A stretch of 63,012 nt of DNA, counting the filler, from Porpidia crustulata (taxonomy: Eukaryota): NCBI GenBank assembly GCA_964255105.1. It is 8 parts of 8 records of this genome, joined end to end, with 100 filler letters (N's around TTAATTAATTAA, not from the genome) between each part and the next. Parts side by side here need not be neighbours in the genome. Positions count along the whole stretch, not along the records: positions 7,910 to 15,711 come from CAXUWE010001231.1; 7 more parts are not named here. One strand, written 5' to 3'. The notes beneath the pieces were generated by a model, which ran no database searches, had not been told where the DNA came from, and was given only the letters and a program-made list of their open reading frames with translations. A program made the position numbers and the translations under genes. Below, piece after piece: positions 1 to 63,012 of this stretch. Within the stretch, counting starts at the first letter, position 1; each line of letters starts with the position of its first letter.

Positions 1-390
1 ATTTGTGTGTGTGTTTTGGTGATGAGTGGGAAATCAATTCTGTGTGATGGATATTTGGTATGTCAGGCAAGGATATGGATGCCTGCATTGGTGCAATGCG
101 ACGGTTGCTGCTGTTCCCTTTCATCCAGGTTCTTCTGGAACCCCTCGATCATCGATATCAACAACAAACCTTCCCTTCACTTTTCATGTTGGAGGTAACG
201 GATGTTGAATCGGTGCGGCGACAATTACATGGGTCTTTCTATGGTACAGACGCAACTTGGTGCGTGTCTATGGATCGCGAGGTGAACCCAGCCATATCCA
301 TGCTGCTCTCCTCTCTCCCCGCGGCAGCACCCAACTCGAATTAGAAACCTATTGGGTAATAAGACAACACATGCTAGAACGGAGCTTCCC

Positions 391-3300
391 TCAATCCTCA
401 CCCCCTTCTCCGTCGGAATGGTATTCGAATTCTCGTGGCAGCTCGGCTTCTTCCGCCCCCTCACCATCTTCGTCGACTGCTGTCAACACCCCGGCAGCTT
501 CTGCGGCGCCCCCTGCGTCCCTCGTGGTTTCCCCAGTGCCCGTATCAGCGATCAGGTTGTATGCGGCGTTGACTCGGTCTTGGAGCGTTTCCGGTGCAGC
601 TGCAGCTTTGATGTTCTTCCTCGCTTTTAACTCTATGAGTGTTTTAGGTTCTGACGAGGTAGTGTCATTCAACAGGATTACACCCCCTGTTGGCTATTGT
701 TCGTTAGCATTGCTAGTATATTTTAAAATTGGTCGGAGAACAAACCTTCTTGACGGGCTCGTACCTCCCGTCAGGAAAGCTGATAAATTTCAATTGCGCA
801 GGAAGGATTCGAGACATGTTCTCAATGCTGTAGCCGACTTTTTCTCTCTCCATTCTTTTCTTTAGACCTTCGGCCTGAGACGCCGCTTCCTTTGACTCAT
901 CGCCGTCCTTCTTCTCAACGTCGTCCTCGACCTTGGTTGCAGGCTCGCCGGTATCCATCTTGTCACCCTGGCTTATCTTAGGAGTAGTAGGAGTAGGGTC
1001 AATGTCCATGCTTTCGCGTCTTTGCTGCTTCTCCTTCTTTTGTGCTCTGCGCTTGGCTTGCGCTGTAGTCGACAAGACTGCGGTCTTGACCTTCTCTGGT
1101 GCATCCTCGGTTTTCTGTTCCTGTTCTGGAGGATAGTCGAACAGGCTTGGCCGGGTAGCGCTATGAAATTTGAAACTAGGCACTTCCAGATCCTGATCTA
1201 GGCCAATGACCGACGTTGGCGTGAAGCTGAGGGATAGGAAATGGGTCAAAGGGAACCAATACCAATACTGAGTAAAGACGGTCATCCCAACTATACCGGC
1301 CATATTCAAGTTGCCAGTCTGAGTTAGTAGACTGATCGTGCAATTCCGGCCACCAGCATCGATGATCCCTAAAGAAATCGCACTGCCAAACTTGGTCATG
1401 GCATCTTCGTGTCGATCACCTATCGCTTTCTGCAATGTCTTTCGTATTGTCCCAACTTTCGGATTCATCGCTTCGTTTTGCTGTACCATGATCATGGAAA
1501 GAGCAATGAGTGCTCCTTGGCGTACAAAATCCGTCGGGTCTTTGATCATTGGCTCCAGTAAATCAATAGCCTCGTCTAAGCCAGTACCTGCACATGAGAT
1601 GCCTAGCGCCATAGCAGCGCCATACCGAACGTTAGGATTGTAAGATTCAGAGAGTAGCTCCACCATGCGAGGAACACTGTTCGGTTTCCTAAACAGAATG
1701 AAGCCAAGACTCATCACAGCCACTCGCCGTACATCGTCGCTAACATCACTGACTGCGACATGCAAAAGCTTTCGCACTGCTTTGTTGCTCCCCGTACCAC
1801 AGTATGCCAATGCAAGGGTTTGCATCCCACCATAACGCAATATAGGGTCTGGATCGTCCAGGAGTCCGTTGACTAACTCGTCAGCGCCTTCCTGCCGGCC
1901 GTACATAATGAGGGCCATTCCAAGCGCGAGACCGCGCACGATCTTTTCATGCTGGGTATCGTGTGCGTACTGGATCATGTCTTCGAGTGCCTTGACGTTC
2001 CCCGTCCCAAGCATGATCAAACCCATTGCGATGCCGATCGCTTCGCCATTCAGCGCGGAGTCTGTATACAATACGCCTCGAAGATCCTCATAGATGCCCT
2101 CATTGCCGGTAGCCATGCCCGCAACGCCAAGGCCTAGTGCGCCACCGTGTTGCACAACTTCTTCAGTAGCCTTTTTGAAGTGCTCACGAATAACGTCAAG
2201 AGCAAGGGTTTCGTGGTTGGCATAGATCAGTCCAAGAGCGTATAAGGAACCGCCTTGGCTGTAAGCCGAGCCTGTATTCGCCCCTGCAATCTGGTCCTTT
2301 GGTAGATATGGCTCCAATAACTTTTGCCCTTGTCCAAGATTACCACGGTGAATAACTCCAAGAGCAGCAGTAGCTGTAAATTTGGACCAGTTCACTGCCT
2401 TGCCTAGCCACTCCAGATTGTCGCGGAAGAATTTGTCGTTTGTAGTACCCGCATGCATGAAGGCATTGGCAAGAGTCACAGCCGTATGAAATATTGAGTT
2501 CCTAGCTTCGAGACTGTCTTTGATCTTGTTCAAGATACTCATATCGGTATGATTGTTTCGGTATAAAAATTCTAAATCTAGCTCGATAGTCTTCGTGCCT
2601 TGCAATATCTCTCGTATTGAATCGAAGGCTTTCTCAGCTTCTGTTGACAAAGGTTCTTCTTTTTTGGACAGATCCTCGAGAGATGACGATGGAGCGCCAG
2701 ATGTGCCGTTTGGCGCTGAGAGGAGGTGATCTGTCTCCTTGGCGTTGTCCTCGTTGTCCTCGTCCATCCGATCTCCATTTTCTGCAGCTGAAGTCGTTGA
2801 AGACCCCGGAGCCAGTGGCAGCTCTTCCCTTACCTTTTTCAAAAATTCTTGCGTACTATTGTCATACAAATCGAAAGCGATTTGATACGCCACAGCAAGA
2901 GACTTTGAATCACTTTTCTTGACCAATCTAGCCAGCATCTCGGATGCCATTGAGTGTTCGTTCAGGTATACTATGCACTTTGCAATAGAAAAGTAATCCG
3001 GAGAGGGGATATCGTTCAATAGGTCGAGTATAAGCCGTAGTAGCTACATGTAGGTACAAAATTAGCAAGCGAACTTGAATCATCCTAAAAGGATCGTATA
3101 CCTGGTTTCGCAGTGAACGCTCCTGCACCACATCCATGCATATCTCAAGAACGTACTCCATTAATTCTTCTCCTCGTCCTACGGAAGCTCCCCCAGCCTT
3201 GTTCTCTTTTCTCTCATCCTTAGTCGCTCGGAGGATAGTTTTGCGCAGGACTTCCAAATTCCGGGCCTCTACAGCGATTCCCACCACCTGCCTGTAACTA

Positions 3301-3950
3301 CCGTCTTGAAAACAACGCTCAAATAACTGATCTATTATCTGATGCAGCTGTTTTTGTATTCCCCTCTGCGATGCAAGCGAATTCGGTAACGAGCTTGACG
3401 CACTGGTGACGCCTTGTAATGACGGATCGAACGTGGTTGAACTATCTTGGCGGGAGAGAAGTGATTTCGATGGAAGTGTAGATTGGGAGAAAGGAGTTGT
3501 TGGCGATGCAAGGCTGGCGGAGATACTTGAAGCACCATTTGTCGTCGAGGGGAAGGCAGTCATTAGCTGTGGCGGAGGCTGATTTGTACTCGTAGCAGGA
3601 GCGGTATCGGATAATGCTATGTAAGTATCTACACACTTCGATATTATTGTGTCCTCAAACTCCCCCTCGTGGTCTATGTCGAATAGTCTTCCAGCACAAA
3701 GGGCAAAAACCATGCTCTCGTTATATTCTTGCAGGTTGTAATAGACTTTGGCTGCGACCAGAGCTGCAAGCTCACGTTCAGGGAATGCTGGATCCTCGTA
3801 GAGGGCTTCTATATCCCCAACTGAGCCTGCGACTTCGGTCCATAACGAGTCGATCTGCTCGTTCAATTTCCTCAGCGCAAATATTTGCAGCTCGTGATCA
3901 GGCTCCGATAGGAAACCTACGACACCTGCGGCCGAGGTCAAACCGACCAT
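391..3950 (-). CDS. RPN2: 26S proteasome regulatory subunit Rpn2 (3 exons: 3950-3102, 3043-746, 693-391)
   Basis: N-terminus MVGLTSAAGVVGFLSE, PC repeats (HGGALGLG, RYGAAMALGISCAGTG), VLSTTAQAKRR and acidic C-terminus. GT-AG introns 3044-3101 and 694-745 restore the frame. Confidence 0.97.
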
Positions 3951-4769
3951 AGTGATTTACCTTGCGTACCTGTCAATGAGAATTTTGCCGATGAACTGCG
4001 GTGATAGCTCGACCGAGGAAGCTTCGATCCGAGCTGCGGCGATATAGTGAACTAGGAATATTTGATCAACGTAATAGATGAACTTGGTGAAGGTCACGAG
4101 TGTTAGAGGCCTGAAGGAGAGTGATAGGAGGACTGATTATTCTCCCTGTATCAGAGAGGTGTGATGAAGAGCTGAACGTGGATAGTCAAAGCTTCTGTGC
4201 GTACGACACGGTAAGGTAACCACCTAGCCACGTCAAGTAGGTTATGTAAGCTGGCTTTCCGGCCAACAGGGGTGTCAAAAGTCATTGCATAATCTTGATG
4301 GACTTGTGTCGCTTAATTCGTATAATAACTTCTGGCACCCCCTGTGAGCGGCTCTGACTCGCTTATACAGTTTATGCATTTGATGTATGACAGAGAAGCT
4401 ACCAGTGGGTAAATTTTGATAAACATGAAGCATCAATACTACCAGCTTTAGTAGTATCAAATGGACTCACTCGCGTCCATTTGTACATGTACAGTCCTCA
4501 ATGCTGTTACTTGATACATTAATTTGCCTAAAATACCATCAAACGTGGAACCTGAGCTTTGATCCAAGTCCGGAGTTCACGCATTCCCCTTTGGAGGAAG
4601 CCGTTTATTTGACGTCGCCGCAGACCGCTGCAATAAAGGGACTGCTTTATCTTACCTCGTCTACGAGCCTAGGAGCACCCGGGGACGTACTCTGTGGAAA
4701 GAATCCACTACACCGATATTGTGGCGGCCAAGTGATTAGTGCAGCGGAGTGATTGGTCCGGCGAGAGCC

Positions 4770-7652
4770 ATGGATATACGGTCAATAATTGACTCTGATG
4801 CCTCAAGCACTGCTCCGCGTCGATCAGCTCCAAATCAACAGCAAGAGAAGGGACCAGAGCACCAGTATCATACGCTGACTTCTCAGCGCTCTCACGAATC
4901 ATACCCCCCCGTGTACCATGGGCGCCGAGAGCAAAGGCCACCGCAGCCCCCGCCTCTGCAGCCACCAGCGCAGAGCGAATTGCGTTCTCCTGGCTCTGTA
5001 TCATATAGCGCGGCTCCTTCGCCATACCAGCAGCTTCCTGTGTCTGCTGCTGGAAATGGACAATATCCTTTCCCTCCTAACGCAAATCAGAGCCCTATAC
5101 ACAGCTTCCACCCTCCGCAGTTTCAACAGCGAGAAAGTAGCACACCTTCGGTGGATGTTAGATATCAAGTCCATGGACAGCCAACATCGCTACCGCAAAC
5201 ACCAACCGCCGTAACACCTGGCAGTGCTCATTCTTATTCCCAACCGCAACGGCCTCCGTCCTCCCATTCAGCAACAACTCCTACTTCAGCGAAGCATCAA
5301 GTCTCGACTCTCCTCAGGGATAGCCCACAAGTTTTACATACCCAAGCACGCGGTCCTCCTCAGCCATATATAAACCAGCAGTACCTCTCACAACCTGGGA
5401 CCCCCCTGGGACCTCCTCCCGCATATGGCAGACCGCCCATGGGCTTACGGAGAGAATCGTCAGATCCATACGATCACGGGCGTACTCACTCAAGCGGTTC
5501 CCTCGGAAATCAATCAGTATCGGCGCTTTTACCGTCTACAGAACTGCATGGATCTTTAGGGGGCCCGCATCCATCAATTCGCTCTCAGCGACCTCCTCCT
5601 GCATCCCAGACACATGTCAGCCATAATGGCCGTGAGAGGAGTCTAAGTGTCAGCCCAAAGACACGGCTACCCAGTCAAGCAAGCATTGAAGCCCCAAATT
5701 GGTTGCCGGATCAAACACGCTCACTAAGTTGCCAAATGACTCCTGCGAAACGGAAAATTAGGGAAGATCGATCAGACAGTAGCTACGGATACTCTCAACC
5801 ACAAGAACAGACGCAATCTCGGACCTCCTCGATCGGAGTGAACAGCATATTGAATGTGCCACCAGCAGATGAAGTGGATAAAGAGAACAAAGAATACTCT
5901 TTTTCAGGGCGACAGCCTACAAACTCGCTTGCTAATATTGTTACCGATACAAACCATGTACCCTATGTCCAGAAACAACAAAACCAAACTTCAGCGTCAT
6001 GCACGCCCATATCGGCCTCCGGACCGAGTGGAGTGCCGATTGCCTCAAGTCGACCAGTCTCCCGAGATATGGCTATTTCTGGTAGCTCGTCAGCCACTCT
6101 CATTGGTCCGCAGTCGCTGACACCTCAGCTTCCGTCACATCAGCCATCGCCCGCACCACACGCATACCCTGATTCTCCTGCATCTTTGTCGGTTCCAGTG
6201 TGTTCAAGTTCTACAATGCCTCCCAAGTCTATAACCAAACTACCAATCAAAACAGAAAATCTAGATACGAAAGCAAGTTCTGCCGTGTCGTCCCTTCGAG
6301 CGGTCAGAAAAAGGCTCCGTCCAGGAGAAATCCCAATATTTGCACAATCTATTCGTAAAGCAGGCCGGGGCGCAAGTGGTCATCCATTACCGCCTAATAG
6401 ACCAGCGAAAGGAATAGGCGCTCCGGTGGCTAAACAGGAAACAGATGATGTCAAAAAGCTACCACCGCAGCAGCAACCTTCTCAGCCGATCAACGAAGAA
6501 GTCAATGGTCATGCGCGCGTCAGTAATGAGGGGGCATTACTCCCTACTCAGCCACAACTTGGAAACCGCGGACCTCTTGGACCGTGGGAGCCGAGTTTCC
6601 TTAATACGATCCCTTACGATGAGGTTACGCGGCGCATCTCGGATTTCCTTTTTCAGGAGGTGGTTCTAAGGGGTGATGTTGGTACGGGCCCGGCCGGAGG
6701 TATACCTGGTCCAGACGCGGTTCTGGAAATAGAAGCAAAGATTGGGCATCTTATCGATAAGCACACAAATGACCGCCTCCGGCTGCCGGTCATGACAGAG
6801 TGTGTGCTTGACAAACGCGATCCTAGTTTGAGGGTACAGTTCCAAAGTTCCATGACTGAGGTAAGCCGGTTGAATTTTTGCTACGCCAGATGCGGAGTCC
6901 ATTGAAACTAACACTCCTACAGGCGCAACACCGCAAACTTAATCAATTCTTGAACCGGGCCCTCGTGGAGTCCAAACCTACGCCCACGAAATCCCGCATC
7001 CCCATGGATTACATCCACAAGAGGGAATGCGACACCTTCTACGAGCTCTCCCAGGCCGGCATGCTTAATCTCCCCGGTTCCATACGCGGTCAATTGAACC
7101 CGCGCCACAACAATGCCAAAGTCCGTATCACCACCGACCAGAAGACCGGTGAAGTGAAAGCCAAGATCGTGAAAGTGCGCGTTGCAGACATTGACGTCTT
7201 CAGCCCTCTCGCGGCATTCGACTGGCGTGTCAGCGTCAACCTGGAAATGAACTTTGACGGCGACATGAAGGATCTCATCGAGCCTACATCGCTGGACGGC
7301 AGGCGACCAGACAGGAACAAGGACCGCGTGAGCTACAAGCATCTATTCTACACCATCGATTTGACGCAGGTGACGTCCGCCGATGTAAGTCATCCCGCTC
7401 GGATGAAAATCCCCCTCCCACTCCTCAAGATGCCACCTCATCGACGACGACGACGGCACCCACTCACCGCTAACCTTTCCAAACCAGGCCTCTTCCAAAA
7501 CCGAAAAGGAACACGAACTCGAAATCGAAATCTCGGCCGACGAGGTCAAGCGCCAAGGCCAGCTGCTGCAAGCCAACCAGACCAGCCAGTACGAGGATCT
7601 GGTCCGCGGGTTCGCGGATAATGTGCGGATCCTCGTGCGGCATTGCAAGTAG
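4770..7652 (+). CDS. CET1: mRNA-capping RNA 5'-triphosphatase (CYTH/TTM fold) with long P/Q/S-rich N-terminus; exons 4770-6860, 6923-7384, 7488-7652
   Basis: Motif A LEIEAKIG, KVRITTDQKTG, DWRVSVNLE, RNKDRVSY, and motif C EHELEIEI after splicing introns 6861-6922 and 7385-7487. Confidence 0.93.
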
Positions 7653-7809
7653 CAGTGCGGGGGAGCAGAGACGCTTTGGCCGATGGAGCCTAGTTTGATT
7701 GATCGACGATGCGCTACTTTGTACCTTTCAGCGCCATTGCCATTGTTTGTTTAGGTCTTTTTAGGAAGATTTTGGGAGAGAGATATGTGATACCCGGCGA
7801 GTTTTATGT

Positions 7810-7909
7810 NNNNNNNNNNNNNNNNNNNNNNNNNNNNNNNNNNNNNNNNNNNNTTAATTAATTAANNNNNNNNNNNNNNNNNNNNNNNNNNNNNNNNNNN
7901 NNNNNNNNN
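7810..7909. other. Artificial contig linker N44-TTAATTAATTAA-N44 (also at 15712-15811, 23613-23712, 31508-31607, 39398-39497, 47275-47374, 55149-55248)
   Basis: Identical 100-nt spacer with stops in all six frames occurs seven times; the flanking contigs are size-sorted. Confidence 0.99.
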
Positions 7910-10900
7910 CCCCTTCAGCAGCCCACCCCCCCATAGCAGCGACATCAGCAACGGTGCTATCCTCGCTCCTTTCCTTGACCAATTCGAACCCTTCAATACC
8001 GTCCTTACTCAAATCAACACTAACACTCCATGTCTTGAGCTTTTGATCGTTACTCGCTGTAGTGAATCTCAGCCGCTGCTTCTTGTCTGGTGGCCTTTCG
8101 GATTTTCTGGGGGTCAGGCATTGCACGGCCGTGATGGCAGAAGCGTGGGCATTGGGGATGAGGATGGTGGAGTGGAGAGGCTTGTCTCCCAAAAGGACTG
8201 GGTAGGGAGTGATTCGTGTGAATGCCAGTGCGCCATCATCGCCAGCAGTGGTAAGGAGAACATCTGTAAGGGTGAGGGAGGTAGTTATTAAAGCCTTGAT
8301 TGTGCTTTGGTGAAGAGGACTCCGGATGCTCCAGCTTAGCGTGGATATTGGAGTATTAGCGGGTTCTGGCGGTTGGTGTGTCAATTTTCTGCTCTGCCTG
8401 CTTAATGAGAAGCCGTGAGTAGCTAATGCTAGAGTCAAGGGCCAGAAAGCCACATGACCATCGGTGCTTGCTGTACAGAAATAGATGCTGTGACCTAGAT
8501 GAATATGACTTATCTGGGTGAGGCAGGCGGTGGTATAAGATCCAGACAACATGATTTCAAAGGGTTGTTCCTCAACGCCGGGAGTGTAGTGGTAAATCTA
8601 GGCGCATCAGCTAAGATCGGGTGATGTGATATCGGTACCAAGTCTCACCCGTAATGAAGAGTCCGAGTAGATCAGGCTTAAAATGTAATGATGACCTACT
8701 GAGTCCTCAATCTCACTATCTCTAACGTAGATTTCCATGATATCAAAATCCATGATCCGCAAATCACGCGATTCCGTCACAGATGGAAATCGCGCCTCAA
8801 TAACGATCCCAATGCCGATACAAGGCACAGGTCGCACTCGCCAGATGAAAAACTCCTCAAACCCTCCTGCACTGAATAAATATCTTCCATCAGAAGACCA
8901 CTTCAGCTGCTGAATACCCGTCGCATGGTTCGTGAAGATTCCTAGACACTTGAAGTTCTTTTTCACATGGTCATTTTTCTCTGTATTGTAGCTAAAGATA
9001 CGGATCGCAGTATCCTCGGCACCAGTGGCTATGAACTTGATCCAGTCGCTTATATCGTCTTCCAGTCGAGATGAGATTGTCATGGCTTTGATCTCTCGAC
9101 CATGGCCACCATCTCGGAAAACTTCAGGTGAGGTTTCTGTCTGCGAGTAAACGTTACAAACGGATGCCTTCGTCCATACAAGACTGCCTGAACTCCTTTG
9201 GTCTCTATCGAATCTGTACGCCCAGTTTCGATTTGCACCCCCACACTCCACTGTCATCACTTCGACTCTCTTAGTCTCGTTCCATACCACGAAGTTTTTG
9301 CCACGAAAGCCCCAGAGAAGTAAATCATTCGAGGCTTGAATAAATGTGGCGCCTTCTAAACTGGGGCCAAACGGCGGAGCACAAGTATGCACTGTATGGA
9401 GGTGTATATGCGTTTCTTCGTGCTCTTTCCGCTCCACAAGTAGTTGATGGATCCTGTAGTTTCCGTCCCGGCTCGTGGTCAGAATGTAAGATCCTTGGGA
9501 GTAGTCGGCCGAGTCTACTACTGGTACCCCTTCAATTGTTGTAACGGCATCCCCACTATGTCCAACTATGTGGTCTGAGATGTAGCCACTTGTAATTGAG
9601 CTTTTCTCATTGTAGAGATCGTATACTAACAGACGCCCACTGCGGGATCCCAATACAAGAAGACTATGGGCTATAATAAATAAGGAGCTGGTAGGAGTGG
9701 AATTTGGGAGATTTTGGGGGAGTTCAATGATTTTGTGATGGAAAATTTTAATTGTCTTGTAATCTGCTGGAACATTCCGAAAACCATTGAGATCATGTCC
9801 GCTGATCCCGATAATCAAGAAATGTCCTATTGACGAATTCAGGCACGATGCAAAGGCTACTATACCAAAAGAGATATTTTCCTCCCCTTGCGACAGATAG
9901 CTCGAGCTGAGCGGAAGTTCCTGGGCCAAGAGACAAGCGATCTTGCCTGAGAGTTTTATGACAGGACAGAATTGCTGGGGATATCGATATATGTATATCA
10001 TGCCGTCGCTTCCGCCGAGTAAGATAGCGTTTGACGACTGAATGTTTGCTATGATGCAGGATGACCTCAACTCGTTTATTTGACCGACATTCTCCCAAGA
10101 CACTAGCAGAAGATTTTCACCTGTCCTTCGTATACTATCAGAAGCCTTCGCCTTGTTTATGAGAGTTCCCACTAGAATATTGCCATATTGAGTGGAAGTA
10201 ATAAATCGATCTTCATCGAGCCATGCATAATTCTTGAAGGAATCTATGTTAGCCGAAGCAGTCTTTTGCTTCGTGGCCCCCGTACTAGCGGCTTCTGGTA
10301 AATCGTTCGTAGATATAGTGTTTTTAATTAACGGCTTGAAGTCCAGCTCTCGAACGTATGACGCGGCTGCAGTGTATTCTTTGTTCGGTCCTTTGACAGT
10401 ATAAGTCACTGCCCATTGAAGCAACTCTGCCTCTTTTATCTGGAAAATGTATTCTGCTTGATAATCATCCTGAACACACAAATGATAGCCTTTTGCACAC
10501 CGTGATAGTATACTGTCTTTCCCATTCAAAAAGTCCATTTTCTCGAATTCCAGAGCATGAAATAGATAATCTACAGACCAATGGTCCACTGTGGAGACAA
10601 ACCATATGGAAATAGTATCTGTACTTGCCTGATAACGGTAGACATACTGACGTGTCGCCTGCATGACGAACCCTTGTTCAGTGGTGAACTTGCCACTCTC
10701 GCTGTAGAGATATTCAAGGTCGAAGGCAATATCGGTAGGCTCTCTTGCCTCAAACACGGCCCGTCCCTCAAAAAGTCCCGATGGATAAGTTGAGATAACA
10801 CTATTTAGATTACGACGAAGCAGCCACTTTCCTGAGAGGCACTGAATCAATGCTTTTCGGGTCGAGCTTGATTGATCACATGTATTACAAGGAGCTCTGG

Positions 10901-12288
10901 TATTCTCTGCACGGGCTTCTGTATCTCTGTAAACTTGTTTGATGGTCCATCGACAGGAGAGTGCATTTGCAGCTTGTGACGGATCTTTTGTTCCAGGAGC
11001 GTAAGAGATGATTCGCCCATCAGCTCCCCCCGTAGACAATAGAAACTCGCTACAAGAATTTTGAATTTCAGCTATAGCCCAGATGTTTTTTCCGTAATGA
11101 AACGCATGGGTAGACTGATGACGCAGAGTCACAGCTTGGAAATTTGCCGTCTTGCTCGAGATTCGAGCAGTAGAATCAAACGCCAGCTGCCAGACCTGAA
11201 CTGTGCTGTCCTCCCCGTACGAGACCAAGTTCCAAGTATCCTTCTGTCGTAGCAGAAATTGCAACCCCCATATTCGCGAGCTATGGGCCATTGCTGTGGC
11301 TAAACATGAGCCCGATTCGCTTTGAGCAACATCACGAGAGCGTTCAATCGTATATGCGCCCAATAATTCTTTAGTATCATTAGGAAATGCGTCACTTTCC
11401 AAACTCGAGATATCCCATATCCTGATGGTGCGATCATCACTACAACTGGCTAGTATACGTTTAGGAAGGTTAATATTGGGATGATATATTTCTTCAGAAA
11501 TCCTTACACCAAAGACAGAACCTTCGTGGCCTGTGAATGTGTAGTGTAAAAGACTAGAAGGTGCCTTTTCAGGATAAATGGAATGTGAATTGATAAGAAA
11601 TGACCACAAAATTACCTCACCAAAAGCAGTTCCTGCTGCGACGAGGCCACGTTTGCCGGGCTGCCAGACCACATGTGCAGAGTATAAGATAGAACGCGGA
11701 CCTGCCGCAATCAGGCACAGATTGGGTAATGTTTCAGACTTGTCCTCAGAGCCAGCGTCGAGGCTGAAGGTCAAGACAGTATTATGTGCGGTCACTAGTA
11801 CTGCTTTGCAGATATGTGAGGCAGAGTTAGACACAGGACCATCTGAAGCTACCTGGGTAAAGCATGCATCAAATATCCAATCGTCTGCTTGGATTTCTTG
11901 TGCAATTCGCCGAGTGTGGATTCCAAAACGATCTATGGCATTTGGTGCCTGCTCGATGACGATTAGGCTTACGGAACGGCCACCCCATACCACCACAGCT
12001 CCGGACCAACTTTCATCACTATCGCCCTTTGTGGTGGGCCCAATACAGAAGCCATGGAGAACCTGAGATTCAAAGACTTGCTCAGAATCGAGTAGCTGAT
12101 GTGTATTATGGTCGTAAACTCGTAAGAAAGGCCCTTCGCCGGCCACGAGTAGTTTCCTTGATCCGAACTCCAGAAACGCCAAAACAGTCACGGGATTTAG
12201 AATATGGTCAACCTAGGGCATATAATGTCATTAATTGATCTTGCTCTACATCAGGATCGACGTAGCTGACCTCCAAGTGATCATGCAT
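7910..12288 (-). CDS. TRM734: WDR6/Trm734 (Rtt10)-like WD40 protein, tRNA 2'-O-methylation cofactor, with an internal DUF6314-like domain; 3' truncated by contig end
   Basis: SILYSA, AAGTAFGEVILW, GHEGSVFGV, LASCSDDRTIRIWD, VECGGANRNW, GGHGREIKA, ATGAEDTAIRI. An 18-nt first exon (12288-12271) and introns 12213-12270 and 8598-8648. Confidence 0.88.
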
Positions 12289-12533
12289 CTGGACCAAATG
12301 TAGTATCTTCAAAAGACTAGGCAGGCCGAAAGACGAACTCATTAGAACCGTATGATTGGTTGAAGTCGCTTTGACGCCGAAGCGCCCCAACCGCTGGCTG
12401 AGCTTTCCCTAATAAGGCTGCGCTATCAAATTTTTGATAAATCTTGGGATTCCCGAAGCACAAAATAGGACAGTCTAGGCAAATTTAAAGTCTAACCACA
12501 CCAAATAGACAGCTCCCCTTCGCCTCCTAGAAA

Positions 12534-13282
12534 ATGTCCTCTTCCCCCACCCCTGAGCAGCGTGAGAAGAAAGACGCGGAGGCCCGCGCAAAGGAAGCCG
12601 CAGAACAAGCCCAACTCCCCTACAAGTGGACCCAAACAATCGGCGACCTTGACATCACTATCCCCGTTCCCGCCAATCTTCGCGGCCGCGACATAAATGT
12701 TATAATCACCAAAACCCACCTCAAAGCGGGTGTAAAAGGGCAGGACCCAATAATAGACGTAATTATTTCCCTTCAAGTTCTCTACTATACCGTCTTCTAG
12801 TTCCAGCTAAATTCCGGTACACTCGTAGGGTCCAATGCCACACCCCGTACACGCCGATGAATCAACCTGGACGCTCGAGTCCCTGCCCTCGAACCTCAAA
12901 GAAATATCCATCCACCTAGACAAGTCCAACAAGATGGAATGGTGGCCCTCGGTGACAACGAACGCACCTTTCAAGATCGACACGAGCAAGATCACGCCGG
13001 ATAACAGTAAGCTGGGGGATCTGGACGGGGAGACGAGGGGAATGGTAGAGAAGATGATGTATGATCAGCGGCAGAAGGAAATGGGGAAGCCAACGAGCGA
13101 TGAGAGTAAGAAGATGGATATGTTGAAAAAGTGAGTATATTACTCTCATGAGATTTCTTACTCCAGAAGAATTGGAACGTATCGGGATCTGTGAGATAAA
13201 AAGGTTGCGGCTAATATATTGTGTTTTCAGGTTCCAGGAGCAGCATCCGGAGATGGATTTCAGTAATGCGAAGATGGGCTAA
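12534..13282 (+). CDS. nudC: Nuclear movement protein NudC (CS/p23 domain); exons 12534-12758, 12829-13130, 13231-13282
   Basis: [51 protein letters not shown] and spliced C-terminus [17 protein letters not shown]. Confidence 0.96.
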
Positions 13283-15450
13283 ATTTGATGTGGGAAACAT
13301 GAATCTTTGCATAGCGCTGGCTTGGATGGACATATTTGAAACACTTTGACGAACACTGCTAGGCTAGTAGATACCAAGACGTTCCACACATGACTGGGGT
13401 GACCCCTGGGCAGAACTGCCGCCAAGGAGCCTTGTAAAGTCTGTGGAAATAATAATTACCTGCTGAACGTTTCTCTAGAAGGGACACCCTGTGAGATGGT
13501 ACGATACTGGGCATACCCCGGTTATCTTGCATAACCGGCTTCTATTGATGAACTCAAGCGTCCGACATCCTCAAGTTCATACAAGCTGTTTTACTCTCCC
13601 AGAACACAAGCCAAGACTTCGGTCCTCTCAGTCCATTCCGAGTCTTTCCACCTACCATATGAGCGTCTGCAGGCGGTCTCAATCTTGTTGAGTATTTCTA
13701 GTAGGCCCGGACGATTCCATGCCGTGTAGCAAAGAGAACCGACATGTATTACGAAACTTCACCCCCAGTGATGTTCTCGCTAATCTGGAAAGATGTTTAA
13801 GAAAATCCGTGATGATCAAAAGTGAGAGATGTATGAAAGACACTGGGGACACATTTCTATGTCCTGCCATAAACACGCTGGCCTTCGAGCCCAAGCATCT
13901 CAGAAGAATCAGCCATGAGGCAAAGTACATGATTCTCTGCTACGACCATCCTCCATAGAAAGATCATATCAACAATTTGCTGCAAGTAACCGAGAACAGC
14001 AGGTCCTAGGCGCACTCGTAAGCGCTACGGCAACTTCGATTGATACGATAGCTCTACAGATAAGCCAGGTATTTGAACCACCACACTCTTAGAATGGAAG
14101 TCTTGCAAGAGACTGATCTGTTTCTCGTTTTCTAAAGTCTTCCCGAAAGCAGTCGTCGAGATTTTGGTTTTTCTAACCATCTCCATAATGTGACGGTCAT
14201 TCGTACGGCCTTCGTCAACGATTGTGCCAAACTGCTCAACTTATTTGAGACAGAGATCCACTTGCCTGCAGGTCTAGGAGTCGGCTTTCAGCCTTTTAGT
14301 CAATGGAAAAGCGCGGCAATCTAATCAGCTCAGCAACGCTGGGTGTGTTTCTGTGGCTTTTTTTGAGTGTCAATTCTAAATCGCGTGAGACGGCTGCACT
14401 ATTTGCGCCAGTGTCTTCAAGTCCGCTGATGTCTTCCTGAGCCATCCTGATGTTTCTGAAATTGAAATTTTAGACAGAGTGCCTAATGAGCAATGGGGAA
14501 GAGAATCTACCCAACGGGGAAAGCTGCTTCGGTCGTAGTAGCCGACTTCCTATCTCCTAGATTATGGTAGTTGTCGAAACCAACGTAATGGGAGCAAACG
14601 GCGGAACCATCTTACATCATCGCAAACCATTAAGTAGTAAGATGCTAAAGGATAGTACTCGTATATCACAGATGCTACTTGGTGAGGAGATATTATTCAC
14701 AGTGTTAATGTCCGTCCCTGGGTCAAGAGACGCACTCTGTTACGAGACAAACTGTAGGAACTTTGATTCCAAGCGACTCTGACTTAGTGAATGCATGGAA
14801 ATCTCCCGTAAATTCATATCGGTCTTGTGTTGCAGCCAATCCTGAATACTCCTGAGGTCGGCTACTGGAAAATTACATTCGTGTCATCGCCCCCCTGATT
14901 TGCGGCGAGCCTCCTTTCCGTAGCGTAATGGCACTCGTCCACCACAGTACCACCATTACGCTTGTGCTATTGTACGAACTTATAAATGATCCATGTCCGA
15001 GTCTTAGAATCCTACAGGAACACTGTGAAGTCATTGCCAGCCTTGTGGCAGCCCTTGCGCCCTGCATTCATGCAACATCGCGCGCTGATTGGTCCTTCTC
15101 AGTCCAAGCGGTACGATCTCGGTTAGTACAAAACAGGTCCCCAACATCTCACGTAATAACGGGCGTGTAATTTAACCTATGAAAGCTAACCAAGCCGAGA
15201 CTGTGGCTTGTAAGCCTGTGGCTGGGCTCTTCTAACGAACGCAGCTGTCCGAAAGTGACGAGAAAGCGAAAGGCACTGACTGGATTTCACAGCGAAACCC
15301 TAAGACATTCCAGCACAGTGAAGACGGCCACTCGCCGCTACTGCAGAAAACCCTTTATGTCAGCTTTTTGTCAATCGCAAATGCACGTTTGCTCGGCCGT
15401 TTGTGTTTGCTGTGTACGTCAAATCATATGTAGGTATTCATGTCACCACC

Positions 15451-15711
15451 ATGGCTGAAGCAGCTGCCGTTATCGGACTCGTTGCCTCAATTGCCACTCT
15501 TGTCGAGCTCACAGCTAAGGTCGTCTCTCGACTGCACGAGTTCACCTCCAAGTCCTCAGAAGTCCCTGAGTCATTTCGCTCTCTGTCGACCTGCTTACCT
15601 TTATTGACGGCAACGCTCAAACATATCCAGTCCCAGGCAGAGTATGGACGCTTTTTAGATGATGTAACAAAAGCCCTGAAAGCAGTTGTTGACGACACTT
15701 CCAAACAAGTG
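15451..15711 (+). CDS. N-terminal SesA/HeLo-like domain of a probable fungal STAND/NLR-type protein, truncated by contig end
   Basis: MAEAAAVIGLVASIATLVELTAKVVSRLHEF...VPESFRSLSTCLPLLTATL matches the typical N-terminal helical domain of fungal NACHT/NB-ARC proteins. Good start context ACCACCATGG. Confidence 0.7.
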
Positions 15712-15811
15712 NNNNNNNNNNNNNNNNNNNNNNNNNNNNNNNNNNNNNNNNNNNNTTAATTAATTAANNNNNNNNNNNNNNNNNNNNNNNNNNNNNNNNN
15801 NNNNNNNNNNN

Positions 15812-18800
15812 GTTTGGAAGAGGGTGTCTGCTTTCTGTTGTGGATGTTAGTGATGAGGGTGATGGCTGAGGCTTGTGATGGGTAGGAATTGCTTACGTCA
15901 TTGTTACCAGATTGGATGTGGATGCTTATGAGACGTTCGTGGATTTCTTGGGCGTCGTTATATTGACAGGCGCGTAGGAATGCGTCTTCGAGCGTCTCCT
16001 CGGTACCGTAGGTATTTTCTAAGTTGAGGAGAGCGACCCAGACATTCAGTTTCTCGGACTCTTCCTTAATATGAATGGTTTTGATTGCACGTTCGGCAAT
16101 CTCGCGCGCTCGGGCTACTTCGCTAAGTTGGAGTTGGAAAGCCATGTAGCTCAGCCACAATACGGATGAGTTAGGTTGTCCCATAAGTAAACGTTCGAAA
16201 TCAGCTACTGATTGGGGACCATTGGCGTCAAGGTCGCCAGTCTTGTCGATTTTGATCTCGGGCTTTCTTCGCCTCTTCTTCTTGATTTGTGATTGCTCTC
16301 CCTCGGTTTCCGATAACGCATCCCTACTCTCTAAAGCAATAGTCTCCCCTGTCCAGTCAAAGCTACCACTACTAAGCCCTCCAAGCCCGCTTGGCTTGAT
16401 AGTCTGGACTTCACCGGCTTCGGTTATGTCGACACCTCCATCATCATCGTCGTCCATTTCTTCGTCACTATCAATGTCTTGAACATTCTCCAGATCGAGG
16501 TCTTCTCCAACTTCATTCTCTCCATCCACCCCATCGTTCGACTGATCCGAAATTCCACCAATTTTGTCAATCATCTCCTGGTCAGAAGCATCCGTATCTT
16601 CTTGATCCTCTAGGAACGAAGCCTTTAGCCCAAAGGAGATTTGCCTCTTGTTCTGGTCAATCTTTAAAATCTTCGATTTGACGATATCTCCTTCTTTATA
16701 AAGCTTCTTCGGGTTTGGAGCTTTCTGATCAGCCATCTGGCTTCGATGACACAGCCCGCTCACATTTGCCGAGTTGTCAACGACGATAAAGACACCGAAT
16801 TCTTCAACCTTTCTGATTTTTCCCGTCACGATTTGCCCAACCTTCATGTCAGCAAACGTGAGGGGTGGTTGATAGTCCTTGTCTAAATGAGACTGCTTAA
16901 GACTCATTTGGACGTGGTTTAACAAAGGATCCACAGCAATGACTTTGCCTTTGACGAGTTGATCAACCTCGTAATCTGATTTCCAGTCCTTGATGTATAG
17001 ATCAGATAAATCAGAAATCTTGACAAACGCAGTTACGTTACTTGCAAGGCTTATGAAAAGCCCGTTGTCCGCAACATTCTTTACAAACCCTCTAATAATG
17101 TTGTTGATTTTCAGCTGAGAAATAGAGGAAACATCAGGGTCTTCGACAGGAAGAGATGAGCTGAGCACTTTGGAGAGCCGAGTAGATAGAAAAATCTTCT
17201 TGTTTGGGGCGTCCACGTCTTTGACCCACACACGAACAATTTGATTTTTCTCAAAGTTGGTAGGGTCTGCAGTGGAGTAGTCATCCGCCATGTCTATGAG
17301 ATTCACTGGGCCGGAGAGTGTCTCGCTCAGTTGGACCATAATCTGGCGCTCTGAGACTTTAGTCACTCGTCCTGGCAATACTAAACCTGGGGCAAGTTCT
17401 TGCAGAGAAAGAGGTCTTGAAACACCACCAGATCGAGCTGAAAGGTCGAGGCGATTGTTCGTGACATCGACATTCAATACCGTTGCTTGGAGAGCCGATC
17501 CAATGGGGAAATTCCTGGTAAGGTCTGAGAGGAGAGATATATCGTTGGAAGCGTCCATTGCTTTGATGCGGCCCCTTACATTGGGAGATAAGTTAACCCA
17601 AATGCAATCGTCTGACACATTATTTACGAAAACAAGATATGAAGACCCAGCTTTAACTTTATCTAGGGTCAAAACATCGAGTTCATCTAGATTCTGATCG
17701 TTCGTTTTTACGGACAGTTCAAAGACGAGGGCTTTACCACGGTTTGTGATAGGGAGGAATCGGTGATTTCGCGCATCGTGCATTCCCATGATTCGCACTG
17801 GCAAGATCTGCTTCGAATTGAAAGATCTTAGAGGTCGCTTTGGATCCTTGATATCGTCCCATTTATCGAATACTTGAGAAACATCAACCCGCCCTTGAAT
17901 ACCATCTGCTAATTGGACATTCAGCTGTGTCTCCTTGATGGACGTGATTCTTGCCTTGGTCAATGTACCCAAGGTAAAGTCATCAATAGTAGTCGACAAC
18001 CCGTCCACAGGGTTGCTTAATATTGCACTTTGGTGCACGGGTTCGTTCTTGGTCACCTTTTCTGCGCTTGTCACCAAACTTGGCTTTAGTGTCAACAAGA
18101 ATCTTTGTTGTCCATGGTCAATGCCCAAGACCCTTGAAGTAATCGATTGATCCCTCCGCAACCCAAAATCGAGTAATTGAACCGCTTCATCTAGTAGGTG
18201 TGATTTCAACAGGAGTCCTATCAAGTCCCCGGCAAACTCAATGTAGACACCTGAAGTCGTTATATTCCTTACGAAGCCATGGACCTCGGCGCCTTCAACA
18301 ACACCGTCGAACGATTTGAGTAGTGTTTTGGCTTTCGCTGCGTTTACTAGGGACGGCTTGCTTGTCATCTTAATCAGACGTTTTGATTTTTGTGTGCTCA
18401 GCACTAGAAGGTCTTTCAAAACTTGTCCTACTCGGATCTTTTTTGCCAAAGCCAAGCTTTTCTGCGTTGAACCATCAGCGAGATGTTCAAATGGCAACAG
18501 CGCTTTCAACCCTGATTCTCCCAGCTCAACTACAATTTCATCGGCCGTCTTCTCGGAGACTGTGCCACTTGTCAAAGTTCCAGGGCCAAGTTGTCCGAGC
18601 ACCTCACGTCGAGCTGCCCCGAAAATTGATGGATCCTTGCAAGACACTATCATACGGCCCTCGAGAGAGTCAACAGTAACAATATGCACATTGACCACTT
18701 GACCGACACGAAAGTGCTGTTGAGGGTCTTGAATATATGATTCGCTCATCTCCGATACTGGCAAGAAGCCACGGACTAAACCATAGAATTGGACGACGGC

Positions 18801-20723
18801 TCCGGAGGACAAGATTTTTACCAAAGTCCCAGGGGCTTGCATCCCTGGCTTTAAAACATCGTACGACTGCCATATTTCAGCGTCGCTATTCACTAGGGTC
18901 TTTTTGAGGGTAAGACGAAGCTGGCGCTTTCCCAAGTTTGTCGACAAGACCCTAGCGGTGACTGCGTTACCTTCCTTGAATTTCTTCTCAGGATGCTGCA
19001 AGTGAATATCCGAAAGGTGTACCTCGGGTACCAAGCCAGTAATTCCTTCTGCTAAATTGACAAGAACTCCAGTGACGCCAATCGCACCAACCATAAGTTT
19101 CTCGATAGTAGCGTTGACAACCTGTCCTACCCTTACATCTTCGATGCGTAGAAAAGGCTGATTGATGATTCTGGGCTCTAGAGAAACAATGAACAGTCCA
19201 TCCATCGAATTGTAACCGATGATTCGCGCTTTATGTACCGCGCCAACTTTGTATGGCCCAGTCGACTCTGACAAGATTTCTATTTTGCCATCTGTGATTC
19301 GAGATATGTGTACGAATCCTCTCACACCCTTCACTCCCACATCAACTAGAAGTCCTGCCCCAGGCTCGACTTTAACGACTCTAGCTTTTTCGACGATCGA
19401 TGAGACAGGCAGCACATGAGTGGGTAGAAGCGCTTCAGCTGAAGAAATTGAGGTGCTAGTATTGGTCTTAAAGGATGTAATATGATCCAAAAGAGAAACG
19501 CCAAGCTTTTTTCCCTCAGCGGTGGGGAAGTTACAGATTATTCGTCCTTTGACTTTGCTACCAACAGTGTACTTCTTTTCAAGATCTTTACCACTCGAGG
19601 CGGCACCTGAATGAATCAAGTCCGCCGTAACATCTAGCAAACCCATAGCTTTACCGGCAATGCCCGAAGGTGTTACTTCGGATATCAGAATTTCAATTGC
19701 AGTACCAGGTAGAAAAGAGTCCACGTTTGGTGCATCAGTCAATACATTACCCTTCTTTATATCTCCCACCTTTTTTGGACTCGCGGAGAGTTTGATGATA
19801 TTGCCATTGGAGCTCATGCCCGTGACGAGACAAAGATAGACCGCCCCCTCTTGAATTTGAGAGCTATCCACGTTCTGCCCAATCTCTTTCGATGACATGA
19901 AACCTCGCACTCCTTCATCTTCGATTCCCATATCCATGATCAGGCCATGATCTTCGACGCTGAGGACCGTGGCCTGGACCATACTGTTGACTACTAGTTC
20001 GCTTTTACCGAGACTTGCATTCGTCTGTCGAGGATTTATTGAGAGCTCAATGTGCCGCTTGCCTTTTGCTCCAGAAGAAACTTCCTGTTGCATCGAGGTG
20101 ACACAAGCACGCAGGTATTGACCGACCGCGAAATATTTTTCTAAATCTACTTCCTTGCTGTCTTCCTGGTCCTCGCTAGTTTGTTCATCGGCAACCAAGG
20201 CCTCCATTGTTTCCGTAAACTTCTCGGAGATTGACGTTAGAGGTATATAACCTGTCAGATTATTGGGTAATGCCAGAGAAATGTCGTAACGATTGATCTG
20301 GATGATCTGGCCAAGGACTAGCGAGCCAGGAACAAGGCGCTTATAGCTCAATCCTTCGATCCGTATCTCTCTTTCTACAACCACAGTGGATTTCCTCTTT
20401 TTATCACTCGACTTCTGTCTCCGCTTTGTCTTTGTTATACCATTGGCGGGTTGGTCTGCTTCATCATCCTCATTCTCTTCGTCCTCAAAGTCGTGCTTTG
20501 CTGGCTTCTTGCCAGTAGTTTGTTCGAAGAGAACATCCTGTTTTGCTTGGATCTGAATCTCTTTTTGTTCCAGAGGAGTCAGTATACTTGCGCCTCCGCG
20601 AGGAAAAGATGGCTCTTCAGCCCGTAGCAATGAGATTTTCGAGGTGGACGGTGAAGGCTTAGGTTTTTTCTCTGGTCGAGCATTTGTATTTTCTATATCC
20701 CCCTTGCGCTTGATCGGCGCCAT
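15812..20723 (-). CDS. RRP5: rRNA biogenesis protein Rrp5 (S1 repeats + HAT/TPR), 3' truncated
   Basis: FPRGGASILTPLE, multiple S1 domains, FERLLMGQPNSSVLWLSYMAFQLQLSE, EKLNVWVALLNLE; intron donor near 15896. Confidence 0.97.
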
Positions 20724-22257
20724 ATTCGCAGCTTGGAAAGGCGAGGCTTCAGAGGTGTGGAAAACGGCCTTGACGTTTCTTCTCTTCCTGGCTTGCTGGT
20801 CTGACCTTCGAAAGACTAGACGGAATTCTACAATTCATCGGCGAAATTTCTCCGAGTGCGCGTTTTGCTAGTCTCGATACGCTTCTACCTTAACTCCTTC
20901 TTAACACCGAATTTGCTCGCCCGATAAGCCGTGCCAATTCTAGCCGCGCCCCCTACTGTTTTCTTCGCAGTTTTAATACTACCGTTGCAGCTCTGAAGTT
21001 GAAAGTCTTTATCTGTTATTATACGAATACCATCTTCAATCTTCTTGTTTAAGATCTCTAGACTATTCTAGCTTGATAAATATCCGACGGAGTAAGATAG
21101 AATAATCATCTGCAATAGCTATTAAAGAAGAGCTCTATGCTCCTCGCTCCTTCTAGTTTCTCTCCTCCTTTCATCTTATCTGTTACCATTCTCCTCAGAT
21201 TTAGGCTTTCCGATGTCGAAATTATACTTCATGCGAAAGAGGGCTGCATATTTTATGGTGTTGTCGAATTCGTTCGGCATAGAGACGCTGCTCCTTCGAA
21301 CATGGCGAACTCGGCTGATCTTAGCTCTGTTATCGTCATACACCGTCCTTGGTCTGCATGAGCGTCAGAATGAAAATACAGGATGGAAATGTATGAATTT
21401 TCAAGCACGCATATTGATGAAGTGATTTGATGACTGTTGCCTTGAGCAATGCAGCTAAGTGCAGATTCTGCATGTGTAGCTCGAGGTCTAATCGTCATGA
21501 GTGTTTTGCATAATCATTGCTCATATCTCTTGGATAATCAATTGATCTGCTTCATTGTCTGTTGAAGATTTCTGCTTACTTATTGATTCATTGCTTCTAT
21601 GAAGTCTTGGTTGCATGATGAGTTGGGCAGTCTCCCTAGCTGTTCAATGAGAAGTTTACCTGCTTTCTTCGCAGAGCACTCTAAACCTTTAGAACCTAAA
21701 GAAATATTACTAAAAGGAACCGAAGATAGTTCCAGTTTCGTTGAGCACTTAAAACTCCCTGTGGAGCGGGTGCGTGGATAAAGGGGATGAGAGAACGGCT
21801 GAGGGAACTAGGTATAAAATCAGAAAACGAATCAGATTAAAAACTCTTATACACCATTCCGAATGCAAATCATACCTGCTAATAATCCCCAAGAACAAAA
21901 AATGAGCGTGAGAAGCGTGGGATTCGGCCCACGCGGACCGCTCCAGATGTTTGAATCAATCAGTTACAGCAAGATTGAAAGTTTGATAACTTGAGACATC
22001 CGCCATAATCCCTCGGCCATCTTCCCTGCAACCATGATAATTTGCGCTATTTATTTTATGAAGATGTTTCTATGAATCAGACTAGTCCAATGCCTGGCTT
22101 TGGTGGCAAACTTCGCTGATTTTGCGCACGACTCATACTACCGTAGGCCTGATCTGCTTACTCGAAAACTAGGAATATAGCCCTAACCCTAGGACTGCTG
22201 CTCCGTTGAGGGGTGAATATAAAAAAGTTAAGTCCGCCATTAACATCACGCTCTAGG

Positions 22258-22274
22258 TCGCGTTCGAGACGCGA
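22258..22274. promoter_or_regulatory. Inverted pair of MCB-like elements (TCGCGT-N5-ACGCGA) upstream of CDT2
   Basis: Palindromic ACGCG cores about 120 bp before the ATG; cdt2 is an MBF target in S. pombe. Confidence 0.45.
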
Positions 22275-22393
22275 ATCTCCAATCGGAGTACCGTGACATT
22301 CGTGACACGGAGCTTCCTCCAGTTGCTTGAGTATACCAGTCTTAGTCTAATAACCTTGATTGATTTACAAGGAACATACAATTACACTTAAAA

Positions 22394-23612
22394 ATGGTAC
22401 ATGACGATATAGACTCTTCTCAGGGAAATCAAGATCGAGCTCAGAATTCTATTCTAGAAGAAAACCCAACGTCATCGCCCCAGCTCCCAAGCAAGCAGTC
22501 TTCTGGCAAACGCAAGCAACCACCGACGGTGACGCCTAAGAGATTCACTCGTTTCTTCACTCCCAGGTCTTCGCTGGATCACGGGGCCAAGATCAGTGCT
22601 TCAAGGCAAGCATTGAGAGATATCACCGCTTCTGCTGCCAATCGCACTCGACGGAGAACTCCAACCAAGGACAACATACAAATATTCAACGATGGTTACA
22701 TCGTATCTACAGAGGTATCGAAGAGGAGGAGAAGAGTGGGACTGGTCTCACCCGATACCACACCAGATAGATCTTCGCCCTTGAAACGGATAAGGAAGCA
22801 GTTTCTGGAACTATCCGATGATAGTGATACCGATATAAGAGATGGAGCACCAGGGGAAAATATAGCGGAATTTCATTGTATGAGAAAGCAACGACGGAAC
22901 TGGACAACGCTGGATTTTCTTGAACCAATCGCCTATTCAAGGCAGCGAGGACCTCTAGGCCGACTTTTGCGCCAAGAGACCGGCGACTACGGTCCCAGAT
23001 ATCAGTCAGCGGATTGTGGGAATACTGAATGGCAGCATGAGACTGCAAACTTCATGACAAGATCAGAGGATACTCATGCCTGTCTGAATCCAGTCGAACC
23101 ATTAGAGTCGACAATCCCTTTCTGTGCCACCAGCTGTAATTGTAAGTGGTAGTTCTTGTGTCAGCAATCATACCTATCGCTAACAATAATTCATAGCAAA
23201 TTCTCTTGTCGCAATTGGAGACGAAGATGGTGGTATAAGACTACTCGAAACCGAGGATGGTGGCAAGCCTGCATTCTCAAAAGCGTACCTCACGTTTCGC
23301 CCTCACGAAAATGCCATTCTCGATCTCGCCTTCTCTCCAGATGACCTACTCTTAGCGACCGCGTCCGGAGACCAAACCGGCAAGGTTATTGATATGCCAA
23401 CTCAACGAACACTCTATACCATGGCCGGTCACGTGTCTTCCGTGAAACAAACCCGATTCCAGCCCGGTTCCTCCAGCGTTCTTGCAACGTGCAGCCGAGA
23501 CGGCAGCGTTCAGGTCTGGGATCTCCGCTGCAAGGGACTCGACACCCCTGTTCGGAAGCAATTACCACCCGAAAACGTCCCTCGACATGTACTGAAGATC
23601 CCAAGGATGGCG
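22394..23612 (+). CDS. CDT2: Cdt2/DTL WD40 substrate receptor of CRL4, 3' truncated; intron 23142-23196
   Basis: After splicing: LVAIGDEDGGIRLL, HENAILDLAFS, LATASGDQT, GHVSSVKQ, LATCSRDGSVQVWDLR. Confidence 0.88.
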
Positions 23613-23712
23613 NNNNNNNNNNNNNNNNNNNNNNNNNNNNNNNNNNNNNNNNNNNNTTAATTAATTAANNNNNNNNNNNNNNNNNNNNNNNNNNNNNNNN
23701 NNNNNNNNNNNN

Positions 23713-26376
23713 CACGGAACGTGGAGAAGTACGCGCTGGCCGCTTGGGCAATTTTGGGGCCCGAGGTATCGTAGGTGCTGTTAGGAGGTTCGCGGTCTGA
23801 GGGGGAGGAGTAGGAGGTTGTGGAAGGGGAGGTGTTGGAGTTGGCGTTGGATGGTGTAAGGCCTGAGGAGCCGTGACTGCCGCTTGCAAGGTCGGACATT
23901 TCGGTATCAAAGGGATTGCTTGTATCATTTGGTGAGAATCGGCGACCGTTGGGCCAACGTTGGTACTCGTTCTGGTACGAGTAGATGCCAGCGGCTTGAT
24001 GCTGAGCATTGGCATAGGCAGGTCGCTGTTCCCGGCTGGGAATGCTAAAGTCCTGAAGACTATACTTTGTTGCACGATGAGTTTCTCCGCCGGGAGGCTG
24101 AACAAAACTCTGCGTGTCATCGGTGTTCTTAATGCCAAGACTTGTACGATCTGGTTGAGCGATGTTTACAGTCTCTCGAATTTCAAAGAGCGGAGAGCAT
24201 CTGATGCTATCGAGGACGTCGTCTACAGGTACCTTGGCCTTCGTCGTATGTAAGCATCCATTCACTAACATAGAAAAGCTTGTGTATATTAAAGATCGGA
24301 AGGATTACATACCATATCCTCGAGTATTGAAGAAGAGAACTCCGGGCTATGTAGTAAACGGCCTAAGCCCCTGGCCTGTATATCTAAGCTCAGTTGAATT
24401 AGGAAGGACTCCGTGATAGGCTGCGCCCTCTTCATGGATTTCATAGCATCCAGTAGGAACCGCAATGACGAGAGTACTTCTTGATCGCCTGGAGATGTCT
24501 TCAAAAAGTGTACGAAGACGCGGGCTGCGATGTAGAGACAAAAGGCCATGAACGGGTTCATTCCGGAAAGATCGAGATGGCTGATCAATCGCATGATAGA
24601 GGCAATCTCACTAGCCGCGAGCAGGCACCGACTGTTACTTTGCTCAACCAGACTGCTAGGTAATTTATACTTCTCTGCCTTGAAAATGGCTGCTTGATGA
24701 AGACATATCGTAGATGTGTGGATGTTCATATTAAGGAAGACCGTATTAGCGTTTCGAACTCCAGCAGGTAATCTGAGATGTAAAGGTAGGTTGAGCGAAG
24801 TATTCAAGAGCGTATTGTCCATACTCCGATGACGCTTCCAAAAACCCCCTTGCAAGTCATGTTCTCGATCGTCGGGCTCTGGTCGTTGAAGGTGTATGAG
24901 GTTGCGTCCAAAGAAGTGAGCCATCAACACCACCCCTGCAAAGGGCGAGAGCGATGATGCGCCATCTGAGGTCATGACCTTATCAAGCGAAGAAGTCTCC
25001 TGAGGTATACTCTTGTCATACGAATCTTCGTTCGCGGGGAGATTGGTCATGATCTGCACAGATTCATCAGCGTCGGCGTACAATAAAACGTCGCTCTGGC
25101 TTCCTCCAGTGCAACTTACATCCTTTTCATCAACGGTCATTGGCCAGCCGGTCCCTACACTTGCATACCGGTCCATACAGTATGCCATCCACCATGTCCT
25201 CCTCCGCTGTTCTTGTTCAGTCCAATCACGAGGTGGCGGCAGACATTGTTTAACATCCAAGCCAGTTCCGTCCATTCGATGAAGCGCCAACATCTGAGCC
25301 AAGCGGACTGTTTTGCCGACACTCGTCCAGGCCCGAGGAAAGCACATCACCTTGAACTCATACGAAGATATCAAGCACCAGCACTGCACGTGGCCAACTG
25401 CGATCGAAGCTTCACCCTGTCCTTTCATTTCATCAAGCTCAGCGTATCTGCGAGCTCGACAATAGAAAATCTCCTGATGGTCGAAGTACTTCTCTGAAGC
25501 GCCAGCAGCAAGGCACCACATAGCATAGCGCAGACAGACAGGTGGTCGCATGTGAGGAGCCAAACTCATTGCTGCCATATACCGATATTGATGTATCATC
25601 GGCATCGATGGATGTACCTTGTCAAAGTAGATTTTATGTCTGCTGGACGGTTAGCGCAATAATTCATAAAATCTTACTTAGACTAACAATTCGTCAACTG
25701 CTTCCTGCATTGGGAGCGGCTCTTCGAGCCCAAGTCCAATCATCTCCCACGAGATCGAGTCATCAACACCTGGCGCTGTATCTGCCATCATGCTTGGGAT
25801 GGGTGGCATGTTCTGTGGGTTACTAGTCGAACTGAATATTCCATCCATGAAATCTTGACTATCCATTTCGAAGTGTGTGAGATTTGGAACATCGAACGCT
25901 GGAGCCGGAATAGATTGGTCCAGCGCCTGAGTGGGTGGAGTTGCTTCAGTGGATTTATGTGACTTTTGAGCTTTCGTCTTTAGCTGGGTCTCGACTTGAG
26001 CTGAAACCGAGAGATCCGAATGTTAGCTCAAGCTATTCTACTGCTCATAACGAGTGAACAGACCTAGTCTTGCTTCCAACTCTTTGACATATCCTCTTTT
26101 GGGCCCGCTCTTGCGCCGCACTTCATCGTACGCGCAAGAATGTCCTAATCTCGCACAGGTCCCGCACTTTGGCTTGGTCCCATCGCATTTGAGCTTTCTT
26201 TTCCTGCATATAACACAAGCCACGCGCTTCGCTCTTGGCGCTCCCTCCCCTTCTTCGGCGTTCATAGTGCTAGAATTCCCCTCAGCAGGACTTTCTGTGC
26301 CAGTCTGGGGTAGACTCGGTTGCCTAGATAGGTCGTTGAAGTAGCTATCGTCAAGTAGTGCTCCATCGGAAGACAT
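23713..26376 (-). CDS. Zn(II)2Cys6 transcription factor with fungal-specific TF domain, multi-exon, 3' truncated
   Basis: ACVICRKRKLKCDGTKPKCGTCARLGHSC, RRKSGPKRGYVKELEARL, EQRRRTWWMAYCMDRY; introns include 26001-26063 and 25054-25119. Confidence 0.93.
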
Positions 26377-27105
26377 GGTGCAGTAGCTTCTGGATTTTAT
26401 AGAGCGAGATCAATGTCTCGAACTTGGCTTCATGGTTGCATATCTGGCTGTTCGAGCATCCGACATCTAACGCTGCAATCGAGATCTGAACACAGAGCGG
26501 GAACTTAAAGCTAATAAGGGTACTCTACGGAGTTAGCGAGTCGACTCTCTGTGACACTCACACTGTTGCCTGTCAGGCTTGGTGGTAGACAAGCAGACTA
26601 GCGACAGGTGCCCTTGGGGGCACTAGTAGATCACCAATGGGGGTAAGGAGTTTCTAGCCCTACAATGCTCAACCAGGGTGCTAGATTCAATAAGTACGGT
26701 CAGTGGGACAGACTGAACTCAAACTTGAATAAGTTCAAAGCTCAATTTTCTAGAATGGGAAAATGACAAGGCCTATTACATATTCACCAAGACACTTGGT
26801 CATTCATAGCGATTGGTGCGTAAGGGTTGAAGACCGGTGTGACTATTGGGATGGACACCGGTTCTTCTGTTCCCGCGATGCACACACTGCTAGCTATCGA
26901 GCTTCGCTTCAAGCCTGGTGGATATAATATCTACAAAAAGCTTTCTCGAGGGCAACTTCATCACACACCTCTGCGACAGCCCAGAAAGTGGAATCGTGAG
27001 CCCTACATGGTGCTGCGTGTACTAATCTCTGCGAAACCAGAGGATCGCAAATCAGAAGGTGGAGAGTGTAGATGGCAGGATAGTAAAGGCCGCAGTCGAA
27101 AAGCT

Positions 27106-28280
27106 TCACCTTGCTGCCTTATTTGCTCTCCTTCCCAGAGAACGTGGTCGAGGGGTGACTACTGCACGGTTGATGTTGGATCGCTTCCGAGTCTTGTAGC
27201 CGCCTTTCGCCTGATATTGTATTAGATATATGTGAAGGCATGGAAGAGATGTGCCAAACTCACCAACTGACCCCAGGGGCTAACTGGTTGTACATTCCCT
27301 TTGGACTTCCCTCTCCCTCCTCCGTGAGGATGATCTGATGCGTTCATAGCCAAACCTCTGACGGTAGGGCGAATGCCCAACCATCTACTTCGACCCGCCT
27401 TTCCAAGCTGGCGGCGATTATAGTTCAGATTACTGGCAATCCCAATCGTCGCACAGGCATCTCTGGCTATTCTGCGAACCTCGCCACTTTTTAATCTGAC
27501 GTCCACATACCGTGCTGTCTTTGCGTTTTCATCGTTTTTGCTTACCACCATTGCGAACGTACCCGCACTTCTGCACAGCTGTGCATTACCACCCTTTTTT
27601 AACCCAACATTGTAGACGATCGTACCCGTCGGTATCATGTGAAGGGGCAGACAGTTTCCTCTCCACGCAGTTTTTGCAGCTATCATTCCCGCATCTGTAG
27701 CTCCACCAAGACTGTCCAACAAGGCCTGTGGTATCCCTTTTCGATAGCTCTCCACCTTCTCGCCGGCCCGCATGCCCTGTGGGGCAATGATGTAGCTTTT
27801 GGCTCCAGTCACTCCATTAGAGACTAAGGCGATGTGAGCAGTTCGTCCAGGATCGTGCTCTATTCGCTCCACCGTATGCTGGCCACTTTCCATGCGACTG
27901 AAGTCAACCGTCCGGATTCTTCGTTTGTGACCTCCACCACGATGCCTCACCATGATCCTTCCCGAATTATTACGACCTCCTATATGTTGCCCTTTTCTCG
28001 GAAACGTCAATGGAAGGTGTGGACGGCCCTTCCATAGATGGTCGTTAATGGGCCGCTTGAGATGACGTACACCTGGCGTGCGGGGTTTATAAGATCTCAA
28101 AGCAAAGGCTGGTCCATCGTCAAGATGCCTTGGGTCAAAGGTAGTCCCGACATTCTGGTTGATAGCTGTTGCTGGGTCTGGGGGAGGCACAACTTCGGTT
28201 GCGTATGTTCGACAAGAAAGGGAAATGAGACAGTGCCATCGCCGCCGAGGCTGGCGGAAGAATATCCGCGGTTGCAGCAT
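27106..28280 (-). CDS. RML2: Mitochondrial ribosomal protein uL2m; intron 27211-27263
   Basis: GGRNNSGRIMVRHRGGGHKRR, IEHDPGRTAHIAL, RPTVRGLAMNASDHPHGGGRG and an Arg-rich presequence. Start codon choice is inferred. Confidence 0.95.
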
Positions 28281-28709
28281 ACGAAAGATCATAAGACGCT
28301 GATACAGGCAGTCTCCAAGCACCTTGGATATGACCTCTTGAATTAGCAATATCCTAGTGATTAATCTAAGTTACCGTAGGTAGGCGACATGGGATTGAGG
28401 TAGGGCTGGAATTCGCGATGACAATCCCTGTCCATCTCTGTTGCTATGCACACCGCAGGCTCGCGAGAACTCCAGATTGTATATCGTTCTCGCACCATCA
28501 CTTCCCAACGCAACACCGTCTTCATGATACTTAACATCGTACCCTATCAATCCTAATTGCTCGTATATGATCCTGCAAATTCATCCGCGTTGATCTGTAA
28601 TTACTTTACATCCATTGCAAAATCAAACAGTTGATTAAAAGTGCTACCAGAAAACGCCAATCTTCTCTAGCGGCAAACAAGCAACACGGGCGAGGGACGT
28701 GATTTTGCC

Positions 28710-28716
28710 TGTTTAC
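28710..28716 (-). promoter_or_regulatory. Forkhead consensus site GTAAACA upstream of cyclin B
   Basis: TGTTTAC on + strand in the RML2/cyclin B divergent region; forkhead factors regulate G2/M genes in yeasts. Short motif, so chance occurrence is possible. Confidence 0.35.
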
Positions 28717-29140
28717 GCTCCCACCTCGAGCACCGTTACCAACCTTCCCCCACCACTATAACACATTTCCAGTATACTTTCACTGCAGAACTTGAGGAGT
28801 ATTACCTGCCAAAGCTTGTGTAAGACTCGATCCTTCTCATCTTACATCCTTCCACGTTTCATCACCAATATTGAATAGCGTTGTAATTATATCTTACCCT
28901 CAAAGGTACTTGCACCGTATTCAATTCAATAATCCCTACTTGGAGCTGCAGAAGTTTTCTAGTTTTGTGAACGTGACGCTGACAATGTTCGAATAGTCAC
29001 AGCTGGTCATCCTGTATATCGCCCCCCAGTTGTAGATCCAAGCCCTCTTCACGTCGTCAAACGACATCAAACCATTCTTGATACATTGTCGGGAGTAATC
29101 AGACAGCATAGCAAAGGTCAAATAGCACAAGGCACTCAAT

Positions 29141-30875
29141 ATGCCACCGGTATGTCACCATAATCAGGACTTGGGGCTTGTGTAAAGCAGTATTCAGGCT
29201 TGCTGCTTTCTTTGTACCATCTGATACTAATAGAAGACAACAGGCTCGATCAGTGCGCCAGCGCGCTGTAAACAATGAGAACGACGAAAATAGTGGCACT
29301 ACACGTTTGACGAGGGCTAAAGCCGCGGCATTAGCCGTGCCAGATGATGTGGCCGCCGGTATCGTTAAGAAAGCCTTAGCATCGAAGAAGTCAAATACCA
29401 ACGTATCCACGACAAACACTCTACTTGGCCAACGGAAACGCGCTGCGCTAGGTGATGTGAGTAATGTCACCAAAAATGAGATCGTGGATCCCAAGGATGG
29501 AAAGAAATCTTTGAGTGGAAAAGCAGGGCTTGTCTCCAAAGCAACTCAAAACGCCGGTGTCCAAAAGCTATCTCGTACAACCTCCACACGCTCAATTTTA
29601 GGTGCGAAGGATAACAATAAGAAGAGCGGATCTGCTGAGCTGAAGCGACCTGCAAGTGGATCTGGCGTGATGGGTGGGGCTGTCAAGAAGAGAAACACAA
29701 GTTCAGTCGGAAGCCAGCAGTCAGCCAAAGAAAACACGCCTCATTCTGAGATTGAGGCTACCAAAAAGAAGACTACAACCGTGACGGAGGTCGAGAATCG
29801 TGTCATTGTTGAGACCAGGGAAGAGTTCGTCCTCGAGGATGGTGCGCAAGAACAAAATGTCAAGGAAGCCTTTCAAGCAGGTGTGGCGGACTTGGATGCT
29901 GAAGACTATGACGATCCCCTCATGGTTGCAGAATACGTGGTTGAGATTTTCGATTACCTCAAGGTTCTAGAAGAAGCAACGATGCCAAACCCTGACTATA
30001 TGGAGCACCAAGACCATTTGGAGTGGCACTTGCGCGGTGTACTTGTTGATTGGCTAGTGGAAGTCCACACTCGATTCCACCTCCTACCAGAGACAATCTT
30101 CCTTGCCATCAACATTATCGACCGCTTCTTGTCTGCCAGAGTTGTGGAATTGGAGAAATTACAGCTGGTTGGTATTACCGCCATGTTCATTGCATCCAAG
30201 TACGAGGAAGTGCTCTCGCCTCACGTCCAGAATTTCAAGCATGTGGCAGATGATGGCTTCTCGGAAGAAGAGATCCTAAAAGCTGAACGATTTGTCCTAT
30301 CTGCACTAAACTACGACCTAAGCTACCCGAATCCGATGAACTTCCTGCGAAGAATATCAAAGGCCGACAACTACGACATCCAGACGCGAACGCTCGGCAA
30401 GTATCTCTTAGAGATAAGCTTGCTTGATCATAAATTCATGAGATTCCATCCAAGCCATATTGCTGCGGCTTCAATGTACTTAGCCCGGCTGGTCCTTGAC
30501 AGAGGTGAATGGGTGAGTAACCTGATCATTGCAACTGCTATAAAAGCACTAACAGCCGCAATAGGATGCCACCCTTACGCACTACGCGGGCTATGCAGAA
30601 GAAGAAATTCAACCGGTATTCAAGCTGATGGTTGACTACCTTCGCCGCCCTGTCGCCCATGAAGCTTTCTTCAAGAAATATGCAAGCAAGAAATTCCTCA
30701 AAGGTAATTGTCATTAGCACAAAAAATCAGCGGGATTGTACTGACCTGTTATTAAGCTTCGATCTTGACCCGTCAATGGGCGAAGAAGAACCAACATCTC
30801 TACCTCGCGGACAACGTCCTATCAACCCAAGATGCCAACGTTTCTTTCCAGTCTCAAGATGGCAAGGGCCGATAG
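29141..30875 (+). CDS. nimE: G2/M B-type cyclin; exons 29141-29149, 29244-30512, 30565-30703, 30757-30875
   Basis: Destruction box RAALGDVSN, cyclin box LRGVLVDWLVEVH...KLQLVGITAMFIASKYEE, C-terminal FFKKYASKKFLKAS. Confidence 0.96.
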
Positions 30876-31607
30876 TCCGCCTGGCCCCTGGCAAACCTCT
30901 ACTTACCCACGTCGACGACATAAATGGCCTTCCACAGGTTCCCCTTCGTATTACTTAGACGTAAAGCATGGAGTCTCAAACCAGAAAGGTGCACATACAC
31001 CTGCCTTCCGATTCCGAAAATCCACACGCCCCTATCGACGTTACCTTGATCTTTCACAAGTCCATTCCAATCCCGGAGTTCCGGGCCCCACGAGTATGTT
31101 TTATCCATCTATTGGCGTCAAGGAGGGCCGGTTCTTGGCGTAGCACTCCCTCCCAGCATTATTATCGGTGGTAATGACGACACACACACAGGCACGGCAC
31201 GGAAGGGAGATTGAAGTATCTATTTTTAGCCCCCCATCGGGGCAAGCCTGCTCGTATATCGGGCTCTGAGCTTGAACGTTCGGCGGCTCCATAGATGGGG
31301 GTTTTCCCTGGTTTTGCCGGTGGTTGGAGAGGTTGGTAGCGTTTTTTTTGCTTGACCGGGTTGGATGTGTGTCCATAGCTTTGCGCAACGAAAACGCTCT
31401 CCATCGCATTCTTTTCCACATGCTCTCGAGGCGATTTTCGTGTCGTCGCCAGGAACCAGCAGAAAACCATCTCGTCGTTCGTTTCTCATCTTTGAGAATG
31501 GTTCATGNNNNNNNNNNNNNNNNNNNNNNNNNNNNNNNNNNNNNNNNNNNNTTAATTAATTAANNNNNNNNNNNNNNNNNNNNNNNNNNNNNNNNNNNNN
31601 NNNNNNN

Positions 31608-31616
31608 CCCCCCCCG

Positions 31617-31662
<46 letters not shown>
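31608..31662. repeat. Near-perfect poly-C run at contig end, probably a sequencing artefact
   Basis: About 55 nt of C with one G directly at the contig terminus. Confidence 0.7.
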
Positions 31663-31778
31663 ACATGGACGTAAAGGGGCGCCTGTGTGGATGACTCTGC
31701 GGTTGCGAGAGATTCTTTTTCGAAATCATCGAGTTTAGTTAACTCGATGGGTCTTTCGTTAAACGGAGGATTCGACAT
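31663..31778 (-). CDS. Possible 5' fragment of a gene running off the contig (MSNPPFNERPIEL...)
   Basis: ATG in ACCATG context, pyrimidine-rich leader and TATATATA at about 31937-31945; product not identifiable. Confidence 0.35.
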
Positions 31779-32462
31779 GGTGATCGGAGTGAAACGTGTT
31801 AAGTGTAGTATAGAAAGAGATGAGGTAAAGTGGAAAATGGATCGTACTGTTGTTCTGCAACAGTGCTGAGATGTAGATAAGAAGATATGCTGAAAGTATG
31901 CCTTTCGTAGGGATTGCAAATGTTTGGAGTTAAGATATATATATAGCGGATTAGCAAAAGGATAGGAACGTTCGCATTTGTTCAACAGTACACAGGGAAA
32001 AAGTGCCAGATCATATACACAGAAAATAGAACGAAGCTTGAGAATGGAAGAAAGGGGGGCTAAAGTACCCCAATGAACCTGATGAAATTCCGAATTGCCT
32101 CTTAGTATTTACCTACCTGGCTATGAATCACAGTCTCTAACATGGGAGCTAATCCTTTACCTACCAAGGTAAATAATCGCCGAGCTAGGCCAAATTATTG
32201 CCCATCTAGCCGTATAGATCTACCTTACAAACTAGAATGTACGAATTATAGACCGAACAGTGGCCAGTCCCGACCAAATTGAATAATAAAACTATACATA
32301 CAACATATGAATCACCACGGTCCCATGGAAACAGTGTGAAGTTTCCCTGGATCCAATGGGTCCGAAATGACGAATTTACCCGCAAGTGAACCTCCACGCG
32401 GAATGAACGGCAAGCCCCATCCATATTCTTTTCCAGCCCATACCTCTTCACCCTACCTACTG

Positions 32463-33459
32463 TCACAACTTCACAAACTCCTCCAAAGTCTGCGGCTTCA
32501 CCTCGGGATATCGAGAATTAGCCAGATCCTCGCCGAGACGAGTCACGTCGCTATTCATCCAATAGGAGTAAAATCTTATCACCAAAGTTAGCCTCTCTCT
32601 CGTCCACCTTTACGCTAATGAAAACCAATGACCTACAGTTGAGCGTTCGGCCAACCGGTCTCTCCCTTTTCCTGAGCCGCGTCAATCAGCTGACGGAGCT
32701 CCGATAGGGTGCCCATGGGCTTCAGGGTTGGTTCGTTGCCGGTTTGTTTGGCGTAGATTTTGGCGGCTTCTTTGAAGCTGACGCGGTCGCCGAGGACTGC
32801 ATGGATGGGTTAGTGTCTTGGATGTGATGATATGCCTGAGAAGTAATGTACGTGCCTTTGATCACGCCGGAAGCGGTGGGATCCATGGCGATGGCAGCCG
32901 TATACTCGGCGCAGGTCTCATAGGAAGTGACATCCCACTTCTCATCTCCAGTTCCCCAGTATCCGACCTCGTTCTGCGAAAACGCCATTTTGAACAGTTG
33001 CATAAAGCCTCCGTTCAAGATGTGAACCCCTTTGATGGGTTTGGTCTCCAGGTAGGCCTTGATCTGAATCATGGGATCTTTCGGCGGTAGGTCGCCTAGC
33101 TTCAGCTTGGTGAAATCTAACGCCCAATCCGAGGCGATATAACGAGGGACCTTCTCCGCAATGGCGGCGTCGATCAAGGTCTTCTGGCCGTCGACCATGA
33201 AGTCGTTTGGGCCCAAGTAAGCGCAGATGACCACGTCGCTGCCTTTGACGGCTTTTCGAGCGGCGTTGAAGTCGTCGCTGGAGCCTTGTGTGATATTGAC
33301 ACGTGGGTTGGAAGTGATTTCTTTGGATAGTTTGGACGGGTCACGGCAGAACCCTTGAATGTTGGCTTTGGGATAACCTAGGACGGCCTTTGTGATCAAT
33401 TGCCCCAGCTTGCCTGTAAGGCCGGCAATGGTGACGGTGGAGACGGTTGATGTAGACAT
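32463..33459 (-). CDS. NmrA-like/isoflavone-reductase-like NAD(P)-binding protein; exons 33459-32856, 32796-32637, 32574-32463
   Basis: Rossmann motif IAGLTGKLG, VVICAYLG, GQKTLIDAA, RYIASDW, YWGTGDEKW and spliced C-terminus NSRYPEVKPQTLEEF. First intron is GC-AG. Confidence 0.88.
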
Positions 33460-34530
33460 TTCACTGACTGTAATGATAATATGAAGACTTTAAAATTGAT
33501 CTCTTCATACTCTACCCTGGGATCAATCCATTCTTATATCCGCAAACATTCGCTCATGCCGCCGTTCGTCCGACGCAGCTTCGGCTCATCCGTCGCTGGA
33601 TTTCTTCGTCCGACGAGACGAAGATGAGCAATCGCTAGGTCGCCACTGCGGACTACTGACCTTAGCACGGACTATCATCAATGATTGTGTCGCTGTCGGA
33701 CGAGATGCAAAGGACAGCTAAATCGCTAACTCATGCGTCGGTCTCGGGTTTTCAACGAATGTTCGCGTAACCATTCGGGAAATGCAGATAGGGCTGAAAG
33801 TCATCATCGTGCATCAAACCACCAAACCTTTTTTTTTCGTATTCAATACCTCATTCTCACTGACGCACCTACGTAATTAACCAATCGTATCTCCTCAAAC
33901 ATTAATTCTCTCGAAGAAAAGGCGAGTTAAGAAGAACGACACAACATCACAGACATTTATTGGGAAGCAAGAGCAAGCGAGCCTTGAACGGCCGATTCGA
34001 TTATATGTACAAGCACCCGCTTCCCACGCCCGACACCGCAGCTCTGTTGCCCAGCGCATAGTCCCAACCCCTGGAGCTCTATGGTACAGAAAAAAGACAC
34101 ACGGACCGCCACCATCTCAGTCATGTCCCGCCGTAATCCAAGAGCAGCTTGATAGGAACGCGCGCCAAAGCAACCAGGACAAGCCGAAAAGGACCGCTGC
34201 CCGAAACCCAGTAGCGCTCGGATCTGACGTGTTACCAAAGGAGGCGGACAGGCACGGGAATTTGAACAACAGACTTATATAAGCGGACAAGGTATCTCAC
34301 AAAAGCAAATAGTAGGTATTAGATTTCTCAAGTAAAAAGAACTGTAGGAGAGGTATGAGCGAGCAGGAGCCAGCCTTGGCCCGTCCACTTGCGCAAACGC
34401 AAATGCTGAATGAAGGATCGTGTATGTACGTGCTGAACTGTTGGGAGTGGAGGAAGTGGTATCTTTCAAAGGCAGAACGGGTGAGGAAAAGTCGTAACAT
34501 CATCAGGTCGAGAGAGGGAAAGGAGGAGGA

Positions 34531-37260
34531 TCAGTAGGCAGCTTCCATTTCCAGGGGTTCTATGCCTTGGGAGGACATGGTTGGGGTGCTGACGCTGGTT
34601 CCCGATGCAACGGCTTCTTCGTAGCCGACGAGCGCTTGAGCGTGAAGTTTGAAAGACTCTCCCATAAGCTTGGTGATTCTAGAGATAGTCAGTATTCATG
34701 TTCAAATGTAGTAGGAAATTCCGAACTCACCCCCACACAACCACTTCGTCAAGCATACTTCCCCACAACCGAGCGACTGTCGAACTGAGCTTAGAGCCAT
34801 ACATTGAGCCATACGCGTCGACAGAATCATCGTCGAAGAGGTTCCTGATTTTATTGTACATGGCAAGCTCCTCTTCGGTGGCCGGTTCTTCATCGTGCTC
34901 CAATCTGTATAGCCAAAGACTGAGGATGACCATGAGGTCAAGACCGCACAGGGGATGCTCAACACTCCAATTCGTAGCGCACGTTCTACCAACCCATTTG
35001 ATGCCCTGCAGTGCAACAATCTCAATGCAATTGAAGCACTCTTGAATAACTTTGATCATCTCTTGCGATCTCTTGACCTTATCCCTCGCCGTGCTCATCG
35101 CAGCAGCGACCTCATAGGAGTCATGGTATCGGAGCGCCTCTTGGATGGACTTCAAGTCGACTTCCAGCCTCGCGCGAGTATTGCGGTACACAGCCATAGC
35201 GTTGAAGATCAAGGGATGACCTTTGTGGGGTGCGCTCAGCTGCACTACTATTGTCTCTGGTTCGCACAGCTCGAGTGACTGTTCCCATGTCTCAAGGGCC
35301 AAGCGCAATTTATACTCCGTGACAACATCCTGTAGTGCTTCAAAGCTGCGCTTATGATACCAGACCTCAAGGAACAGGGCGTTGATCATGACTCTAGTCG
35401 CGAAAGCACTATATCGAATCGCTTCACCTTGGAAAAGCGAATCGTGGGCTTGTCGGACGGTTATAATGGTCGAAGCCGTCAAGCTTTCACGCCATGACTC
35501 TTCATCGGTAATCTCAAGGTTCCATAGAGACTCCGATGACGGAAGTTCCAAAGAGTCAAACTCGTTGAAGCTTATCGCTGGGGTGTGATTGTATGTCAAC
35601 GTAAGCATGCCAAAGAAGATGTAAACAGCGTAATAAGTACGCCTGCAGCCTTCGTCCTCTACCCACTCTTGATGATCAGGTTGGGCGCCTTCTCTTGCTT
35701 CCGATCGGTTCTTTAATTCGTATCGATTACCAGCCACCATCTGCATACCCATCAGTACCTTATAGTATAATTCTATTGGACGACTTACATTTGCGAGGAG
35801 ACTCTTGATCGAACACGCCCACTCAAGTCCTTTAGGGTCGCCACTCCAACTTGCAAAAATCATGTTCAACAGTGTGCTCTGCATCGTCCATAGCGGACAT
35901 TTGCGTGAACTGAAACTTTCCTTGTTTTGTAAGAATTGATTGACCAGTGCTTTCGATCCGATATGAAGCATGAATGCCTTTTCTTGGTTAAAGCTGTAGA
36001 GTGCTCCGATCGACAGCACGCTCAGAAGGAGCGCCGGCGACACCTGACTAGGACTGAACGACTCGGGATGAAGGAAAGGTAAATGATGGTGGAAAAGATT
36101 AAAGTATGATGAGAGATATGCATTAATGTCAGCACGTGTTTGTAGTTGGAAGTTGGTGGCTGTCGTGCGGTCGTTGTCGCATTTCCTCATATTCTCCTGC
36201 AGGGCATTGTACTCCTCGTCGGTCTGGACTTGTGGCGCCTTTGGGGTCGTGAGAGCTTGACTAGGCCCAGGTGAGCGTCGATAATCTACTGGTGATACCG
36301 GTCCGGTCATGAAAGGATAAGGCGAGAGTCCGTTCGGTGTGGCTGGTCCGGAGATCGGCATGGAATTTGTCAACGACTGCAATGCAGGAGCAAGCGCATC
36401 ACCAGCGGACGGATATCTTTCCATCATCGGCGGCAGTTGATTGGGATGGGGTTGGACGGTGCTGGCGCTAGCGAAGGAGAGCTGTGAAACTTGAGAATCT
36501 TGCGAGCCAGAAAGGCTGGAGGAGATTGAATGAGCTTTGGGTTCAATTACCGATTGAGACATGAAATTTTCCCACGGCATCTGCGGCAACGGCAATGCGC
36601 TCGAGAGATACGGAACCGACGAGTCAAACATGGTGGTATGATCGGGGGAATAGGGCGTCGCCGACTCGTCAACCTCGTCTTGGTTGGCCATGGCGGCAGT
36701 AGCTTTGTGATGAAGGTCGGTCATCAACATCGCAGCAGTCTCGAGATCAACCATACCATCACTGCTTGCCTCTATTTGTTCCATCGTTGCCGTGTCCAAC
36801 TCGAGGGGCCGTTTGGCAGAACCAGCCGGTCGGGGTGCCGGCTTTGCGCCTGGTCGCCGCTTGACCTCGCTGTGTAGCGGGACACCTCCATCTTTGGCGT
36901 GCACGGTGCGATCGTGACGGAGAAGGAGATCTCGTCGGACAAAGGTACTGCGGCACTTGAGACATTTGAACGGTCGCTCTTTGGTGTCTGCGCAACGATA
37001 GAAATTAGTTTGGTTGCCAAAGTAATCTCACGACCCCACCATGACCCATCATCAACCCCTCGAACCCCACGATTAAGGTAAACTACTCTAAAAGCGCGGA
37101 GAAACTTACGCGATCTTTCATGTCTACTCCGGTGTTCACTCCGACTGAATGCTCGATTGCAGAACTGGCATTTGTACTTCTTTTCCGGCACCACGGATGC
37201 TTTTCGAGCGGGTGTGGGTGCGGAGACGGTCGGACTGGTGGCAGTCGCAGCAGCAGGCAT
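34531..37260 (-). CDS. C2H2 zinc-finger + fungal-specific TF domain transcription factor (Klf1/AmdX-like architecture); introns 36988-37109, 35741-35788, 34679-34730
   Basis: YKCQFCNRAFSRSEHRSRHERSHTKERPFKCLKCRSTFVRRDLLLRHDRTVH after splicing; YFNLFHHHLPFLH; EGCRRTYYAVY. Confidence 0.93.
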
Positions 37261-39497
37261 GTTAAAAGATTCGGATCAAGGTCGTGTGATCAGATGGTGT
37301 CTCTGTAAAGAAGAGTATCTGGTCGAAATGCGAGGTTGACGATGGTTTGAATAGATTCCAGAAATGTTCCTCGTTCATGCCTAGTTGTCGGTGTAGGAAT
37401 TCTGGGGCAAAAGGGTAAAGTGGTGCTATTCGTACTGGGCAGCTACCGTTAGTGCTCGCGTAAGGTAATTAATCCCCGCTGCAGATGTCGTCCGAGGTCT
37501 GCGAGTTCTCTCGTTGAATGTATTCGCGTTTGGTTGGAGGAATGATTTATTTGATGGTCTTGGTGTTTATTTTGGATAGATGTTTATCGCATCGATGCTA
37601 CTTTGGAGAGGCAGATATTGGGGATATTTTGGAGGGGTCAGATTATTATTTCATCACAAAAGGGGCTTCCCCCGCGATATGCCAATATCCCTCTTGCCCT
37701 CTTAATCCCTCTTGGTGCTGAAATTCACCTGTGGCTGCTTTTAGAGCCGCTCCCTGATCTCATCCTTCCACTACACTATCTCCTAGCTTATGTCCGTATT
37801 TTACAGAAACTTGAGAAATAATAGATGATGATTATTCGATAACAAAAACGATTAGAAAAGAATAAGAGTTCCATAGTGTCAACGTTCATGTCAGACGGTA
37901 AGATTCCATTTCACCGTGTCCATGCGATCAGATCTGTCGACTGTAGAGCAGAACACGAGCATCTATACCAAGTCTGGAGGAACGGTAAATTCTTCTGCAC
38001 TTGAGAACATCAACCTTACCCGTACTACTCTTCTCGGGCACCTTGAGAGCTTCCAACAAATTTTCTAAAGTTGGATAGAGTTCTGGGGGACCTCGATGAG
38101 GAAATTTGCCTCCATACCCTACACCACGAAGCTTCCGAAGATACCATTTTAACGTTTTGAGAGACAGAATTCAAGTCCCAATAATAGAAAGGAATCGCTG
38201 TATACGATCGTACCAGCCGTGCGAATGTGGCTGATCATGACGGTGGCAACGTCTCCATGGCGATGGCGGCGACGATGCCGACGCACCGAGTCTATCCAAA
38301 AAATACCGTCCGACTGCTGTGCGTGCACGGTCATGACTGTCACTGTGCACACAACCGTAAGGGCTTGAGCCACACCCAGTACCACATTTTGCAACGCCGC
38401 TTTTCGAAGCTGAAGGTCGCCCACTAGGGCATAGTGGTGATGTATCCATACCGCTGCGTTACCCTTAGCTTGTCCTTACCTCGACGAATGTCTCTCTTCC
38501 AGCCCCCTCGATCTGACCCTCTTGCCCCCCAATTTTCTCCCATGCGTAGTATTTATTTTACCTCATCCGTCAACCGTGGCACAAACATGGGACGGATCTT
38601 TCCCTCCCGATACCACTGCCAAAGACATAGATTATCGACTTGATCGTCACTGCCTGCCTATCACATCGTCACTACCCATTCACAACCTGATTTCCTACCG
38701 TGGGGAATGATTGCGATCATCATCGACTCTTACGTTAGAGGACACGTAGTATCGCTGGAAGCCCGATTGGTACGTGTTAGCAAAGGGACCATCCCGACGT
38801 CCGCCCGACTTCCCCGGATCCAGCGCTGTTAAGTCTACCACTAGAGCACTCTAGCTGCTTCATCGCCCCTGTCTGTCGCGTGGCCGGTTGGACCTCAGAA
38901 GTTTGATCGCGTTGGTTATCAACAAAGGAATGGCTAGTTTGTCGTATTCCACTAGAGTCGTAGTCCAGGTCCGAATGCTTAAAGTGACTCGTACATTTTT
39001 GTGATTCCGTTAGGCATACGAAAGGGCCGAAAAGCAGAAAGCCGTTAGATCCGGCATCTCCAAATCCAGCGCTTTGGTGCTTCCGTTACCGCGATGCAGA
39101 ACCTGCCCAATCAGATCGCGTGCGACCCACAAACGCAGCGAAAGGGGAGCTGAAAGTGATCGGAGGGGGAAAAGGGGATGATATCTGACAGGCGTCCACA
39201 CACTCCCGGCGATTGGAAATTGGCCGACCAAATCGTCGATAATCGCCTTTTGCAAGACCTGATCTCACTTTTACCATCCACGATTCGTGATCTGCAGGAA
39301 CCCGGACTGGAACATGATATCATGTCTCTCGCACCCGCCCACCTCGCCCAGCTTGCCCCTCCTCTGATGGCCCCGCAGATCTCACCAGCAACCACGCNNN
39401 NNNNNNNNNNNNNNNNNNNNNNNNNNNNNNNNNNNNNNNNNTTAATTAATTAANNNNNNNNNNNNNNNNNNNNNNNNNNNNNNNNNNNNNNNNNNNN

Positions 39498-40009
39498 GGA
39501 CGAGATCGTAGGCGAAGGCGTTGTTGAGGTTGCGCTAGGAGGGTATCAGGATTGGGTGTTTGTGAAGTGAGGATTGATGTGGAGATTGGAGAGCGGATGA
39601 GGTTTTGGAACGATTTTGAGATGGCTGAGTGGGGAAAATACCTGTAATTCAAAAACATCTTGGACCCCGTCGAATTCTTGCTCGAATCTGCAAATTTACG
39701 GAGCATTGGGTTAGCCAACCGACTGTTTTCTCCTTGAAGCCCTCCATTGTAGATCATTCCAACCGTCGTCGCCTGTGCGAAAAAAATCCCCTCCCTCGGG
39801 CAATTAATAATCACCCAGGGGGCTTCCTACCTCGCAGTAAATTGCTCAAAGGTCTCCTCATGGTCCGATGGCCTTTGCACAGTGCCGCTGAAACTTCGAC
39901 TGCTTCCCACAAATGCTGCTTTAGCCGGTAATCGCGCTGTGCACTGCGATCGGAGCAGGCTCGTGGGCGGCGTACGCGTCGCAAGGCGGAGAAGGGTGAG
40001 GGACGACAT
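39498..40009 (-). CDS. COX6: Cytochrome c oxidase subunit VI (Va family), 3' truncated, two introns visible
   Basis: Presequence, then HEETFEQFTAR / FEQEFDGVQDVFELQ / RNLNNAFAYDLV. Confidence 0.92.
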
Positions 40010-40338
40010 TGGAAGGTGGAGGGTATTGACCAGCGCTTGGTGGAGAGCTTGGGTGGGATTGTGGATGGGGAGAGGTACTGGGGTACTTTGCAATTGCGGC
40101 TCCGGTTGATAGGAGGGTGCGGTACGGCTGACGTAATTCGGCTGTAGGCCTGATGGCACGTATCTATTGTTTACGATTTACTACAATTTTGTAATCAAAT
40201 CCAGTATCGGGAAGATCCTCCGTTCGACTGACAGCTGGTGCATGTGGAAGCTGTAGAACAAATCTGAGAAAACATTTCTAATTCCGCCTACTCTGTCCTC
40301 ACACTTCATCATCTACCCTATGCCAGCTAACGTTCTCT

Positions 40339-41032
40339 TCATCCATTCATTCTTAGCCGCCATAGCCCAAATCGCCAGCTTTGACGCCGGCGATATATAT
40401 CAAAGCCATGATACCGACTAGGCCAGACGTGCAGTTTGGCTTGCAAGCCCGCCGCCCACAGCTTACTCGTATACGTGACCGCCTCGTCACGCATAAACTC
40501 GGCGTTGCCAACGTCAGCCCACGCCGGCGGGAGCCCCTCGAGATTCTTCACACGGACCGGCGCAAATACTCGCTGACCTCGTCGCCTCAAGACAGGCCAG
40601 CGTAGTAGTCGTTGTCGAGCGCAGGCTGGGGGTTCTCGCCCGCTAGGCGGTATTTGACGCTGAGGAGCACGCAGCCCGTAGCCGCAATCCAGTCCAGCGG
40701 CTTCTCGAGTCCGACGAAGCGATGGGGGAAGACCATGCCGGAGCCTTGCATGAAGTATACATACAGTCGTGGCGGTGGGGAACCCTGCTTGGAGGCGGAC
40801 TTGAAGACGGAGAGTGTGACGGGAGGGTCGTCCGGTTATAGGTCAGGAGCATGGTATTCCGTGTGATTTTTTAGGTGGTCGCTAACAAGCTCGGCCATGC
40901 CTGCCAGGGAACCGTAGAAATACGGGTTTTTGTGGACTGTGATTATGATCACATGCGTGATTGGGAAGGGCTTCGCAGCGTCCCACATTGGAGCCAGCTC
41001 GGCGTCGTAAGGAGGGCGGGGGAGATTGCCAT
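40339..41032 (-). pseudogene. Alpha/beta hydrolase (HSL-like esterase, Abhydrolase_3) pseudogene
   Basis: RPPYDAEL is out of frame with the ATG. HGGG is degenerate (MQGSG). SVKYRLAGENP is followed by a stop and joined directly to LEGLPPAWADVG..RDE..LHVW..YHGFD; no GxSxG segment is present. Confidence 0.8.
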
Positions 41033-42019
41033 GGCGGATGAGAGAGCGGAGAAAGGAGAGAGACGTAGGTGGTGGGCGCGGATTGAAGGCAGGGGATGCA
41101 AGTAATGCTTGGGCTCCGCTGTGGCGCGCAGTTCACAAGATGACTGGACAAGTTTGAGATTATGAAAAGGGTTGACAGGTGTGACCGGTGCAAGGTCTCA
41201 TATATTAGCAGAATTTCAGAAGCGTCATAGAGTATGGACAATATCAATCCTCACGAGACAAACCTCCTGTCCTCCACGGAAGGAGGTAGGTAGTGCAATA
41301 CTAATATTCAATCCCTACTAATAAAATAGATGCAGGAGTGCATAACGGTTTCCTCGACGGCGACGTGGCTACTCACATCCAGATGAGCTAGTCATAAAGA
41401 GCATCTCACTGCCTTAGCTATCCGAAGCCGCCACTACCAGTCGTATCAGGATTCTGGCGGGGGTTTGGAGGCGATGGGTAACTTGAAGAAACTAGGGTAT
41501 GATGACTCACTAATTTTTCACAAGCATAGCATTATAGGACCTTCCTTATTTGCTCTCCTTATCATCTTGTCAACCAAGGCGCCTTTCTATATGCAGCCGG
41601 GCAGGACATAGCAAAGGGTCCATCGAGATAATGTATGAACTACATGCGAAGGATGAAGTACAGGGTACTTCTGGCAGAGAGGCTGCATGCATTTATCGTG
41701 AGTACGCCCGGCGGTGAGCTATTCAGCAGCAGTGCTTCGCAACGAATTACAATAAATCTATTACTATTACGACCTGGATCTGTACCTAGTGGACGTTTAT
41801 ATATGCCATCATCCTCCAACCGCGTTCGAGGAACAATCTCTGGTTGATAACGGACGCCAGTTCTATCCTAGATTACTTCACAGGCCTTACGAAATCTACT
41901 GCTTACTTGATAGAAAACTATCAACCAGCTGGGAGAGAAGCTGAAGAAAAAAGTCACTGCATTCTGCGTTAATGCTTACGTCTTAGGCCAGAGCTCACTA
42001 TCAAACACAAACTACCAAA

Positions 42020-43831
42020 ATGGCGACATTGAACATACCTCCCCTTAAGCCCGCAACATTCAGATGGCATTCCTCTCCCGGCGACTCGCACATAACCCAG
42101 CGGCTTGCCATCGGCACAGAGCAGTGGGTCGGCATCAAGCATGAGAATGCCAAGGGCCAGTATGACAACTACCTGAACACCACCCTCCACCTCGATGTAT
42201 CAGGGGTGTCCCTCACGCGCTTCAGCATCCAGCTAGCCGCCGCCCTGGTCTCCCTCCGCTTCTCACACCCGGAAGTCGCATCCACAGCTGTCTGGGAAGT
42301 AGGTAAGCCCACCCCGCCGCTTATCCAGTACACGCCGCCTGCCGACAGCGCCGCGGCGCTGAGGTGGGCGCGCAGCTGCATCTCTGTGTGGACTAGTCCT
42401 TTAAACGGACTTGCTGTGCGAGCGGAGCTAGAGAGGGACAGACGAGCCACTGCGCCCATGTCCGGGCGATCGGTGAGTGTGTTCATCATTGGGGATCAAG
42501 TAGGTGAGGAAGCCCCGCTAGCAAAGGGGACAAAGATTGATGTGCTATGCCGCTTCAACCATATCTTCTGGGATGTGATGAGTTCGCGGCAGTTTGTGGG
42601 TGATTTATTGCGGCGGGTTGGAGATATGTGGGACGTAGACGTGGACTCACCCATCGCCGAGTGTGAGTGGGGTCACGAGGTCGCGAATTTGAGTAAACCC
42701 ATTTTGGATACATTGAAGATCGACGTCGAGGCTTTGGGCGACAACTTTAACCAGGCGCAGGAGGAATTTATTACGAGTCTAATCAAAAGCGGTGTATGAC
42801 TTTTTTTATCGTGCGAGTGCCTCCTATGTTACATGATCTCTGACAATAAGTATCGCAGTCCAGCTGGGGCTTCACCGTCACCAATGCGGTAGGAAATCCA
42901 CGCACAGAATTTTATAACTTTAGCAAAGCCGAAAGCGAGGCTATGATCCGCGCCGTCAGATCACGCGTGGGACCGCAGTACACTATCTCACATCTAGGCC
43001 ATGCGGCAATGGTACTCGCTCTCCTCAAGGCCAAGCCGCTGCCTGCCAGTGCCCCAGAAAATACGCAGCTCATCACACCTCTACCCGTCAACGGCCGGCG
43101 CTTTCTGCGGGATGAATTTGTCAACATGCAATATGGGTCTTGCCAGGCAGGTGCAGTAGTAGAGTTCCCGAACCTCAAGTCATGGGTGGTAGACGAGCGT
43201 GATACCGACGCCGTCAAGGCGATGCTGGAACGCGGATGTCGACATGTCAAGGAGAGATACGATTACTGGCTGGACAAGGAGTTTCAGGTGGCGGTGAACG
43301 TATCAAAAGACAACTTCCTGGCGTCCAGCCTAAGCGGGTATGCCCGTCATGCTCTTCCCATGAACCGCTGGACCTTATAATGCTGACTTCTCTTCCTCTT
43401 CAGGACTCCACCACCTTTCAAGGACTCAACTATCCCAGTTCGTCTCTCTTTTTTAACCTTGTCATTGTGAATTCTAAACCCCCATAGGTCTTCGTAAGCG
43501 ACGGCCTGGCAGACCGCTACGTCCCTGGCGAGGTAATCAACCTAAGCGGCGAGAAAGTGCTGACTGTCCACAATTGCGTCTTCATGCTAGATACTTACCT
43601 GCCAGATATGTCAGTATTACCTCTTCATGGCCCTCTATGCTCGAGAGATTTCTCGTAGGTCACATGGCCGGCTGACTGAGGGATCTATGTAGATTGGTCC
43701 GCATGGACAGCTTTAAGGGCGCCACGACCTTGTCTATAACGTTCAACGACGGATATATTAGCGCCGAAAACGCTATGGCGTTCTTGGGCGATATCGCGGA
43801 TTTCATGTTGATGTTTGCACAGGGGAGCTAG
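42020..43831 (+). CDS. Tri3-like (trichothecene 15-O-acetyltransferase family) acyltransferase, 5 exons, apparently intact
   Basis: RLAIGTEQWVG, LRFSHPE, RFNHIFWD (HxxxD), TISHLGHAAMVLALL, PVNGRRFL, PVFVSDG. Four GT-AG introns (first 42794-42858) give an open frame. Confidence 0.82.
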
Positions 43832-44957
43832 CGGGCTTTATACCTTAAATTATAAACTAGGGAGAGGAATGATTATAGAGAGAAGCTCAAGGAACCATGA
43901 CAGATCATGCATATAGGGCTTTATCTGAGACTTGAAGAAGGATAAAGGGCTTCACTTAGGCTGGGCAGATGAAACAGGCGCATGCAAAGGATATTAAACT
44001 GGAGAAGGGAAATGAAGAACCAAATACGTCTTTCTCTAGAATAAGTCGAAAGTTGGAATAGCCTAGAACAGGACAAGACTACAACTTGTAAGGAAATGTC
44101 CAAGTGTATCCGTGACTCGTGAGGATGTAAGGGAGTTAGAAATAATGCCGACTATGTACGTTTCACGCAAAGTCGGCGCAGGAAGTTGAGAAGTTGAATG
44201 GGGAATGTTTACAAGGTGCATAGAGATGGACAATTAGCAAGTAGAATAAGGTGGTTCATACCGCTGAGGGCGTGGAATTAATTATAAATGTATCGCCAGG
44301 GGGCGTCAGAAGTCAATGGACCAGTTCAATAGGGGCGGGGTGTTTTAAGAATTAGGTAGAGTACAGTTTCAATTTTTCTAGTGCTAGCTTCTATACTTGG
44401 TAAGTACCTTCCTTAGATGTTAGATATCTAAAGAGCTATTGAACGGAATCAACATCTCTTCTAGAAACATATGTTAACACATCGTCCATACCCATGTCCT
44501 CTTTTTGATATTCATATCGATCCGTCCGGATCGGGAATATGACCTCGGCACAAGATGGACAAGGACAAGGGTCGAAACGCATCTCAATCTCGTCCAAAGT
44601 CCGATTCGAAACTCATGAAATATGTTCAACACATACATAACATATATTATGATTTATATCATTTATGCTCTGCATATGCTGGATGCTCATCACGGATCGG
44701 GGTTAAGTTTTTTATCCGGACGGAACAATTCTCGTCCATGACCGAATCCGATAAAATGATAGATTCTTCATTTGTCACCTCCATCCTTGCACAACCTCAA
44801 TCCTTCGCGTTGCTGTCGATCAACTTGCTGACTGTCCTTGACTCGCTCGTTTTCCTGATCGTGTTCCTGTGTTTTTTTGTAATGTCCATCACTTCCGGTA
44901 TTAGAGGTTTGGAGTTCGAGGCTTAGGCGATTTCACTTCCGACGTTGCGAAATTGCG

Positions 44958-46767
44958 ATGAATAGTCACAACATAGGAACTCGTCCTGCTCCTGTTACCA
45001 CTCCAGCAGTGGACGCGGCCGCCGAAGTGCTACCTGCTTTCAACCCAGGGATACGGTTTTACGGGGCCTTTATAAGCCTCTCCATTTGCATCCTAGCAGC
45101 TGCTTTAGATGCGACATCACTTTCTGTAGCACTACCGGTGAGCATTGATTCCACAAAGTCTTCTATCATTGTGCCTGATTTTTTTGTTCAGATCATATCC
45201 CAAAAACTCAATGGCACAGCCATCGAAGCCTTTTGGTGTGGGACTTCGTTTCTTCTCGCGAGCACTGTCTTTCAGCCCACATTCGTTTCGCTTTCTCATT
45301 CCTTTGGTCGGAAACCTATGATCATAGGTGCTCTTCTATTATTCACAATTGGTTCGATTTCAGCTGGTGTGGCTGCGAATTTTGTCGTGCTGTTGGCAGG
45401 ACGTACTGCTCAAGGGATAGGTGGTGGAGGCATCATCAGTCTTACAGAGGTACTGATCACCGATCTGGTTCCACTCCGCGAACGAGGTAGGTGGTTCGGA
45501 TACCAAGGCGGAGTGTGGGCGATTGGTTCTGTTTCTGGGCCCATCATTGGTGGTGTCTTTGCCGAGAGAGTTAGTTGGAGATGGATATTTTGGTAGGGCA
45601 AGTCTTTCTCGAGGGTTGGAATCCATTGACAGAGGCATTAGGATCAATCTCCCAATCTGTGGGATAGGTCTCATCTCAGGTTTCTTGTTTCTCCGCTTAA
45701 ATAAACGACCTGGTTCTACCTACTCCAAGGTATTGAGCTTCGATTGGTGTGGAGCTATTCTACTGACAGCTTCCGCCACCAGTTTTTTGTTGGCCGTTTC
45801 CTGGGGAGGCGTTGTATTCGCTTGGACTTCTTATCAAACAATTCTTCCTCTTGCACTAGGTGTTTGCGGTATGATAGGGTTCATCTTATATGAGAAATAC
45901 CTCGCTCCGGACCCGCTCATCCGTCTTGCAATCTTTGCGCAGCGGACGGCGGTGGTGAATTACTTTGGTACATTTGTGCATGGTATCGTGCTCTGGTGTC
46001 TGCTTTACTATCTACCGCTCTACTACGAAGGCGTAAAGGACTACACTCCCACTATTGTTGGCGTTGCAATATTTCCTGAAACATTTACAGTCGCCCCTGT
46101 CTCCATCATCGTGGGAATTGCCATCAGCATGACTGGCCATTTCCGCTGGGCGATCTGGTCCGGTTGGTTTCTGACTGTTCTCGGCATGGGATTACTGTGT
46201 AAGCTTTCACCCGAGACAAGCATACCTGCGTGGCTGTTCATGAACCTTGTGCCAGGCACAGGCATGGGATTGCTCTACACTAGCCTAGGATACGCCACTC
46301 AAGCATCTGCGGATCAAGTGGACGTGGCATTCGCTGCAGCAATGTATACTTTCTCTCGCTCGTTCGGGCAAAGTATTGGAGTCGCCATCGGTGGTACGAT
46401 ATTTCAGGCCCAATTCAAAGCCAAGCTAGCCTCGTACCCAACTCTAGCCGGGAACGCAACGCAACTCTCACAAGACGCGAGCGGTCTTGTTCAAACTATC
46501 AAAGCCATGCCAAAGAATCTACCGGAACGTCCCATGATTGTGGAAGCTTATGCGGATAGCTTGAAAGTTGTCTGGGCTGTGATGGCTGGGTTGGCGTTTA
46601 TTGCTTTACTGTTCAGTGCTTGGACTTCGCCGCTGGATTTGAATAAACAGCAAGCTACGGAACAGGGCCTGAGGAAATCGAAACCAATGTCTGGAGGACA
46701 AGATCTGCGTGGTACTGATGAGAAGACAGTGCAGAACTTGATTCCGCCCGAAACTTCATTACCATGA
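44958..46767 (+). CDS. MFS drug:H+ antiporter (14-TMS DHA2-type) efflux pump; introns 45138-45191 and 45593-45640
   Basis: LAAALDATSLSVALP, FGRKP, GRTAQGIGGGG, LVPLRERG, GPIIGG, WRWIFWINLPI. Confidence 0.93.
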
Positions 46768-49700
46768 AGATGTGATTTAGTAAACAGAGTCGGCGATGGC
46801 AACACTTGGAAGCAACCCTTCATGCTGTAGAATGTCGTCAGCAATCTTGCTATCAGTGGACACGGCCAGGACTCTCGAAAATTCAAGCCAGAGCATCTAT
46901 GCCCGCTTTGACACACATCTCGCTCCAATACAAACATCCCCCAAACCCACAACCACAAACGAAACACAGCAATCCCGCTCCCATCATCTCCCCAACCCCG
47001 TCATATACAGGACAAAAGTCGCAGCTCCCAAACGCAAAAAACCCTTGGAACCCCAAGAACGAAAGAAGAAAGCACTACATTACAAATTTTGGGAAGAGGA
47101 AATGTCAAGGGATAGATAAGATCGGTTTATCAAGTCACCACTTCACTCAGACGTCGAAGACACTGCAGACAAGCACTCAAAATATATCTAGTGATAAGAA
47201 GTATACATAACAACGATACAAAATCATATATCCAACCAAAACCCCCCACCCCCAATAATCCTACTAACTCAACANNNNNNNNNNNNNNNNNNNNNNNNNN
47301 NNNNNNNNNNNNNNNNNNTTAATTAATTAANNNNNNNNNNNNNNNNNNNNNNNNNNNNNNNNNNNNNNNNNNNNGTGGTTGATATGTTCGGCTTTTTGGG
47401 GGGGGAGAATAGCGTCTAGAGTAAGTTAGAATATGGATGTTGAAGATTAGATAGTCGTTGGCTACGTAGAAGGTTCACTACATATCAGATCCGGCTTTTA
47501 ATGATTATAAAAAGTTTCGATTCTCGTAGATCTATAGAGTTAGTTTGAGTATGATGTGTGTGAACTAAAACTTACATACTGAAAACGAGGAAAATTGAGG
47601 GCATTGAGGAACTTGATGTCGTATGGATGTCGTCTCGAAGAGCCTCCTGATGGATTCTTTCTCTCGCAATGGGGTCCTAGATCGTAAGACTGCAGCGACG
47701 TCAGCATCTTGCTTGAAAGTTGTTGAGTTTCTGATTCTCGTCGAGTTCACAGTTACTGCCTTCATTGGATCTATCGTTTGATGGGTGTTTCTAGAAATGG
47801 ATGTATGATGGAAAGAAGTGACGTCATGAAGACAAAAAGATAATGACAGTCGTAGTCTTCTAATGAAAAGTTTGTTCAGATCTTTGTTATTGGAAATCGC
47901 CGTTAAATCAAGCGAGACCCGACGATAAGTAAGTAGTAGCGATTGCATAGATCGTATACCTCTCAGATAAAGGACTTGAACATCGCGCTATACCATCGAT
48001 ACGAAAATTAAACAACCTCGAATAATGCAGAACACCCGTCTTTGACAGGCTTTTTCAAGCTATAAGTGCCAAATCCCAGAGATTCTCGCCATAGAGATTG
48101 AGATATGTCACTCATCAACAGCTAGTGTCATGAATGAAAACATATAAAACTTATGACTATGATTGAATGAAGACTTAGTAGGTCAAGCAAGAATTCGGAG
48201 GAGCCGTGTAAGTGTTGAACGAAGAATTTCTAATATCATTCCATATCATGATCTCAGAGATGTCCGAGCATGTTGAATAAAGCACACGTATCAGATATAA
48301 TCGTATCTATAGACACGTTAATCCAACATCCATCAGACACTCTGACGAAAAACGCATTATCATAGCCGTCACGCATCATCCGTGAAAGCACTAATCCACC
48401 TGCAATCACTCACAGCGTGCGCGTGCTTCTTGGTTTTGCGCCAAGTATCCGACCTTCAACAGGGGATCGTTTCTGTGAGAGCGTTGACCAAAAATCCACG
48501 ACAACGATCGTGATTTCAAGCAGAAACACTTGATTCTCTGCCAAGCATCCGGTTTTAAAGAAAGACTATTCGATAAAACATGTGCTTCTCTTCGAAAGTC
48601 AACCACGTCCGTCAAATCACCGTTTCTTATCAAATCACGACTGTCAAAGCAGTACCGTTTAATACTCAGCCGCCCATCCGGACTTCATATCCAGAGTCTA
48701 TGAATATCGATCCTGTTAAAACATTGACCAAAGCTCAGGTTGCCATTGCCTACGTAGCTACCCCATCGGGAACCGATGCTAGAGATCTTGAGTCTGGCAT
48801 ACCAGCAGATACGTTGATTGTTTTCAGACCCACAAACGTGATATTCCTCCGATACCCCGAAGCTCATCTTAAACATACCTATATGAAGAAGATGTTCGTC
48901 TGAGATCTGCAGATAGGAGTTTGTGAATGCTTCGAGGTATTCTGCAAATTCAAGTGGAGATTTCTATGGTGAATATATGGAGTAGATGAGGTTAAAAGAC
49001 CCACAAAGAGCAAAGCCGCAGGTCTTATAAAGTAAACCGACGGTAAAAGCGGTGCGGCAACGTGTATGAAATGAATAGCTCCAATATGAAAGATAACGAG
49101 ACACAAGACGAGAGAGCCAATATTTACCTTTGAGAGCTCTGTTTAACAATTATCCCTATTTTTTTCTCCTCACCGACAGCCATGACTTTTCCAACACCAC
49201 GGGCCTCTACTGCTAGATCCAACCCCCAAGTTCTACAAACTGCGCCTCACCGGTCTTTTCAACATCTCTACTTCCACCTTTAATTCTGCTGAGAGTTTTC
49301 AGCAGATCAGTACCCCGTGAATCCATGTCAAACCCCACGTTCATACCTAAAATAGTCATAGAAGTTACACGTGATCAACCAGGACCTCGGGCGGGCAGTA
49401 AATGGTACCTCGAGGTGAATGGTATAGATCCACTCGTGCCACTTAAGATCCCGGCATCACCTCTGGGTATCGCTGAATTCGCTTTGTATTCAACCTCCCA
49501 ATCTACTACGAGCAGATTTCTTCTGCAATAATGAATGATCAAGGTTTTACCCGAGATCGGATAAGAGCTTATGGGGGTTACCTTACTGGTCTCTCATTTT
49601 CAACTACCTACTAATCCGCAACAATTCTCACACTTCTCAAGTCCAAAGTTCGCTGCATCGTCCGTTGCCGATAATCATAGCGGGGTGAACTATCCTAGAA

Positions 49701-50055
49701 GCCGCTTGGATATATATATCGAATCAGGCGGAATCGATTGACACATTTCAGAGAGAGTTCTACAGTCTACAGACTACCGGGTCTAGAGATCATGAGGGTT
49801 TTTTCACTGATGATGACACTAAAAGCGACAAACTAGATTTTATTATTTGGTGGTGGGCGTAAGTCTCATGCGCTATTGAATATTTCCACCTGTCAACTAA
49901 CATCAGTAGCTCGCACGGTAGAGAAAAAAATTTTCCAATCAATCTTCGAAATCAATATCGTGGAGTGGAACCTCTCATCAAGCGCAAAGGTAGGAGGATT
50001 CCTTGCCCATACTCGCCTCAAGAATAGATCGCTAAGACTCGCCGCACTGTCCTAG

Positions 50056-50457
50056 ATGTCATACGAAGTTGACTTACTTAGTCGTCTATCTCTGGGTCAG
50101 CGCGATCATCAAGGCATCTTTGTCGAAACCCACGAGACTATTCCAATGAGTGGCCATATCTTTCATGTCATCGGTAACGTCCAGCAAGGAATGGAGTTCG
50201 AGCACAAAACGGCTCATCGTCCGGAGGATTCGGCCGCTTTCTCGAACAAAGTTTTCTTGGGCAATGTAAAGATCGAAGACTATCCTCAGGTCTTAGAAAT
50301 CTGCGAGGCAGTTGAACCTCCAAAAAAGCAATTCGAAAAGGCGAAACGAATCTATCCAGGGGTACCCTTGAGGAAATGTCAGGAATGGACAAAGGATGCC
50401 GTTGCTGCGTTGCTGGCAGCTCGAATTATCCAAATGGAAGAACAATCTCAAGCCTAG
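50056..50457 (+). CDS. Small conserved fungal protein, DUF6540-like
   Basis: Pattern RDHQGIFVET...GHIFHVIGNVQQGM...PEDS..F...PPKKQF...PLRKCQEWT is recognised from a common fungal hypothetical family; single exon. Confidence 0.7.
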   Translation: MSYEVDLLSRLSLGQRDHQGIFVETHETIPMSGHIFHVIGNVQQGMEFEHKTAHRPEDSAAFSNKVFLGNVKIEDYPQVLEICEAVEPPKKQFEKAKRIYPGVPLRKCQEWTKDAVAALLAARIIQMEEQSQA

Positions 50458-51143
50458 CTTGGTTCGGGTAGGTGGTGAGCCTTTTTGCCGGGATGTCGCT
50501 CATGAACAGGGAGTGACATGCTGGTCGGCAAATAATATTGAAAGGCTGCAGATACAGGCAGGTGATAGGCATGAAAAAGTCAATTAGAATGTCTTCAATC
50601 ATTTAGAACTTTCATTCAATGAGCCAATGATTTTTCCACGTTGCCCTTTATGATGTCTTCATTCACAATTTGAAGGCAATTGACACAAACATCAAGGTAA
50701 CCAAGTGGAGACAGGGATACCAGAGAACAAATACGCAAATCAACAGCGTTTAAGTTCCACATTAGTTCCTCGGATATGGGTCCCAACATACCGGTAGCAT
50801 CTTGTCCTCCAGCTACTTGGTTATCGACTCTTTCTCATATCGGAACAGCATGAATTTCTATCGGACCATTTCTCGAAATTTTCAATCAGGAACAAAGTAG
50901 TGAATGGCGGAGCAATTTCAGGTACACGATGGATTGGCTTCCAAGAACTCAAGGCTTCCTCATTGCTGCTCAGAATTCAACGATTTTTTCTGCATTGTAT
51001 CCACCTAGAAGTCCCAGATTTTGAAATAAGGAGTCCGGGTAGTATAATTGGTGAGCTCTCCATGAGCTCCGACACCAATTTCTGAAATAATGCGTAAAGT
51101 GACGCACACATTTAAGTCATTTCACACGGTTGAATCCTTACAT

Positions 51144-52237
51144 CTAGAGCTCATGGAAGATCATCTGTATCCATATGGACTCATTCAAGAACGGATCCAA
51201 GATTCTGTCAATCCATTCAAACCAGTCGTCCTGGAAAATATGTCCTATAGCCACAAAAGAATACTCCCAATAAGTAGGGTACCAACCAGACGTTTCCCAA
51301 TCGATCAGTGTCACTACGTAGTCAGTCTTGTCTCCCGGAGCTACACCAAATGTTTGTCAGTATTGAGCCTTGCACATTACAAGCCGGCGCTCTTACTAAG
51401 TATGCCAGATGTGGTGAGTTCGCTGATCATGATGTTTTTACGCTGGAAGTCCCCATGCGTGAACACAGGTTCGTGGCATCGGAAGATCAACGGAAATGCA
51501 CGCTGATAGAACAATGATTTGTTCGCATAATGTTCACTGCCATTTGTAAGCTTGAGGTATCTAAGGATCAAGGTCTCATTCAGCTCTTGTTCAGTATCGA
51601 ATGGACCACTTATAGCTTGCGGAGTCGGCTCATTTGGGGCTTCCGGACTCTAGAATATGCCATTTAGATAATGAAGCTTGCCTAGGCTACCGTAATAGCC
51701 GGATGGGGGCATGGCGTGAAGCTCATCGAGATAATATCTCAATATGGTACTAATTTGTTCCTTGTCTAAGGATTCAAGGTTTGGCCAGGCCTTTTCAAGC
51801 GTTTGTCCCTCGATGTATTCCATGACGATATAGTTCTTTCCCGTTTCAGTGTCAGTGTACATTGCATAGACTTGGGGTACCCGAATCTTAGATTTCTGTT
51901 TTACGAAGAGCATGTTCTGACACTCCATTAGGTTTATCATGATGCCATACTTGACGACGAAGTACGGACCTAGGAAAACGACACAACGGTCTTGCGAATC
52001 TCCAATTTCATCGGTCGAGTTTTCAATCTCGGCATTGGTTGGCAGCGGCGCTGGCAGGAGGTCTGGATCGATATAGTACGGAATCGGGACGTGGGAATCG
52101 CTCATCGTTGTTGAAGAAGGGCCCAAGGGTCGGACGAACCCTTTCTCGACCATCTCAACCATTTTGAATATCATCACCTTGATAGACACGAGGCGATCCG
52201 TAAACCAATACCGCGCGTAGCTGACTAAAGAAGCCAT
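51144..52237 (-). pseudogene. APH/choline-kinase-like phosphotransferase with an in-frame stop
   Basis: FVVKYG, VPQVYA, YIVMEYIEG, FTHGDFQRKNI, IDWETSGWYPTYWEY. TAG at 51650-51652 interrupts the frame before the catalytic HGD motif. Confidence 0.8.
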
Positions 52238-52711
52238 GTTGGTCGATAATCGCAGTCAGCAAGCTTCAAATGTAGATTCTGAGACAATGTTGACCTGGGT
52301 GCACCTCATTAATCGGTCATCGTATCACAAATATAGATTGAATGTGGTCGAGAAGCATTTCCTTAAAGGTGGAAAAATGTATTGACACTTGAATGAGGGA
52401 TAGCGCCGGCTGGATTGATGGGCATAGTTGCGGAATCGGACCCGCTCTCCATTTCATTTGTGATAGCACGATGGGTGTGTGAAGATTCGGAGTTTCATGG
52501 TTTTTATTTAGCTTGTGAGGGGAGTGTTGATGGTTCCTTAGCGTCCCAAGGATCAGACCTCATAGGGCTGAACATGTTTAGACTACAAGTATTGCACTAA
52601 CAGGAAACATGTTCAGTCAGGTGTCATAATGAATAGAATTTCCTCTTTGATCATAAAGGACTCGATTATGACTAAATTATGGTCCTCAGCCAGCTGAGGA
52701 CGTCTTATCTT

Positions 52712-54349
52712 TCAAAGCCTGCCAGCTCTATCGCATCTAGGTGCCGAGTCACAAGGTTGCCGCTTCTTCACCAGAGTGCGACTCTGTCTTCTCGTCACTG
52801 TATTATCTATGGCTTTGTCCGCGGAATCACGGACTGATAGAGAGACTCTTCTCGTACGCAGATTGAGGCAGTCGCCAGGACCGTTATCTATCAAACCACC
52901 TTCGTACATACTGACCTTTCCTTTTCTCAAGCTTTCATATGAGCTTCTGCGCTTCTCAATTCTGGAGTTTCTCCGGCTGGGAATTCGGACAGGTCTCGGT
53001 AGGATAGCTTCCGTGGAGGACCCTGTAGAGTCTGGTTGTCGATAACTTAGCGGCACAGATCCGTATCCATTTCGATTGCCCTGCCAGAATCGAAGCTCTT
53101 CCTGAGAAGGTTGAGATGCGTTTGGTAACGATCCCTGCCGCCGATAGCTGGCGGAAGGCATCATTGGCCGTCTCCGTGTACTTTTGTAAACACCTCCAGC
53201 ATCCGAGCAGCGGGCTGCGTAATGTCGATATCTTTCTGGGATCGCCGGCAATTCAGGCTTGTCATCTACATCCATCGTGCTAGATACCGGAGAGCGAAAA
53301 GCGCCATTGAACGACAAATTGCTGTAAGAGCTCTTTGTACTAAGGTAACGACCTATCGTGGTCTCAGTGGGTGTGCTTTGTTCACTGTACATTGAGGAAG
53401 AGCTTGTGGTGGCGGTCTGAGTCCGCAATAGAAGTGGTTTGGATGAGTCGGGGCTGTGTCCATATGACGGCGGTTGTTGGAATGCCAGAGGTGGAAGCCA
53501 AGANNNNNNNNNNTGTGGTCATCCCCGCGGGGTCTCCCAAGCCGGGCCCCCCAGCGGCGTCGCCGCTGGTCGAGGATAATGAGGATACGATTGAGGATCA
53601 CAAAGATCGTACTCGACACCATGCGATTCTGCATCACCAACAGTGGTTCGAGGCTCTGCACAAGAGCATCCAATTTCCGACTCGATCTTGTGTCTGCTTG
53701 TGAGGAAGGTTGGAAAAGGCTTGTCGGAGATTTGGAGCGAACTAAATATCACACATGAAAGTACCCTAGGATCACAATCAATTGTCCGTTGGCGACTGAC
53801 TGCTTTCCAACGAAGGCCTTACATAGAAAGCAAAGACATTGCTATACTTGCTTGCTGAAGTTTGCAGATGTCGATGTTATTCCATGGTCTAGTGTGTAGC
53901 GTGTTGCGCGCACAGATAGTAAGCCTCGAAGCAGTGACCAACCCTATTGCGCCCGCAGCTAGCCATATAGTGAAGACCAGGCTCGATATTATTGCGTAGG
54001 CAGAGGCAAGGCTACTCTTCTGGCATTGAATTCCGTCATATCGGCTGAATTTTCGGCGAATGATTAGATGGAAGGCCACCAATATCAATGAGAAGGTTGA
54101 CTGTATGACAGTCCGATTAGCAAGTGCCAATGGGCCAACTCAGTAGTGCCTGAGTAGACTTACACCAGCAGCGATCAGAACTTCGCCAGCGATAAGGAAG
54201 ATGTCAGAATAACCAGATAGGAGCATATACGGAACTCCCAAGGCCTGAATCAACGACAGAGATATCAAAGCATATAATGAAATAACTGTTACGGCGGGTG
54301 ACAGATGCGTCCTTGACTGGCCCCCTGATATCATTGTCCGAACAGACAT
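52712..54349 (-). CDS. Hypothetical protein with N-terminal transmembrane helices and a Ser/Arg-rich tail; spans a 10-N scaffold gap
   Basis: Hydrophobic ORF segments 54140-54364 and 53819-54130 separated by intron-like GT..AG spacers; long hydrophilic ORF 52712-53428. Frame across the gap at 53504-53513 is unresolved. Confidence 0.5.
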
Positions 54350-55248
54350 GGTAGGTCCGACCAAGGCATTCAGGAAAGAGAATGAACCACAGCTAAATAA
54401 TATATGACATAAAAAACGTCTTTCAAGTAGCGTCCAAGAGGCTGGAGCTGAAACACCATTGGAATGCTATGAAATGCGACGAAATGCAAGATACGAGAGA
54501 TGGCGCAAATAGCTTGATGCTTTCCATAATAAGGCTAAATATTTCCCGAGCATTCCAGTCATCCCTGTAGTCTAGCCACAGTGCTGAAAGATGTTCCATA
54601 GATATTTCTATGGTTCTTATAACTCTTGGCTAGACACTCTCGAGACCGAAAGCCATAAATCAAACATTGATATTGCTACCACAATAGCATTATTGCTGCC
54701 TCTGGACGCTGATGTGCTACAGCCCATTCCTTTGAATCTCGAAGCCATCAGCCACTCGAGATGTCAAGATACAGCAATTCCAGAAATATTAGCAAGTCAA
54801 CTGACCATCTGCTCGGCCAAGGAGTATGCCACCATCACCGACGCAGAACGTTGTCTGTCGAATGAACGTCGCCTGCAAAACATTGGGATATGTCGGGCGC
54901 CGGAAGATGCCGAGACCCTAGTCGCTGTCGTATTTTACAACACTTGTAATTTATGTCGAGGGGGAGAACGTTCTTCACCCAATGGAACAAAATCGAATGA
55001 CGGGAGGGATATTGCTTGCGCTAGCATTTGAGATGGAGAAATCCTTCTCAGAAATGGAACGGAATTCTGATGCTTCAAATCTTGATATTCGATTTCCATG
55101 ATAGCTTCAGCATCCATTCAACATACCATAGTGCCCATCCAGTCATACNNNNNNNNNNNNNNNNNNNNNNNNNNNNNNNNNNNNNNNNNNNNTTAATTAA
55201 TTAANNNNNNNNNNNNNNNNNNNNNNNNNNNNNNNNNNNNNNNNNNNN

Positions 55249-55286
55249 AGGGGGGTGTACGTGTAAACAAAGGGGGTGTACCGTTA
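55249..55286. mobile_element. Possible DNA-transposon terminus at contig start
   Basis: Direct repeat GGGGGTGTAC at 55251-55260 and 55272-55281, ending CCGT followed by TA. Confidence 0.3.
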
Positions 55287-56167
55287 TACTTTCCCTAATT
55301 TAAACACCCATCGACGATCTTATCTTGCCGACTCAACATTATCGTGCTCGATGAGACGAACATTAAACGTTCAGTTAACGAGATTGAACTGCGTGCAGAG
55401 AACGCAAACAAGACGCACGCGAATAACAAGGTCTTCTTGATTCGCTACGCATGATTCTTCGATTGCTTCAAGTCAACAAAGAAGCTCACAGCTAATTTTG
55501 AAAAACGTCCTCGTAAAAATGTGTAAACTTATTAATTGAGCTATTATCTACAAGTGTGTCAGGATCGAGCATATGATATAACAAAAAACGACGGGTACCG
55601 GAATGGTCCAGCTACATACATTTTCTGGTATCAGGCACGAAGAATTGCAGACATGAGATACAGCAACGAAAGAGCATGAGTTGGTCTTGGCTTGCATCTA
55701 AGCGAAAGATAATTCCTGGCCTTACAAAAAATCTAAAATCCGTAAAGTTTCAGGGGTTCCTCGGGGTGTTAGGAATGGTTGCATTAACCGAAAAGCTATA
55801 AGGAGAGAAGCAAGCAAGGTTGCTTGAGCATTGAATTGCTCCATTCGCTGGGAGTCTTGAAGTATGACTAGTGAACACTCATTTCCCTCCTGGAAATAAC
55901 TCGTGTGCCTTTTATACAGCTGTTCTTTCCTCAATCAATTGCATACCCCATTGATGTGCTTAAGTCATTCAAGCACGGCTCAACAGTCTGCTATGAGCGC
56001 ATCTGGATCTGGGTTAAAAGATATCTGCAAGAACTTGAACAGCTCCATGTAGAAGTCGAGTCGCTCTTCAATAACGTCTCAAAAGATGCATTCAAAGGAA
56101 ATATACACGACGCAATCGCAAAGTGGCCGACAAGCATCATGAAGACCGACACTGCTGGAGGCAGCGT

Positions 56168-57065
56168 TTACTCGATACAATCTGGCTTGAAGCCAACCGC
56201 GGTGTGAACGTCGTACCTGACATAGCAGCCCGACTCGATCTCCGTGATCGCCGCGCCTTCCATCTCTTCGATCTGCGCCGTCGACATAGCCCCCGGCGCC
56301 CGTTTAGCGGTCATCATGCGCGCGAAGCCCAATAGGGCCACCAAGCCATTCTCCGTAAGCGCTCTCCTCGTCTCTACCACACGGTCTAAGCTCACAATAT
56401 CCATTTCAACCCTCAGCCCGCATTTCTCCATGATCGCTGGCAGCGTGCTCCAGCCATGGCCAAAGCGCTGCTGCAATGGTCCACTCCGGAATGTCCGACT
56501 CATCCTTGTCATCGTAGCCGTCACCGAGCTTGGCTCTCCTCGCAAATGCTGCACCTGCGAGAGCGCAGGTTCCTCCCACTGGATCGCGCCGCCCGGCTTG
56601 AGCAGCGGCAAAATATTGCGCAGCACTAGTTCCCAGTCGTCCGGTTCCATGCCAGCAATCAGAAAACGAATCTGTACAACATCATAAGTACCGTGCAATT
56701 CTGCCGGAAGAGGTTCTTTGGCATTTGCGACGGACAGCGTCACGTTCTTGTCGGAGAGAAACATCGCTGGCGAGATGTCGTATCCATCAAGTCTGGCGCC
56801 GGGGTATGGCTCAGACAGCGAACGTAGGAACAAGCCCGTACCCGTGGCGAAGTCGGCGATGCTGAGAGAGCTCTCGAGATTGCGGGCAACTGAGGGATGA
56901 AGTATTCAACCGAGAGCGCTGTGAGGGTGACGATTGTCAGTTGTGGGCTTTGCAGCCTCTCGACTTTGAACCTTGTTCCGTGATTATTCGAAACTGCTCG
57001 TCCATTCTCTGGGCCTCGGTCGCATGCCGGCCTAGATGCTCCGCATAGATATCTTTGTCCGCCAT
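56168..57065 (-). pseudogene. SAM-dependent methyltransferase (LaeA-like class), probably disrupted
   Basis: IADFATGTGLFL, GYDIS, YDVVQIRFL, LLKPGGAIQWEE. In-frame TGA at 56906-56908 (LG*ILHPSV) upstream of motif I. Confidence 0.72.
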
Positions 57066-57414
57066 GAATGTGTTTTTGCAATCGCTAGGATTTCCAGATG
57101 TTCGTGCACGAACAGAAGGTAACAGGCGAGGTTCATGAACGCTGGACGAACACATGCTCTCGCTTGCATTGTGTATGACTGCATAATGATGCGCACACTT
57201 TATAACTCGCTCTCTGTGTGACCACCACGCCTCAACGGCCCATAACAGCCTTTTTCATCTCCTCAAATATGCCTCTGGAACCTCTTCCCCCCGTATCCTG
57301 GAATATCCAACCTTCTAATACGTTGCACTGCATACACAGCTCTCTTCACACCCGTCAAGCTTGTTTCCATACAGAATCTATATACAAACTATACACCCTT
57401 CTTTTCGGCACTCT

Positions 57415-58866
57415 CTGCAAGACTTGACCCGCTTACCGCCCGAATCGAGTGGGGGCATAAAGATTGTCGCCATATCTGTGATATTCACGACATGTTCCAC
57501 ACTGGCGGTTGGTCTGTGTATCCTTGCAGCAAGAATACGACGCCGGATTTTCCGCTTACATGATTACCTTTCCTTTGCTGCTTTGGTATGGATGTCATGA
57601 TGCATTGTGGCTGTCTGTACTGAAAAAATTTCCAGATCTTTACCGTGGGTTTCGCCGCAAACGCAATCATAGGCAAGTCATGTATGATCTAGGCTACTCG
57701 AGATCGGTGTATCACTGATGGATGGTAGGCGTGTATCTCGGAGGGTCAGGCCAGCATATAAGACAAATTATGACAGACCCGCACTAGGGACTGGAGACAA
57801 TAATTGCAGGCCTCAAGGTAAGCCTTCTTCCTCGCAACGTGCCTGATTCCTGATGACTTGCATTCACTCATTTTCCCGCAATAGAATTTCTTCGCCTCTG
57901 CTTTCGTCTTTCTGCAAGCTGTCTATCCTGTCCTTATACATGGAGCTATTTCCTAAACGCTTCTTTCGTTACGCTGTCCACGTTATGATGGGCTTCGTAG
58001 TCGCCTTTGGATTGGTTTGATCCTGACCGGCTTCCTAATCTGCAGACCAATCGCATCCAATTGGGACAAGACACTTCACGGTCAGTGCGGCAGCACCGTT
58101 AGTGAAGAAATCTCCTTCGCGGCTGTGGATATAGTCATTGACGCCATGATCGTCTTTCACCAACTCCGTTAGTATGGAGGCTACAGATGCCGGTCCAGAA
58201 AAAAATCGGTATCAGCTGTATGTTTGGCCTGAGGCTTGTGTAAGTTGGCCTTCCTTTGATCGGTAAAAGTCGCTCGAAAATACCCAGTGAAATTTACAGA
58301 TGCTGGGAAAAGGGAAAAGAGAGACATCAGTTGACACTTTCGCTAAAATGTACTGCAGGATTTGGATGATGAATGCCGCCCAGATAGGCGTTGATGCAGC
58401 CGACTACAGCTACACTCTTATCAACGTAACTTTTTTCAGCGGCCTCGAAATCTGGTTCGGTACCATCGCCGCCTATATGCCCACTCTGAACCCCATCTTC
58501 ACGCGTCGTCTGGACAGCACGTATAACCGCCCGTCTAGCGGATATCGAGACCGTGGTTACAAGCGCGCCCACTCGAATGCGCTGTTTCCGAGTGAGTACG
58601 GCGCGAGCTGGGAGCTCGGGAGAACGTTTCAAAGGAGGCAGAGGGATGAATTGAGCGGGACGCATGTCGAGCCGCTCAACGACGATGATCTGCCCTTGAG
58701 AGGAGGTCTGACGTTTCCGGGGAAGGTAAGTAGGACTGTGACGATTGCAAATACGCGGAGCCAGCGAGATGAATCTCTACCGACTGGGAGCATCAATATG
58801 GAGGCGGATACTGTCCGAGTGATAACTGATATTTCTGTTTCGTCAACTATGGCGTCACGGGCTTGA
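57415..58866 (+). pseudogene. PTH11-like/fungal rhodopsin-domain membrane protein pseudogene
   Basis: HDYLSFAAL, CKLSILSLY, FLICRPIASNWD...GQC, VWRLQMPVQKKIGISCMFGL, LEIWFGTIAAYMPTL. TAG at 57785-57787, frameshifts near 58010 and 58160, and no clear ATG. Confidence 0.78.
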
Positions 58867-59122
58867 GCACTCGTTTCTCCATGAGATGGATAGGTTTCGG
58901 GAGTTGCGCAGGTTGCTATAGGGCACGAATAATGGTGTAAAAATCTTTTGCTGCACACTGTGTGTCCAGTGCCGTCGAATCATCTGCAATTCAGCGAACA
59001 GCAGTACGTTTCTTACAGTATCGAGGCGAGACGCAAGTCATCATCGAGGAAGATGCAATTGTCTTCAAAAAAAAAATGAAGAAGAGGAAGGTAAGCAGGC
59101 CCTGTGCATAATCCAGATAGTC

Positions 59123-60058
59123 TCAGCTCAGACTCTTCAAAAGCGGTAGAGAGTATAACGTCACCGTCCACCACGCCTAAAGCTTCCAACTCGTACTATC
59201 TGTCTTCGCATCCCTCCATCTCAACATCCACACAGCAACCAGCGCCGCCACACCTCTAGGAAGCAGGAATCCGCTCGCTCCAATTCGCTAGAGAAAGGAG
59301 CCAAGTACCGCCCAAAACGCCAATGCCACGACAATTATCCACCTAGCCACCGCATCCCCCAGCACAAGTGGCACTGTTCGACGTCCTCTTTGTCGATCCC
59401 CCACCTGATCCCTCAAATCCTGCACGTGCATCGTCGTTAAGATAACAGCGCTGATCATGGCGATCCATTCGAGTCCGTTCGGGGAGATTGTCGGTCCATC
59501 ACTAACCGCAAGCTTCAGTGAGCCTGCGTTATACACCGCAAACGCAGACGCTATGGTTCCATTACGCACCCGGTAGTCGCCATCTCCGCCGCCGAGGTCA
59601 TCGTAGATCCATGTAAGTGCGACGAGGAGGGCGCTTTCCAGGCCGGCGCCAAGGCTGTAGGCTACCAGCAGCACGACGGGTATGGTTAGAAGGAGTAGCG
59701 TCTGTGCTGCCGCGGGCGTAATCCGCTTCGTCGGCAGAGGACGCCAAGGTTTGTTGAATGAGTCCTCGGCAATGGCCGCAGGAAGACGCGGGTTGGGGAT
59801 ATCGAAGATAAGGAGGTTGAGTCAATTGAAGGCAAAGACGTGGGGGAGATGACTGAGGATTTGGTAGGTGTTGGGATGAATGGTGGTGGTATTTGTCAGG
59901 AGGCCAGATAGACCACCGAAGATGCCGAAGACGGTGTTTGGGAGGACGAAAGTTGCTATATCGCTCTTCGTAAAGAGCCACAGGGTATAGAGCAGCTGTA
60001 CGGCCAAGTCGACGATTTGGACCTCGAGCAATTTGTCACGAATTGATACATTCGACAT
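59123..60058 (-). pseudogene. UbiA-superfamily membrane enzyme, similar to Fma-TC-type terpene cyclases; three in-frame stops
   Basis: LWLFTKSD..TFVLPNTVFG, EDSFNKPWRPLPTKR, YDDLGG, QDLRDQVGDRQRGRRTVPLVLGD in a single frame, with stops at 59822-59824, 59288-59290 and 59177-59179. Confidence 0.82.
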
Positions 60059-60477
60059 TGCGGCCGCTCCCACTTGATCTTGCTGCGATCATGGAAGAAA
60101 TGACGGACTAGCTCCAGGGAGATAAGTAGTGCGTGGCCCGTCACCTACCGCCACGCAGTGCTCAGGAGGGTGAATTCTCATGGCGATCGATGCAGTGTAT
60201 GATGTTGGCATCGGGGATGTGCCCCTATCAATCTACGGGGCCGGTTCAGGCAACAGACCTATCGCATGGAACTTCCACCGAAAGTGGAAAAATATAAACA
60301 CCGCTCTGCCGACCATCCGTTGTAATCCACCGCCTTCTGGAGTCATACTGCCGAAGTACTCAATGCCGACTTCGCAGGACGTACAACAAACGATCCGGCT
60401 GCAGCTTTCAACCTGCTGACAACCGAAGGGTTTCCAGTACACAGAATGAAACCACCTCCGCTCTCAAGAAAAACTTC

Positions 60478-62521
60478 ATGGCTCAAATAATGTATCGTGA
60501 TCAAGACTATTCGAAATGTGCGCCACTTTGGGGCAGGCTCGCATTCGGTGGTGTCGCAGCCATCGGTCTGCACTATGGCTTGTTCATCCACCAAGAATGG
60601 CATCTACACAGTCCCATGATATTTACCGTTCGCATGCTTGCTTTCATCTTATTCACTACCTTCCAGACCACCATCGAAGAATGCGATATAAGCCCCTCCT
60701 TCCTGGAAGCTGTGCTAGTATTTGGTGGTTACCTTACGACCCTTCTGACGAGCATTACTGTCTATCGATTGTACTTCTATCGTCTTTCACGAGCGGGGTT
60801 CCCCGGCCCACGTTTAGCCCGGACAACAAAGATTTGGCACGCTTGGGCCTGTGGAGACTCGAGGAACTTCCTAGTGCTCGACGAGTTGGCCCGACGGTAC
60901 GGCGACTTCGTTCGGACGGGTGAAATGCCCGAAGTTTCAGCAGCCAGGCACGTTTTCAATCGAAGCTAATGTTCTTCAGGTCCGTGCGAGCTTACAATTA
61001 CCCATCCAGATATCTACCAGGCCATTGATGGGATAGGGAGCGTGTGCGGTAAAGCTGACTGGTACGATATCACGCACCCCAATATCTCGCTGGTAACAGC
61101 CCGTGACTCAAAGACTTACGACGATCGGCGCCGTACATGGAACTAGGGCTTCTCAACCCATTGTCAGATGTTCATCCGGATGTCGAGTACTCAAAGCTGA
61201 AACCTATCGCAGCTGTTGTTCGATATAAGGAAAGGGCTTTGAAGTATGTCAAAATGCTTGAAGAGCATATCGCTACCGATGTTGCCGCGGGCAGGTCGAC
61301 AGCTGCAGGGACGCTATCCAGCTGGTCTGGCTTTGATGTTATGAGAGACTTTGTACTCCGAAACTCTTTTAACATGCTGCAGAATCGGGAATGGCACTCT
61401 ATGATCGTAAGGCTGCGCGAAGCTTTAGACTTGTTGGATCCGTTGATTGCCCTTGGCTCGTGCATTTCGGGTTCAATGTGGCTGGATTTTTGCCATCATT
61501 GAAAATTGGTTTGCTATGATTGCATGGTGTCGACGACAAATAGAGAATCAAGCCAAGGTACGATTTTTGGGTACCTGCTCGGAACAATTTCGCCAAACGC
61601 TTGGTCTATGCTAAGTTGCAGGCAGTTCATCAAAGAAAATAATAAGTCGGAGCCTGATGTATCGTACTGGCTCATTGAAGATGCGCGGAGGAATGGCCTC
61701 ACAGAGACAGACTGGAATTGGCTGAGCGGAGACGCAGTTTTGGCAACTGTAGCTGGAAGGCGAGTTGGACTGCAGGCTCTCTGATTGGACATGAAATGCT
61801 CATTGTAATTGTGAAACAGTTACCTTAACATTGATCTGTCTGTTCTACCGCCTTGCGAGCGACCCTGTCAGAACTGAAAAGTTGCATGTTGAGGTGGCGG
61901 CGATCGATTGCTCCGATAATAAGATACCGCAAAAGCTTCCATACTTAAACGGTGTGGTAAATGAGGCCCTTCGATTGCATCCTGCGCTGCTCACAGGAGG
62001 CTATCGGAAGACACCGAAAGAAGGTGCAATCATATGCGGAAGATTTATTCCTGGAGAGACTACCATTGTTGCACCGATATATACCATATTTAGGCGTGGG
62101 TTGCTACCGACTGCTACCGCTTTCCTGCATGCTTACACTTCGGACAGGCGAGGACTGCTTCGAAAAAGCAGACTCATTTATTCCCGAGAGATGGTGTGAG
62201 ATCCCGGAGATGGTCAGACGCAAAAAGGGTTTCAGGCCTTTCGGTACAGGTATATTGCAATTGATGGGAGGATTGAGGGATGAAAGTCTACTATGGAGTA
62301 AAGCTAACGGTATAATAGGTCGGTACAGTTGTATTGAAAGAAATCTTAGCCTGGCCGAGCTGCGTCTTGTCACGGCAAATTTGGTCAAGATGTACAGCAT
62401 CAGCTTTAGTTATGAGGAGCGGTCTACATCATTCTTAGACAAGATCCAAGAATGCTTCATAACAAGAACTGGACCACTCAAGCTTCGATTCCGAGCAATG
62501 CCCGTGGCCGAAGTAGACTAG
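60478..62521 (+). pseudogene. Cytochrome P450 pseudogene
   Basis: FPGP, YGDFVRTGP, ExxR (NEALRLHP), PERW, heme motif FGTGRYSCIE. TAG at 61144-61146, frameshifts around 61445-61505, and an apparently lost acceptor near 61811. Confidence 0.85.
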
Positions 62522-62960
62522 GATATCCGAGATCGGCGAACGAGTGAGACACTTTTCTCCACTACTTCATTGTTAAAGAGATATGTACCAAGACAATCCA
62601 TAGATTGCAGCTCCCACACGGTGCAGATATAGAAACTCGAGAATATCGACGTGTTAATAGTATGGAGGCCGATGACATAGGACTAGGGCTTTCCCAAAAT
62701 CAGAACGATATAGAAATCTGTTTTAGTAGCGATACCTGACTGCTAGACGAAAAGGCAATACTGACTACAGACGCGAAACCTGATCTTCGGAGGCCAGTTT
62801 CAGAAGATGATGAGCATTAGTATGTTCAGCTCAACATAGACCCTTTGAAGGCGGTAATCCCCGCGTCGTTAGACATCACGTGACTTCGGTCGCCTGCCGG
62901 TAACATTGAGGGCGTAAGTCATTGTAGAATTTTGCGTCGCTTTAACTGTACAAAGGGTTA

Positions 62961-63012
62961 ACGTAATCCGACACTAAACGCACGCCGACACTAAACGCAC
63001 ACCCCACCAAAA
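62961..63012 (+). mobile_element. Left terminus (TIR) of a Fot1/pogo-type Tc1-mariner element, cut by window end
   Basis: TA (62959-62960), then ACGTAAT, then two 16-bp direct repeats CCGACACTAAACGCAC (62968-62983, 62985-63000). This is the architecture of fungal Fot1/Tan1/Vader-like TIRs. Confidence 0.65.

What the first reader, a model, noticed from the sequence alone, without database searches (positions are those of the whole stretch)
10345..10850. DUF6314-like domain inserted inside the Trm734/WDR6 beta-propeller protein
Seen: an in-frame, intron-free block of about 165 aa (LSGKWLLRRNL...FEGRAVF...YLYSESG...RQYVYRY...LFHALEF...HLCVQDDY...W...YTVKGPNKEY...Y.R) lies between WD40 repeats, flanked by linker-like segments. 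Knowledge: yeast Trm734 and human WDR6 are described as all-propeller partners of Trm7/FTSJ1. This motif string is what I recognise as DUF6314, a domain of unknown function that also occurs stand-alone. Inference: a lineage-specific insertion that could add a ligand-binding or catalytic module to tRNA modification, and hint at DUF6314 function.
Basis: partly seen in the sequence, partly recalled or inferred. Interest (0 to 1): 0.72.

Follow-up and report, generated by a model that had tools for sequence, protein, structure and literature searches.

The report
DUF6314 barrel inside lichen-fungus Trm734/WDR6
The tRNA-methylation helper protein Trm734/WDR6 of this lichen-type fungus really does carry an extra, strongly conserved small barrel domain of unknown function between two of its propellers, an inherited feature shared by its relatives in lichen fungi.

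Summary
Confirmed. The minus-strand gene (exons 12288-12271, 12212-8649, 8597-7910, cut by a contig end) is a Trm734/WDR6 orthologue (yeast 6jp6_A, E 6.3e-37; model TM 0.67). Residues 451-621 (nt 10350-10862) are a full-length Pfam DUF6314 domain (E 9.1e-26). By strand count in the model it lies in the c7(BPA)-to-d1(BPB) linker, between poorly conserved, low-confidence tethers.

It is no assembly artefact. All 120 best orthologues listed carry it; the named ones are lichen-forming Lecanoromycetes. Yeast Trm734 and 5 distant metagenomic orthologues lack it. The propeller-embedded copies are compatible with one clade, hence one insertion.

The domain is the best-conserved part of the protein. 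It folds as a helix plus a ten-stranded calycin-type barrel; the nearest solved folds are bilin lyase CpeS and nitrobindin-like proteins. It keeps an H-x-C-x-x-D-x-Y motif invariant in all 339 bacterial and fungal family members examined.

Elsewhere DUF6314 stands alone, is fused to a flavin monooxygenase in fungi, or follows one in bacterial operons. It is therefore probably a small-molecule-binding or catalytic module. Its ligand, and any effect on tRNA methylation, are inferred only.

The architecture is auto-annotated in public databases, but full-text searches found no paper on it. It is a new variant of a known kind, of moderate interest.

The parts
12271..12288 (-). Inferred exon 1 (MHDHLE). 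An in-frame ATG 54 nt upstream (12342-12340) is an alternative start.
   Evidence: Sequence read, translation. With this start the protein has 12 residues before the conserved Pro, as in the consensus of 77 aligned sequences. Inferred, no RNA evidence.
12213..12270 (-). Inferred intron 1, 58 nt, GTCAGC...CCCTAG, phase 0
   Evidence: The main reading frame opens directly after the AG.
8649..12212 (-). Exon 2, 1188 codons: most of the Trm734/WDR6 orthologue, including the inserted domain
   Evidence: PDB 6jp6_A (yeast Trm734) E 6.3e-37. AlphaFold2 model pLDDT 81.1, Foldseek 6jp6_A E 3.9e-40, TM 0.67.
10944..12212 (-). Residues 1-423: strand d7 of propeller BPC, then six blades and strands a7-c7 of propeller BPA
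   Evidence: The model has 28 strands before helix 424-437, which equals 1 + 24 + 3 as in the yeast topology (PMC6847430).
11433..11441 (-). S258-D259-D260, equivalent to yeast Trm734 SDD198-200, which is needed for Gm34 formation
   Evidence: Alignment; PMC11170731 section 5. S in 75 of 77 rows, D in 76 of 77 and D in 76 of 77. Translation checked.
10863..10943 (-). Residues 424-450: helix plus N-side tether, poorly conserved
   Evidence: pLDDT <50 at 439-449; mean pairwise identity 0.20 and 0 of 46 columns invariant, measured over residues 405-450.
10350..10862 (-). Residues 451-621: inserted DUF6314 domain, an N-terminal helix plus a ten-stranded antiparallel barrel
   Evidence: Pfam PF19834 E 9.1e-26. 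Domain model pLDDT 94.2, pTM 0.87. VIA-align Z 12.7 to 4tq2_A (CpeS) and 11.8 to 2fr2_A. 24 of 171 columns invariant.
10461..10484 (-). H577-L-C579-V-Q-D582-D-Y584: the family-wide invariant H-x-C-x-x-D-x-Y motif on the strand 7 / strand 8 hairpin
   Evidence: H, C, D and Y are each present in 50 of 50 bacterial, 220 of 220 Trm734-embedded and 69 of 69 other fungal DUF6314 segments. Translation checked.
10239..10349 (-). Residues 622-658: C-side tether, poorly conserved and low-confidence
   Evidence: pLDDT <50 at 625-655; identity 0.17, 0 of 37 columns invariant.
8649..10238 (-). Residues 659-1188: propeller BPB, the return strand of BPA and the first part of BPC, including DLRIMDFD (identical in yeast)
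   Evidence: query 828-1188 aligned to yeast 463-792.
8598..8648 (-). Inferred intron 2, 51 nt, GTGAGA...CGCCTAG, phase 0
   Evidence: The joined reading continues the alignment to orthologue P0012.
7910..8597 (-). Exon 3, 229 codons: the rest of BPC, cut by the contig end (about 35 codons missing)
   Evidence: 38% identity to P0012 residues 1165-1375 of 1410.
7810..7909 (.). Artificial contig joint (N44 + TTAATTAATTAA + N44). Not part of the gene; it marks where the gene is cut.
   Evidence: (7 such joints; 0 expected by chance).

Best explanation
SHOWN. The gene encodes the orthologue of Trm734/WDR6, the three-propeller partner that positions tRNA for the Trm7 2'-O-methyltransferase at wobble position 34. 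In this lineage a DUF6314 gene of the stand-alone type was inserted into the linker that leads from strand c7 of propeller BPA to strand d1 of propeller BPB. The data are compatible with a single insertion event. The insert is an autonomous domain of about 170 residues, one helix plus a ten-stranded calycin-type barrel, held by two poorly conserved, probably flexible tethers of about 12 and 35 residues. It has been inherited vertically. It is the most conserved segment of the protein and keeps every residue that is invariant across the whole DUF6314 family, bacteria included: W463, R467, Y503, E505, R521, Y523, H577, C579, D582, Y584, K611. The propeller part keeps the residues needed in yeast for Gm34 formation.

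INFERRED. The domain still performs the ancestral DUF6314 function. The fold, the dense cluster of invariant polar residues (His-Cys-Asp-Tyr on one hairpin), the fusion to class-B flavin monooxygenases in fungi and the operon linkage to them in bacteria together suggest binding, or thiol- or metal-dependent conversion, of a small molecule inside the barrel. Because it is tethered at the BPA-BPB hinge, beside the propeller proposed to hold the tRNA body, it most likely brings that ligand or chemistry to the Trm7-Trm734-tRNA complex, either gating methylation or adding a second step. The ligand and the effect on tRNA are not known.
For: Identity of the host: yeast Trm734 (6jp6_A) is the best solved relative, E 6.3e-37. 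The whole-exon AlphaFold2 model (pLDDT 81.1) matches 6jp6_A at Foldseek E 3.9e-40, TM 0.67. The yeast-essential SDD and His positions are present and kept in 75-76 of 77 aligned sequences.

Identity of the insert: PF19834 over the full profile, E 9.1e-26.

Position: the model has 28 strands before the insert, which equals d7(BPC) + 6 blades + a7-c7 (against PMC6847430). In a DUF-less orthologue (L033) 64 residues stand in place of the 254 residues here.

Real and inherited: 77 of 79 hits to the DUF region among long proteins are WD40+DUF6314 proteins. All 120 of the best 120 hits found with the C-terminal propeller alone carry PF19834. 5 metagenomic loci have N-propeller, DUF and C-propeller in order. 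An independent assembly of the one run holding the stretch bridges both junctions with 0 differences.

One origin: in a tree of 129 DUF segments all 60 embedded copies fall in one group of 63 (SH-aLRT 90). A tree with them held together is not rejected (p-AU 0.872, and its likelihood is higher).

Selection: mean pairwise identity is 0.53 in the DUF, 0.45 and 0.48 in the propellers, and 0.17-0.20 in the tethers; invariant columns are 24 of 171 against 11 of 404 and 27 of 530. In 67 of 67 orthologues found without using the DUF, the DUF is more similar to the query than either propeller part.

Fold: domain model pLDDT 94.2. Z 12.7 to CpeS (4tq2_A), 11.8 to Rv2717c, 11.8 to OlmO, 10.5 to THAP4 nitrobindin. 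The Foldseek best hit is also 4tq2.

Family-wide site: H, C, D and Y of H-x-C-x-x-D-x-Y are present in 339 of 339 segments (50 bacterial, 220 embedded, 69 other fungal).

Coupling to flavin monooxygenase: 33 of 70 non-propeller DUF6314 proteins have an N-terminal FMO-like or pyridine-nucleotide oxidoreductase part. An FMO gene or fragment lies immediately upstream on the same strand in 3 of 18 bacterial loci outside the Rhodobacteraceae-type synteny. The bacterial FMO aligns with the fungal fusion over residues 5-522, E 2e-56.
Against: No experiment or RNA data bear on function. No ligand is identified. Sequence and profile searches find no solved relative of the domain, so the fold assignment rests on a predicted model, and the nearest folds have several different functions (bilin lyase, haem binding, spirocyclase).

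That the invariant residues line one pocket is inferred only from strand register.

The alignment used was gathered with the DUF as query, which favours DUF conservation; one search was run to control for this.

V606, G608, P609, K611 and Y613 are invariant in the bacterial set by construction, because those loci were fished with that motif. H-x-C-x-x-D-x-Y was not part of the bait.

Whether the fungus also has a DUF-less Trm734 copy could not be checked, because no genome is held. No FMO is fused here, so the FMO link may not apply to this copy.

The tree root is a midpoint, and 3 short proteins nest inside the embedded clade. One of them sits on a 1,063-nt contig and is clearly a fragment; the other two are unexplained.
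Confidence: 0.6

Rival explanations
1. Two functions on one chain. The DUF6314 domain keeps its own small-molecule function, but this has nothing to do with Trm7 or tRNA. The long flexible inter-propeller linker was simply a permissive site, and the fusion persists for co-expression or stability.
For: The tethers are long, unconserved and low-confidence, as expected for a domain that need not dock. The same domain works alone or with an FMO in other organisms. Yeast Trm734 is reported to have roles beyond tRNA modification (PMC11170731 abstract; PMC6847430 discussion passage).
Against: The fusion is retained without exception in 120 of the 120 best orthologues listed, across two subclasses of Lecanoromycetes. 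No case of secondary separation was demonstrated. Such persistence is easier to explain if the two parts work together, but it does not prove it.
Confidence: 0.25
2. Passenger domain. The barrel has lost its ancestral activity and serves only as a spacer or structural bulge at the BPA-BPB hinge.
For: Nothing positive. No assay or ligand is known.
Against: It is the most conserved segment of the protein. It keeps all family-wide invariant polar residues in 220 of 220 embedded copies. A mere spacer would not conserve a His-Cys-Asp-Tyr constellation shared with bacteria.
Confidence: 0.07
3. Neofunctionalised paralogue. The DUF-bearing protein is not the working Trm7 partner; a second, DUF-less Trm734 does that job in these fungi.
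For: The window's genome is not held, so a second copy cannot be excluded. Only the best 120 of 1098 hits could be inspected.
Against: The residues needed for Gm34 in yeast are kept. No DUF-less protein appears among the best 120 hits to the C-terminal propeller, although these include complete genomes of named species. The only DUF-less orthologues found are far more distant (25-29% identity).
Confidence: 0.06
4. Artefact. The arrangement comes from a chimeric assembly, or from a separate DUF6314 gene lying in an intron of Trm734 and read through.
For: The assembly is highly fragmented: contigs of about 7.8 kb were concatenated with spacers. The second assembly of the holder run breaks inside the domain, at 10644-10665.
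Against: There are 1201 codons without a stop across both junctions. The same order is seen in more than 200 proteins from many assemblies and in 5 metagenomic loci. Both junctions are bridged by contigs of a second assembly with no differences, though that run is probably the source of the window and so is not independent.
Confidence: 0.02

Closest known systems
Saccharomyces cerevisiae Trm734 (Rtt10) / human WDR6, partner of Trm7/FTSJ1 (PDB 6jp6, 6jpl; PMC6847430)
   Same: Best solved relative by sequence and by fold. It shares the topology of three seven-bladed propellers with BPB nested in blade 7 of BPA. The SDD, His and Arg-x-Trp positions of BPA and the DLRIMDFD stretch are conserved.
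   Different: Yeast has only propellers and short linkers. Here about 190 net extra residues, a DUF6314 barrel plus tethers, sit in the BPA-to-BPB linker. Overall identity to yeast is low (18% in the Foldseek alignment).
Stand-alone fungal and bacterial DUF6314 proteins (Pfam PF19834), e.g. the 187-aa proteins of Peltaster fructicola and Zasmidium cellare and the ~150-aa proteins of Rhodobacteraceae
   Same: Same Pfam family over the full profile, 38-51% identity to the fungal ones, and the same invariant residues. In the tree the nearest outside group to the embedded copies consists mostly of short fungal stand-alone proteins.
   Different: Those are free proteins of 145-260 residues. Here the domain is internal to a protein of about 1,450 residues.
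FMO-DUF6314 fusion proteins of fungi (e.g. Extremus antarcticus, 737 aa; Vezdaea acicularis, 736 aa) and bacterial FMO-DUF6314 gene pairs
   Same: The same DUF6314 domain, 44-48% identical. They are another example of the domain being recruited as a module.
   Different: The partner is a class-B flavin monooxygenase and the DUF is C-terminal. The protein here has no flavin domain.
Nitrobindin / THAP4 C-terminal domain, and S- and T-type bilin lyases (CpeS, CpcS, CpcT): ten-stranded calycin-type barrels
   Same: Predicted fold: CpeS 4tq2_A Z 12.7 (152 residues aligned, rmsd 3.3 A), Rv2717c Z 11.8, THAP4 nitrobindin 3ia8 Z 10.5, CpeT 9.9, CpcT 9.4. THAP4 is a precedent for such a barrel attached to a nucleic-acid-binding protein (abstract of PMC6275384, search listing).
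   Different: No detectable sequence or profile similarity, with 6-12% identity in the structural alignments. Haem or bilin binding is untested. The H-x-C-x-x-D-x-Y motif is not, to my knowledge, a feature of those families (recalled, not tested).

Membership tests
Trm734/WDR6 (auxiliary subunit of Trm7/FTSJ1) | Significant sequence similarity to a characterised Trm734 | tested here: met
   phmmer against PDB sequences: 6jp6_A E 6.3e-37, three aligned stretches covering BPA and BPB/BPC. The next hit is a generic WD40 protein at E 6.9e-07.
Trm734/WDR6 (auxiliary subunit of Trm7/FTSJ1) | Three seven-bladed propellers, with the chain starting at d7 of BPC and BPB nested between c7 and d7 of BPA | tested here: met
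   On a predicted model only. The strand count fits the published topology. Foldseek 6jp6_A E 3.9e-40, TM 0.67 normalised to the target; the next hits have TM <=0.35. The C-terminal ~260 residues were not in the model.
Trm734/WDR6 (auxiliary subunit of Trm7/FTSJ1) | BPA residues needed for Gm34 in yeast (SDD198-200, RLW204-206, H220) | tested here: met
   They align to S258-D259-D260, R264-I265-W266 and H310 (PMC11170731 section 5). They are kept in 75, 76, 76, 67, 58, 75 and 76 of 77 aligned sequences respectively. Yeast W218 and S219 are not kept (M308, A309).
Trm734/WDR6 (auxiliary subunit of Trm7/FTSJ1) | Binds Trm7 and is required for Nm34 on tRNA | not testable with these tools
   No Trm7 gene lies on this contig and no genome is held. 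This needs biochemistry or genetics.
Pfam PF19834 (DUF6314) | Match to the family profile above the curated cut-off, over the whole profile | tested here: met
   91.3 bits against a cut-off of 23.1, profile positions 1-131 of 131.
Pfam PF19834 (DUF6314) | Family-wide invariant residues (G-x-W...R, Y-x-E-x-G, R-x-Y, H-x-C-x-x-D-x-Y, G-P-x-K-x-Y) | tested here: met
   All are present in the window's copy. H, C, D and Y are invariant in 339 of 339 segments examined. The G-P-x-K-x-Y block is invariant in the bacterial set by the way that set was collected.
Calycin-type ten-stranded barrels (nitrobindin, CpcS/CpeS, CpcT) | N-terminal helix followed by a closed ten-stranded antiparallel barrel | tested here: met
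   On a predicted model: helix 4-11 plus ten strands (pLDDT 94.2); Z 9.4-12.7 to members, with 23 chains at Z >= 8. This shows a shared fold, not a shared function.
Calycin-type ten-stranded barrels (nitrobindin, CpcS/CpeS, CpcT) | Detectable sequence or profile relationship to solved members | tested here: inconclusive
   Single sequence: no hit at E <= 10. Profile of 20 sequences: best E 0.7, to unrelated proteins.
Calycin-type ten-stranded barrels (nitrobindin, CpcS/CpeS, CpcT) | Binds haem or a bilin in the barrel | not testable with these tools
   Needs expression and spectroscopy.
FMO-coupled DUF6314 module | Class-B flavin monooxygenase fused to, or encoded directly upstream of, the DUF6314 domain | tested here: not met
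   The protein has no flavin or NAD(P)-binding family. The two upstream reading frames scanned on the 7.8-kb contig carry a CS domain and a SesA N-terminal domain. The link is seen in relatives only.

The most novel reading that the evidence does not exclude
DUF6314 is a so far unrecognised Cys/His-dependent enzyme or cofactor-binding barrel. It normally works with a flavin monooxygenase on a small metabolite. In bacteria its gene also sits beside biotin-related genes: bioY, and in one case a BPL/LplA-family ligase gene. In lichen-forming fungi it was captured by the Trm7 partner Trm734, so that wobble-base 2'-O-methylation of tRNA is either gated by that metabolite or followed by a second, lineage-specific chemical step on the anticodon loop.
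Probability: 0.15. Interest if true: 0.8.

Novelty: new variant of a known kind. Interest (0 to 1): 0.5.

Why it matters
Trm734/WDR6 is described as a pure propeller scaffold whose job is to position tRNA for Trm7. Here a whole class of fungi carries a strongly conserved, enzyme-like barrel hung on the hinge between the Trm7-binding and tRNA-binding propellers. If the two parts cooperate, this would be an accessory activity, or a small-molecule input, built into this tRNA-modification complex.

It also gives a concrete handle on DUF6314. The family runs from Proteobacteria to fungi with an absolutely conserved H-x-C-x-x-D-x-Y motif and a recurrent flavin-monooxygenase partner. The full-text searches run here found no paper naming it, and no solved structure turned up by sequence or profile search. 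The fusions point to testable partners. The practical reach is limited: lichen fungi are hard to manipulate and the ligand is unknown.

Tried and rejected
1. Stand-alone relatives by word-index search ('shorter'): 112 candidates, none scored. The exhaustive search then found them, so that blank meant nothing.

2. Own-genome searches for a second Trm734 copy, for Trm7, and for free DUF6314 or FMO genes: not possible, because no genome is held.

It was replaced by a degenerate motif scan.

4. Organism names for the window's nearest relatives: none are recorded. The window's own lineage, and hence the age of the insertion, stay open. Only the best 120 of 1098 hits could be inspected, so orthologues of intermediate distance were never seen. 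ESM Atlas neighbours of the whole protein are WD40-only Ascomycota clusters of about 1080-1160 aa, but at scores of 0.87 these are leads only.

5. RNA evidence: no RNA holder is listed for the stretch. The single holder was laid as contigs.

6. Complex prediction of BPA + BPB against the DUF: no verdict (score 0.00, controls not run, alignments not used). It says nothing either way about docking.

7. Profile search of the domain against PDB sequences: nothing significant. NCBIfam has no model for the domain.

8. Earlier notes of this scan: none on this genome or on this sequence.

9. Haem or bilin binding as the specific function: considered because 8 of the top 15 structural neighbours handle tetrapyrroles. 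It is not adopted, because the matches are at fold level only and the other top neighbours are a spirocyclase, BFA1, a designed barrel, an anti-sigma factor and other non-tetrapyrrole barrels. A hemC neighbour in one bacterial locus (L094) and a HODM-like neighbour in another (L099) are single cases.

10. Biotin as the ligand: suggested by the bioY and BPL neighbours, but most cases are one Rhodobacteraceae synteny block. It is kept as a lead only.
Full report
THE OBSERVATION

On the minus strand, one reading frame of 1201 codons runs from 12212 to 8607 without a stop. Pfam finds PF19834 (DUF6314) at residues 459-621 of this frame, over the complete profile (1-131 of 131), with E 9.1e-26 and 91.3 bits against a curated cut-off of 23.1. 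WD40 repeats are found on both sides.

GENE MODEL AND CONTEXT

The window is not one piece of chromosome. Seven copies of N44-TTAATTAATTAA-N44 (0 expected by chance) divide it into eight contigs of about 7.8 kb. The gene's true context is therefore 7910-15711 only.

I infer three exons:
- Exon 1: 12288-12271 (MHDHLE), followed by a 58-nt intron GTCAGC...CCCTAG.
- Exon 2: 12212-8649 (1188 codons), followed by a 51-nt intron GTGAGA...CGCCTAG.
- Exon 3: 8597-7910, which runs into the contig end.

The start fits the consensus length of 77 aligned sequences. Exon 3 aligns to residues 1165-1375 of a 1410-residue orthologue, so about 35 codons are missing. No RNA data were available, so the introns are inferences.

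Upstream lie a divergently oriented CS-domain gene and, at the far contig end, the start of a SesA-domain gene. Neither is obviously related to the finding.

THE HOST PROTEIN

- The best solved relative by sequence is yeast Trm734 (6jp6_A, E 6.3e-37). Everything else is generic WD40 at E >= 6.9e-07.
- An AlphaFold2 model of exon 2, built on 77 sequences (pLDDT 81.1, pTM 0.68), matches 6jp6_A at Foldseek E 3.9e-40 and TM 0.67. The next entries have TM <= 0.35.
- The yeast structure paper (PMC6847430, passages read) describes the chain as d7 of BPC, then BPA a1 to c7, a linker, BPB, back to d7 of BPA, then BPC. Trm7 sits in the BPA/BPC cleft, and BPB is proposed to hold the tRNA D-arm.
- The residues that Funk et al. 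(PMC11170731, section 5 read) found necessary for Gm34 are SDD198-200, RLW204-206 and H220. They align to S258-D259-D260, R264-I265-W266 and H310 and are kept in 58-76 of 77 aligned sequences.

I therefore file the host as a Trm734/WDR6 orthologue. Binding to Trm7 cannot be tested here.

WHERE THE INSERT SITS

The model has exactly 28 strands before residue 424, which equals one strand (d7 of BPC) plus six four-stranded blades plus a7, b7 and c7 of BPA. After these come:
- a helix (424-437);
- a low-confidence stretch (439-449);
- the DUF (helix 451-458 and ten strands, 461-621; block-mean pLDDT mostly 84-97, with a dip to 58 in the loop at residues 561-570);
- another low-confidence stretch (625-655);
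- the first strand of the next propeller at 659.

The domain therefore lies in the c7(BPA)-to-d1(BPB) linker, between propellers and not inside a blade. Yeast residues 295-463 correspond to query residues 401-828. In one DUF-less metagenomic orthologue (L033), 64 residues replace the 254 residues found here between the last BPA match and the first BPB match.

REAL, INHERITED, LINEAGE-RESTRICTED

- A search with the DUF region among proteins of 660-2102 residues gave 79 hits. 77 were WD40+PF19834 proteins, one was the window's own protein, and one was an FMO-DUF6314 fusion.
- A search with the C-terminal propeller alone (residues 880-1188) gave 1098 hits at E <= 1e-10. Only the best 120 were listed, and all 120 carry PF19834.
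- Every hit that carries an organism name is from a lichen-forming genus: Imshaugia, Alectoria, Lepraria, Dirinaria, Xanthoria, Teloschistes, Caloplaca and allies, Letrouitia, Xylographa, Trapelia. I checked two in the taxonomy. Xylographa is Ostropomycetidae and Imshaugia is Lecanoromycetidae, both in Lecanoromycetes. The placement of the others is from my own knowledge.
- A motif scan of metagenome contigs for DLRIMDFD returned 33 loci. Five have N-propeller, DUF and C-propeller in order (53-55% identity). Five have N- and C-propeller with no DUF (25-29% identity), and Pfam finds no PF19834 in them. Five are cut contigs with only the C part. Eighteen are unrelated.
- Yeast also lacks the domain.

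The insertion is thus shared by a large fungal lineage and absent from distant orthologues. The branch on which it arose was not determined, because orthologues of intermediate distance could not be inspected.

Assembly error is excluded by the number of independent assemblies showing the same order. In addition, Logan contigs of the one run that holds the stretch bridge both junctions with no differences. That run is probably the source of the window, and its own contig break lies inside the domain, at 10644-10665.

ONE ORIGIN

From 290 near-complete DUF segments I built a tree of 129. It held the query, 59 randomly chosen other embedded copies (the other 161 embedded copies were left out), all 39 from long non-propeller proteins and all 30 from short proteins.
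- All 60 embedded copies fall in one group of 63 (SH-aLRT 90, midpoint root).
- Three short proteins fall in that group too. One lies on a 1,063-nt contig and so is a fragment.
- The tree with the 60 embedded copies constrained to one clade had a higher likelihood than the quick free search, and p-AU was 0.872. One insertion is therefore compatible with the data, though not proven.
- The nearest outside group consists mostly of short proteins. One of them is the Peltaster fructicola protein, and another shares a 90%-identity cluster with a Zasmidium cellare protein.

CONSERVATION

In the 77-sequence alignment:

| Segment | Mean pairwise identity | Invariant columns |
|---|---|---|
| DUF | 0.53 | 24 of 171 |
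| BPA part | 0.45 | 11 of 404 |
| BPB/BPC part | 0.48 | 27 of 530 |
| The two tethers | 0.20 and 0.17 | 0 |

That set had been gathered with the DUF as query, so I repeated the test on the 70 orthologues that only the C-terminal search had found. All 70 have the DUF. In 67 of the 67 with adequate coverage, the DUF is more similar to the query (mean 0.478) than the N part (0.404) or the C part (0.407). The insert is the most constrained part of the protein.

WHAT THE DOMAIN IS

- A model of residues 448-625, built on 62 sequences, has pLDDT 94.2 and pTM 0.87. It shows one helix and ten antiparallel strands.
- Foldseek's best solved match is the S-type bilin lyase CpeS (4tq2, E 2.1e-4, TM 0.61), followed among others by Ycf58/CpcS, nitrobindin and Rv2717c.
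- An independent all-against-representatives alignment gives CpeS Z 12.7 (152 residues aligned, rmsd 3.3 A), Rv2717c 11.8, spirocyclase OlmO 11.8, BFA1 11.7, CRL 11.5, a DUF3598 protein 11.4, THAP4 nitrobindin 10.5, CpeT 9.9 and CpcT 9.4. 23 chains reach Z >= 8.
- No sequence or profile match to any solved chain exists.

It is therefore a calycin-type ten-stranded barrel of the nitrobindin/bilin-lyase kind by predicted fold. That shows a shape suited to holding a small molecule, not a function.

THE FAMILY AT LARGE

An exhaustive phmmer search found 639 representative proteins at E <= 1e-3, of which 113 are at <= 1e-30. Among the held proteins three architectures appear:
- the propeller-embedded form;
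- proteins of 660-935 residues with the DUF at the C-terminus, of which 33 of the 70 non-propeller proteins scanned carry FMO-like or pyridine-nucleotide oxidoreductase families in front of it;
- short proteins with PF19834 only (37 of 70, seven of them 673-809 residues without a recognised second family).

ESM Atlas neighbours of the domain are 30 of 30 PF19834-only clusters of about 200 residues, mostly Ascomycota.

The five I tested are PF19834 at E 5.9e-26 to 2.4e-40.

Of the 53 loci with at least 4.5 kb held:
- 35 show one synteny, with purB beside the gene. Those with genus-level titles are Rhodobacteraceae. 21 of the 35 have bioY directly downstream.
- Of the other 18, from varied lineages, 3 have an FMO gene directly upstream on the same strand (full-length in L112 and L091, an 81-codon remnant in L095).
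- 2 of the 18 have bioY adjacent (Variovorax L038 and the MAG L047).
- 1 of the 18 has a BPL/LplA/LipB-family gene directly downstream (L095).

The bacterial FMO of L112 aligns with the N-terminal part of the fungal fusion P0152 over residues 5-522 (29% identity, E 2e-56). An FMO-DUF6314 pairing is thus seen as an operon in bacteria and as a fusion in fungi, which argues that the barrel works with a flavin monooxygenase on a small substrate.

THE CONSERVED SITE

I aligned 50 bacterial, 220 embedded and 69 other fungal segments to one profile.
- H577, C579, D582 and Y584 are present in 339 of 339.
- W463, R467, G483, Y503, E505, G507, R521, Y523 and F538 are nearly invariant in all three groups.
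- The V-x-G-P-x-K-x-Y block is also invariant, but the bacterial loci were selected with it, so only the fungal counts are informative for that block.

From the strand register of the model, H577 and C579 on strand 7 pair with D582 and Y584 on strand 8 across a two-residue turn. The conserved turns P-S-G, G514 and G-P-x-K lie at the same end of the barrel. This points to one site at that end. It is an inference, because I had no coordinates.

A His-Cys-Asp-Tyr constellation kept from Proteobacteria to fungi looks more like a catalytic or cofactor-binding site than a lipid pocket. From memory, and not tested here, lipocalin-type prostaglandin D synthase is a precedent for a calycin barrel with a catalytic cysteine.

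HOW IT MOST LIKELY WORKS

Shown:
- the host is a Trm734 orthologue with its functional BPA residues;
- it bears an inherited DUF6314 barrel in the BPA-BPB linker;
- the barrel is under stronger constraint than its host and keeps the family's universal site.

Inferred:
- the barrel keeps its ancestral small-molecule function;
- being tethered by about 12 and 35 flexible residues at the hinge next to the proposed tRNA-binding propeller, it acts on or near the Trm7-Trm734-tRNA complex, as a sensor or as a second activity.

The main rival is that the two functions are unrelated and merely share a chain. A dead passenger domain, a neofunctionalised paralogue and an artefact are each unlikely, for the reasons given under the rivals.

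COMPARISON AND NOVELTY

The host works like, and is a member of, Trm734/WDR6. The insert is a member of PF19834 and resembles nitrobindin and bilin-lyase barrels in fold only. THAP4, a DNA-binding THAP finger joined to a nitrobindin barrel (abstract of PMC6275384 seen in the search listing), is the nearest conceptual precedent.

UniRef already labels such proteins 'DUF6314 domain-containing protein' by automatic annotation. Full-text searches for 'DUF6314' and 'PF19834' returned 0 papers. A search combining Trm734, WDR6, insertion and fungi listed nothing on such an insert among the 15 papers shown. Most subscription-journal papers are outside that library.

I rate it a new variant of a known kind. 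It is of moderate interest because the function is unproven and the organisms are hard to work with. The family-wide motif and the FMO coupling make the DUF itself a tractable target.

Noticed in passing
window 7810-7909, 15712-15811, 23613-23712, 31508-31607, 39398-39497, 47275-47374, 55149-55248: The window is a pseudo-molecule: eight contigs of about 7.8 kb each, joined by N44 + TTAATTAATTAA + N44 spacers (a six-frame stop linker). Genes on either side of a spacer are not neighbours in the genome, and genes at the spacers are truncated.
   Followed up: yes
window 53504-53513: A separate run of 10 N inside the seventh contig, presumably a scaffold gap.
   Followed up: no
window 12531-13134 (+) and 15322-15711 (+): On the same contig as the finding: a CS-domain gene (Pfam PF04969, E 3e-09) transcribed divergently from the Trm734 gene, with an apparent intron; and, at the contig end, the start of a gene with a SesA N-terminal domain (PF17107, E 2.8e-09).
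   Followed up: partly
proteins P0071, P0152 and 31 others; loci L112:2145-4051, L091:3452-5960, L095:3938-4702: DUF6314 is fused to the C-terminus of a class-B flavin monooxygenase in fungi. In bacteria it is encoded directly downstream of a homologous FMO (L112 FMO against the fungal fusion: E 2e-56 over residues 5-522). This gene pair is conserved across domains of life and has no known function.
   Followed up: partly
loci L034-L113 (e.g. L034:2246-4729; L038:3260-5278; L095:3055-4438): In 35 of 53 bacterial loci the DUF6314 gene lies beside purB, and in 21 of these bioY follows it on the same strand; the loci with genus-level titles are Rhodobacteraceae. bioY is also adjacent in a Variovorax genome and in an alphaproteobacterial MAG. 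A BPL/LplA/LipB-family ligase gene follows it in a Francisellaceae MAG. This may link the family to biotin or lipoate. Most cases are one synteny block, so it is a lead only.
   Followed up: partly
window 10461-10484 (-) and the same columns in 339 DUF6314 segments: An H-x-C-x-x-D-x-Y motif is invariant in every bacterial and fungal family member examined. It suggests a catalytic or metal/cofactor site in a family still listed as of unknown function.
   Followed up: partly
proteins P0111 (2867 aa), P0144 (3185 aa), P0125 (1389 aa, DUF at 1164-1331), P0271 (2012 aa), P0078 (2017 aa), P0163 (673 aa, DUF at the N-terminus): A few DUF6314-bearing gene models have odd lengths or extra families (XPG_I in P0078; PF14681, PF13207 and PF12710 in P0271). 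They are probably merged neighbouring genes in automatic annotations, but they could be further architectures.
   Followed up: no
loci L002, L018, L019, L020 (single reading frames of 1016-1314 codons) and L033: These are metagenomic Trm734 orthologues without the insert. Four are intron-free reading frames; L002, L018 and L020 (1016-1054 codons) are close to the 1028-residue yeast Trm734 chain. L033 needs a frame change or an intron near nt 1984-2290.
   Followed up: partly
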